Notes: generated by a model not told the origin, from the letters alone. 64,000 bases of DNA from Adineta vaga (GCA_021613535.1 CP075496.1:1488001-1552000); one strand, 5' to 3'. Numbered from the stretch's first letter, positions 1-64,000 are shown. Program-made: numbers and translations.

Positions 1-1653
1 CGAACATGAACAATACTACCTGATAGTTTACAAGATGATGGAAGCCTAAAACGAGTGAAAAGCAACCCCCGACTGATTACGCGTCTATTGTGATAAGCAA
101 CGGGATAGAAGAAAAGATGATTCAATTAGAGAGAAGGAAAATCGAACAAGCTCACTAATATCCATATGCATGTATATACACACACATGGATAAATGAGGA
201 AAGAAGAACGAACTATTGAAGCATAATCAATTGTATAGTGCACCTCCTACACTTGTCTAAATACAAGGAAAAAGATGTGCTCAATTAATTGGTGATGACG
301 AGTGTATGGAAAAAGAAAAAGTCTATATGAAGACATTCAGGTGATCAAATTTCATTTGAGCAATGTAATTAACAGATGAAATTCATGTTTTCTAAACATC
401 ATTAAGACAACAACAAAAGATATGTTTCGTATATAGAACATTTCCTAAAAGTACTTATAAACTTTCCGATCTTTTTTTTGAATAAAATTTCTCAGTAACA
501 GAAGTTCATTATTGATCATGCACGAGTAACATTTTGTAAAATGTTCATCATTATCTCTCATCTTAATTATGGATACAACTATATTCTTCTAGTCTTTTCT
601 TTGATTGACATTGAATCGGCAAAGATAAAAGTATTTGTACATCCAACTGTTTCTTCGTTGTCTATTGTTACTCATTAAATGAGATTTTATTTGATCATCT
701 TACATTATCTCAAAATTGCCTTTGTTAACTTTTTTTTCCTATATTTTTGTCGAATATTTTGAAAATAGTTTTCAATAATCAATCATCCAAGTGATAATAA
801 GGCGTGAAGGTAGAATGAGCATAACACTTACGAATGATGATGATGATGCGCTAGTCAGAACAATTATGTTGTTGAGATGGATAGGTGCTAGCTCACAATA
901 GGCATGACACCATAGTTATTTTGCGCATTTAACTACTTGACAATTAATGATGACTAAAAAATGGGTGTGAGATTCCTAAGAATATGTTTTATCCATACTG
1001 CCATCTTGATTTCAGAAGAGAGAAAAAGAAGCAATTGAAATCATGCTGCTTGATAATCGTACCTTATTTAAAATTCATTCAACTTGAAAAATTAGTTTCT
1101 ACAAGCACTATTCGACAAAAAATGTATTCATCCATCTCTTTTCTTTTTCATTCATATATTGAAAAGAAAAACAATTATCAAATAAACGATAAGATCCAAT
1201 AAATCTGATACGATCTAATGATGATCATCTTGCACTGTTGTGTCCATACATTTTCTGTCATTGACAAAAGTCAATCAATCAATTAGACATTTGCCTTTTT
1301 GTCTCTAGAATATTTTCCTTTCTCTCTTTCTTTTTGTTTTATTGTAAACCTTCGTACAAATTGGAAATATGAGATAAAGACACAACCAGGCACAAGCAAA
1401 AAGGGCAATTCTGTTCTTTTCTTGTTGAGAAAAAGAGAAGAAAAAAAAGAAGAATGTAAGATACGAACGATAACATCGTACATAATTGGGTGCAAATTAC
1501 TCCATAACAGAGTATAAAGAGAGAAGAAGGAGAAAAAAAACGTTCCCATTCTTTTTTCTTGTCTTTCGCATTATGATTGGCCCATTGACGAAAATATCAG
1601 GCTTGTTGAGCCAATTCCTTCGTTCTCTTTTGCTCGTATTCTAGGCATGTTCT

Positions 1654-1668
1654 GATTGGCTTAGTTAG
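1654..1668 (+). promoter_or_regulatory. AIY-motif-like (Vsx/LIM-HD composite) site, or inverted CCAAT box, in the Vsx promoter
   Basis: GATTGGCTTAGTTAG about 240 nt upstream of the Vsx ATG. Other ATTGG/CCAAT cores lie near 1576 and 1611. Confidence 0.35.
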
Positions 1669-1898
1669 TTCGTTACTAACAGAAGAAAAAGAAGAAAAAA
1701 GATTCGAACTACCATTCTCTTTCTTGCCCAATTATCAACAAATTAGTTTCTCTTTCTTTCTTTCTCTCTCTCTCTCTCATTTGCGTCTTTTTTTTCTTTT
1801 TGCTTATTTTCTTCATTTTCTTGTTCATATATGTTAACAACCTAATCATCAGTTGATTGACTTCTTTTACGTTTTTCTCTTTCCATTATCATCGTGTC

Positions 1899-3969
1899 AT
1901 GAATTTAACTCATCATCAACAACAAATGCACCATCATCATCATCCATCACCTTATTCGCAACAAATATCTTCAGCAAGTCGAACAACAGCATTCGCTATT
2001 CAAGAAATTCTTGGTTTAACACCCACCGATCTTGCAGCTGCACGTGCCTATGCTGATCACCAAGCTTATACGGCTTATTTATCTCGATCAAGTTTATTTC
2101 CATCTCCATATCATCCTCAACATCATCCAACTGGATCATTTATCAATCCTGATGTCCCACATCCACATTCAAATTTTCTTCAACAATTTTCCCCAACCAA
2201 TTCGCATAATACAAATACAACATTAGATTCATTACAAGATAATTTAGGTAAAACAACACGAATCTGATAAGAATCGTTTTTTTTCTTCTCCTTCTTCTTT
2301 GAACGTTTGAAGACGATAAAAAGTCGACAATCGTTATGTGCAATGTTGCTTGCTTAGTTAAACAACACTTGACGGATAAGATTTGTTTTGTCTTTTCAAA
2401 CATATCAAACAAAAATATGATTATCAATAAGAGCGAATAGAAAAAGAGAACACTTTAAAGATAAATCTATTCATCTCTGATCTTTTATTTAGATCGAGAT
2501 ATTCTTCTTGGAAATACAACAACAACAACAACAACGGGAAATGAAACTTGTGGTAGTAATGAAAAAATCAATTCGACCGGAACAAACAATAGTAATAGTA
2601 GTGGATCAGGAAAAAAGAAGAAATGTAAAAGACGACATCGGTAAATCTTACGATTAGAGAATTTCTTTTCTTCTAATAGTCGTCATGTTCTATTTCTTTA
2701 GAACTATATTTACAAGTCATCAAGTTGAAGAATTAGAAAAAGCATTTAAAGATGCTCATTATCCGGATGTATTCGCACGCGAATTATTGGCAGTTAAAAC
2801 TGATCTAGCTGAAGATCGAATACAGGTTTGTTAATTCTTTTCTCGAAAAAAGAAAATTCAATTGATTAGTAGGCGGAGAACTATTTTCAAGTATTGTCAA
2901 TATGAATGAGTTAATTAATTCTCTCGGTTCTCATCATCATTAACGCACGGCGTGCGTGTATGTCTCCTATTTCTGAGCCTTACACGCACTAGTCTTGTAC
3001 ATGTTTCTCTCTTCATTCCTTGGCCTCTATTTATTATTCTACATCGACAGCATAAATAGTCGCTCAGCGTGATATCACTATGCCATGTTCTAATGAGCAT
3101 TTTCGCATCGATTGGTGGAAAAACTCTCCTAGCACGTGTGCTCGATTGGATCATCTCTTTCTCATTCTCGTTTTTTTTTCTTCTTGACATCCTCAGCCAT
3201 TTATTACAAGATGGGTGTCAATGCGAAAGAGAGAGAGAGACAAGGAGAAATAGATTCACTCTGTCAGCCAACTAATTGCTCATTTAGTTTATATTCGTGA
3301 CGTCACTTATGTCTGATAGAAAACGAACGTGTGAGCAACTCATCATCTGTTCATTGATGAATTTTTTCTCATATACGATTTGTTCACAATGAATACTATC
3401 ACACGCACATACAATGTGATAATTCTAATGTTTTTTTTACTTTTTTCGTTAGGTTTGGTTTCAAAATCGTCGCGCAAAAGTAAGTCGAATCTTTGCATAA
3501 CAAAATTTCAATTTATTATCTCTTCTTTCAGTGGCGTAAAACAGAAAAAACATGGGGAAAAGCAACTGTTATGGCTGAATATGGTTTATATGGCGCTATG
3601 GTTCGTCATTCACTTCCATTACCTGACACAATTGTTAAATCAGCTAAAGATGGTATTGATTCATCATGTGCACCATGGTTACTTGGTATGCATAGAAAGT
3701 CATTGGAAGCAGCTGAACAATTGAAAAAAATGGTTAAAGATGATGGAGAAGATGGTGAAGGTATCCATGAACATGAAGATGACGACGAGGATGATGATGA
3801 TGATGATTGTAGTAGTACACATTCAAGAGAATCATCTCGTTTAGTATCTGGATCAACACAAATAAATTTAACAGAAACGATGAGAAGTGAAAGTATTGCT
3901 GCACTTCGTGCCAAAGCTCAGGAGCATAGTGCACGAACAACAACGACACCAAATGATTGTCAACAATAA
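1899..3969 (+). CDS. Vsx: Visual system homeobox (Vsx/Chx10/ceh-10), PRD-like homeodomain + CVC + OAR; exons 1899-2247, 2493-2640, 2702-2825, 3453-3479, 3532-3969
   Basis: eh1/octapeptide FAIQEILGL. Spliced homeodomain KRRHR|[41 protein letters not shown]|VWFQNRRAK|WRK. CVC domain [21 protein letters not shown] motif [16 protein letters not shown]. All introns GT-AG and in frame. Confidence 0.96.
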
Positions 3970-4497
3970 CATTTAGAACAAACTTTCTTGCTCTTTTTCT
4001 TCTTCTTTTTTTGTACAGTGCATGTTTATTTGAAGAGATAAAACAAAGGAAAATAAATACATATTGCAGTTTTCACTGAGTTCATCCTTTTCTTTTTCAT
4101 ACTTTAATTAGATAACAAAAAACAGAGAGAGATGTGAAGACCAGACAAAAATAACCAGTTTTTGCTTGATTAATAATAAAAAAAAGAACACAACTCTCAA
4201 AATACTTCTATTCTATTTAACATGTCTGCTTTACATCGTGACATTCAAATGATTCGAAAATTATGATTATTTTTAATAGGTCATATATATATAAATTATA
4301 AAACAATTACTAATGAGGATAAATTAGAACGATATATAATAATAGAAACTCTTTTCCTCGATTTTGAGAGTAATTATAGAAAAAGATACTTTTCTCTGTG
4401 TTGTTACTAATGAGTTGGGTACAGACGAATGACAAAATATATAAGTACTTAATAATGAAATTTTAGTTTTGTAAAAGAATATTTATTTAAATAAGTT

Positions 4498-5962
<1,465 letters not shown>

Positions 5963-6103
5963 GTTTTTATATTCTAGAAAATATAAACTCTATGAGTAAA
6001 CCAATCAACAAGCACGTATGATATGGACAAAGAAGAACTCCAATGGAATAAATACAGAAAAACAAAATGTACATAATGAAAAGAAAAAGTTCAGAACTCG
6101 AAA

Positions 6104-7492
6104 TCAAGATTTAAGATTTTTCAGAATACGAAGAATAACATCATTAATATCCTAAAGTAAGATCGATAGAATAAGAATTAATAGAGAATTGAAATATTTT
6201 ACCGCTGGTCGACAGGAATCTTCAATCCAACGAATCATTGTAGAAGTAAATTGATGAAAACTTGTTACTTGTCCAGTTTGCATTGCTTGATCGAAACTGA
6301 CAAATAATGAATCAGCAATGTTTTGAAACTAAATATGAAAAAAACGAAAGATAAACAATGTTTGTTATTCAAATGAACATACCACATTAAATTTATGTTC
6401 GTCATCGATTGTTTTATTTGCATTTTTACTTGAATTTAAATTCATTTCAAGAATATCTTCATAGGTTCTAAATTTTCAAAGAGAAATAATTTCGTATTCA
6501 CTAATAAAAAAGAACAAACTTTTGAACAGCACGTAAACAATATGTATCCGTTCTTCTAGCTTCTAATTGTGCACTGATTTCTTCTTTTTCTTTATTTAAT
6601 TCAATCAGATAATCAGTCGCTAAATAAGAAATAAATTAAAATACGATTTATTTTTGTTTTCTTTTGAAAACTTACATCGTTTTAATATTGCTGCTTTGCT
6701 CACTTTCTGTGAACTGATTGGATCAAGTAGATGACTGTTGGGAACGAGATTTTGTAAAGCATCATACCCTTTCTAGGAAAATATTCTCGATTATTATCGA
6801 ATCAATTCACAAAGAAATCTAATATATCGATTACGAATCAAGATAACTACATGGATAAGTACTAACTTCCTCGGAAATGGAATGTTTATCTTATTTATAT
6901 TACTCGAATAGAATTTCGACGTTTCTGTTCAGCAGCTGTATGTGCTGCTCGTCGTCGACTATCATCACGTTTAGATTCCGAATTCTTTTCCATTCCACCA
7001 TTTGCGATATTTCCATTCGTCATATTACTTTCGTCATCATCATCATCATCGTCATCATCTATATAAACATGAACGTTTTTATCAAAACGAAAAGAATTTG
7101 AAATGATAATTATCAACAAACCAGTATGATCAGCAGAAGATGGAAGAGAATATGAAACTTGATGAACATATTGACGTCTTTTTAGTGGAGAAGTTTGCCA
7201 ATCGGAATTCGAACGACCACGTTTTAATGAAGGATTAGCGGTATCATTCATTCCATCATAGTATTGTATCACTAAATTTAAACAAGATTTAGTGAAAGAC
7301 AAAAACCCAAACGATCAAATTTACTTTCGTTATATTGAGATGTAACTTGTGGATTAGCAGGTAACTACAAAGAAATTATAGAAAAACAAAAAGATTGAAA
7401 TTGAATATTAAAAAACTTACTTTTAGATGTGATTTTATTGCTTGATTGACATCTGGGCCATGCCAATAATTTATTGTCCCCGAGGTATTCAT
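6104..7492 (-). CDS. MLX: Max-like protein X (bHLH-Zip + C-terminal DCD)
   Basis: RRRAAHTAAEQKRRNSIR|KGYDALQNLVP...KVSKAAILKR. C-terminal KFNVFQNIADSLFVSF...WIEDSCRP is typical of Mlx. Confidence 0.88.
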
Positions 7493-8391
7493 AATATCTA
7501 CAAAAGAAATTCCTTTTCTTTTTCAAAACTACTCGATATCATGATGATATTTATAAAGAAAATGATTCGGACATCTATTGGAAATAAAAACCTTTGAGTA
7601 CAAAATATTAGCTACTTTATTTGTAATCTGATATAGTACTCATTTGACCTATGCATGTGAATTCGACATTTATGAAATGATTATTTAACATACATTCCAA
7701 AAAGGCCTAATATTCGTTAAGAGAAGAAAAATCAAACCTTTATATAATTACATACTTGGAAAAAAAATTATAGTAAAAAATTTTCCTGCTCAAAATTATA
7801 TTTCATATCATGTCGTTTATTCTCGTTAAGTGAACTGTTCTCAAAGGTAAGTTTTGTATTGTTTTTTTTTCATATGATATAAATCTTTTCTTCGTGTACA
7901 GGTGAATCATTTCCTACTGATAGAATTGTCTTCTCCTTAGTAGATCTGAAATATTCAAGAAATTATCAAGCACTAAATGAAGTCTTTCCTTTTTCATTTT
8001 TACGAATGTTTTAAAATAACAAAAATTAATGGAAAGATAGAAAAAGAACGACGAATATACAATGGTTCATTGATTCGATGTGTTGATATGACTATCGTCG
8101 ATAGATGACTCCACTAAACAGCAAATATACGACAATATTTCGAAGATTTTACATCAAAAAATCATATTCATATTTGATTCTTGAATCTATTCAAATGTCT
8201 AATCCCTATGAATGCATTTCTTCAGCAGATTCGTGATGGTGTTCTTTAGAAATTCCATAGAATGTCTCATTCCTTTGTTTATAAATGATATAATATAGAT
8301 TTCATCCGACATTCTATATTGTCATGAAAATATGAATAAGAAAAAAAACAGAAAGAAAATTCATTAATCTCCAAAAGAAGGAATAAGCTAT

Positions 8392-9735
8392 TTAATGTGT
8401 ATTGGTTTTCGCTCGTTCACATAATCGAGCTAGTAATGATGATAATTGTAATTGAGATTCTACACCTTGACTCACACGCATATATGTCAAACCAATTTCC
8501 TAAAAACATAGAATGAAAGTTGTATTGATCAAAACAAAAGATGATTATACTCGAATAAATTCTAATTGCGTAAATTCACTCATTTCATATGTTTTTGTAA
8601 CACGCATAATCACAGAGAGAATATCTTCAGCTGTATAACCTAATCGCCAAAGATGATTCATTGCTTTATAAGCTTCATCAAGTTCACATTTGAGACATTT
8701 TTCAATCATATCACGAATAAGAATAGGATGTGGTTCATCACAGACTTTGAAAACATTCTCACTATTCACATGTCCAAATCCAAATACAGTTGATTGAAGA
8801 TTATTGATAGCCTAAATAGTCATTTTTGTTTCTCTATGAAAATAAACGAAATTTTCGATTTCCTACTTGTCGCATATCACCTTGTGCTGTGAAAATGATG
8901 GCTTCGAGACCTTCTGAAGTAAATGAAACTTGTTCAGCTTTAGCAATTTCCATTAAACGTTTTAATAATTGTTCATCATTTAATTTTGAATATCTCAACA
9001 TCGCACATCGAGATTGAATTGGTTCTACAATACAACAAAAAAAGAATCAACAATCAAAGTCATAACTATCAAACAAACCAATGATTTTATCCGAAGCATT
9101 ACATGCTAATGCAAATCGAGTAGTTTTAGAATATATTTCCATTGTTCGACGTAATGCTTGTTGAGCACCTTCTGTCATACTAAATACAAACAAGAAAACT
9201 AAACATCATTTCAAAAGAAACGATTTCATTTCTACCTATCAGCTTCATCAAGAATAATTATCTTATGTCGTCCTTTTGGTAAAGATACTTTCGATTGAGC
9301 AAACATCTTAATTTTTGTACGTACAACATCAATACCACGATCATTCGATGCATTCATTTCAAGGACAGCTTCACGAAAAGAATCACCAAGCATTTGTCTT
9401 GCAAGACAAAGAACACTTGTTGTCTATATCAAAGAAGTTTTTCATATCGACGAAAAAAAAACCCTGAAAGAAAAACAAACTTTTCCACAACCCGGTGGAC
9501 CAGAAATGATAATATTAGGTAAATTGCCTTGTCGAGCAAAATGAGCAAGACGTGAGACAGCTTCTTCATTGCCAACAATATCATCGAGTTTTGATGGACG
9601 ATATTTTTCAAGCCATGGTGTATGTTTAATTACGGATGTCTTCGTTATAGCATCAGCTTCTTTTGTTGGAATTGGTGGATGATTTTCTTTTGTTGTTGAT
9701 GAACTAATATCAGTCATATCAACATCGTCTGACAT
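8392..9735 (-). CDS. RFC2: Replication factor C subunit 2 (RFC40), multi-exon
   Basis: PWLEKYRP, Walker [36 protein letters not shown] motif (IQSRCA), KVCDEPHP. Confidence 0.95.
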
Positions 9736-11727
9736 TTTTGTTTTCTTTATTTCTTTGAAATAAACTCGAAATAACTAACTGAACCAAATGAAAGAGAAAG
9801 ACAAGACAAAGAAATGAAGAATGAAAGAATCATTTATCGATTCATTCGATAAAACTTTTACGTCGACAGATGACTTTACTAGTCAGTTATCAGATAAAAT
9901 AAATAGTTGTTTATTTTGACTATCGATAGATTAGATCGAAGTACGACAATTTCATTTGAATGATTAATAAAATAACAATGATATTATATAGAAATGAATA
10001 ATCCCGAAACGATTCTCCATCGAATTTCTTTACAGTTTTCTGTGTCAATTTCGGCCATATTTTTCGTTTATCAGCTGATTGAATATAACTTATAATTTTC
10101 GATGAAAATGAATCCTTTTATTTTCATTCTGATTTTTTCCTGACATAATTCGAAATAATATTCACATATTTCAAAACGTCTCGATTGTCTCAAAGCAAAT
10201 AATCAACTCCGATTTTATTTGCAGATATTAATACCAATAACGTACATCGCTCGATATATTAAATTTCAAATCTTTATCAACATATATCTTCTCCAAACAG
10301 TATAACCTACTTTTCAGTACAATCGCGAATTTGTCATCGGTCGTACTATTCACTGACAACTTTTTTTTTCGATTACATAACCCAACTATATCATCTTCTA
10401 TTATGTTCTTGAACAAGATGCTCAATAATGTACATAAATGACATTTACAATACTTCACTTGTCTTTTGGTTAAATAGAACATTTATTGTTAATAGTACTT
10501 GACAATTCTTTCATCATCATATTTATCTAATTGAATACGTACATATTTTATCGACAGATTTAGGGTTTTTTTTTCTCATCGAACTGATATTATTTGTACA
10601 TACAGATGACCTTGTTATGTTAGTAAAGATGAATCTCTACGAAACGAACAGAAGTCTACTAATATTCAGTTATCAATGATTGTTTAATTCTCCAAACACA
10701 TTCATATTTGCTATAACGTTATTAGAATACAAATAATGATGACATATGCATATTCAGAACTTTTCTTTTCATTCTCTTCGTTTTATTTCCCTATACATTC
10801 GTGCTATTGTCAACTTTTTTTTTCGAACACATACTGAGACAGAAAGAAAGAACGAAAAAAGAGGGGAATAACGCTGTTCTTCGAACATTTTTGTTTTACT
10901 TATTCGTGAAGAAAAAAATCGAGAACTTCTTATTTTCTCTGTCATATTTGTCCTTCATATTTTTCTCTTTCGTTCTGTTAAACATTTATCAGCTCGCTGC
11001 TTTTTAATTAACCTGACAAACTGCGTACATACACTTGATCAAATTGCTGTACTTCGACGTGTATATCAACACCTTTATGTTATAGAAGCAAGAAAAAAAG
11101 ACATCAGATACGCTTTAGTTTCTATTCATATGTAATCTTTCATGTCATAACAAGTGTTTTAACGATGCCAACAATCGAAAGAGAACAGATGAATTGACTA
11201 TTGTTGTTATCGCAATAGGGTTTATTACTCAAGCAATTGAACATTATTCGAAACATGAAAGTTAACTTATTCATTCAAAGAATTAACAACATACGATGAA
11301 ATACAATTCAAAGGTATAGCAGAATATGCAAATTCTCAACTTGAATTTGTTTTTTCGGAATAATCTACTTGTTACTTAATCGTAAATAAATAAATCTTTC
11401 ATGCCTAAGATTTCTATAAGTACATAGATGACAATGTTTCATATAAGAACATTTCTACTAATTTGTATACACATTAGTTGTTTTTTTTCATTCAACCAAG
11501 CAAACGAAGTAAATATATATATTCGTTTTTTTCTTTGTGATTACCTTGAAAATAAAGAGACATAGAAAACATTAACAGAGATGTCGTAAGGACTGTTTAC
11601 ACGCTATTGCGTCTAATATTCTCCATGCGTGATAGAACAACGTGTCTATATTCTACTCATTTATTCAAGGTACTGTCTGATAATTAATTTGTATCAATAA
11701 TCAAGTCGAAGGAACAAACAGTCATCA

Positions 11728-13090
11728 ATGGCTCGAAAAGATGAACAACAATATGAAATTCATTATGCCACACTTGTAAAAACCAATCTTCCTTATACGA
11801 ATGGTCATGATGTGATAATTTCATCTTCTAATCGACAGCAAACGAACGAACTTGAACGAAATAAAGCGGTAAGATGATGATTTCTTTTTATTAGAAATAC
11901 CTCGTTCGATTTCAATCATGAAATCATACGAGTGCATTAAGTACGAATAGAAGAAGAAGAAGAAAAGAATTCGTTTCTTTATTTTTTCATTGGATTGATT
12001 ATTTTAGCTTTATGTCGATTTTGAAGATGTTTTTCCAAATGATACAACAAATTATGATTATTTTGGTTGCCAACCTGTCTTTACTTATTCAGATCAATCG
12101 GCAGATTTTTATCTTCAATCTGTTGAAACAATATCGGAAATAAAAAATACAAATTTTTCACCGTATATTCGTCGACATTTATCGCGTGAAAATAGTCGAC
12201 CGTCAACACCATCCGATAATCCACCGTATCAACTTTCTCCGCCAACCCTTCCTCCATCTTCTCATCACTCATCGACAACCAATGGTGCAACACATCTTCA
12301 TAATGATTTGAATAATTTAACTCTTGTACAACTTACTCCAGTCGATGATTTACCAGCTCCATTTACTCCCGATGCAATTCAATTAAAAATCAAACAAAAT
12401 GATTACATCGAAGCATCACTTCTTTCCTCTCAATTTAAATTAATCTTACCACAATATTTTCTTGTCAAATATTTAGGCCGAAAACCATGCGCACAATTAT
12501 GGGGTTCAAAAGCTGTTCGAACACCGATCGATGACATGGTGCAAAGCGCTCGACAAATGTCATCGATGAATGAAATGCCGACATTAGAAGCATGCATCAA
12601 TACACGTGGACTTACATTAACACATCGTCAGTCACCTACACGTTCCAAACATTCTTCGCGCACTCTTAGTCCTGAACGTCACCAACACGGTCTTATTCCA
12701 TTAGAACATATCTCTTACGTTATGCACGATGTTAAATATTCGAAAATCTCGACTTGTATTGTTTTACGTCAATCAAAAAGTTCATCATCAACTGATCCCG
12801 TGACTATTAATGAAACTATAACAGAATGTTATGCATTTCTATTTCAATCGAAAGATCATGCTCATCGATTTGCTCTTTCACTTGCCGAAGCATTCAATGC
12901 ACAGAAACATTCGTCAAAAGTTCCGAAAAAGAATCATGATGATAAAAGAGACGGACGTTCTCCTTCCCATCGACCAAAACATCGACCAACGACTCAGCAG
13001 CAGCATCACCATCATCATCATCATCATCACCATAATGAGAAAACACGAAGTCGATATGATGATACTTATTTACGCGATTCTGAAGTGTGA
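11728..13090 (+). CDS. PTB/PID-domain adaptor protein with poly-His tail; exons 11728-11868 and 12008-13090
   Basis: PTB-fold pattern FLVKYLG...LWG...PIDDMV...IPLEHISY...ECYAFLFQSKDHAHRFALSLAEAF. Phase-0 GT-AG intron joins the two exons in frame. Confidence 0.72.
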
Positions 13091-15262
13091 TAAAAATTTT
13101 GTATGATATGATATGCTTTTCTTTCAGTTTTATTTAATAGTCTTTCATTTACCAGTGATATGAAGACAAATCATGCAGGTCATGATAAAGAGATATTCAC
13201 TAAAGAAAAACTAAACTCTAATTTATTTATTGATCGAACTGATTAGATTAATATATTGAACCGTTAGAGACAGAGTGAAATCTTGTTTTTCTTCCGTTTT
13301 TTTTAATAGCCTTCTTGAAAGAATCGAATTTCTTTGATATAAACGGCCTTCGTATAATAAATGTAATGATTACCTCAAGTTTCAGATGAAGAAAAAGAAA
13401 GGATAATGATTACGACTATTATATTCTTCCCTATAGAAGTTTTTTTTTCATGTTTTCAAGTGTTTTAGTATTATGTTTTCTTTTTCTATAGTAAATATTA
13501 GGATGATTTGAGGGTGGCATATTTATTTAGTCAATTTTCTATAACACTCTATGTGAGAAATTGGTATAAAGACTCTATTCATATTTTCTTAAATCAATGT
13601 ACCTAATAAATATCCATCAAGAGAAATATAATTTATTATTTATAATCTATCAAAGAGCTACATAAATACAGAAGAGTTGAGCAAGTACATGTAGTTCCAA
13701 TGCATTAAAATTCGATACTGATTGGATTTGGAAAACTAAGATTAATTGAATATCATACATCAACATTTCTTCAAAATTGATCATAAGTAAACGAGGTAAT
13801 TTGTTGAGGTTCTATTCACTGCTCAAGTTATATGAAGATTTTTTGAATATTTTCATCTATGATGACAATTTCTTTTGCTTATGATCAGAAATGTTAGATA
13901 ATTAACTTTACTACTCAAACTATCTTTCATATAATGTTGCATGCTCAACAATATTGTCATGAACTGAACAATCAATCATCATCAATGTGTAAAGAAAATA
14001 AATATTCACTATCATGCAAAAACAGCTAAATCATTCTTTGTTCCTTCTCTTGATAACTAATGATCACGATTATTGATTATTCTTCAAAAGTTTAAGTTCG
14101 TAAAGATATCGAAAACAATGTCAGTGATGTTTTGGTTGAGTTGGATAACATTAACTAATATTATGTCATGAAATTTAATCATCAATGAAGAAAACAATCG
14201 AAAGAAAAATGCAATGAACCGTGACGAGATAGAAAAATCATATTATTTAAATTTTTTTCTTCGTTTTTTTTTCGTATCTTATCTTTCTCAATAATAAATT
14301 TGCTTGGTTTTTGAGTGCATGGATAAAGATAGAGATTGCCGCTAGGCTTCATGTTAACAATCGCAGTCGAAGATGCGAAACAAAGAGACACATAGGAAGA
14401 GAGAGAAAAAAAGACAATTGTTTGAGACACAAAGTAAAGAACAAGTCACATCTTACGATCAATTGTTCGAAAGTATCTACTCATCTTTTCCGTCGAGTTA
14501 GTCGTAATCATCACTACAACTCATTCTCACACATTCAGATAGAGGAAGAAGAAGGAGAAGAAGAAGAATAAGAAAAGGAAAAAGACGACGAATAAAAATA
14601 GAGTCTTCGAAAGATAAAAACACACTATAATTCTTCTTATATATATATATATGTAAGACCATTAGTAAAGAAGAAGAAAAAACGAGGGTTGATGATCCGA
14701 TCGTAAGTTTACATCGCATCGTGAACGATCGAGATGGAACGCTCGTGCTCGCACAAGCAAAGAGAAATACTAATAAAATATTTCTCTAGTTCTTCCTTTT
14801 TTTTCTTTATCAGACTAAGTACAGATGCATCTTTGTCTCTCTTCCTCTCCCTCTTTTTCTCTATGTATGGTGTATTAGTTCAAGGACTATGATGTTGGTA
14901 GAGAAACAAGGGACTTCAAACGCGAGACGGGACTAGTCTGTGTGTTGTGTATGCTCAGCAGTCATAAATAATAATTCGAACAAAAAGAACAAGAAGAGAG
15001 AAAGTGATTATTGCATGCTAACTTTTCCTTTTACGAAGAATCTATCGGCAAAATTGAACAACAATTGTTATCTTTTCTTAACAAAATACTTCAATCGTAC
15101 TTGTACTTTAAGATTATAATTTATGTTTATATTTTAGATGATGTTTTATGTCACAACGGTATTGTGTTACATTCAATAGGATTTATCGATTACTTTTCTA
15201 TTACATCGATTAGTTAATCAATAACAAAATCCCGTTCGCAATTGCGCATTAACAGCGCATGG

Positions 15263-16617
15263 ATGGGTAATTTTCATCATAAGGCACTCATGGTCTCTGC
15301 TTCGGTCAGTGCCTATACTGCGCCAACACTTATGGCCGTTTGTCTTCTAACAGATTATTGGATATTTGGAAAACAAACACGATTATCATCAACACCCATA
15401 ACCAAAGCAGGTGATGTACGAATTTTGAATTTCACTTATCATCGAATCGGATTATGGCGCGAATGTTCAAAAGAGACTTTAAGTAACTTAAATAGAAATA
15501 CAATTGAATTTTTACTGATTTTTATCGAAATAAATATTATTTTAGATGTTTCATATACATGTGAAGTTGTAAAGTATTCAAAAGCCGAAGCGAAATTAGA
15601 AAAAGGCTTCAAAGCTGTATCATGTAAGATTGATTTTTGGATAAAATAATACTGATTTATTGAAATACTTGAATATACATATATATATATATAGATCGAT
15701 CAGCACCAATTATGGTTTGTTTTACAGCTGCATCTCTTCTTTTATTCATTGCTATACTTTTATTTTCACGTGGTCTTTGCAAACGACGTCGAAAGGCAGT
15801 TTTCTTTATCTCAGGACTTTTATTTTCTATCTCAGGTAAGTTTCTCTTCTTCGTTTCTACGTAATCAAATGATTTCGTTTTTTCTTATTTAGGTTTGCTC
15901 ACAATGGTTGGTGTCACATTATATGTTTCAGTAACGACAGAAGAAGCAGCAAAAATCGATCAAGATATTCCGGTGATGCAATGTACCTATGGCTATTCAT
16001 TTATTTGTGCTGTTTTATCATTTGTTCTTCAAGAATTAACTGGTGTATTGACTGTTTATTGGTTTATCTATCGTTTTCGTGCACTTGTACGTAAACAAGA
16101 AAAATTACGTGAACGTACTCGTCAATTAATGGGTAATTGTCTTTCCATGACAACTGCATTACCATTGAATCTTGTTTCACTTGATTCCAATCATACTGCA
16201 AAACCAATGGCAAATCGTTCCAATCCAAATCATCATACAACATCAACAGATCAACGTCATCATTATATAACGAATGATACAGGACAAAAACAACAAGGAA
16301 GACGTCTTCCATTTGATAAAGCTCCACCAATATCATCTCAACAAATTGAAAAACATTCGTATCGAACATTGCCACCACGATCGCCGACATTAATGTATGG
16401 AGACTATTGTCGCGTGTTAATACGCGCTGAAGATATGGATTTATTAACAAAAATGGTGAAATCTAAATCACAAGCACATCTATCAAGACCAACAACACCA
16501 GCACCAACGATACCGACGATCAAAATTGTACCTAATTCTTCTACACATCGACAGCTTGCTGATCAATCAACGAGGCGAAGCACTCACAAAGGTGTTAAAC
16601 GGACTACATCTGTTTAA
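15263..16617 (+). CDS. TARP/stargazin-like (CACNG, claudin superfamily) AMPA-receptor auxiliary subunit, 4 exons
   Basis: TM1 followed by TDYW, GLWxxC motif (IGLWREC), YGYSF before TM4, and a C-terminal class I PDZ ligand KRTTSV resembling stargazin RRTTPV. Confidence 0.87.
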
Positions 16618-16637
16618 ATATTTGAAGATTTTTCTTT

Positions 16638-16640
<3 letters not shown>

Positions 16641-16668
<28 letters not shown>
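16641..16668. repeat. (CT)n microsatellite in the TARP 3' UTR
   Basis: Run of CT dinucleotides. Confidence 0.85.
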
Positions 16669-16673
<5 letters not shown>

Positions 16674-17614
16674 CAATGTCTTTTATCAGTTCAGATAGAT
16701 GGATTCATTTTTTTTCTCTCTGTTCTCACGATGTGATGCAAGAACAAATGATCAATATTAGCAAAAAACTTTTCTCTTCCTTTTTTTTTCCCTCGCATAT
16801 TTGTTATCTTCATATCGTGACTGACATCAGTAACAAAGAACAGACAAATACAAAAAACATGTGAGAATTTCTTTGATTTTGTTCATTGAAAATTTCATTC
16901 TTTTCTTCGTTTGTTTTTTTTTCTCACGAATCTATATCTGATAATCAACAGATCTATTTTATGATTATCTTATGTCATTTCAAGGCTTTTTATATGATTA
17001 GTTTTTGATTGATTAGAATATAAGTGATAGAAAAACAATTGATCATTTCCAAAGTAATAATATATGACAGAAGATTTGCCATTCTTCTTTTTCAACAAGA
17101 TATTTAATCTTTCTTCTTGACATTTTTATTCAATATGACTCATCTGATATTAGTAAATGAAAAAAACGTGCCACCATAAAATCTCTTTCAAGTGTCTGTT
17201 TATGATTTCACCTACTTCTCTCGATTTTTCTTTTACATGTATATATATATAAACCTGAATAAACATTTCTGCAAAGAAATCTGTTGTTGCTATTCTGTTG
17301 CGATTACTCGAACAAGTTTGCAATCTCTTACATTGATGTTGTCTTTTTATTTCGTTTGCATTTGTTTTTTTCTACATCGGTTATTGTCGTTGCCGTGTTT
17401 CTCTCATACACAATTCAATTTCTCTTATTGCCACAAGTTGAATTTTTATTACTTATCGAAACAGCAATACGTTTTTCGTCGAGAATCGATACAGAAATAA
17501 ATTTCAAGCCATTGAAGAACAACGATTCAGAATGAAAGAGTTTTATCACGGGTTTCATCTATGTATTTTGTGGTTAATTTTTCTTTTTCAGACAATTTGT
17601 TTTCTCGTCAAATA

Positions 17615-20600
17615 ATGGCGTACATTGAAACAAATGCAAGATATCAAAGTGTTCTATCGGATAGTCCAAAACGAAGTTTTCAACAAGAAGAACATATTTA
17701 TGAAGAACAACCATATTATGCAAATGAACGATCGATTTCCCGACAAAACATCGATGAAGATTATCGACGAAAAAGCGAGGTTTGTAAATGTATATATTAT
17801 ATATATCAGTCAAACTAACCTTCTTCTACAAAATTCATCGATAAGTTCATGAGAAAACTAATCTTTCAATTAATTTCGTTTTACCATAAGATGAATTTCT
17901 CGATCTTTCCTTCTTGTTTTATAATCTATTGACATAACTACTCGATTTTATGGTTATGTCTAGTAAAATTCGTTGTTTTATAATTCAATGTAAACTTACA
18001 TCTTCAAAACGAACGAGAGAAAAACAAGATAAAATATCTATTCATCTGATATCAACCGCAAAATCTCATGTCTATCTATGTGTTTTAACATATGACACTC
18101 AGACGACATTATCAAGCAAATAAGTTATTCATAATTCAAACATGTCGATCAGCTACTGATCATCATACTGATATTTGATATCGTCTATGATTCATTTCTT
18201 TGTTTCAGATATCTTCTTAAAAGAAACAATGTCGATTTTTTTGTCTTTTTCGAAACAATAACATTTTAAAGTACATTCATGTAGATCTCCTATCATCATC
18301 GTATCAACCAAATACAGAAAAAAAAAGAATAGTTAAGTGACCCCGAGTGACGATATGTATATATAAACGTTAGTATGTGGTAAATCGAAAACAGAAAAGA
18401 AAGAACATAGGTGAATACATTGAAGAGAATTTTCATCTTATCAAATAAGGCATGGGTGTATGAGAACGAAAAAACGAGATGTAATATCGTCACAAAGATT
18501 TAGCGTCTCTCCTTTTCTTGCATTCATTGCGCTCCTACTCGTTTCTTTTCTTTTCTCTCTCAGTGTTAGCCTCAAGATGCTTATATGTTCTATTTGTATG
18601 CGAGCCAAGCATAGTTGTTCTCTTTGTCTCTACCTTATCATATTTTGTCGACACGTCGCTTGCTCAGTTTCTCTCTCTCTCTCTCTCGTTCTATTCTTAC
18701 AATTACCACTACCACACTAGCTTCTATCGTACCCGCTTACTCGTCCGATAGCACTTTGAAAAAAAAAAGGACAAAGCAAAGGAGAAAAGATAAACTCAAA
18801 TAGACAGAAAAAAGAAAGAACGAGACATCGTTCTACATTCTCTTCGTTCTCTCATACATTCTAAAGAAGAAGTAAAGATAGAGTCAACGTGTATGCGTGT
18901 ATGTCACTGTGAGTTAGCGATTCATACAATGCGATTGTTATCCTGATCATTACTTCTATCATTAGAATAATTATTTTTGTGCATTGTTTTGTTGATTTCA
19001 AAGAAAATTATTAAAAATGATGGAAGATGAACAAGATCAAGTGAGTATTTTCTCATAATAAAAACAAAATATTTACAAGAAAAAAGAATAATAACTACTA
19101 GTTAGATAAATCGATCAATTTCCAACAGTCTTTGTGTACATTACAATAAAACCTATAAGACATATTTCTTCCAGATGACAGCTACATAAAGATATTACTT
19201 GATGATAGACATGAAGAATAGATAGTAATTTGTAGACAAGGTTTTGTTTTGATCCTGAAAACGATGGGAATCATCAATCTTGATTAACGCTTTTTCTTTT
19301 TTTAAGGTTCCTTATAATAATATCGATGTTGATTATAATCGTTCAACAAATTCAAATGTAAAAGTTACCAATGGTCATTCATCCTTTCAATACAATTCAA
19401 ATGGTATTGGTGCTAATCCCGAACAATTTTCATGTTATCAATGCGATCGAAATCTATCGGGTTCACGATATATTCTTAAAGATGAACATCCTTATTGTAT
19501 TAAATGTTATGAAGATCGTTTTGCTAATCCATGTGAAGAATGTCGAAAAAAAATTGGAACTGAATCAAAAGTTAGTTAACATCGATATGACGAATGATTA
19601 GAATATAATTCGATTTACTTCCTTTTTTTTTCGTTTAGGATCTTTCTTATAAAGATCGACATTGGCATGAAAAATGTTTCTTCTGTTCAATGTGTAAAAC
19701 ACCATTAGTAGATAAACCATTTGGTTGTAAAAATGAACAATTATATTGTGGTGAATGTTACAATCAACAATTTGCATCACGTTGTGATAAATGTAAACAA
19801 ATATTTAAACCGGGTAATGATGATTTTAATGTGAGAATGACAATTAATCGATTTATTTTTTATAGGAACAAAAAAATTAGAATATCATGGAGAACAATAT
19901 CATGAACATTGTTTTACTTGTTATGCATGTTCACAACCAATTGGAACGAAAAGTTTTATTCCAAAAGATCAAAAGAGTTATTGCGTTCCTTGCTATGAAG
20001 AACATTTTGCAACGAAATGTACTCGTTGTTCGAAGGTAATATTTTGAAACAACAGATGATCATTTCTCTTCTATTTACTTGTGAGAAAACATTTTAATCT
20101 TTTTTTTATTCTCTTCTCATCTCATAGGTGATTACCCAAGGTGGTGTAACATACAAAAACCAACCATGGTATGTTTCTTAATCTCTTCGTTTGTTTGTTT
20201 TTTTTATTTATCCTTGCAATTATTTCCTTTTCTTTCTCGTTTAGGCATCGTGAATGTTTTACATGTACAAACTGTAAACAATCTTTAGCTGGTCATCGAT
20301 TTACATCACGAGATGAACAACCTTACTGTTCAGAATGTTTTGCTCGTCTTTTTGCTAAGAAATGTTTTGCATGTACGAAACCAATAACTGGTAAGTACTC
20401 AACTAGACATTTCTATGGTTAAAAATATGACTTCTTATTGAATAGGTGTCGGTGGTACACGTTATATCTCATTTGAAGATCGTCATTGGCATAATGATTG
20501 TTTCGTTTGTCAACGTTGTCATAGTTCGTTAGTTGGTCGAGGTTTTCTAACTGAAGATTCAAATATTCTCTGTCCTGAATGTGGTAAACGAGATCAATAT

Positions 20601-20672
20601 TATCCATCAGAAAATACTGGTTTTAATAGTGGTCATCGAAGTATTGTGAGTGATTATCCGAAAACTAATTAG
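17615..20672 (+). CDS. FHL2: Four-and-a-half LIM domain protein (FHL2/Limpet family) with two alternative first coding exons (17615-17779; 19017-19040)
   Basis: Half LIM CYQCDRNLSG...CIKCYE followed by four LIMs, with FHL-specific linkers DLSYKDRHWHEKCF, GGVTYKNQPWHRECF and YISFEDRHWHNDCF. Confidence 0.9.
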
Positions 20673-21334
20673 AACAAAACTCAAAACAAAGAAAATCATT
20701 TTTTTTCCTTCTTTTTCTTTTTCTTTTTGTCTATTCACCATGCATCTTGTGATGAAAAAGCAAACAAAGTTAAACGAACATTTTCTTCATTTGAATGACA
20801 ATTAAACTATTCAATTCTTTTTCTTCTCTCTCTGTCTCTCTTAGTTTTTCTTCTTCTTTTTTTGTTTCGTTTATTCCACTGAAGCAAAACGATTTTTGAA
20901 CTTATCATTCGCTTCCATTTTTCTCTCTTCTCTTTAGTTTTTGTTTTTTCTTGTGCTGCTGCTACTTCATTTTTTCTCATTTCCCTTTTTCTGATAATGA
21001 ATAGACAGAACAAATTTTAATCAGAAGATGCTTTTTTTCGTCCTATACAACATACTTTCGACTTATTCAATTATCATACATGCCATATTGACTATCAACA
21101 TCATTTATCATCTGTCAATTGTTTCAGAGCAAAAGAGATATTCTATTTGCTTCAATGAGTTTGCTTATGAATGAATATAGTATGAAGGTTTTCAAAAGTA
21201 AATGTTAGATTCTTTTTCTCTCTATGCTGAATCAGCAAATAAAATGAAATAAACATAAAAGATAACAAGAATAACATAAAAAGAAAAGAGAATGTTCTTT
21301 GATTAAATAATACATTGAGTTTCTATTGATATGA

Positions 21335-22938
21335 TTATTTATCATCTTTGCTTTTGTTTTTTGATGTATCTGATTTATTATTGTCATTATCAGTATCTTT
21401 TTGTTGTTGTTGAACTTGGTCAAGTGCTGCTCGTACAGCTTCACTATCGACATCCACACCAGGTAGGTCTCGAAGGACATCACGTAAGAACTGTGGATCA
21501 TTGAGAGAAGCTGCAAATGTATCTTCATTTGTCTGTTGGAAAGAAAAAACAACATTAGAATTATGTTGTAAGTTATCTATCAAACTATACCTTTGATGTA
21601 TCTGAAATCACTGGAGCTTCTTCTTTCATCTCAACATCATTTGTAGCTGAAGATAAAGAGAAAGAAGAAAAAAAAAGCGTAGGATTTATTTATGAAGATT
21701 TCAATAACATACGAGTGCCTTCTACTTGTTGAGACATGGACATTTGTATAGCTAAAGCAATCTGTTCATCTTCTGTAAGTCGAGTTACATCCATATCATT
21801 AGTATTTGTTCCTAAATAAAGTCGATCATTGGATAAAAGTATAGCATATCTTGTAAATTACCTGATATTGCGGTATTTGATTGATTTCCTTCATTAGTTG
21901 GAGTGTGACCAACTTCCGCTTCTTGTGCACGTCGTTGTTCTTCCATAGAAATACGAAGTGCCTAGAAAGGTAATCTCGAAGTGAATAGAATATTAAAGAT
22001 TTGAGAAAACGCACCATTGCTAATTCCGGATCATCTTCCGGATTAATTCCAAATGCAAAAGCACTTGCTGCATATCCACTTGGTAAACCTGTTCCATCTT
22101 CGCTTTGAATTATTGGTGTGTTAATTAATGTATCCGGTAAATTTGCTCCGGATGGAACACATATCAAATGTGAACTAGATAAAACAAAAACAAAAAAAGA
22201 CTTCAGATTTCATTCTTATCAAGCTTTAATTACTTTGTATTCTCTTTGCCATTTATAACTGTAATAAATTCTTCGAATTTTTCACGAGAAGACTAAAATA
22301 AAAACATCAATAAACCTATAAATTTAAATCTCAATGAATAGTATACTTCTTCACCAAAGATAACAATATCAATTGAGACTTTTTCTTTCTTCAATCGTTT
22401 GGCTAATTTGGTAAATTCATTGGTATCAACTTCAAGTGGACTACCAACGAATACAATGATGCGTGGTCGATGATTTTTACCTTGTCGATGTTTTAATGCT
22501 AACTAGAAGAATTTGAAATTCAAATCTCGATAGATTTCTTTTCGATAACTTACATTTGCTACTTTAATTCCTTTACAAAAGTCAAGTTTTCCTTCGATTG
22601 GTAATAAATGTAATTTTGAAAAGACTTTTCCCACATCACCTGTCAATTGTGTTACAACTCGTCCACTAAAATTCAAAGAAAATCATTAGAAATTATTCTT
22701 CCTAACTATCTATCTTCTTACTCAGAAAGGGTCAATAAACCAACATTGTTTTCTGGATTTGATCTTGTTTTCGCATGAAATATCAATGAAACTGCATCTT
22801 GTTGAGCTTGCATTCTTGTCGGAATAAAATCTCCATCTCGCATAAAATCACTATTGTCAACACTAAATTTACCGAAAATGAACATCAATCATGATTGAAA
22901 AATTCCTCTCACCATATAATTGTACTTTCCAAAGGCAT
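21335..22938 (-). CDS. PSMD4: 26S proteasome non-ATPase subunit 4 (Rpn10/S5a)
   Basis: MPLESTII|[18 protein letters not shown] vWA start, [11 protein letters not shown]1 [18 protein letters not shown]2 [13 protein letters not shown]-terminal [16 protein letters not shown]. Confidence 0.95.
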
Positions 22939-23317
22939 ATTTTAAGTAAAAAGAAACTAGAAAAGAACTCGATCTGAAATAAAAACGAAGTTTCGATTTT
23001 TTGTTTGTTTCAATCATCACTTATTGTTCAACAGTATATTTTGTTTTTTTTTACACTAAAGACAAGAATATGAGAGAAATATATAATAAAAAAAGGAAAA
23101 GAAAAGTTGTAGAGAGGTAGCGAAAGAAACACTGTTCTGTACATTGACAACGCACCGGGCGTCGTAAAGAGAGACAGAAAAAGAAAAGATACATATATAT
23201 ATCGTATGGACCAGCCAACAAGCACATATACATGGAATGGAAATGATTACAGACAAACTGATCAATAGCACCAGATCTACGTTTGAGAATAAACATAAAA
23301 TACACAAATAAACACGA

Positions 23318-25113
23318 CTACGATAGTCTTTGTTTTGGTAACTGATTTTGACTTGCAATACGTAATGCACGAATCCAATCTTTACGATCATCTTCTGATG
23401 ATGCTGACATACGATAAACTGTATGATGACCTAAAACACAAGACGAATTCATTTCTTTTTTTGTTAAAGATTTCCAAAAGAAACAAACCATCAATCCATT
23501 TGCCGATATCGCCTGGAGCTGGTTTACTTGCTTTAACTTTATCTCCTGTTAAGGGAAAAAGTTCAAAACAAAATTGTTTTGTACGATCGTCATCAATTTC
23601 ACGAATACCAACATCAACAAGTGGAATAACTCCACGAGGATTTTCAACTTCCTAGAAGAAAAAAACAGATTAGAAATGTTCCATCATTCAAAATTCCTTA
23701 CTGAGCTCGATTCAAAATAAAACAAACACCCATCAGTTATAATAAACCATCGTCGTTTCCAATTTCGAACACGACCGCCTAGAAAATCAAATTCATTCAT
23801 GTCAACATGTATTATTATATTGAAAAACAACAGCAATTTCTTCTATTCTCATGTAATAAATATTTACCTTGTTTCCATAACCATCCTTCTTTTAATACTG
23901 TTGAATCACTACCAAAAACAGGCATAGTTGAATTCACATCTCCATCGGGAAATTTCAATTCATTATTTTTAATATTATCATAAATATTCTAAAAATTTGA
24001 TCAAATAATTCATTGAGAAACGTTCAATTAATCTTACTTTGATTATATTTTGATCAGGCATTTGATTTCTTGCGATCGTTTCATTTAAACTATGAACAAA
24101 TTTCTCATAGGTCAATGGTCCACCGCCTAAACGAGCATTTTTATTATGTAATGAAGTATTTAACATAACAATTGCAAATGAAACAATATAACACACTTCT
24201 AAAATAGAGAAAGAAAAAGAAATTTATCAATGTAAGGAACATTTCTTTTTACCAGCAGATGCATAAATATGTGGATTACATTCATAATAACGTTGAGCGA
24301 ATGCTTCCATAATTCGATCGATTTTTTGAGCTTCACCCGGAAGAATGAATGTGAATAAATATCGTCTAAAAACAAAATCGATTAATGATTCACAGACTAA
24401 AATATAATCGAACCAACCTCAATGCATCAACAATATCCATCGAAAAGAAGTCATGCATATGTGCAAAATGTTTCAAAGCTTCAATATGAAAATCATCTCT
24501 ATTGAAAAGAAAGAGGCAAATCTTCGGTTTCAATCTTTGTATTTCTCTCTTCTTACTTCTCTCCAAGATAATCTCCAATAGCACGTTTACTTAAACCAGT
24601 TTCATTAAAAAGAAACGCAGCTGTATGTTCTGATGTATTTTGTATTAGACCATTATCGATTAACCATCGAATACCCTAATATAGACAACAAAGAAAACAT
24701 TTGATTTCAATTTATTTCTTTGATTTACTTCTTTTGGATTATCATTAAAACGTTTTTTTCCAGTTGACCATTGTTTTACATTAGAATGACGACGACTAAA
24801 CAAGCGAATGTAATTTTCGTTTAGAATAACACAGATTTTCTTCATACTCATCGTTACTATGTGATTGAATCATAGACATTTCAATTTCACATTGAGCAAT
24901 TTTCTCTCGAATATCCTAAAAATTAAAATATGAAGAAATAACAAGAAAAGATTTGTTTATACTTGAATTTCTTTTTTCAGTTGTTCTTTACGTCGACGAA
25001 TAACATCCATTGGAATATGTGAATCAGCAACGGTTCCGTTTCCTTCAATTAAAAATCCATTGAAATCATTTATCAAATCTTATTTTCTACATACCGAAAC
25101 CGTTGAGTGTCAT
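23318..25113 (-). CDS. CYTH: Cytohesin (Sec7 ARF-GEF + PH domain)
   Basis: N-terminal coiled coil, [24 protein letters not shown], Glu-finger [25 protein letters not shown] domain KEGWLWKQG|[11 protein letters not shown]. Confidence 0.93.
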
Positions 25114-25713
25114 CTTTCGATTTTGATTTATTCAATAGAAATCTAAAGAGAAGAAAGTCATTGATTCTTATCAAGCGAAATAAATCGAATCTCTCATACG
25201 TAATCAATTCATTCTTTACTTCGATAAAAACTATGAAATAGAACGAACGAAACTGTGCCTAAACAATCGTGTTAGATGAATCAGTTTTGTATATATGAAA
25301 GTTAACCAGGTTAAAATGTTTTCGACGAATTTTGAGAATTGGATTTTTTTTTAAAAAACGAATAAATGATTCAAGGATAAAGTGATTTTCAAGAGGAAAA
25401 ATTATTTGATCTGAATCATTTGCACGTAATAGAATCTAATTGGAATTTCGAAGACTCGAATTTCAAGATAAGAAACTAGATTGTTCGACAGTATGATCAT
25501 GACGCGAGAACGAGAAAGTGAAACAAACAAATAACAAATCTATACATGGGGTAAAACGTAGCCAAGATGAGTGTTTCCTTTCATCTTACGTCTCGTGAAA
25601 AAATGCAACCATTTTATTGGATATACGTCATTCAACAAGTTCGTTTTTCTTTATCAATAGATGTCGCGAGATATTTGAAAAAGTTTTATTATAAGTTTCA
25701 TAGAAATTGATCG

Positions 25714-25769
25714 AGGGTGTGAGTGTGAGTGGCATATTTCCATATGAATCCTACTCTCACCCTTACCCT
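25714..25769. repeat. Short palindromic MITE-like element
   Basis: AGGGTGTGAGTGTGAGTGG...CTACTCTCACCCTTACCCT imperfect terminal inverted repeats. A similar element lies at 52466-52520. Confidence 0.5.
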
Positions 25770-26540
25770 AATAAATACATCAAGATTATAGACATCTTGA
25801 GATAAATCATTGACAAATTGATAAGTTTCAGATACTGATTTCTTTGTGAGAAAACAAACAAGTCAATTTATCTACTTGAATATGTCAATTCCGAACGAAA
25901 AATAAGAAAAAGATCACTACGAAATAGATTTCCATCGTTTCTGATTATGATCATGACAATCCATTTGTTATTACATCGATTTATGAATAATAGATGTTTT
26001 TTAAAAACATATCATAATTCGAACTGTATGATCGACTCACATATTTCAAAACGTCAAGTAGAAACGATTTCTCTTTATTTCTATTCCCACCGGCTGAGAT
26101 TTTCCACATGATAATGTTCTATGAATAAAAATAAAACTTGGCAAGATCATCTCAATCCGCCTTTCATACAAACGAACAAAAGCATATTGACATCGAAATG
26201 TTGAAAATAAACAAACGAATAGCATGAACAAAATCAAGAAAAAGGAAAACTGTGAATGTATAACATATAATATCAACAGACAATAAGCAGACACTAAAAG
26301 AGAAAAAGAAAGAAAAAGCCATGATCTTAAACGTTAAAAGATACAGAGAGAGAACGAATAATAGTTTTCAAACTATCATTGAATGTATGTTTTGTTTTGG
26401 TTTGGCTTGTTGTCATTCGAAACGAAATATTAATATAGATTGTTTGTTGATAGGATAATTAAAATTGAAATAAACATAATCGCTTGTTGAAAAATAAATG
26501 ACAAAAAAGCGAAAGCGATTTAGAATAAGTCTCCGTTTTT

Positions 26541-29500
26541 TTAGGATGAATCATCACTATCTTTCATATTTGAATCATTTTCATATGATTTTGTATTCGT
26601 CGACGAATTCGATGGATATTGTTGTTGTTGTTGATGACGATGTGTAGATGTCTCTTGTTCGATTTGTCGTAAAAGATTCAGAACAAGATCACGTTTTTGG
26701 GGATGAGCATGAATAGCATCTAATAATTGTTGTTCATTTTTTTCTGTTTCTAATTGTCTTGATGGTTGATAATGAGAACTAGTTGCAGATTGAATTGGTG
26801 GCGTTTGTCTTTGATTATTTACTACGAAAAAGAAAAGGAAATTTTTAATAAAAATTGAAAAAGAATATTTGATGATGTTTACCTAAGGAAAGATGACTGA
26901 AATCTTGAACATTTTGTTGTTGTTGTATTGGAGGTGTCTGTGGATATTGTTGACGATAAGTTTCATTAGTGGATTGATCATAATAATGTTCCGAAGGTGG
27001 TGATAATGTTGAATTATATGCCATTGAATTTACTAAAATGAAGAAGACGAGAAGATGACGAATTGAGTTTGAATGATAAATTTACATGTTGAATGATAAT
27101 CATATGATGAAAGATCATTTGATGGAGATGAATTAGCTTGATAAAGTTGTTGTAGTTGTTGAATGGATTGATGACTTGCAACTAAAGTTTGTTTCTGCAT
27201 TTGTCGCATTTGATTTTGTGTGGATAATCCGCTAAATGAAGAACTTTATTGAAAATTTTCGAAAAAACAAACAAACAAATGTCAACAAACCTATTTGTAA
27301 GAAGTATTGTATCATCATGATGAACGGGCATCATAGCTGGTACTTGATGATCAAATGGTTTCATATATAAACAATTATTTGTTGGATATTTATCCATATT
27401 TTTGTAGTCATTGTAAGTTCTTTGTTGATTTTTATTTGAATTATTTTGTTCAGTTTGTCTCATGGATGATAATTGATTTGTACTAGAAGTTTTTCGTCTT
27501 TTTCGCCAGATATTATGCAGATCTGTTTCATCAAAATCATCATTATCAAAATTCAGTCGATCATCAAATGAACGATCTTGTTTCTTGCTTGAATCATCAT
27601 CATCAGATTCAATGTTACTTTCCGTTTCATTTGATGGAGTTTTATCAAAATCTAACATATCAGAATCCATTGGTGATGATGAAATCGATAATGAATCTAA
27701 AACATTAATCATTAAATGAAATGATTGAAAACAATTTCTTTTTTCTATTTACCCATTCTTTCTGTTGTTGGTCTATTAAACATTTCTGGTTTAACAGTTA
27801 TTTCCTGTACAAGTGGATTCACATTTGTAGTTGCAATAAATTTCTGAATAATTTCTCCATGTGACAAACTTAATGATCGTAGACTAGTAATTTGAAGTAA
27901 GAGTCTCGGATAAGTTCGATCGGCTTGTTCAATACCGTATCTCCAACTCATATATTTTCGTAGAAGTGTCGCATATTTTTCTTGTAAACGTTTAACCAAA
28001 CCAAGATCTTGAATATTTAAACGATCCGGAGAAAACAATATAATCGGTACTAATAATGTCGATGTAACTTCATCAATATGTAAATTACACATTGATATTA
28101 AGAAATTTCGTGTACGACTAAAGATTTCTTCCCCCCATACTTTAATTAATAATGGATCAAGTGGAAGAACTTGTTCATCCATCAATGCACGTTGATCACG
28201 TGATAAATAATTTGTAAATGTATGTGTTTTAGGATTAAACAATGTTGCGGATGAACAAACCATGATTTCGATGGCTGAACCTTTTAATAAACTAACTTTG
28301 TCATCTTCCGAAAATGAATCGAAATCCTTGAGCATTCGTGCAAATAGAACCAAACGTTGAATTGGTACAATTAGAAAATTAGCGGCTGCACCTGAAGGTT
28401 TATCATTAGCAGTTGGCGGAGTCGGAGGATGTTCATTGAATTGATTAGTGAATAAAGCAGATGGATTTGGAAAATTCAATGGATAGGTTCTAAAAGAAAG
28501 TTATTTGAATAAAACATATAAATGCAAGTCAACTTACGCTCGTGACTGATATAACGCATGTGCAATATCTTCTATAAGCGTTTTTTCTTCTTTTGTTAAA
28601 TATTTATAAATATCTGGATCTTCATCAGTGACACGATTTTCTCGGCCACGTTTTCGTCGAGCTCCATATTTTTCTTCTCGTTCTTGATCAGACAAAACCC
28701 TATGAAAAGTTTAAAAAAATATATTTCAAACTAAAAAAATTGTTTTTTCTTTTTTTCGAAAAATTTTTACCATTTCGGTTTCATTCCAATGACTGTACAT
28801 TTTGTATATCGACAGAATTGACAAACTTTTCGTGTGACAATATTCACGGGACATTTTTCTAAACAAATTAATATTAAATTTCTTCTTCATTCGATATTTT
28901 TCATCGATCAACTTATTAGTAGAAGAGAAAAAACTGGGATGTAAATCCGTGTCGCGTACACGAGAAAATTATTCTCATCTGGAATGTTTTATTAGTATCC
29001 TTTGATAGAATTTCTCTAATAACACTTGTTATTCGATCGTATGGTTTTTCTTTCTTGATTCGAATTACAAAATGTAATTGACAAAATAATTTACCGTCAT
29101 TTGAACACTTATAATTTTGGAAACGATTACATTGAACGGATCGACGGAAAAAAGCTTTACAACTTTCGCAACTATTACCACCAAAATGTATCCCTTGAAA
29201 TGAGAAAAATAGATTTCATTCGAATATAAATTTCAATGAAATAAACAATTCTTTACCTGTACTTATGTCGCCACATACACTACACAATCGACTAGGTACA
29301 CCGATCGCTGATTCATCAGTTGTATGTTGATGCATTTGATCTAATATTGAAGAGAATGGATGTTGTTTTCGAAAAGATTGACAATCGTTAAATAATGTCT
29401 TTTTTACGACTTGATCATTATCAAAAGTATGACGTTTTAATATTGACGAATAACTAAGAAATGAAAATGATAAATAAATTGATTTAAATACAGAAAAATA

Positions 29501-29643
29501 AATTGAAAATATTTCTTGAAATTAAGTAAGAAAAAAAACAGAGAAGAACTCTGTTTTACATTATGTTCGCACCTTGTTCTTAAAAAACCAAGAGATAATG
29601 ATGATTGATAAGAATAATTGTAGGTAGATAATGGTATAGACAT
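26541..29643 (-). CDS. Nuclear hormone receptor, NR1 (HR96/DAF-12/NR1J-like), with very long C-terminal F domain
   Basis: DBD CSVCGDIST|GIHFGGNSCESCKAFFRRS...KCSND|EKCPVNIVTRKVCQFCRYTKC (ESCKA P-box). LBD signature FARMLKDFDSFSEDDKVSLLKG, LFSPDR, AF-2 PLVQEI. Four further in-frame exons run to TAA at 26541. Confidence 0.88.
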
Positions 29644-31100
29644 TATCTTTTTTTGGACAAAAGAAAAGATTTTGAGACCTTTGATAGGAGTTAATAATAA
29701 TTATAGAAAAGTCTTAAACTGAAAAATATGATTTCGAAGAAGAAAATAAGAGAAAGGTGAAAACGAGAATAAAAATAGAAAAGCTAATGTACCGAGTTAG
29801 ACAGATGAATACGACTGTAATGGAAAGTCCTGAGTACAAATAGGTTTTATATGGTTATATTTAGTCATAAAAATGTTTTCTTCAGTTGTTTAGATGAAAT
29901 AATTTGACTATTTAATTGGATTTTCTACTTACTTATTTGATCAACGAAAGTTATGAGGTCTTCTTCTATTATGTTAGCAAAAAATGTCTGTACAAAAAAG
30001 CTTATTATCCAAGGTTATGCGAATAGAACGAAGAAAACACGTATAAACAGAAGAAATCGTTTTTTGTTGACAGGGTAAAAGAACACAAGAAAAGAGAATA
30101 ATATTAAGTCGTTATCGACGAGAAAAAATGGTTTCTCGTTTTGATTTCATCTGTTCGGTTTTTCTTCTAGCGAGTCAATGTCTTAGTACATACATTCGAG
30201 GTCAAATATATTAAAGAAAAAGAACATTAACGATTAATTCCGTACGAGAATTCTACGCTCTTGTTTTTCTATTTATACAAACAATTGTTCTTCAATGAAA
30301 TCATTTGCCTATAAACATGTGAGTTGAAAGTCTGTTCTGTTTCTTTTTGAAAGATAAAAATTAAGACTTTTTATTTTCTTTTTTAAGAGAAAAATATTTT
30401 AAGCTAATCACATTTATTTTATATTTAACTGTCTTTTTTAAGACAAAAAGAAAAAAAAGAAAAACCATAATGCACTACGATTATTCATCTAGAATAACTA
30501 ATATCAACGTGACCTATAGAGACACCTACACAGACAATATTATTTCCCTCGAATATCTTTCTCGTCTAACGATACATTCTTTTTTCCTGACGTTTCTTGT
30601 AGGAAGGAATAAAAAAGAAAAGTTGAGTAAATTCCATCAGATTTTCAAATTGATTCTTATTCTTAGGAACGAAATTAAGCGTAAATTACAAGGATCTATT
30701 TTACTAAACTTTTTTTTTAGAAATGTTATTAGCCTCATTTAACATATGAATAGAACGTCTTGCAATCAATTATATATTTTGATATGAAATGTAATTCAAA
30801 CTTTTGGAGAGAAAAAAATCTTGTCTACGTGTTTATATTGTTATGATTAGAATTTGCTCTTAAGCTATAATAATAAAATGAAAGCTGATTGTCAGATACA
30901 ATTAACGGTAGGACATTATTCAAGATTCACGATCAAAGGAAAAGAAAAAAAGACAAATTTACTTAGTTAATTATCATTCTTATTGTAACTTTATTTATCT
31001 CACTTTAAAAACAAAAAGAACCTTTTTGTTTTTGACCTTATCGAACAAAACTGTTCGGCATGATAATTTAGAAGAGTGTTATTTTTTGAAGATTAAATAC

Positions 31101-31117
31101 TGCACCTTGTTTGTCCT
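31101..31117 (-). promoter_or_regulatory. Candidate DR5 nuclear-receptor response element AGGACA-n5-GGTGCA
   Basis: + strand TGCACC TTGTT TGTCCT, about 1.46 kb upstream of the NR gene. Extra half-sites at 30199, 30510, 30910, 31033 and 31173-31184. Confidence 0.3.
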
Positions 31118-32304
31118 GCCTTAATTATATGACTGACGTATAGGTACAATGATAACTGTGCTTTCTTTGCAAAGGACATGACCATAGCCTACGTTTTTAC
31201 TTTTTCTATTCGTATTTTCACATTTTTTTTCTTAACTGCCTGCGATGATATAGGAAAAATGGTCGTTATGGTAAAAGAACAAAAGAAGAAGAAGAAAAAG
31301 AGAAAAAAAAACATGTCAGCTTTTTCTATAATAGAATCATAATGTATTCAAAAACAAACTCGATTTTCTTTTGTCAAATTAGATTAAACACAATCTCAAA
31401 CAATTTCTCTGAATAAAAAATTATTCAAACTTACAGAATTAATTTCTTGTTGTTAATAATTCAATGAATAGAATCTTTGTATAATATTCTGGAAGTATTG
31501 TTTTGATGATATTATCTGAATCAAACAAAAATATATTGTTGACTAGAATATCAATGATAAATGAGTATTTAACAGCAAAAAAAATAAGAACAAAAGAATT
31601 AGTTGGATAACCTTGTCGAATATAATAGTAATATATAATTTTCTTTTTTTACTTACTAACAAACAAAAAACAAAGTAATATAAAGAAAGCATTTATTTTA
31701 CTAGATAATGATTGGTTCAAAGAAATAACGAGTGAAAATGTATCGAAAAGAAAATATTCGTATTTATTATATGAGTAATGATAATTACTAACAAGGTGAG
31801 TATTAATCTGCGCGTATTTCTCGTAGTTTCCAAATGGAGAATATTCTACATATAATTATGACGTATTTTTATTGGATAATACATATTGACAGCTAGCGAC
31901 ATATTTTCATTTGTAACATTGAAGTGTACAGAAAAATCGTGATGTGCACATTAGATGAATAGGGATTCGAATTTTCTTTAAAAACAAACAGTGGTAAGAA
32001 TTTCAATTGAAACAAAACAAACAAAACCAATAATAAATATATTTATTGACATCGAAAAAGAGATGGTATGAAAGTTATGTTTGTTTGTATTTCTGTCAGT
32101 AATAAACTACTTATATCTAAATACTACGAATATCTTAACCGATATTGCACATAAAACATATTTAACTAGAACAATTTGGAAATCATTAGAAATTTTATTT
32201 ACAAAAGAAAAGCTAAGTTATCTGTTAACACAATTTGACGAAGTTTTACTCAACAAAGAAGAAGAACAAACTAAAAAATGAAAGAAAAGAAAAACACAAC
32301 ATAT

Positions 32305-35300
32305 TTATCGTTCAACTCGATAACAATCAATATAATGTGTTGCTCGTTGTTTGATTAAATCTCGTGTATTACGTGCCGTATCGCGTAATTGTTCAAAACG
32401 TTGAATACTTGGCATAGTTTGACGACTTGTATCAAATGTTTTCGATGCATCTAAATAAAGAATTTTGAATATGTTTCCTTCGAAAACGATTAGTCCTACC
32501 ATTAAGTTTTGACTTGTATTGTGCGATCTTTTGTTGTAAAACTTTCACATTTGTATTTAATGTACGTACACGAACAGCAGTTGAACGTGTTTCAGCTGGT
32601 AAATCTTGTTTATCACGTGTATAATTAACAAAATGTGCATTAAGCATAGTTAAATCCTGGAAAATAAAAGAAAAAGGCAAATTTTCAGATTGAATACATT
32701 TTTCAAATAGAAAACAAACTTCAGTTAATTCATCGAGATATTTTGGTAGAAATTCATTCATATTTCGTTCAGTTTCAATAGCAATCACTTCAATAGAATT
32801 TCGAATACTTGAATTCAGTGTTTGTTCAGCACCTTGTAATTGAAACAAACGTTCACGTGTAGCATTTAGATTTTGTTCTGATTTATCAAGTAAATCTGAT
32901 GTCTAAAGAAAGAAGAAATGAATTTAAACGAATAATCATATAGATTCTCACTTGTATAACAGCAGTTTTTAATTCATCAACACGACGATTTGTTTCACTT
33001 GCTAAACGTTTCAATTCATTCGTTTCATTATCAAGTTTTTCGACAAGATCATCAAGTAATTCAATACCAACTTGTTGTTCATTGTATGATCTATTTATTA
33101 AGAAAAACAAATGATGAAATTCTCATTCCATTCAAAGAACTTGACTAAAGTAACATAAAGACCAATCAAAAGTATTCATGTCTTTGTATTACTCATCATT
33201 CTCTTATCTCACATTTTTCGTACGTTTGTAACGTAACAGAACATCAAAGAGTCAAAAAAACATTCTAACCTCATCGAGGGAGATAAGAAAAACTAATTTG
33301 AAACCTATGCTTGAAGAATATAGAAAATTATCTTACCGGACATAAGTTGCTAAATCATTTTCAATGGTTTGTGCTCGATTTAATTTTAATGTTGCATCAC
33401 GGATTTTTTCAGATTCATCACCTGTTTGACTACTTTTTTGTGCTTGTTCAACTAATGATCGAATATCTCGAATAGTTTCTTCTAAATAATTTGGTCTTAA
33501 TGTGATTTGTTTAGTTAGTATTCGATCGATTAATTCTCGAATATCAGCTGGTTTACGATCATGTAAAATATCAGTTAAATTCATGATTTGTTGTTGAATT
33601 AAATCAATATTTGTACTTGTTTCATTTAATGTTAGATTAAACGAAACAAATCTTTGTTGTTCATGAAGAATATCTGTAAAAATTTGACTAATATCTTTCT
33701 CAATTTCATATTGACGTACATAAATTCCATTTGTTTCATCTTGTTTTATTGAAAGTTCTTTCTGAGTAGAATTTATTGTATCTAATAATTGATTTAATTG
33801 TCCATGAATACTTGTTGAACATTGATATGTAGAATTTGCACATGTAGATTGACATCCTTCACCACCACAGATCGAACATTGATCATTTTGAATACCACGT
33901 GAACCACAAAGAAGTTCACTAACATTACCCTAAATTGATTTAAAATTAAAAGAAAATTTTCAATTCATTCAATTTACTTTATTCACATATTTTTCATTAA
34001 AATCATCATAAATTTGCGTGAAATTTTTAATTTGTTCTTGTGTTTGTTGATTTTTTAATCGATGTTCTTCATTATTTGCCATGATACTTTCATTTAATCG
34101 TTCTAATCGAATTTGTTGTTGAGAACTAAAATCTTTCAATTGTATTAATTGTTGTTTAATTTCACCTAATTCTTGTTCAACTGTTTGTGCACTAATACCA
34201 GCTGATTGTAGATCAGCATGTTTAGCACGACTGAATTGTTTATTATAAAAATCAATTAATTTATAAGTTTCATCGATAACATTGGTTGTATGAGAAAGTT
34301 CTTCTTCAAAACGAAAACGTTTAGTTTGATTGAGAAATTCTGGTTGAAATTCATCATTTAATAACGATGTTAAACGATTGATTCGATCAATAATTGTTTG
34401 ATATTTATAACGATAAGGATCCAGTTCTTGTGAAGTATATTTCAGTCCAAGAGAAATTTGTGATTGATCAAGTAAAGAATCTACTTGTTCGAAAAGATAA
34501 CCATTGGTAATGGATTCAAGTTGACGTATTTCAACGGAATTTAAACGATCAATTGAACTTTGTACTTGACTTGTTACACTATTTATAATTGTATCCCAAT
34601 TTGTAAAACAAGCACCACAAGTTGAACAATATGGTACAACACCATATTTTGCACGTGCACAACGATCACATAATTGACCAGTTACACCTGGTTTACATGT
34701 ACATTGACCTGTTTGAGGATCACATTCAGAACTAAGTGCACCATCATTTGAACATTGACATGGTTGACATGCGTTTGGATCTCCATAGGTACCTGGAGGA
34801 CATTGATCACAGCGGAGCCCACCACGATTTGGTTTACAACGACATTGTCCAGTAAATTTATCACAAACAGATGATTCACTTCCATCAGGATCACATTTAC
34901 AATCTGAACAATAACCACGACCTAATCCCCAATAACCATCCACACATTGTGAACAACGTCGACCTGTTTTGGTATCTTCAACATGTTCTTTACAAATACA
35001 TGCACCTGTTCGACTATTACAAATTTGATCTGCTACACCACCAATACCACAATCACATGAAATACATTTATCGGATCCAAGTGCATCACCATAAAAACCT
35101 GCACGGCATATTTCACAATTTGGACCACCTGTATTATATAAACATTTTGAACATAAACCTGTACGACGATCACATGATTCAGGATCATCAACATTGATAT
35201 TATTATTACAAGAACATGGTTGACATTGACCACCTGGTTCTGTTGGTGAACCATAATAAGCTATAGCACATTGAGAACATCGCGGACCAGTATAACCTGG

Positions 35301-38300
35301 TCGACAACGACACATTACTTGTTGTGTATACGGATCTTGAACACATGAATCACCAAATTGTTGAATTGAACCAGGCCCTCCTATTTTCATTCAAAAACAA
35401 ATAAACAAGAAACTTCATTTCATTCAAATTCAATTATATCAATCTGTTTACCTGGACACATGCATGGTTTACACACTTGTGCTGAACCTAATCTTGCATC
35501 TCCATAATATCCTTCTGCACATTTTTCACAATGATCACCACCTGTTGAATCTCGACAATTCATACAAACACCTGTTTCAGGATCGCATGTATCACTATGT
35601 CCATTACATTCACATCGTTGACATGATGGAAAATTCCAATAACCTGGTGAACATGTACTACAATCTCGTCCTGATATATTCGGTCGACAATAACAAGCAC
35701 CATTAATAACATTACATAGATTATTCAATGCACCCATATTATGACAATTACATTTTGTACAGCCATCTGGTGAAAAATGATAAGAACCCGGTACACATAA
35801 ATGACATTTTGTACCCATAACATATGGTTTACATGGACATTGACCACCAATAGGATCACATTGTGTATTAATAGAACCAGTTGGATCACAATCACAAGCT
35901 TTATTGAGAAATTACAAATGAAAATGTTTTATCAGATAAACGTTTCTACTTACGTAATGTTCGTCCAATCGTTAATGCACTTAAACCACAGATAATTTTT
36001 TGACAAACTTCAGGTAATTCAACATGTTGTGTTACAGTTAATGCTAATTGTTTACATTGTTGTGTTTCATAATCATTTATTAATAATGGATATTTTGTAA
36101 ACATATCAATTTTATCAATGACTGGAATAAATACAATCTAAAAATAAACAAAATATATCATTATCATATACAAATATATTCTTTTACCGAATCAATACTA
36201 ATCACGGGATCACGTGGATTATCTCCATGACCATATTTTATTAATTGTAATTGTAATTTATAATGTTCATTTTCATTTAAACATAATGGTTTTGATAATT
36301 CATTAAATGTTTGGTCTATAATCATATGATATGATATTCATTCGAATTCAATAGATTCTATTGAAGTTATACATACTTGTTGGTAATTTAAATATTTGTT
36401 CTTGTTCATAGGTTTGATTACCACATAAGGTAATGTTTGGTTGAGTTCGATTTTGTGATATTACAACAATACGTGTATTTTCCCATGTATTTGGCTATGA
36501 AATAAAAACAACGAATCAATCATCTTTTTCATAACAAAGAATTATTGAAATCTTATCTTACCGCTGGTACATATCGTACAATTAAATTATAAAGACCCGT
36601 TCGAGCCATATGATAGATATCAAATTCCAACATACCACCTTCATATATTCGAACAATACTTGTACCTGTCCATGAACGTTGTTCATTCGGATTATCATAA
36701 GTAAATATAATAGATTTCTTTTTATGAGAAAAGAGAAAAACAATAATATTGGTCAAAAATTGAATAAAACGATCCAAAAGAAACCTACCTTTTCTTCTAC
36801 TCGAGCTAATTCTGCTTCATAAGTGAAGAATTGTAAACCAGCACAATAAGTTCCCGCTGTTGGTGTATCACATTGTCGTCCAATCATACCTTCTCGACAT
36901 GGACACTGACCTGTATTAATATCACACTGTAATGAATATGAACCGCCTGGAAAACATGAACATGGTCGACAACCATCCGGAGAATTTTCATTTAAACCAT
37001 AATAATTTTCCTATAAAAGAAAAAAAAATCAATATTTTAATGTAATCGCATAGTTTCACTTCATACTTGACATTGATCACAGCGTTGTCCAACAATATGT
37101 GGTTTACATTGACACATACCAGTTGTCGTATCACATTGCTTATCAATAATACCATAAGGATGACAATCACAAGCTTGACGAAAAAGAAAATTTAATGATT
37201 AGACTTTGATTAAAAAAAACAGGACAAGATACCTTGACATCCTTGAGGATTATTATAATCAAGATTAAAATATCCTGCTTTACATTTATCACAACGTTGT
37301 CCCTCAACAAATTCTTTACAAATACATTGACCTGCATGAAGTTTCAATTGTGGATCATCATATTGAACACAACTGCCCTTATTTCTTGTACCATATGCAT
37401 CACAATTACATGCTAAAGAAAGAATCATTCAAAAACAAACATAAACTTTTCTTTCTTCATTCCAATACATACGTTTACAAACATGTGGATCAGTAATTGG
37501 AAGAGAATTATCTTTATAAAAAAGATCTTTACAAAATTCACAACGTGGACCACTAGTATTATGTTCACAATCTTCACAAACACCACCTGATGTATAATTC
37601 GTTTGTGCATATCGAACAGCATCAAAACGACATCGTTTTGCATGACCATGACATTCACATAAACGACAAGGATTAGGATGACCAATTCGAGCTGGAAGCC
37701 ATTGACGATCATTGTACAAATCAGCACAACGTTCACAATTTAAACCTTCAGTATGATGTGTACAATTACATCGACCATAGACCTACAATTATCAATAGGA
37801 AAACGGAGAAAGACTATCAAATGAAATACTTTGCCAATAGTTGTAATATTTCCTTTTAATTCGTCTTCTGTTGGTATACATCGTTTTGCATGACCATAAC
37901 ATGAACATGATCCACGTACAACCATTTCATAAAGAGCATAATAATATTTTGGTGTTGTTTCTTGTCGATTATCTAAATAATTATCACCTAATGTATGTAA
38001 TTTTGTAAAATTAATACGTAAATTTGTTATTTTAATCAATTCTTGAATAGTTGGTGAATAAGGATCACGATTGCCAATTGTACTTGGTGAAAGTACACGA
38101 AAAACAACCTAAGAATAAAGTTATATTGTATCAGTTGATTTTCAATTTATTCAAAATTCATTCAACTAACTTCTCCTCCTGTTGATGGTGTGTCATCGGA
38201 ATAACGACTTTCACAATAGGGTTGATCAGGTGATGGTAAAGTGGAAACATAAGGAAATTGATTTGCACATGATGCAGCGAAATATGCGTAAACTCTCCAA

Positions 38301-38943
38301 GTTTTACCAAAATCTGCACTTTTCTCAATAATCATTCCTTTTGGTCGAAATGTTCGAAATTTCATAATTAAATGAGTAAAAACAAATTCAGCTTCAAGAT
38401 TCAATTGTATTGTCACATTTTCTCGATCATTTTGGGCTTGCCACCATGCTTGAGTATGTTTATTGAGATCACCTGGTGTTCGTGCAACAATTTGATCAAT
38501 TGTATGAGATTTATTCACAACTTTAACATCACATACATCACAACTAACATTTTTCAAATTTCCAATAAAACAATAACGTTCAGGACGACGAAGACCACAG
38601 GTTGAACTAGCATAAAGATTTGCTGATCGACCAATTAATAGATCACCTGTTGCAGGATAACAACCACCATGATCACAATCGGGTGTCAATGAACTTCCAC
38701 CATAAGTCGGTGGACGAGTTGATGTTGTAGACGGACGACGACGTCGAATAGGATTTACATTAAAAGATGATGGAGGAGATGTGAATATATCGATTTCACT
38801 GTGCGTAGAAACTAAAAATTTTAAAATTTAATTTTTGTTTTTCATTATTTCTCTAAATATTTACCAATTAATTCGAAAAGGATTAGAATATTGAAAATAA
38901 AATACCAGTATTGGTATCGTTTACATAGGAAATCGATGGACAT
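32305..38943 (-). CDS. LAMB1: Laminin subunit beta
   Basis: LN domain [13 protein letters not shown]...[21 protein letters not shown] and [20 protein letters not shown]. Laminin-EGF repeats, LF/IV domain ([11 protein letters not shown]), coiled coil interrupted by a Cys-rich Lbeta knob, terminal YIDC. Confidence 0.95.
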
Positions 38944-39260
38944 TTCTCTCATTGTTTGAATACGTATAAAAATCGTTATTACGCGTAAGTATGTGAGCGC
39001 AAGCGTCTGCTCAGCTCACGTATATTGAATGAATGGTTATCTTGCATATGCACAAAGACGTAGAGTGTTCAATCTCGTCCCGGGTCAAAGCAATTCTCTT
39101 TCTTTTCATCGTTCTTTACTTTACTATACAATGATTATGACTACAACCACAGCTATTCTTGATACGATATTGTATATCAGGTCCGAACAGTCAGTTCGTT
39201 CTCGCATCATCGACGACGATGGGCAATGGCGAGAAAGAGTATACGCGAGAGGGAGAGAAT

Positions 39261-39288
39261 GAAAGAAAGAAAGAAAGAAAGAAAGAAA
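39261..39288. repeat. (GAAA)n microsatellite upstream of laminin beta
   Basis: Seven GAAA units. Confidence 0.85.
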
Positions 39289-40641
39289 GTCTAGTTGTTA
39301 TATAATCGCATATATCATAAAGAAAGGCATGAAATAAAAAGTTTAACGTTCATCGCGTTCATATTTTAACATTTATTTCACTAATGGTCAGTAATGAACG
39401 AAAATATGGACATCTTTTTTTCTCTCTCTCATAAATACGAATAAGATATCGGATATCTTTAACCACTCTTATACTGATAGGCAAAAAATATTTTGAATGA
39501 ATGATAAGAAAGATATCAGTATGTTTAACAAATACGAAAAAATGAATAATTCAACTAAATGATTGTAAAATTTCGTTGTTGAATTAAACAATAATTCTAT
39601 TGAATATTTGTTCTTAGAAACATTGTTGTTAATTCATCCTATCTTTGAAAATAATGTCTAACTTCATTCCGTTTATTTTGATTAAATGTGTATTAATTCA
39701 GTAAAGATAATAGATTCCTAAAACGGCTAGAATACATAACATTTTCTCGAGATAGAACTATTTGCAATCTCGTAATATTTTGTCTTGGAATAATTTTTTA
39801 TCTTCATCTTTCCCTTCGACCTGTTCGATGCAAAGTAGCATTCAAATAATGAGAATTATTATCTAAATCAAAAAAAAACAGTCTACTTCCAAACATAATC
39901 ACAGATATCCAAAACGATTCATAAAAAAGCATAAGAATTGCATCAATATTTGACAAAAGAACGTGGTTTATTTATAAACTTGTTGATTCACTAATTCTTC
40001 TTTTTACTATTATTAGAAAAATCTCAATCTGTCAATATTATTATAAATTTTTTTCTCCAACAGATTTATTATCAATATTCCATATGTTCAATTTGATCAA
40101 ACATTGCATTTTTCGATATGTTACTCTGTGTAAGGTCGCATAACAATATGAAGAGGAAAAGGTTGAACATAGTCTCACGTTTTAATTTCATACGTATTCA
40201 ATTACCTTGATCTTCTTTCGTAATCAATCGTTTAAACATCTTCTAGACATACAATCAGTGTTTCTTTCTCTCTTTGTTTCGTCTATCATTGATATCGAAT
40301 TCTTTTCTTTCGTTAATGATTACTTATATCTCTATAAACTACAAACGATCATTCTTGTTGTAAAATACGAACACACGTTGCCTTTTTTCCTCGATAATAT
40401 TGATAATAATAAAAAAGTAAGTTTTTATCAGGCAAATATTTTCTTTTCTCTTCGTTTGACTAACATCAAAATCCTGCTTAGAGAAAAGTAAAGATATCAA
40501 TTAATCCATTGTATATCTGAGTCAGCTGTCGACAGGGAACAGTTGTTTTTTTCTCTTCTTCTATTGTCAGGTGTTGTATGAATGAATATACTGGAGTAGA
40601 GAAAAAGAAAAACAAAATTCATTTTTTTATTTTATTTAGTG

Positions 40642-41079
40642 ATGCCCAAACGAGTAATGAATTCAATTGAAATAGCGAATCCACCAGCAACATTAGATCA
40701 TGGCCATTCAACATTTAATCGTTATGCAACGAAGAAAACTTTAGCGAATAGTAGTTTTGAATTAGCATTATTGGTAACAAATGCTGTTCAATTGAAAACT
40801 TTATTGGGAAATAAAGCTAATCAAGATGCACTTTGGTTTGTTGGACTTTCACTTGTCTGTTTTTCATTATTTATTCAAGTGATTAATGCATGTATTTTGG
40901 TCTTAATGGGTACTGATGATATATCGCGAGAACAACGACAACGTCGTTTAATCTCATTGAATAATTTTTCGTTGATTCTATCCGTTCTTTTAGCAGTTGT
41001 CAATGTTGTTTTAAATGTTATCGTTGCTGTTGATCCGCAAATTCTTGCAACGACAATCAATGCAACAAAAATTGCTTAA
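40642..41079 (+). CDS. NINJ: Ninjurin
   Basis: NRYATKKTLA...LALLVTNAVQLK amphipathic helices plus two TM segments (SLFIQV; LNN...VVNVV). Confidence 0.88.
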   Translation: MPKRVMNSIEIANPPATLDHGHSTFNRYATKKTLANSSFELALLVTNAVQLKTLLGNKANQDALWFVGLSLVCFSLFIQVINACILVLMGTDDISREQRQRRLISLNNFSLILSVLLAVVNVVLNVIVAVDPQILATTINATKIA

Positions 41080-41152
41080 AAATATATTCGTATTTAAACA
41101 TTTGTTTTTGTCCGTTTTTATTGAAAATATATTATCAAATAAACAAAAAATT

Positions 41153-41755
41153 CTAATCACATCGACCATCAGTTGGTCCATCTTTCCATCGTTCTAAAAC
41201 TTTTCGACAATCAAACTCCGATTTTCCTAATTTTTTATTCACAATATTATGTTGATTACACATCCATGTTGAAAGACCCAGACGACTCGATAAATCCGGT
41301 GGAGATTTCTCAATTTCTTCTTGAAAATCAGCTCGACATTCAGGACAAGGAAATAATTTCGAAAATGAATGAAGAAATTCCGACATGGTTTCTTGTTCTT
41401 CTTTTTTCGCTTGTTTAGGATAATAAGCAGCCATTGTATGAAGTAATGACCATGATGCACGACCTAAATCATCCCGCATCAATGGGCAATCAGAATTTAT
41501 TGAGACCTGTTGTTCAATTGTTGATTTGTGGTGAGTTTGAGTAGTAGGACCTTGTTTTAACCAATCTTTGAAATCAACACAAGCTTTACAAGGTTTCTCA
41601 GTATGATTATCATCGATGTCTGAATAGACTTTTGAATATTCATGCTGTTCATTAACTGGATTAAATTGATTTTCCGTCGGTTGTTTTGTTCCACGTTGAC
41701 GACGTTCATACCCACCGCCACTTGACGAATTCGGATCGATAAATTTGTTAAACAT
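41153..41755 (-). CDS. GFER: FAD-linked sulfhydryl oxidase ALR/Erv1, intronless (start could be 41782)
   Basis: Shuttle motif KPCKACVDFKDW, LGRASWSLLHTMAAYYP, redox CPEC, WMCNQHNIVNKKLGK..FDC. Confidence 0.93.
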   Translation of the reverse strand: MFNKFIDPNSSSGGGYERRQRGTKQPTENQFNPVNEQHEYSKVYSDIDDNHTEKPCKACVDFKDWLKQGPTTQTHHKSTIEQQVSINSDCPLMRDDLGRASWSLLHTMAAYYPKQAKKEEQETMSEFLHSFSKLFPCPECRADFQEEIEKSPPDLSSRLGLSTWMCNQHNIVNKKLGKSEFDCRKVLERWKDGPTDGRCD

Positions 41756-41900
41756 ACAAAATAAAAATCTAAAACTTTCCATTGAAATCAATTTGTTCAA
41801 TTGATTAGAAAAATTCTATTCATTCTTATCAATTTATTTTCATTCTGAATTTACAATTCAATTTATAATAAAATAAAAAAAGTATCAAAATTTGGACGGT

Positions 41901-44216
41901 TCAAAAGCTTTCAACTGTTACATCTTCATTATGAATCGATTTCGTAACATGTTTTCTTTCTTCTTTCTTCGAATCATATCGATGTAATTTCTTCACAGCA
42001 TTTTGTCTCAAATGTCTTTTACTTTCCAAATTATTCTCCCGAATAAATACCAACTAAAAAAACAAAACAAAACACCCTCGAGAAGATTCTTTTATCAAAA
42101 TTTTACTTGTTTTTCAGCCAATCCTTCATGTCGTAATTTATAAGCAACAATAAGAAATGTTACACCAAGAAAATATATCAAACCGGGTGATGTTAGAAAA
42201 TTAATAATCGATATCCATAAAACAGATGCTTTATAATCATAAACAAAATTGCCCATAATTTCATAGGAACCATTCAAATGACGAAATGGTCCGCAAGTCT
42301 CACTTGGTTTGATTTGTGTTGTAAACACAGCGAAACATGTTGCACTGACAATTAGAAGAAAATAAGCGAGAAGATAGATTAAATATTCCAAACGATATGC
42401 ATTCCAAATAAAAACACGTTTATAAGAATCGGAACGACGTGAACGAAGAAATAAATAAAAACGATGAGAAAGAAATGAAAAGAAGATGTTTAATAATATC
42501 ATTATGGATAGAAGAGGTGAAAAATATATGCCAATCCAAATAAGAAATTGACTGTAGAGTAATACAGGTGGACTTAATTGAACATGAAGATTAATTCCAT
42601 CAAAATCACGATTCTTTTTTCCAGATAAGAAATCAAATAAAAGACCAAAGAATAATGGAAATGTCAATGAAGCAAACAGATCTACAAGATTTTATTCATT
42701 TAGATTTTCATAATTAACAATATTTACCTGCTAATAATAAAATATAGATATATTGACCATAAGCTGTTTCATAACAAGATGGTGTATTGATGAAAAAATA
42801 TATTGTAAAGGAGAGAATTGTACAAACATTCAGGAAAATACATCTGAAAGAATAAAATTTCATTCAATTAATCCAATTATCATAACATACAACATTCAGC
42901 AAGTTCTTTGAAATCTCTCAAATGTTTCTTTCTTATTGTAGAACTCATATAAATTCTTTGAGTATACAATTACTAACCTTGTTCCTACCACATCTAATTT
43001 ATATGACAAATATTTATATTGTTCAACTTGTGTTAATATTGCAATGATATATGGTACTAATCGATTGATTAAAGCTAAATAAATAATCGATTGATGACAA
43101 TCAACAGTTGGTTGATCACAATAAGATAAGATCATCCAGTTAAGTGCACCTTTGAAAATATGATGAAGAAGAAAAAAAAACTTTGTTCGTTCAAATGAGA
43201 TATATGTGATTTACCTAATGCCAAAGCTAAAAGGATATAAAATAAGTTTGTGACAATCAATTTGAATTTATAATTATAAGATTTAAATTCATTAAAAGGT
43301 ACTTTTTGTATTCGTTCATCATTTTCAATTAAATCTAAATATAATCTTTGAAAAATAGTTCGATGCTTTTGATTTTCACGATTCGATTGAACTGTATAAT
43401 CATTTCGTGCAAATGTTAACATAAAACCAATTCCTAATTTCGTTGTTAATATCGAATGAAAAACTTTCTGTTTATAAGTCGATGCAAAACGTATGGTAAT
43501 AAAAATAAACCAAATAAAAAAATAGAAGTATGTTGTAAGAAAATAGATCAATGATAAATCATATTTATCATTAAGAATTCCATATGGATATGAACCTTGG
43601 AAAAGAACTGACTCAGCTAAATAACCTTTCGTTGTAAATAACGATGAAAAAGTAAAGGATTGATTGGATACTGTCGATGGAGATGTAACAATTTTGTATG
43701 GAATTGTAATTAATGAAAGCCAAAGAATGAATGTAAGTAGATTAATAAGAAAAAATCCATGTTGAAGGTGAAATATTGCACATACACCGGAACCATATTG
43801 TCGTTCAACAGAGGGAATTGTTGGTAGGTGGAAACGAAATCGACGTCGACGTTTTATATTTGCTGTTGGATCAAATACGAAATTAGCAAGATTATGAAAT
43901 CGATCATTGCGATCGGTTTCATCTTGACGAATATGACGAAGAAGTAAAAATTTCAATGACAATGGCCAATCAAGTTTAACACGAATATAATAAATGATTT
44001 TCGAAAAATCTTGATCAAATTCTTTACATAAAACTTCAGCTGTTTGACGATAGATTTCTAAAGTAAATATTTAATTTATTCAAGAATTCTTTAGTTGTCA
44101 ATCGAATCTTTTCTATTCTCACCATCTTCATTTATCGGTCGTTTTTCTAACAAAACTCGATGTTGATTCAAAATACTCTGTAAATTTCCCGCTTGACGTA
44201 CCGCTTCCGTCGCCAT
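41901..44216 (-). CDS. Transmembrane channel-like (TMC) protein, compact and divergent
   Basis: VERQYGSGV...INL, GYLAESVLFQGSY, CYETAYGQ (TMC CWET motif variant), LLYSQFLIWIGIYFSPLL, PSETCGPFR. Confidence 0.85.
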
Positions 44217-44423
44217 CTGAAATTATCACGGAAGACAATAAAGTAACAACGAATTTTTTTCGTTAACTTTTACGACGAATATATCCTATCGAATCGACTG
44301 AAAAAAGAACTTTTTCGATGAAAGACTCTTCATAGAAGATAAGGAACGAAAAGAAAAAGAATAACAGTAACAACATTTCTTTTTTTTTCATACAAAAAAA
44401 AAAACAGTATAACAAGAATATAT

Positions 44424-45262
44424 TCATTCAATAACACAGATACCGCCAGCTGCTTCAATTTTTGCTTTCATTGTTTCAGCATCCGCTTTACTAAGATTAT
44501 CACGTAAGACTTGAGGAATGGATTCGACTAATTTTTTCGCCTAAATCATCATAAATAAATACAATTGAATAAACTAAAATGTTAACGAACTTGAACAAGA
44601 TTGATATTTTCAACAACATCTTTGACTTGTTTTATCACAGGTACTTTTTTTGTATCATCATATTTAATTAAACGTACTTTAAATACAGATTGAGCTGTTG
44701 GACGAGAACTATCTTCTTCTTCTTCTTCCTCTTTTCTCTACAAGAAAGAAAAAACATCAAATCATCAAGTATTTCACATAAGAGTGAATTGCAACTTCTG
44801 TTTTGTACGAGTTCTGTTTAATCATGCTCATTGTAAAGAAGAAAGGAAGGAAGTTCGTACATTCAAACTGCAATTCACTCTACTAAAGAAGAAGATGTAC
44901 CGGCGCAGTCGGTGGTGGTAGACCACTGCCACCTCCCGATGCCACAATCGGCACGTCTTGTATCTTGAGTGTTCTCTATAAAAATATCGAAGTTTGTTTT
45001 TTAACAGTTTGCTTTTTGTTCAATTGTCGAAATAAATAGATGATTTTACCTTTAAAAGTTCATTTAAATCCATCACTTCTATCATCGATAATTTGCTTAT
45101 TTCATTAACAATTCGTTGAATTTGATCTGAATAAACTTGATTCGATTCTGCAACATTTGTTGAAGGAGTTGCTTGTATGTGAGTTAATGACAAGAATCGA
45201 TTAAAAATCACGGACGGAACCGATTGTCGGAAACAAGATCGAAATATTAAACGAGAATACAT
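44424..45262 (-). CDS. MRPL12: Mitochondrial ribosomal protein L12 (bL12m)
   Basis: Arg-rich targeting peptide, IVNEISKLSMIEVMDLNELLK, FKVRLIKYDDTKKVPVIKQVK, NLVQ|AKKLVESIP, KAKIEAAGG. Confidence 0.92.
44781..44881. other. Intronic RNA hairpin (13-bp perfect outer stem + 7-bp inner stem) in an MRPL12 intron
   Basis: AGAGTGAATTGCA (44781-44793) pairs with TGCAATTCACTCT (44869-44881). TGTACGA (44804-44810) pairs with TCGTACA (44855-44861). Confidence 0.75.
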
Positions 45263-45665
45263 TCTCTTTTTTCTTTAAACTTGTATTAATTTTAATTGAA
45301 AAACTGTTAAAGTAGCTTAAGAGGACAGAATAAATTGTCTAATGGCCAAAAGACGCAATCCGATTGATCGATACTTATCCAATGAAAAAAAACTCCATTT
45401 AATTCATATGATGTTGGTTGATGACGGGGCGTGATCAAATAAGCAGTTAGGAAATCAAAAGATACGTACGGAAAAAAATTCTATCTAATCTCATCGTTTC
45501 ATCAAAATAAAAGCCAATTAAGAATTCATTTTCAATATATAATGCCAACGGCATTGATTCAACAAATTGCCGTTTATTTACCATTGATGTTCGTAAATAA
45601 TTTATTTATTATTTTTTTTAAATCTTTTGTTATTGTTGTCTTTTTTTTATTTAGTTTCATTGTCC

Positions 45666-46583
45666 ATGGGCCAGTGTCTTGAAAAAGTTCCTTCTGAGAG
45701 ACGATTAATGTCACATAATAATCATCCAAATCAGCAATCAATTTCAACTAAACACGTGAAGAAAAAAGCGAAACAAGACGCAACTGAACAACAATCCAAT
45801 CATCTCCGTCATTCATATAGACAAATGAATCCAACAACGACAACATTAGAACCTCGTCGTGATTTACCTTTACATAAAATTCCTGAACTTCTCGCTAAAA
45901 TTACTGGAACATTATCATCAACATTATCATCATCAGGAATAGATACAAAACAAAATTCATCATCGAATGCAATCATAAATTTATCCGATCGCCGTTTACA
46001 ATTATTTAAATATTATTCCGATGATGATGAATTAATGTCTGTTGATGGAATTCTTCGTTTTTGTAAAGATTTATCCTTTGAACCTGATTGTTATGAAGTT
46101 CTTTTATTCTGTTTTGTATGTCGTGCTAAACAAATGTATTCGTTAACAAAAGAAGAATTTCTTCGTGGCTTAAAAACACTTGGAAATCATGTTGATAATC
46201 TCTTAGATATTCGAACAGCATTATCAAATTATAATATTTCACCATATGAAAATGAATTTTATACATGGACGTATCATTATGGTTTAATTGATGGTCAACG
46301 TTGTGTTACAACAGCAAATGCTATTAGTCTATGGCGTTTATATTATTTAAAAGGTATTGAAAAACCGTTGATATTGAATCAATGGTTAAATTATTTAGAA
46401 GAAGATATTCATAATGAAATTCCGAAATCTATAACATGTGATACATGGACAATATTTCCTCAATTTGCAAAATTTATTCAGTTCAATGGCTACGAAGCTT
46501 ACGATGATAATGAAGCATGGCCATGTTTATTCGATGGATTTGTTGAACATCAATTAGAACAACAAAAACAAAAAAAAACATAA
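45666..46583 (+). CDS. DCUN1D3: DCN1-like protein 3 (neddylation co-E3), intronless
   Basis: N-terminal MGQC acylation motif, PONY domain DGILRFCKDL, DTW..F..F, AYDDNEAWPCLFDGFVE. Confidence 0.85.
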   Translation: MGQCLEKVPSERRLMSHNNHPNQQSISTKHVKKKAKQDATEQQSNHLRHSYRQMNPTTTTLEPRRDLPLHKIPELLAKITGTLSSTLSSSGIDTKQNSSSNAIINLSDRRLQLFKYYSDDDELMSVDGILRFCKDLSFEPDCYEVLLFCFVCRAKQMYSLTKEEFLRGLKTLGNHVDNLLDIRTALSNYNISPYENEFYTWTYHYGLIDGQRCVTTANAISLWRLYYLKGIEKPLILNQWLNYLEEDIHNEIPKSITCDTWTIFPQFAKFIQFNGYEAYDDNEAWPCLFDGFVEHQLEQQKQKKT

Positions 46584-47204
46584 AATTGATCAGAAATTAT
46601 TTACAAGGATCGATTTTTGCACTTCTGTTGTATTCAAAAAAAAAACAATAAATAAAATAAACAAATAAAAATGAATTTCTTTTCTCGTTTTATTTTCTTC
46701 TTCCTTTTTTCTTTTTAGATTTCATGAGTATCGATGAGCATGTCTTTCTCTTTCTCTCTCTGATCTATTTAATAGAAAACATAATTGATTATTTCGGTTT
46801 TATTTACAAGTCGAAAATACCCTCGAGAATAGAAGAGAACTCGATCGATTGGTTCAATTAAAAAATGAATTTTTGTTTTTTCTCGATAGATGACAGTTAG
46901 TGTATCTATCTGTAAGTTGATCTTCTATTCACAAATCTGTAAAAAAAGAAGAAGAAGAAAAAAAATTGTCGACATTTTTCTTTTCCGTAGCGTCGATTTT
47001 ACTAATGACTCAGAAAAAGTCGATGTCAATTTCGAGGAAAAAGAAAAGAAATAATCAATTATTCGGTAGAACTTGTTTATATGTGTACCAGACATCAGCT
47101 CGCATTTGATGATTCATACTAAATATTTCGAGGTATAAATGACTTCTTTTCTTCATTGTAGATGTAGCTTGTGTTTTTTATTTCCTAATACAATCATTCA
47201 GATA

Positions 47205-48815
47205 ATGTCAAACAAAAGTAAGTTGAATAAAATAATTTAAATTTCTATTGGCTTATTTAGTGAACAAGCCATCTAGCAAATTAAATCTGAAACCATTGGA
47301 TTTTGATGCTTCAGCAAATTCTACTAAAGTAAAACAACAACAACCTGAACCAGCAAATATAAATCCCGTCCCGTATGTAATCATAATACTAAACATTTTC
47401 TTTTATTTCACTTGAAGAATTCAATTCTAGTCGACAAGTTTCATCGGCATCAAGTCATCGTGATCTCAGTACTGGCAAACTCCACCTATCCGATTCCAAA
47501 GTTTGTATATCTTTCATTTAAAAGTAAAAGATCTTCTTTCTATTGAAATTCTTTTGCAGGTTTATAAATTTACATCCAATGATTTAATTGATCGCGGTGT
47601 TATTGGAGAAGGTAATTTTGGTATTGTATGCAAAATGGAACATGAAAAAAGTGGAACATTGATGGCTGTTAAAGTATTAAAGACTGATTTATTTGAAAAT
47701 TTGTCTTATTTTCATAATGAAATAATTTCTTTAGAGAATTCGTTCAACTGTTGATGAACGATGTCAAAAACAAATGCTCAATGAATTAGATATTGTTATG
47801 CGTGAAAACGCTTGTCCACATATTGTACAATTCTATGGTGCACTTTTTAAAGAAGGTGATTGTTGGATTTGTATGGAATTAATGGATACATCCTTGGATC
47901 GATTTTATAAATTTGTTTATCATAAACTTAATCAATCTATTCCAGAAAGTGTTCTCGCTTATATTACTCTTGCCGTAAGATTTATATGACAAATTATTTT
48001 TGATTATAGTTTCGTTCTTTTTTTAAATAGACTTTAGAAGCATTAGAATATATTAAATCAACATGGCATATCATTCATCGTGATGTTAAACCATCGAATA
48101 TTTTAGTTTCACGATCGACGATTAAACTTTGCGATTTTGGTATTAGTGGACAATTGATCGATTCAATTGCAAAAACACGCGATGCTGGTTGTCGACCATA
48201 TTTACCCGTAAGATTATTCAATCAACTCATAGAAAATAAGTTTTGTTTTGTCTGTCCTATATAGCCTGAACGTATTGATCCTTTACGAGCTACAAAAGAT
48301 GGTTATGATGTTCGATCCGATGTTTGGTCACTTGGTATAACAATTGTAAGTAAATGAACTATTGTCTTCGAAAAACCAAACAAAAATAAGAATTCATTTT
48401 TTTAGTATGAAATTTCTACGGGATATTTTCCATTTCGAGAATGGACATCAGTTTTTGACCAACTACAACAAATTGTTGAAGGTCCTCCTTTAAGATTAAC
48501 TGTTGATCGTCTTTCAGATAATTGCAAAGATTTTGTAAATACATGGTAATATAAAATTCAATTGATTTGTTTTGATAAAAAAAAAACCAATTAAATTGTT
48601 TTGTTTTTAGTTTAAATAAAGATGAAAATCAAAGACCAAAGTATAAAAAACTATTGGAACATCCATTTGTACGCAACGCTGATGGACAACAACAAGTAGA
48701 AAATACAGCGGCTTATCTCTCGGAAATTATTGATGGACTCTCAGAAAATATGGATACATTTGAAATGTATTATTATTTACCACCAAATGCTTCAGCATCA
48801 TCGAATAATCGATGA
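47205..48815 (+). CDS. MAP2K4: Dual-specificity MAP kinase kinase 4 (MKK4/SEK1)
   Basis: [12 protein letters not shown]|[62 protein letters not shown] (SIAKT activation loop). Confidence 0.93.
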
Positions 48816-49210
48816 CTAAACTGTGTTATCGAATGAATATTTCTTCTTCTTCTTCTTTTTTTTTTCTTCTTGATTATTTATTTCGATTTGATATCAATTC
48901 CAAAACAATCTTTATTTATTTCCTATGTTTTCTTCTTTCTGTGTGTAATTGGACAAGGAAAATATTTCTTTCTTTCTTTTTTTGGAAAAATACGTTACTC
49001 TCGCTAATTTCATTTTGATGTTGTCAATCTGTGGTTATTTTTTCGAATAGAACAATTCTTATTTTCACTTTTCTTGAGAAATTGTTGTTGTATTTGTATG
49101 AAAGTGATGTTTGAAAAGTATCTCGTGAAAAAAAAATATAAAATACACTAAGAACAAAACCAAAGTAATCTTACAGGACACATATAATGAAATCAAAACT
49201 AGATGTACGC

Positions 49211-49227
49211 GTTCTGCTGATCATCGT
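49211..49227. repeat. 17-bp inverted repeat, left member (likely transposon terminus)
   Basis: GTTCTGCTGATCATCGT is the exact reverse complement of 52552-52568. It is followed by GTTA. A degenerate relative lies near 49513-49530. Confidence 0.7.
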
Positions 49228-51067
49228 GTTAAAAAAGAAATTCAATGTGAAAATTGCTTTCGACAATAATTATCAAGTCACACATGAGATGGGTGAGTCA
49301 TAGGTTTTCATATCGCAAGTAAAAAATGATTAGATTTGACAATCGCTGCGATCTAGTTCAAAATTGGTTGAGCGTCATGTTTTTTCCATATATAAAATGA
49401 ATAATCAATTACGCACAGTCGATATGAATTTCTGTTCTTCGGAAATCGTGAGTCACGCATTTCAACTATATTTGACAACGTTGGTTTTCTATTACTTCAA
49501 AATGTGATCGGCGTGATGATCAGTAGAATCATTGAAGTTTTCTAGGTCAAACAATACGATCCTGTTGTGAATGTATACTACATTTTACGGGTATATATGC
49601 AATCTGCATTCATCGACCCAGGTTTAATTTTATAAGATGAAGAAATTCAACAATTGATAAATTTTGTTTCTCAGATTGTTTATTAATTTGTAGTTTTCTG
49701 ATAGATTATAGATATACGTTTAATAAATAGAACTGACTGTGAAATTCCAATGAATTTTTATCTCGTTTTACTTGGAGATGAATATATATTGCAATAATCC
49801 ATAAGACTTTAAGGATAATAGTTTATCCATGTACAACTTGTGACTGATATTCAACTGTTCAGTTATTTAAATTTTTAAATATGCAATTAGAAGAGTGATG
49901 GGGGCAAGGACTTAGTGAAGGTGTTGCGAATGATGTTGGGGCAACGGGAAGAATACTTGAAAGCTCGAATAGTCGAATTCGACTTTCACGTTTAAAACTA
50001 CTGTAATATTATGGAAAAAGTTATCAAACATGATTATTAGAAACATCTTTCAAATCGGATTCACTTCTGATGATATGTTCACGCATACTTTTTCAATATA
50101 GACAAGGAAGAGACAGAAAAACAACAACGGCAATCCATTAGTTGAAAATCTGTATAATCCTCATATCCTGTCTGCTTGATGTTGCATTACTAATGCATTT
50201 TCAAGAATGATCGTAAAAGTGACTTTTCTTGTAGCAAAACTGCCGATGAATAAGATAATATTCCATTAATTTTATCTGGAAAAAAACGGAAGTACGAAAT
50301 ATTCATTACTTAAAACTGTTATTGATCTTGATGATCTATCTACTTGATAAAAATAGTCTATAGAAATACATTTACTCATCCATGTCACTTACGTCACTAG
50401 AAATCTTTTCTAGGCATGTGATAATCTGCTGATTGAGTTATGAATTTGCACCTGATTTTTTTACGCATTTGTTTTTTTCTTCTTCATCTCCTATTTGATA
50501 ATCTAATTTCTGAATCATATATGTAGTTGACATGTAATTAAATTGAAGAAATAATTGACGAAGAATAGCATGTATTTTGTTGATGAATGATTCTTATAGT
50601 ATCTTCCTCATAAAACTTAATTACAAATGAAGATATATTTGAATAGAAAGGTAAGAAGGAAAAAAAGAAATTTCCCCAGAAGTAGTTCTTTTCTTAGTTA
50701 GATTTTAAGAGATTATCATCTCTTATTCATGCCCAATGTGATCTAGTGTCATCATTTCTCTTTTCATTTCTTTTCTTACTACACTCTTGATTAGTCGCAC
50801 ATAACTATTCATTTTGTAGACTTCGATTAGAAAGAGTAATTTTCTCTTCTTGTCGAATCTGATGGATGCTTTCTAACTGAGCAAATGTTATTTTGGAAAT
50901 AAAAATCATCGTTAGATAATTATATATTTTCCATTAATTTTACTCGAGCTAAGTATTAAATTTTAATGTAATAAAACTTTTGATAAATCCTATTATTATT
51001 TCACATGAACACACCCACTTTTACTACGAAGATCTTTTAGATACACATTTTATTATCTATAACCAGC

Positions 51068-52255
51068 ATGTCTTTGACAGAAGATCAGAAACAGATTCTC
51101 AAATCAACATCACCAATTTTCAAGGAACATGGCAAAGAAATCACCTCTATTCTTTACAAACACATGTTTGCTGTTCATCCTGAATTATTAGATATATTCA
51201 ATCGAACAAATCAAAAGAATGGAAAACAACCATTTGCTTTAGCAAATACAATGTATCTTGCCATCGAAAATATCGATAATTTAGAAGTGCTTATGCCTCA
51301 AATCTTATTGATTGCTCATAAACATCGTGCATCAACTGTTCGTCCAGAACATTATCCCATCGTCGGAAAATATTTACTTGTTGCCATCGATGAATTTCTC
51401 GGTGGAATGGGTGATCCCAGCATTTTGAATGCTTGGGCAGCTGCCTACAAAATTATTACAGATGTTTTTATCGGTATTGAAAAAAAACTGTATGCTGAAC
51501 TTGGTGATAAACAAGAACAAGGTTTCCTTCCATTTAAAATCACCAAAAAAGAAACTATTGCAAGTGGACCAGTTGTGGCTTTTACATTCGAACGCACGGA
51601 TGAAGGTAAATTACCTGGTTATCATACCGGACAATATCTCACTCTTCGAATTAAGAAGAAAGGTTGTTTACATATTCGACATTACAGCCTTATTCAACCT
51701 TTCGATGGCAAAACTTATCGTATTGCAATAAAGCAAGAAAATGATCATGAACCAAAAGGTATTGTTTCCAGTGCATTGATTAACGAATATCGCGTTGGGG
51801 ATATAGTTCCATTAAGTTTACCAGCTGGAACATTTGGATTAGTCAAGAATGCAAAACATCATTTATTTATTGCAGGTGGTATTGGTATTACAGTTTTATC
51901 AGCAATGATACAAGATTTACATAAACAAGATAAATCTGATCTTGTTACATTGATTCATTGTGTAATTCGTGAAGATCAAGCAGTTTTCGCTGATGAAATG
52001 CGTGAAATTCTATCGGAAAACCAATATTATTTACTTATTCAAAGTAGACATCTTTTACAAGAAACGATTAAAAAAGTAATTAGATCAGAAACAGATGTTT
52101 ATCTTTGTGGTTCAGATGTATTTATGAACAAAGTTGAAGAATATTTATCACAATATAATCATCCAACATCTCAAATTCATGTTGAAGCGTATCAACCATC
52201 ACTCAGTTTAATTAAAGATGCAGTTAAAAATCATCCTACACCAAATCCATTATGA
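51068..52255 (+). CDS. hmp: Flavohemoglobin (NO dioxygenase) copy 1, intronless
   Basis: Globin domain (TyrB10 LYKH, PheCD1 DIFN, GlnE7, HisF8 AHKHRA, PEHYPIVG), FAD-binding GQYL/RHYSL/GIVS, NAD-binding AGGIGIT and YLCG. Confidence 0.95.
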   Translation: MSLTEDQKQILKSTSPIFKEHGKEITSILYKHMFAVHPELLDIFNRTNQKNGKQPFALANTMYLAIENIDNLEVLMPQILLIAHKHRASTVRPEHYPIVGKYLLVAIDEFLGGMGDPSILNAWAAAYKIITDVFIGIEKKLYAELGDKQEQGFLPFKITKKETIASGPVVAFTFERTDEGKLPGYHTGQYLTLRIKKKGCLHIRHYSLIQPFDGKTYRIAIKQENDHEPKGIVSSALINEYRVGDIVPLSLPAGTFGLVKNAKHHLFIAGGIGITVLSAMIQDLHKQDKSDLVTLIHCVIREDQAVFADEMREILSENQYYLLIQSRHLLQETIKKVIRSETDVYLCGSDVFMNKVEEYLSQYNHPTSQIHVEAYQPSLSLIKDAVKNHPTPNPL

Positions 52256-52465
52256 ATGTAAACAACGAATATAATCTGAATTAATTTTTCTTCTTGTAAG
52301 AAATCTTTTATTGTAAATATGATCGAACAATGTACTTGTTTTTCGTCTTTGTGCTGTGTAAGTCGATAGTTCGCCAATAAACGTTCTATGTACAGAAGAA
52401 ACCTCAACTAAATATTTATTTATTGTTTTGTAATTGGAAAAATAATTCAAAAATATTCATTCCAA

Positions 52466-52520
52466 AGGGTGTGGGTGTGGACAAAGTACAAAGAAATACT
52501 ACCACCCACACTTTCATCCT
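52466..52520. repeat. Short palindromic MITE-like element
   Basis: AGGGTGTGGGTGTGG...CCACCCACACTTTCATCCT. Same design and size as 25714-25769. Confidence 0.5.
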
Positions 52521-52551
52521 CAAGATGAAAATTTTCAAAAGTATACTCTTG

Positions 52552-52568
52552 ACGATGATCAGCAGAAC
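52552..52568. repeat. 17-bp inverted repeat, right member (likely left end of the Tc1/mariner-type relic)
   Basis: ACGATGATCAGCAGAAC is the reverse complement of 49211-49227. Confidence 0.7.
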
Positions 52569-53521
52569 CTGCAAGAGTTGAGGTTTATGAAAATGTTTCA
52601 GTTATGACTTGTATTGTTTGATATAATTAATTGTGCTTTATCAAGAAGAAATTCTAATTACGCGATTCTTACCCTTGCTCGCTAAACTGAAACTAAATGC
52701 TGTGTTTATTAATATCCCTTTTCAAATGTATACTAGCTTTCGAAAAATATACATCAAACGATTCGTGATATAGTAGAATATGACCATTGGCGTTGTCAAA
52801 GGCGATGTAAATATGCAATTGCGTATTTCATTGAGAGGTTTGTGTATCGAAATTTGATTCTGTTACAATTTTTATATTTAATTTGGGATTATCTTCTATA
52901 TTTTCCTTCGATCTGAATCACGTAGACAATTTCTGACTTTTTCTGTTCGTTATGAATTGATGGAAGAAAACAAAATCACAGAAATGTAAGTGCTGAATAC
53001 TACACATATATTTTTCTTTTTGTTCCTCCCTCGTATTTTCTTATAACGGTTAATCATTGTTGAAGTAGAAAAAGGAAGCTCGATCAAAGAAAATCTCGCC
53101 CATCTGTCTGAAATTTCTCATTACGCTACTGCCGACAACATGATCTGCAATATGACGGAGCCGATTATAATCCATCCTCAACATATATCACTAAACCTTT
53201 GATTGATTTTAATTATGCGTCTTTGCAATAAATTTAAATTAAACATGTGAAAATTAAGAACGTGATGAGCATACGATGCAAAAGTCTGGAAAAAAGCACA
53301 CGTGCATAAACATTTGATAGGTTGTTCATATCTCTTTTTAACGATATATAGTAAAGCTTCACTGTTTATTCATTGAAAAACTGACAGGCGGAGACAGAGA
53401 AGCACGATTACAACGATTCCACAACTTCTATTATTACTTTGCTGATAATTCCTTAAAAACTACAATTAATTACTTTACAAAGTACAATCTATTTATAAAC
53501 TACCAAAGATCTGTCTTGAAA

Positions 53522-53870
53522 TGGTTGGTCATATCATCTAAAGGAGTTTTTGATGCTTATGTCCACAAAAGCGAACGAGCTAATAACCAAGAAATATACT
53601 TGAATGAATATATTAATAAAAGACTGTTATCATTTATCATCAACTATCATTCTGATGGAAATTATTTGTTTTGACCTTATTTAGCCACTACGCATTGTTC
53701 AAGATCATTCACATGAAGCAAATGTATAGTATATGCAAATAATTGGGAAGCAAAAGATATCGAACAGTTGACTAGAAGAATAAAGAATAAGAAACAAAAG
53801 AATTTGATCAATACATGTTGCAAGGAATGATGCAGGGTGTTTGAAAGAAGAATTTAAAAAAACTTAGCTA
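53522..53870 (+). mobile_element. Degenerate IS630/Tc1/mariner-type transposase fragment (pseudogene)
   Basis: The frame from 53522 reads WLVISSKGVFDAYVHKSERANNQEIYLNEYINKRLLSFIINYHSDGNYLF*PYLATTH (a decayed FWPDLA..H second-Asp motif). After a deletion come NNWEAKDIEQLTRRIK and, frameshifted, LQGMMQGV, typical of the C-terminus. Confidence 0.72.
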
Positions 53871-55159
53871 TCCACGTTCTAAAATGGCTGAACTACAGAG
53901 CTCAACATTTTCCCAAAGACTTGTATCATGTGTTCTTAAGAGCATCTGTCAAAGTAGAAATATTATTTTTAATCTTTTAAATCAGATTTAATTTGTTTTA
54001 GCTTCTAAAACCTAATAAAATATTTGAATTGCAGAATTTCCAGATTCATTACTGATGATACCAGGTAGACACAGTTTTTTCAACCTAAATAAGGAAGATG
54101 AAGAGAGGAAAAAAATTTTAAACCATTAGTCAAACATCAGTATAACGCTCATCTCCTCTCTACTCGATGTAACATTACTAATGCGTTTCCAACAAAAATG
54201 ATGAAAGTAGATGCATAGAGAGATATTATGAGATAATATCATCGCACTATGAAACTGTTGTTTACCCCTTCTTTTTTTAACATTTTATTTCGACATACTA
54301 CCTGTAGTTGACTTATCATTAGAGCAAAAGAATAAATGGAGAGAGAATAGTAGCATACATTTTATTGGTGAATAGTTGTTAGTATCTTTCTCCGTAAAAC
54401 TAAATTTCTAGTGAAAATTACTTTTGAACAGAGAGTTAAAAAAAACAAAGTAATATTTTCAGCCGTAGTTCTTCTCGTAACTGAATGTATAAGGATTATC
54501 ATCGCTAATTTCTTACTAAATATCAATTCTCGTGTCATTATTTCTCCTTTCATTTCTTTTCCTAGTACATTTGGGATTAGTCGTACATTTCTATTGAACT
54601 TGTAGAATTCGATTCGAGCAATTAATTTTAACTTGTTTTCAACTCAAACGATTGCGTTGTAACAAAATAAACATGTGACCTTTGAAACAGAAATCATCGA
54701 TACATATTTATCTACTTTCCATCAACACTTTTGATTAGTACAACTTTTACAGGCAAACATTTTGTAACATTTTTTATTTTCCATATATCTCAGCGTAAGT
54801 CAACAATGATATTTTCAAAAGCACCCTAAGAATGCGACTAAGAGATCTCATTGACTTGTTTCAATAGTCTTCGATGTACTCGAAATGGAAAACCTACACG
54901 ACGTTGCCGTATTTCATTCATTTCAATTTTAGAAAAACCGACTGAGATTTCTTGAAAGTACTCATGTAAAACTCTTCAATCTGCATCTTTTTTGCAATAT
55001 TCAACACGTTATCATTGACACACGTTGAGATATTTGCGCAATAAAAACAGTTGCAAAACTTTCGCTTCACCTGCTCTGAATGAATTTATCATTCCGTAAG
55101 ATCACACTCATTTTAACAAGAAGATCTTGTAGATACAGATTTCATTATTTATAACCAGC

Positions 55160-56347
55160 ATGTCTTTGACAGAAGATCAGAAACAGATTCTCAAATCAAC
55201 ATCACCAATTTTCAAGGAACATGGCAAAGAAATCACCTCTATTCTTTACAAACATATTTTTTCTAATCATCCCGAATTATTAGATATATTCAATCGAACA
55301 AATCAAAAGAATGGAACACAGCCGCTTGCTTTAGCAAATACAATATATCTTGCCATCGAAAATATCGATAATTTAGAAGTACTTATGCCTCAAATCTTAT
55401 TGATTGCTCATAAACATCGTGCATCAACTGTTCGTCCAGAACATTATCCAATCGTCGGAAAATATTTACTTGTTGCCATCGATGAATTTCTCGGTGGAAT
55501 GAGTGATCCCAGTATTTTGAATGCTTGGGCAGCTGCTTACAAAATCCTTGCAGATACGTTTATCGATATTGAAAAAAAACTGTATGCTGAACTTGGTGAT
55601 AAACAAGAACAAGGTTTCCTTCCATTTAAAATCACCAAAAAAGAAACTATTGCAGGTGGACCAGTTGTGGCTTTTACACTGAAACGAAATGATGAAGGTG
55701 AATTACACGATTATCATTCTGGACAATATCTTACTCTTCAAATTAAGAAGCAGGGTTGTTTACATATTCGACATTACAGCCTTATTCAACCTTTCGATGG
55801 CAAAACTTATCGTATTGCAATAAAGCAAGAAAATGATCATGAACCAAAAGGTATTGTTTCCAATGCATTGATTAATGAGTATAGCGTTGGGGATAAAATT
55901 ACATTAAGTTTACCAGCTGGAACATTTGGATTAGTTAAGGATGCAAAGCATCATTTATTCATTGCAGGTGGTATTGGTATTACAGTTTTATCAGCAATGA
56001 TACAAGATTTACATAAACAAGATAAATCTGATCTTGTTACATTGATTCATTGTGTAATTCGTGAAGATCAAGCAGTTTTTGCTGATGAAATGCGTGAAAT
56101 TCTATCGGAAAACCAATATTATTTACTTATTCAAAGTAAACATCTTTTACAAGAAACGATTGAAAAAGTAATTAGATCAGAAACAGATGTTTATCTTTGT
56201 GGTTCAGATGTATTAATGAACAAAGTTGAAGAATATTTATCACAATGTAATCATCCAACATCTCAAATTCATGTCGAAACATTTCAACCATCACTCAGTT
56301 TAGTTAAAAATGGCGTGAAAAATCAATCTGCTACAAAACCAATATGA
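55160..56347 (+). CDS. hmp: Flavohemoglobin copy 2, intronless
   Basis: Same motifs as copy 1. About 42 of 395 residues differ from copy 1 by my manual count. Confidence 0.95.
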   Translation: MSLTEDQKQILKSTSPIFKEHGKEITSILYKHIFSNHPELLDIFNRTNQKNGTQPLALANTIYLAIENIDNLEVLMPQILLIAHKHRASTVRPEHYPIVGKYLLVAIDEFLGGMSDPSILNAWAAAYKILADTFIDIEKKLYAELGDKQEQGFLPFKITKKETIAGGPVVAFTLKRNDEGELHDYHSGQYLTLQIKKQGCLHIRHYSLIQPFDGKTYRIAIKQENDHEPKGIVSNALINEYSVGDKITLSLPAGTFGLVKDAKHHLFIAGGIGITVLSAMIQDLHKQDKSDLVTLIHCVIREDQAVFADEMREILSENQYYLLIQSKHLLQETIEKVIRSETDVYLCGSDVLMNKVEEYLSQCNHPTSQIHVETFQPSLSLVKNGVKNQSATKPI

Positions 56348-57405
56348 GTACGTAATATAACATACACTGCTTTATTTGTCGTTTCTTAAGAACCCTTTTA
56401 TTCTAAAGCTTATCTAAAAATATATCTGCTTTTTGTCTATATATTATGTAAGTCAATAGTTCGGTAATAAACGTTTGATGTATCAAAAACAAAATCAAGA
56501 ACTTTTATTACAAAACTCAGGCAGTATATGAGCTCAATATTTTGTAATCAGACAAATGATTTGTAACTTCTAATTTCAAAGGTCAAAGATTCTTTTAGAA
56601 CAAGAAAGACAAACTGGTGAATGAATCTTTATCTTCTAATTTCTAATACAATATGAATGATTTGAAAGACAGCATGGAATATCGAAAAGTCTTTTTTTTA
56701 ATCAGATTCCGGAAAATATTCTTCAGCTAGTTTAATTGTCTTATGGAACTATTCAAGTCAGAAAAACATCCTTCTACTTCAACTCAATCCGATCGCCAAT
56801 GTAAAAAAAGGTCTAATTCATTTCCTTTTCTTTTTCTATTTCGTCAATAATTAACTTCAAAGGGAAATTCATTATTCATCGTAAGATGAATAAATCCTTT
56901 GATGCATTAAATCACCCATATTTTTATCACTTATAATGTACTTTTCAAAAATGTAAGTCATTATATCCTCAAAACTCTTTTTCAATTGGAATAATTTAGT
57001 CGAAATAAGATAAAAACAGAACTTTTTCTTTAAAGACAAGATCAATAGTTGCAAAGAATTGCAATGTCACGCTCTAAAAATTCTCATTATTATAATCATG
57101 TTTCTCCCTTGATCATTTCAATTTTTTTTATATTGTTTTTTTTTTCAACAATGCATTCATCATTGTCATATCGTCTCTCTATGACTTCCAGGAATTTATT
57201 CTGATCATAATATAAATATCTTATTTGAAAAGTTCTCAGCCGAGATAATAATGATAAGATGCAAAACGCTCATCATTCCTAATTACATTATTCGAGATAT
57301 TTTTTCCGTTTTTGATTCTACTAATAATATCTGTTCGAATGGTTTTACTCAATTACGTCTAGAAGACAACAATCTACTCATTTTGTTTTTTTTTAGATTT
57401 TGATC

Positions 57406-58596
57406 ATGTCGTTAACTGAAGAACAAAAACAAATTGTGAAATCTACAGCACCAGTTCTACGAGAAAATGGAAAAGAGATAACTTCGATTTTCTATAAAAC
57501 TCTTTTTGAAAATCATCCAGAATTATTGAATTTATTTAATCAAACAAATCAAAAAATTGGTACTCAACCATTAGCATTAGCAAATACGGTTTATTTTGCT
57601 GCAGAAAATATTGATAATTTAGCAGTTCTTATGCCGCAAGTACGACATATTTCACATAAACATCGTGCTTTAACTGTTCAACCTGAACATTATCCCATCG
57701 TTGGTAAATATTTACTTCTAGCTGTTGCGCAATTTTTAGGAGATAAAGCAACAGACGAGATTTTAAATGCATGGTCAGCTGCTTACAATATCATATCTTC
57801 TATATTTATTAATGTAGAAAAAGAATTATATGCGAAATTTAATCAAGATCCACGTGATCAAGGATTTATTCCATTCACAATTGTGAAAAAAGAACGAATT
57901 GCAAATGGACCTATCGTTGCTCTTGCCTTTCAACGAGTCGATGGTGGAAAGATGTATAAACATCATCCGGGACAATATTTAACGATTCGAATAAAAAAAG
58001 GAAATTATTATCATAATCGACATTATAGTTTAACTCAACCATTCAATGGTAAATCGTATCATATTGCAATAAAACAAGCAAATGATCATGAACTTAAAGG
58101 TCTTGTTTCCAATGAAGTTCTTAATCATTATAGAAAAGGAGATAAAATTCTTGCTACTTTTCCAGCAGGTACATTTCATTTAGTTGAAAATGCAAAGTAT
58201 CATTTATTTATTGCTGGTGGTATTGGTATTACTGTTTTTTCTTCGTTAATTCAAGAATTATATAAAAATGGTAAAGCAAACACAACAACATTAATTCATT
58301 GTGTACCAACAGAAGGACATGCGGCTTTTGCTCAACAGATGCGTTCGATTTTACCACGAAATCAATATCATTTATTAGTACAAGGTAAACATCTTTTACA
58401 AGATCTTATTCGAAATAGTATCAAACCGAATACACATGTTTATCTATGTGGTTCTATACCGTTGATAAATAAAGTTGAAGATTATCTTGCTGAATATGAA
58501 CTTCCATCATCACAGATTCATACTGAAGCATTTCGACCAATACTTGGTTCCATTAAAAATGCAGTTAAAAATCAATCAAATACAAAATCATTATGA
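57406..58596 (+). CDS. hmp: Flavohemoglobin copy 3 (more divergent), intronless CDS
   Basis: MSLTEEQKQIVKSTAPVL, ITSIFYK, SHKHRALTVQPEHYPIVG, PGQYL, RHYSL, GLVSN, AGGIGIT, YLCG. Confidence 0.95.
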   Translation: MSLTEEQKQIVKSTAPVLRENGKEITSIFYKTLFENHPELLNLFNQTNQKIGTQPLALANTVYFAAENIDNLAVLMPQVRHISHKHRALTVQPEHYPIVGKYLLLAVAQFLGDKATDEILNAWSAAYNIISSIFINVEKELYAKFNQDPRDQGFIPFTIVKKERIANGPIVALAFQRVDGGKMYKHHPGQYLTIRIKKGNYYHNRHYSLTQPFNGKSYHIAIKQANDHELKGLVSNEVLNHYRKGDKILATFPAGTFHLVENAKYHLFIAGGIGITVFSSLIQELYKNGKANTTTLIHCVPTEGHAAFAQQMRSILPRNQYHLLVQGKHLLQDLIRNSIKPNTHVYLCGSIPLINKVEDYLAEYELPSSQIHTEAFRPILGSIKNAVKNQSNTKSL

Positions 58597-58918
58597 AATA
58601 AAGGAAGAAAAAACCCATAGACCTCATAGATTATTTATTTATTGTCATTATCTTTCTGTCGTCTGTTTTCGTGACAAATAAATTCGCCATTATATTGGAT
58701 GCTTAATCATAATCTAAGAAATCAAACTACCCTCTCAATCCGATCGATAGACACGATAAGAAGCTATTCAAATGATAATTTCGAAACTCGAAATGTCAAA
58801 TTCATTTTTTGTTCCAAATATTCTTTGCGCCAATTTATGTTTTTAAATGATCGATTAATAATTTCTTCCGTTCAGATCATCTTTTCATTTCATTTCCTTT
58901 CTAAATAAATATCTAATC

Positions 58919-60020
58919 ATGCTCGAGAATCAAAAATCGTTGACAACATTACAACAAGTAACATCCTCCAATGATGGAGCAACAAATTGTTCAAAATGTG
59001 GTGAAAAAATTCTGAATATAATGACAGCAGATGAAAATCGAGTTTATCATCCACATTGTTTCAATTGTTCTGATTGTGGAAAAACTTTAGCCGGAGGATT
59101 TTTCTACAAATCAAAACATCTCAAATCTGATTTAACATTAAGAAATAGTTTAACAGAACCAATTCGTTTTTGTGAAAGTTGCTATAAAAAAATTGCACCA
59201 AAATGGTATGTAGTATTGAATACGAGAGAGGGGAAAATGATTGAAAAGTTTAGTGCTCGATGTCAGAATATTATTGAAGCATCATCGATTGTTTGGGAAG
59301 ATAAAAAATTTCATGAATCATGTTTTACTTGTTGTGGAATTGATAAAAATGGTGTTGAATGTCGAAAGGTTTGATTTGTAAATAAATCTCTTTTTTTTAT
59401 AGAAGAAAATTTTCTAGCCAATGAAAGATGAGTCAGTTTATCCATTGAACAATAAATGGTATTGCAAAACTTGTTTTAATCAATTAAATACTGGTATTAG
59501 TGCAGCTTCAAGAGATATTCTCAGTCAAAAATGTCAGAAATGTTATCGAGAATTTGCTCCCGGATCATTAGTTAGTGAATGTAAGTTTGTTCAATTATGA
59601 TCGATTTCAATTGATTTGTTCCTTAAGACAAAGGAGATTATTATCATCCGACATGTTTTATTTGTTCACAATGTAATTCTTCAATTGCGAGTAAATCATT
59701 TTATCATCAAGCAAAATCCGATGATCGACAGTCCGATATGAAATTTCTCTGTGAAAATTGTCATATTAAAAATGCACAAGAATGCGCCGAATGTAAAACG
59801 AAAATTGTCAGTGGTGAAGCAAGTAAGTTCATCTTGTCTTTATTTAATGGATCATTCAATTTCTCTTCTAGTCGGCTTCGAAGGCAAACAATATCATCAA
59901 ATCTGCTTCATTTGTCAAAATTGTAAGAATGAAATCGGTACTGCACATTTTTTCAAAACAAAAGATGGAAAATATATTTGTCAACATTGTTCACAACAAC
60001 AGGATATTCAAACAAAATAA
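58919..60020 (+). CDS. LIM-only protein with four LIM domains (paxillin/FHL-like), 5 exons
   Basis: Four CxxC...HxxCFxCxxC...CxxC units across exons at about 58919-59204, 59254-59369, 59418-59581, 59629-59822 and 59872-60020. Confidence 0.82.
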
Positions 60021-60521
60021 AAACAGCATTAAAGATTTTGTTCTATTGAATGAAATCCTTGACATCTTCTCTCTTTCTCTTGTCTTTCCAGTTCATTACT
60101 AATAATGTTTCTATATGAATGAGTAGAAACACAAACTAATACTCATTATAAATATGTATCAATACGATAATGTCATGGCCTATATTCATCGTCTTGAAAG
60201 ATCAGAACATAAGCGATATCTTCTTCCTATTCATATTATTGTTTCGATAAGTGTAATGACATTATCTCTTCTCTCTCATTTAACAATCGTTCTTATGAAT
60301 ATAAACATAAAGTATCAAGAGTGAGAAAAAAACGGAAAAATAATAAATATATTTTCTATAAAAACAAACAAACAAACAAACAAATCTTTTTCTTTTTATA
60401 CAAATGACCAATGAAAAAAAAAGTGTTCAGTAAAACGAAGCTATCGACGAGAATTGTTTGTCATAAATAAAACAGAACCGGTATGGCGATGCACCATCAG
60501 ATAGATTTGACGGATGAAATC

Positions 60522-63336
60522 TTATCGTCGAATAAACTCAATTAAAAGCAAGAGAATCATGAAGAGAATCGAAGATTTCATTGAATTTCCATTAGATAAT
60601 GAAATTTTATTTTCATTAATAAAATAATCTTCAATTAATACTGATTTCTCTTGTCGAATGATAAAATTTTCTAATAGAGTTAATGTTACATTCAGATATT
60701 GATCTGTCGTTTGTTTTGAATAAGGTAGAAAATAATTTGTTATCGTCTAGAAGAGAAACAAACGATTCAATTACATCATTAAGATCATATTGAGATATTC
60801 TTACAGGCAAAAGATCAATAGAAATAAGTTCGATATGACTTGGCAGCTGTTCTATACGTAATCGATATAGAATATCCGAATGATCATTAGCTAAAGATAT
60901 GATTAGTTATTTTGATCAAAAGCAAAATGATTGAGATTACTTACAAATCGAATGCTTAGTTTGCCAAGAGAAATGAATACCTGAAATATTTCTTGTTGTG
61001 ATTAGATTAAGTGGTGATAAGATTGACTGAATAGCTTGTTCATCTGTTTGACATGATGGTCGAATACTTCCAGAGATATGAATTGATTCACAAGAACTAA
61101 CATTAAAATAGATTTGAAAAGATTTTTTCAAACGTAATTTGGGAACTATTGGTTTGATATTTAATACATATGTACAATTGAAACGTAAATCATATAATTC
61201 AAATGTATTGTCTTTTGTTGATGCATCACGTCGATAACAACAAGAAAGTACATCGGAATAACATTGAGTTTCAATCCAATGTAAATCATAATGTTCAAGA
61301 CGATAATCGGCTATTTTATTCCACGAAAGATTCGTTTTAATTAAACCATTGATAAAATATGGTTCGGACATACGAAAATTCTTTAGAGTAAATAATTCGT
61401 CTTCATAATTAAACTTCAATGATATTGGTAGACTTGTCTGAAGAGGACTGCCATCAGAACTGATTAATGAACGAATCTATACAATAGAGAGAGAGAGAGA
61501 GAAACAAAAACGATACTTGACTTTTGTTCAAGTAACTACTTACTGTGAATATATAAGACATGTGCGTCGACAAATATGGTATGGTGAATTCTAATGGATA
61601 TAATGATGATGAAACATCAATAGTAGTAACAAATGATGATGGATCATTCTGTGCTTCCCAGGAAATCTATAAAAGAAATGAATAAAATTATTAAAGAAAA
61701 CAAAGATATATATTTGCTGAACAAACTTGATATCCATGAATTGAAAAATTTGGTCTTTCCCAACTAAGAGTAACGTTTAGTTTTGTATTTGATATCAATT
61801 GAAAATCTTTAATAACAAAATTTAGAGGTGATGCGATTGTTGGTAAAGATTTATGTGAATGATTTTCTTGAAAAAAAGAAAAAGAAAATAATCAATTTCT
61901 ATTATTCATCTTTTCAATTATTCTTACTTGAATTTGAACTTAAACGAAATGGTTTTGTCGCTGTTGAAAATGTCGAAAATCCTTGCCGTGTAACTGTAGC
62001 TACACGAAATGTATACCATCGATTATCTCGTTGAATATTTCTTATAATAGCTTTTGTTTGTGAAACTTCTTCTTTGACAAAACCCCATTTTGATATTGTG
62101 TCTTGTTGATAGAGATCAACTTTTGGTAATGTCCATTGAGCTTCAATAACATAGAAAATTGGTTCAATATTATTCATTCCATTGGAATTCCATTTTAATC
62201 GAACAGTTCGTCGACTTTTTCTTTCTATAGCCGTCACATTCGTCGGTTGAGGTATTGTTTCTAGATGAAAAAACATATTCACGTATGTTTTTTTTTCTCA
62301 CATTTATCATTATCTCGCGTGCAATACAAGGCTAATTATGAACAGCTTTTCTTTCCCTTTCAATATGTCAATCATTATTTTATGATGGCATCCGAGACAC
62401 CTGTATGAATCGATCAACTTACCGAAACAATCATTCGCGGGTGAACATGACGATGATGATGATTGACAATCATCTAAAAAGGAATGAGAGTTAATCCGTT
62501 TCTTCGATCTTTATTCCTCACGAGACATCAAATGTCATTTACATTGTTATTTGAAACAATTCAATTTTCTTACCTGTTAAACAATTCGATTGTTGTTCAT
62601 AAAGCTTTTGGACAAAACCACAACTTCTTTGACATTCACCATTTTGTAACTAAGATTAAGAAAAAGAATATAATTTTCATTAACTAAAGTTAATCTATTT
62701 ATTTGTTTCATATCTGCTTTCTTCTATTTCATTCTATCATGAGTGTATATATATATATATACACATATATACAGTTGTCGACATCAAGCGTTCATCACAA
62801 TGAACATATCATCTTTCTTAACTTTGTTTTTTACCATCGATAATGATCTCGACAGATACGAGGTCATGCTTTCGATCAGAGATAGGCAAAAAGAAAGAAT
62901 AACTTACTGTCGAACAGATTGCTTGACAACTTTGGTCATTGGACAGGAGAAGTGGCGGATCCAAATCACATGGGAGTAGACACTAGAATAGACATTAGAA
63001 AAAAACAAGTACAAACAGATCAACTCGTTTGCATACTGATGAGCTAAAAAGAAGAAGGAGAAAAAGAAAATCAGCCGATTTCCGCCTTTAGTCTATGCAA
63101 GTTTGTCGGTCAGTGAGATTTTTTTTCCTTCATAATTCAATTAGTTAGACATTAGATTCTCTATTTCTCATTAGCTCTATATTGTTAGTCGAGTTATCAT
63201 ATGAGACAATCATACGTTTTTCAATCTCCTCCTTCTTTCTATTCATTCAGGGCAATTTACTTACCGAGCTACATGTGATAAGGCGTGGACAACGTTCCCA
63301 GATAGATCGCCATGGTAAAGTTAGTGCATGTGTCGT
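60522..63336 (-). CDS. ANOS1: Anosmin-1/KAL-1-like (Cys-rich box, reduced WAP, FN3 repeats, hydrophobic C-terminus); 5' end not found in window
   Basis: Cys box WERCPRLITCSS|CLLPC...CQAICST|...GECQRSCGFV. First FN3 VRLKWNS...IEPIFYVIEAQW...WYTFRVATVTRQG matches anosmin IEPVIYVVQRRW. Further FN3 exons follow. Ends SSILFMILLLLIEFIRR*. Confidence 0.75.
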
Positions 63337-64000
63337 CTAAAATAAAATCATAATTATTGAAGACATTCAATCGATAGGACAATTCTTTTTGTTTTCTTAT
63401 CGCGTTTTTCTTTCTTTGTCGAAATGATTATTCGTATAATTATAATGTATGTCAATGTGAGATGCGAAAAAAGGCAGTTCGAACAATTGTTAAATGATCA
63501 GTATGAAATTTTAACTTGTTCATTTCATTAATTTAAAATCAACATCATTAGAATGTATGAATGAATGGAAAGTGAAAGACAAGTTCGATTGAGTTTTTCT
63601 ATTTATTTAGTGTCTTGTCATCAGATTGTATATATGATAGACGAGACACCTCATCTATAAAAATAACAAAATGAGAAACGGAAGCACCTGTGTATATGGC
63701 TAACTAACACCTTTCATTTTTATGTTTTTCTTCGACTAATAACTGAAACAAAAATCAAATCTGATATTCTACGAACTAATTTTGTTTGTCTAATGGCTTA
63801 ATTGAGAGAGAGAGAGAGTGAGTGAGTGAGGAAAGTAAATGTACACACCTTGAGGGTTAATTGAACATTTTTTTTCGAATAAAAGATGAAAAGAAAGGTG
63901 TTTAATGTTTTCTATAGTCGATGAGAAAAACAAAATCTTTTCATTAAACAAATGAATTGATCAATATAATCTTCTTCTACTTGTAGATTTTCATCTTTCC

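Follow-up and report, generated by a model that had tools for sequence, protein, structure and literature searches.

Introduction

The flavohemoglobins (FHbs) Hmp of E. coli and Yhb1 of S. cerevisiae are established NO dioxygenases; Hmp and FHP of R. eutropha serve as the biochemical references for this activity, with NsrR, FNR, or NorR as regulators of the bacterial genes. Bdelloid rotifers, the animals considered here, are already known for carrying thousands of foreign genes. Reviews assign FHbs to bacteria, fungi, and protists; one of them counts protozoa and insect trypanosomes along with bacteria and fungi and mentions no animal (PMC6950321). All type I FHbs assayed to date have proved to be NO dioxygenases (PMC6950321, PMC3820574). 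Transfer of such a gene into a eukaryote has been documented for Malassezia, which obtained its FHb from Corynebacterium as a "single-protein metabolic module" (Wisecaver et al. 2016, as cited in PMC6950321). Our literature search found no paper describing the bdelloid FHb genes presented below. Public databases already label relatives of these proteins automatically as "nitric oxide dioxygenase".

Results

Three Flavohemoglobin ORFs in Tandem

We analyzed a stretch of 64,000 nucleotides from Adineta vaga (GCA_021613535.1 CP075496.1:1488001-1552000), referred to as the window, together with the A. vaga genome of 100,824,805 bp in 6 contigs. A first, sequence-only reading had described three full-length, intronless globin+FAD+NAD ORFs, and the ORF listing and domain searches recovered all of them on the plus strand:

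51068 to 52255, + strand, FHb copy 1; 395 aa, single exon
55160 to 56347, + strand, FHb copy 2; 395 aa, 89% aa and 94% nt identity to copy 1
57406 to 58596, + strand, FHb copy 3; 396 aa, 61% aa identity to copy 1

The copy 3 ORF is listed as 57400-58596 with a TTG start, and translation from its first ATG at 57406 gives the 396 aa. Pfam Globin (PF00042, E 1e-10 to 1e-13) and NAD_binding_1 (PF00175) matched all three copies, while FAD_binding_6 (PF00970) matched copies 1 and 2, with copy 3 short of E 0.001. The NCBIfam model NF009805, "NO-inducible flavohemoprotein", aligned end to end with each copy (E 9.3e-96 for copy 1 to 1e-98); in copy 3 the alignment runs over positions 2-394 of 399. Scores of 321.2, 326.5, and 328.3 bits do not reach the curated cut-off of 432 bits, and the three genes are homologues of NF009805, not members under the NCBI equivalog rule. 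In architecture each ORF is a type I FHb, with globin, FAD, and NAD domains in one polypeptide.

Conserved Residues and Predicted Fold

A sequence alignment revealed that TyrB10, PheCD1, GlnE7, LeuE11, HisF8, TyrG5, and GluH23 are kept in all three copies, which bears out the intact heme pocket (TyrB10, PheCD1, GlnE7, HisF8) proposed at the outset; in copy 1 these are Y30, F44, Q54, L58, H86, Y96, and E138, invariant or nearly so among 40 FHbs. The flavin and nucleotide motifs RHYS (RxYS), G-I-V-S (GxxS), and CG are present, as is the C-terminal aromatic residue (Y or F at 375). Two positions depart from the usual motifs, Pro of GxGxxP being Val in all three copies (GITV) and Gly of the C-terminal FGP being Gln or Arg. 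The earlier reading had taken GITV, the C-terminal E-x-[YF]-[QR]-P, and a tail extension as unusual features common to the copies and a sign of divergence after a single transfer. All three were seen, and GITV and the disordered 12-residue C-terminal tail are bdelloid-only; E-A-F-Q-P, however, also occurs in Listeria sensu lato and so is not a post-transfer change. Bdelloids have CGS, a state that is also found in yeast Yhb1, where Listeria has CGP.

The AF2 model of copy 1 (pLDDT 88.8, pTM 0.86) has predicted helices at residues 5-143, and Foldseek superimposed it over about 400 columns on 4g1v, 1gvh, and 1cqx with TM scores of 0.88, 0.84, and 0.75, respectively. The model thus predicts, with high confidence, the three-domain fold of the solved FHbs. 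A sequence search of the PDB gave yeast 4g1b as best match (E 3.8e-70, 240 bits), followed by 1cqx and 1gvh (183-203 bits).

Genomic Context and Linkage

The array was expected to lie between intron-bearing metazoan genes, and both the MKK4-like and the LIM flank were found, along with a Cullin-binding gene and an fn3 ORF that was identified by the Pfam search:

45627 to 46583, + strand, Cullin_binding (DCN1-like) host exon; Pfam 1.1e-20, orthologue in the bdelloid L088 at 85.7% nt
47420 to 48824, + strand, MKK4-like protein-kinase gene, split into exons; Pkinase pieces at 47503-47751 and 47774-47986
58919 to 60020, + strand, LIM-domain gene directly downstream of the array; Pfam LIM matches

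The best PDB match of the kinase exon is MAP2K4 (3aln, 1.3e-27). The LIM gene has a 47-nt GT..AG intron at 59581-59627, the spliced joint of which was seen in run X18. Codon usage is host-like, as had been proposed, with a GC3 of 0.11-0.18 in the three FHb genes against 0.15-0.17 in two adjacent host exons.

FHb genes that lack introns and are of bacterial type could stem from contaminant bacterial DNA or a misassembly instead of the rotifer genome. However, the window lies within a 15.2-Mb contig, DNA runs of 2013 and 2022 cover all 30 bins of the stretch, and the sequence sets containing it derive from 9 studies. A 2013 DNA contig (58456-59119) leads from the end of copy 3 into the LIM ORF, and other DNA contigs link the intergenic stretch to copy 3, so that independent DNA runs provide the linkage to a flanking gene that a rotifer locus calls for. 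Moreover, FHb paralogues reside on two other A. vaga chromosomes, one of them inside a duplicated block, and more than 100 homologues occur in several bdelloid species. The chromosome-1 copy translates to NCBI protein I4U23_003317 of Adineta vaga, which settles the "probable bdelloid" of the first reading. The intron-bearing flanks, the host GC3, the DNA-run coverage and bridge, the coding-only RNA-type runs, and the synteny shared with another bdelloid (both below) together exclude contamination, the probability of which we regard as practically nil.

Transcription and Selection

The RNA evidence consists of assembled contigs from presumed RNA runs; in one of these runs the LIM intron is seen spliced. 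In two RNA-type runs only coding parts are covered, and RNA-type coverage was zero in the intergenic 56473-57260. Contigs overlie copy 3 at 57398-58169 and 57913-58706 and were placed on copy 2 at 55172-55432 and 55583-55810, while the loose tail of one contig matches the 3' end of copy 1 in 28/30 letters; assignment between copies 1 and 2 is uncertain because they are 94% identical. The dN/dS ratio is 0.28 for copies 1/2 versus copy 3 and 0.42 for copy 1 versus copy 2. Purifying selection has maintained the family from a time that precedes the bdelloid genome duplication.

History of the Array

Copies 1 and 2 differ by a dS of 0.12, and copy 3 differs from both by about 1. With only copies 1 and 2 close and copy 3 at this distance, the array is, on synonymous divergence, not a recent amplification and copy 3 is an ancient paralogue; its sister is P0065 of A. 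steineri (99.8/100). Comparison of the copy 1 and copy 2 surroundings disclosed two further features:

50058 to 50937, + strand, upstream remnants of an older copy 1/copy 2 tandem duplication; about 71% identity to 54043-54725
50993 to 52392, + strand, 1.4-kb high-identity core; 90.8% nt identity to 55086-56482 (blastn)

The core takes in the coding region and extends into non-coding sequence by about 75 nt on the 5' side and about 137 nt on the 3' side. It is probably a gene-conversion tract between the two copies, which would make them a young pair that has probably been homogenized by gene conversion.

On a contig of the bdelloid L088, the order Cullin-binding, MKK4, three FHb genes, and LIM is conserved; the MKK4-like exons share 96% aa identity, with the kinase stretch collinear at 78% nt, and the LIM genes share 79% aa identity. 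A. vaga has at least 5 FHb loci. Next to the chromosome-1 FHb copy lies a Cullin-binding paralogue (C1:10339300-10339905, 54% identical). In the trees, at least 6 paralogue clades contain both Adineta and Rotaria. Given these common paralogue lineages and the chromosome-1 duplicate block with its FHb copy, the transfer is old and the FHb predates the bdelloid genome duplication.

Phylogeny and Origin

Trees were inferred with FastTree (172 rows), LG+C20 PMSF (75 rows), and LG+F+G4 (40 rows). The sister of the bdelloid FHb clade is the FHb of one Listeria sensu lato subclade, with support of 100, 100, and 100/100 for the joint grouping and 89, 98, and 99/100 for bdelloid monophyly, respectively. 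The pair sits among the FHbs of Bacilli, apart from yeast Yhb1. Among the best 120 word-search matches, all named ones are bdelloid or Listeria, and in the exhaustive search the scores drop from 598 bits for the rotifer representative to 332 bits for a bdelloid-clade member and then to 284 bits. The exhaustive search revealed no intermediate cluster, and neither search revealed a broad animal clade. A horizontal origin by a single transfer followed by duplication, as initially proposed, agrees with bdelloid monophyly (SH-aLRT 98-99, UFBoot 100) within the Bacilli radiation and with the lack of a broad vertically inherited animal grouping in these searches.

A fungal donor could be suspected, as bdelloids carry many fungal genes and the top PDB matches are the yeast structures 4g1b and 4g1v, both by sequence (240 versus 203 and 183 bits) and by fold (TM 0.88). 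This ranking reflects only solved structures, since the PDB is without any Listeria-type FHb. In every tree the yeast-type FHb of Zygotorulaspora (P0138) joins the staphylococcal FHbs, set apart from the Listeria and bdelloid clade by a branch with 100/100 support, and identity to yeast is 36-37% versus 49-53% to Listeria. These data contradict fungal descent, which is extremely improbable.

The route between bacterium and rotifer deserves closer comparison. A stem bdelloid may have obtained the gene from another Bacilli donor, and a bdelloid may later have passed it to the ancestor of the Listeria sensu lato subclade, or both may have received it from one unsampled lineage. Distribution within Listeriaceae fits such a course, as the Listeria-type FHb occurs in just 10 of 38 species genomes, 24 are without any FHb, and the FHbs of three others group with the staphylococcal and yeast clade (99); the intronless bdelloid genes also make the transfer mechanically possible. 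Against it, two inter-domain transfers are required instead of one, and Listeria falls outside the bdelloid crown (98-99/100) and has the general bacterial states GITP and CGP, the bdelloid states being derived. Additionally, the GC of the Listeria gene equals that of its own flanks, and its product is no orphan among bacteria because it is 44-50% identical to many Bacilli FHbs. We consider these routes unlikely, and the same holds for the animal-to-bacterium step in itself, by which the Listeria sensu lato FHb would be a back-transfer from an early bdelloid; were it true, bdelloids would be a source and not merely a recipient of this FHb subtype.

Very likely, then, the three are functional genes for type I FHbs, of a family that a stem bdelloid acquired once from a Bacilli bacterium. 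Among present-day bacteria, this subtype is confined to one subclade of Listeria sensu lato. The data show the genes with their domains, residues, and predicted fold, the linkage to host genes, the occurrence in RNA-type runs, purifying selection, and the position in the trees, whereas activity, role, and direction (bacterium to bdelloid) are inferred; sister topology does not fix direction. In the proposed course, a stem bdelloid would have taken up one FHb gene from a Bacilli-class bacterium, and the gene would have adapted fully to host base composition and then duplicated in tandem. The gene would have been present before the bdelloid genome duplication, and the array in its present A. vaga form would combine the ancient copy 3 with the younger copies 1 and 2, kept alike by gene conversion.

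Discussion

Inferred Function

The three proteins presumably function as NO dioxygenases. NAD(P)H would reduce FAD, which in turn would reduce the heme iron; O2 would bind the heme, held by TyrB10 and GlnE7, and the oxy-heme would convert NO to nitrate, aided by the HisF8-GluH23-TyrG5 proximal triad. With no N-terminal extension, the proteins probably reside in the cytosol. They would likely protect the animal against NO that arises from microbes, food bacteria, or nitrite chemistry in wet moss and soil.

Alternatively, the proteins could be real but no longer NO dioxygenases, and might buffer or sense O2, reduce peroxides or lipid hydroperoxides, or serve as general NAD(P)H oxidoreductases. 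Such a reading concerns function only and fits with the proposed Bacilli origin. The Pro to Val change in the nucleotide-binding motif, the Gly to Gln/Arg change beside the C-terminal aromatic residue, the scores under the NF009805 equivalog cut-off, and dN/dS values that are relaxed for a housekeeping enzyme (0.28-0.42) speak for it. An internal NO source is not evident, as no NO synthase domain was found in the A. vaga genome, and expansion to at least 6 old paralogues invites specialization. On the other hand, all residues that Hmp, FHP, and Yhb1 use for NO dioxygenation are retained in the three copies, the complete three-domain fold is modeled at high confidence, and NO dioxygenation is the activity reported for all tested type I FHbs in the reviews cited above. 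Loss of the activity is thus rather improbable, and NO dioxygenation is the function we favor.

Significance

The finding is incremental, because thousands of foreign bdelloid genes are known and automatic database labels exist. It nevertheless gives an animal lineage with a whole FHb family (at least 5 A. vaga loci and at least 6 old bdelloid paralogue lineages) and a concrete, easily assayed case of foreign genes extending bdelloid stress biochemistry. The link to nitrosative stress in wet moss or soil is testable, more so as A. vaga yielded no NO synthase domain, and, for an old transfer, the tight link to one Listeria subclade alone is an unusually specific pointer to the donor.

Comparison with Known Flavohemoglobins

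Nearest among non-rotifer proteins are the uncharacterized FHbs of Listeria sensu lato (L. rocourtiae, riparia, booriae, grandensis, cornellensis, weihenstephanensis, and newyorkensis), which form the sister clade (100/100) at 49-53% identity and share the C-terminal E-A-F-Q-P...LSLIK and the same short loop before RxYS. They differ in having 378 aa and no tail, in keeping GITP, CGP, and RQYS, and in a GC of 0.41 versus 0.31-0.33 in the rotifer genes. Yhb1 of S. cerevisiae (4g1b, 4g1v), a eukaryotic FHb related to those of Bacilli, has the three domains, a similar length, the same heme-pocket residues, and CGS, and is the best solved match by sequence and by fold (37% identity); in contrast to the rotifer proteins it branches with staphylococcal FHbs, lacks the 12-residue tail, and keeps F-G-P. 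E. coli Hmp (1gvh) and R. eutropha FHP (1cqx) are homologous over the full length (183-203 bits, TM 0.75-0.84), and all their catalytic and cofactor residues align with those of the rotifer FHb, although identity is only about 32%. The Malassezia FHb (PDB 6o0a) likewise represents a documented bacterium-to-eukaryote transfer, but with a fungal recipient, an actinobacterial donor, and 24% identity to the rotifer protein; in the rotifer case the recipient is an animal, and a much larger paralogue expansion followed.

Three intact flavohemoglobin genes

The window, which spans positions 1,488,001-1,552,000 of contig 4 in the A. vaga assembly (100,824,805 bp, 6 contigs), carries three tandem ORFs for type I flavohemoglobins (FHbs), hereafter copies 1 to 3.

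Flavohemoglobin genes of the array
51068-52255, + strand: FHb copy 1, uninterrupted ORF, 395 aa
55160-56347, + strand: FHb copy 2, uninterrupted ORF, 395 aa
57400-58596 (first ATG at 57406), + strand: FHb copy 3, uninterrupted ORF, 396 aa from the ATG

Copy 2 is 89% and copy 3 61% identical to copy 1. The 2.9-kb and 1-kb spacers between the genes contained ORFs that lacked Pfam matches, and no extra gene or mobile element was recognised in them. A Pfam search matched Globin and NAD_binding_1 in all three copies and FAD_binding_6 in copies 1 and 2. All three aligned across nearly the full length of the NCBIfam model NF009805, 'NO-inducible flavohemoprotein' (E 1e-96 to 1e-98), with scores of 321-328 bits that fall below its equivalog cut-off of 432. 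The closest solved structures in a PDB search were flavohemoglobins from yeast (4g1b, 3.8e-70), Ralstonia (1cqx), and E. coli (1gvh). Together with the ORF listing, these matches bore out the sequence-only reading of three full-length, intact FHb genes. The AlphaFold model of copy 1 (mean pLDDT 88.8, pTM 0.86) superposed on yeast FHb 4g1v with a TM-score of 0.88 and on E. coli Hmp with 0.84, and its disorder was limited to the final ten residues.

Conserved residues and bdelloid-specific motifs

Alignments with 25 and 40 FHbs revealed that the heme pocket is kept in copies 1-3 (copy 1 numbering), comprising TyrB10 (Y30), PheCD1 (F44), GlnE7 (Q54), LeuE11 (L58), HisF8 (H86), TyrG5 (Y96), and GluH23 (E138). 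Preserved on the flavin and nucleotide side were the R-H-Y-S flavin motif, the G-x-x-S and C-G motifs, the glycine-rich nucleotide loop, with Val for the Pro of GxGxxP, and an aromatic residue at the C-terminal site, followed by Gln or Arg in place of the Gly of F-G-P.

Among the aligned FHbs, three features were confined to bdelloids: the G-I-T-V motif (G-I-T-A in a chromosome-3 paralogue), the C-G-S state, and a 12-residue tail with the consensus A-V-K-N-Q-S-x-T-K-S-L. The sequence E-A-F-Q-P followed by L-S-L-I-K is common to bdelloid FHbs and those of Listeria sensu lato, so this motif predates, or is tied to, the transfer. The three oddities from which divergence after a single transfer had first been argued are all real, but they do not share one origin, since G-I-T-V and the tail are restricted to bdelloids and E-A-F-Q-P also occurs in Listeria. 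A role of the tail as a peroxisomal PTS1 signal was rejected, as its KSL, KAL, KPI, and NPL endings depart from the S/A/C - K/R/H - L/M consensus.

Five proteins from metagenome contigs of at most 17 kb (P0122, P0119, P0106, P0110, P0116) formed a subclade within the bdelloid FHb clade that has lost cofactor motifs: Gly replaces the Arg of RxYS, Lys replaces the C-terminal Glu, and the nucleotide loop has the sequence G-G-S-S-I-A-A, while the proximal His is kept. The subclade may be a derived paralogue with altered function.

Relatives and phylogeny

The matches listed by a word search included more than 100 bdelloid proteins with 50-77% identity, from Adineta steineri, A. ricciae, A. vaga, at least five Rotaria species, and many metagenome contigs; after the bdelloids, only Listeria sensu lato proteins (49-52% identity) appeared among the matches listed. 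An exhaustive search of 1.84 billion representatives returned 7,013 matches, topped by a rotifer representative at 598 bits. One multi-globin protein followed, its score being the sum of 14 domains, and the next full-length matches scored 332 bits (a bdelloid-clade member) and then 284 bits. This drop indicates that no other lineage is near. The best species-level bacterial genomes were those of Listeria rocourtiae, L. riparia, and L. booriae (52%), with Lysinibacillus and other Bacillales as a second tier at 36-42%.

Giant proteins of 12-14 tandem globin domains, two from JGI metagenomes (P0121, 2461 aa; P0320, 3326 aa) and one from sea urchin (P0123, XP_011670837, 1842 aa), gave high scores against the rotifer globin domain at 33% and 28% identity per domain, and are unusual, though unrelated to the rotifer FHb finding.

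Branch support in the three FHb trees
FastTree, 172 rows: Listeria + bdelloids 100; bdelloid monophyly 89
IQ-TREE quick, LG+C20+F+G4 PMSF, 75 rows: Listeria + bdelloids 100 (stem 0.59); bdelloid monophyly 98
IQ-TREE LG+F+G4, 40 rows, 1000 SH-aLRT and UFBoot replicates (SH-aLRT/UFBoot): Listeria + bdelloids 100/100; bdelloid monophyly 99/100

The Listeria FHbs were likewise monophyletic (99 in the 75-row tree, 100/100 in the 40-row tree), and the Listeria-bdelloid pair was placed among Bacilli FHbs, near those of Mammaliicoccus, Staphylococcus aureus, Salinicoccus, Exiguobacterium, Bacillaceae, and Caryophanaceae. With bacterial FHbs and a yeast-type FHb in the trees, this placement supports the horizontal origin proposed from the sequence, and a single bdelloid clade in every tree (89; 98; 99/100) agrees with the proposal of one transfer followed by divergence. 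A yeast Yhb1-type protein (Zygotorulaspora) clustered with the staphylococcal clade, apart from the rotifers; yeast tops the PDB matches only because the structure of the Listeria type is unsolved.

Donor and direction of transfer

A close orthologue, 79-99% identical to the L. rocourtiae gene, was present in 10 of the 38 Listeriaceae species genomes, which are the largest ones (3.2-3.5 Mb). Three others carried an FHb of 42% identity, one a broken copy, and 24 none. The 42% type sits in the clade of staphylococci and yeast (support 99). Two unrelated FHb types occur in this family, a rotifer-like one in ten species and a staphylococcal-like one in three. In genome G009 the FHb copy had four stop codons, and in G032 the rotifer-like gene was split in two.

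Against 400 sampled Bacilli genomes, the Listeria-type protein matched many FHbs at 44-50% identity, indicating that it is an ordinary, though divergent, Bacilli FHb. The simplest account is one transfer into a stem bdelloid, with a Bacilli lineage close to the origin of the Listeria gene as the donor. The close pairing of Listeria and bdelloid FHbs could also stem from transfer in the reverse direction or from a common unsampled donor to both, which we regard as improbable.

Integration into the host genome

Searching the flanking host genes by single exons disclosed, upstream of the array, an exon with a Cullin_binding match (1.1e-20) as well as kinase exons whose top solved match was human MKK4 (3aln, 1.3e-27), and downstream a LIM-domain gene and an fn3 ORF. 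The MKK4-like and LIM genes expected from the sequence-only reading thus lie on either side. GC3 was 0.11-0.18 in the FHb genes and 0.15-0.17 in two adjoining host exons, in line with the host-like, AT-rich codon usage already noticed; the Listeria orthologue has a GC of 0.41, similar to its own flanks.

The stretch was found whole or in part in 20 public runs from 9 studies, and every bin of 54700-60600 was covered by DNA runs of 2013 and 2022. One 2013 contig (58456-59119) runs from the last part of copy 3 into the LIM ORF, and a 2022 contig (56649-58740) covers the spacer and copy 3. Linkage to the flanks, proposed earlier as a check, is hence provided on the downstream side by contigs of independent DNA runs. 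Bacterial contamination as the source of the array was rejected on the basis of the intron-bearing eukaryotic neighbours, the host-like GC3, the independent DNA runs, and the bridging contigs.

Many single-base differences between public DNA runs and the assembly were seen at 54971-60413; one cluster of them, at 58741-58790, coincides with breaks in the contigs. Such dense differences across the array resemble variation between alleles or strains.

Transcription

Coverage from two runs guessed to be RNA was confined to the coding parts and left the spacer at 56473-57260 empty. In one of the runs guessed to be RNA (X18), a contig lacked the 47-nt GT..AG intron of the LIM gene (59581-59627), which indicates that spliced RNA is present in that run. 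Copy 3 was represented in RNA-type runs by contigs 57398-58169 and 57913-58706, the second extending 110 nt beyond the stop. The copy 1/copy 2 type was transcribed as well, in contigs that do not separate the two copies safely: one placed on copy 2 had a loose tail of which 28 of 30 letters agree with copy 1 at its 3' end.

Paralogues and history of the array

A further intact FHb copy (52% identity) is located on contig 3, and another paralogue on contig 1 (10334755-10335935, - strand), where the assembly shows a frameshift of one base close to codon 121. The latter translates piecewise to the A. vaga protein I4U23_003317 (NCBI, 382 aa), whose gene model skips the frameshift through an artificial intron that cuts out part of the G helix; either this copy is a pseudogene of recent origin, or the frameshift is an error of the assembly. 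In the 172- and 75-row trees, Adineta and Rotaria occurred together in each of at least six paralogue clades of bdelloids, placing these duplications before the split of the two genera. In the 40-row tree, copy 3 was sister to A. steineri P0065 (99.8/100) and copies 1 and 2 were mutual sisters.

Window positions 46279-60997 have a collinear counterpart in another bdelloid, on a 26-kb contig (L088) that carries in this order a Cullin-binding gene (85.7% nt), an MKK4 gene (78% nt, with 96% aa in one exon), the three genes for FHbs, and LIM (78.5% nt, 79% aa). Its second FHb gene is the best match of copies 1 and 2 (76.3%) and its third that of copy 3 (76.7%); its first (4451-5671, P0093 type, 406 aa) is without an orthologue in A. 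vaga. The A. vaga array holds two genes of the second type and none of the P0093 type, so array membership turns over while its position is fixed. The contig-1 copy has a paralogue of the Cullin-binding gene (54%) at a distance of 3.4 kb, in the same order and orientation as in the array, which implies a locus older than the bdelloid genome duplication; a LIM-gene paralogue sought beside that copy was not found, the Cullin-binding gene alone having one there.

Over a 1.4-kb core, non-coding ends included, copies 1 and 2 are 90.8% identical; identity falls to about 71% further upstream, and dS within the core is 0.12. The pattern fits an older tandem duplication that would afterwards have been homogenised by gene conversion. 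With dN/dS at 0.42 between copies 1 and 2, and at 0.28 between these and copy 3 (dS about 0.97), the FHb genes are under purifying selection.

Proposed mechanism and source of NO

In Hmp, FHP, and Yhb1, electrons pass from NAD(P)H to FAD to heme, and the oxy-heme turns NO into nitrate (PMC6950321, PMC3820574). By analogy, NAD(P)H would reduce the FAD of the proteins of the array and FAD would then reduce the heme, where bound O2 would react with NO to give nitrate; NO dioxygenation is accordingly their most likely activity. Like the bacterial proteins, copies 1-3 begin immediately at the globin A helix, and they are thus probably cytosolic.

The oxygenase domain of NO synthase (PF02898) was missing from the matches of a six-frame, exon-by-exon search of the A. 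vaga genome, whereas control genomes yielded it. If this absence holds, the NO to be removed would be mainly external, with denitrifying or nitrifying microbes, ingested bacteria, pathogens, and nitrite chemistry as candidate sources, and A. vaga would be an animal with a putative NO-removing enzyme family yet without a canonical NO synthase.

Comparison with known flavohemoglobins

Horizontal gene transfer in bdelloids is well documented. Wisecaver et al. 2016, reportedly on 3,318 flavoHbs, lay outside our literature check, in which no publication was found linking flavohemoglobin or NO dioxygenase to bdelloids, rotifers, or Adineta. Co-occurrences of FHb and rotifer terms were dismissed as chance pairings in reference lists or a Philodina sensor globin; the sensor globin alone is mentioned for bdelloids in globin reviews, and the bdelloid papers examined, in their main texts and some supplements, had no mention of nitric oxide, globin, or flavohemoglobin. 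Adineta and Rotaria proteins are already labelled 'nitric oxide dioxygenase' automatically in public databases. FHbs are described from bacteria, fungi, protozoa, and insect trypanosomes, animals not being named (PMC6950321), and their transfer into eukaryotes is known, for example, from Malassezia, with Corynebacterium as the donor (cited in PMC6950321); the A. vaga array is a real, well-integrated, and ancient foreign gene family.
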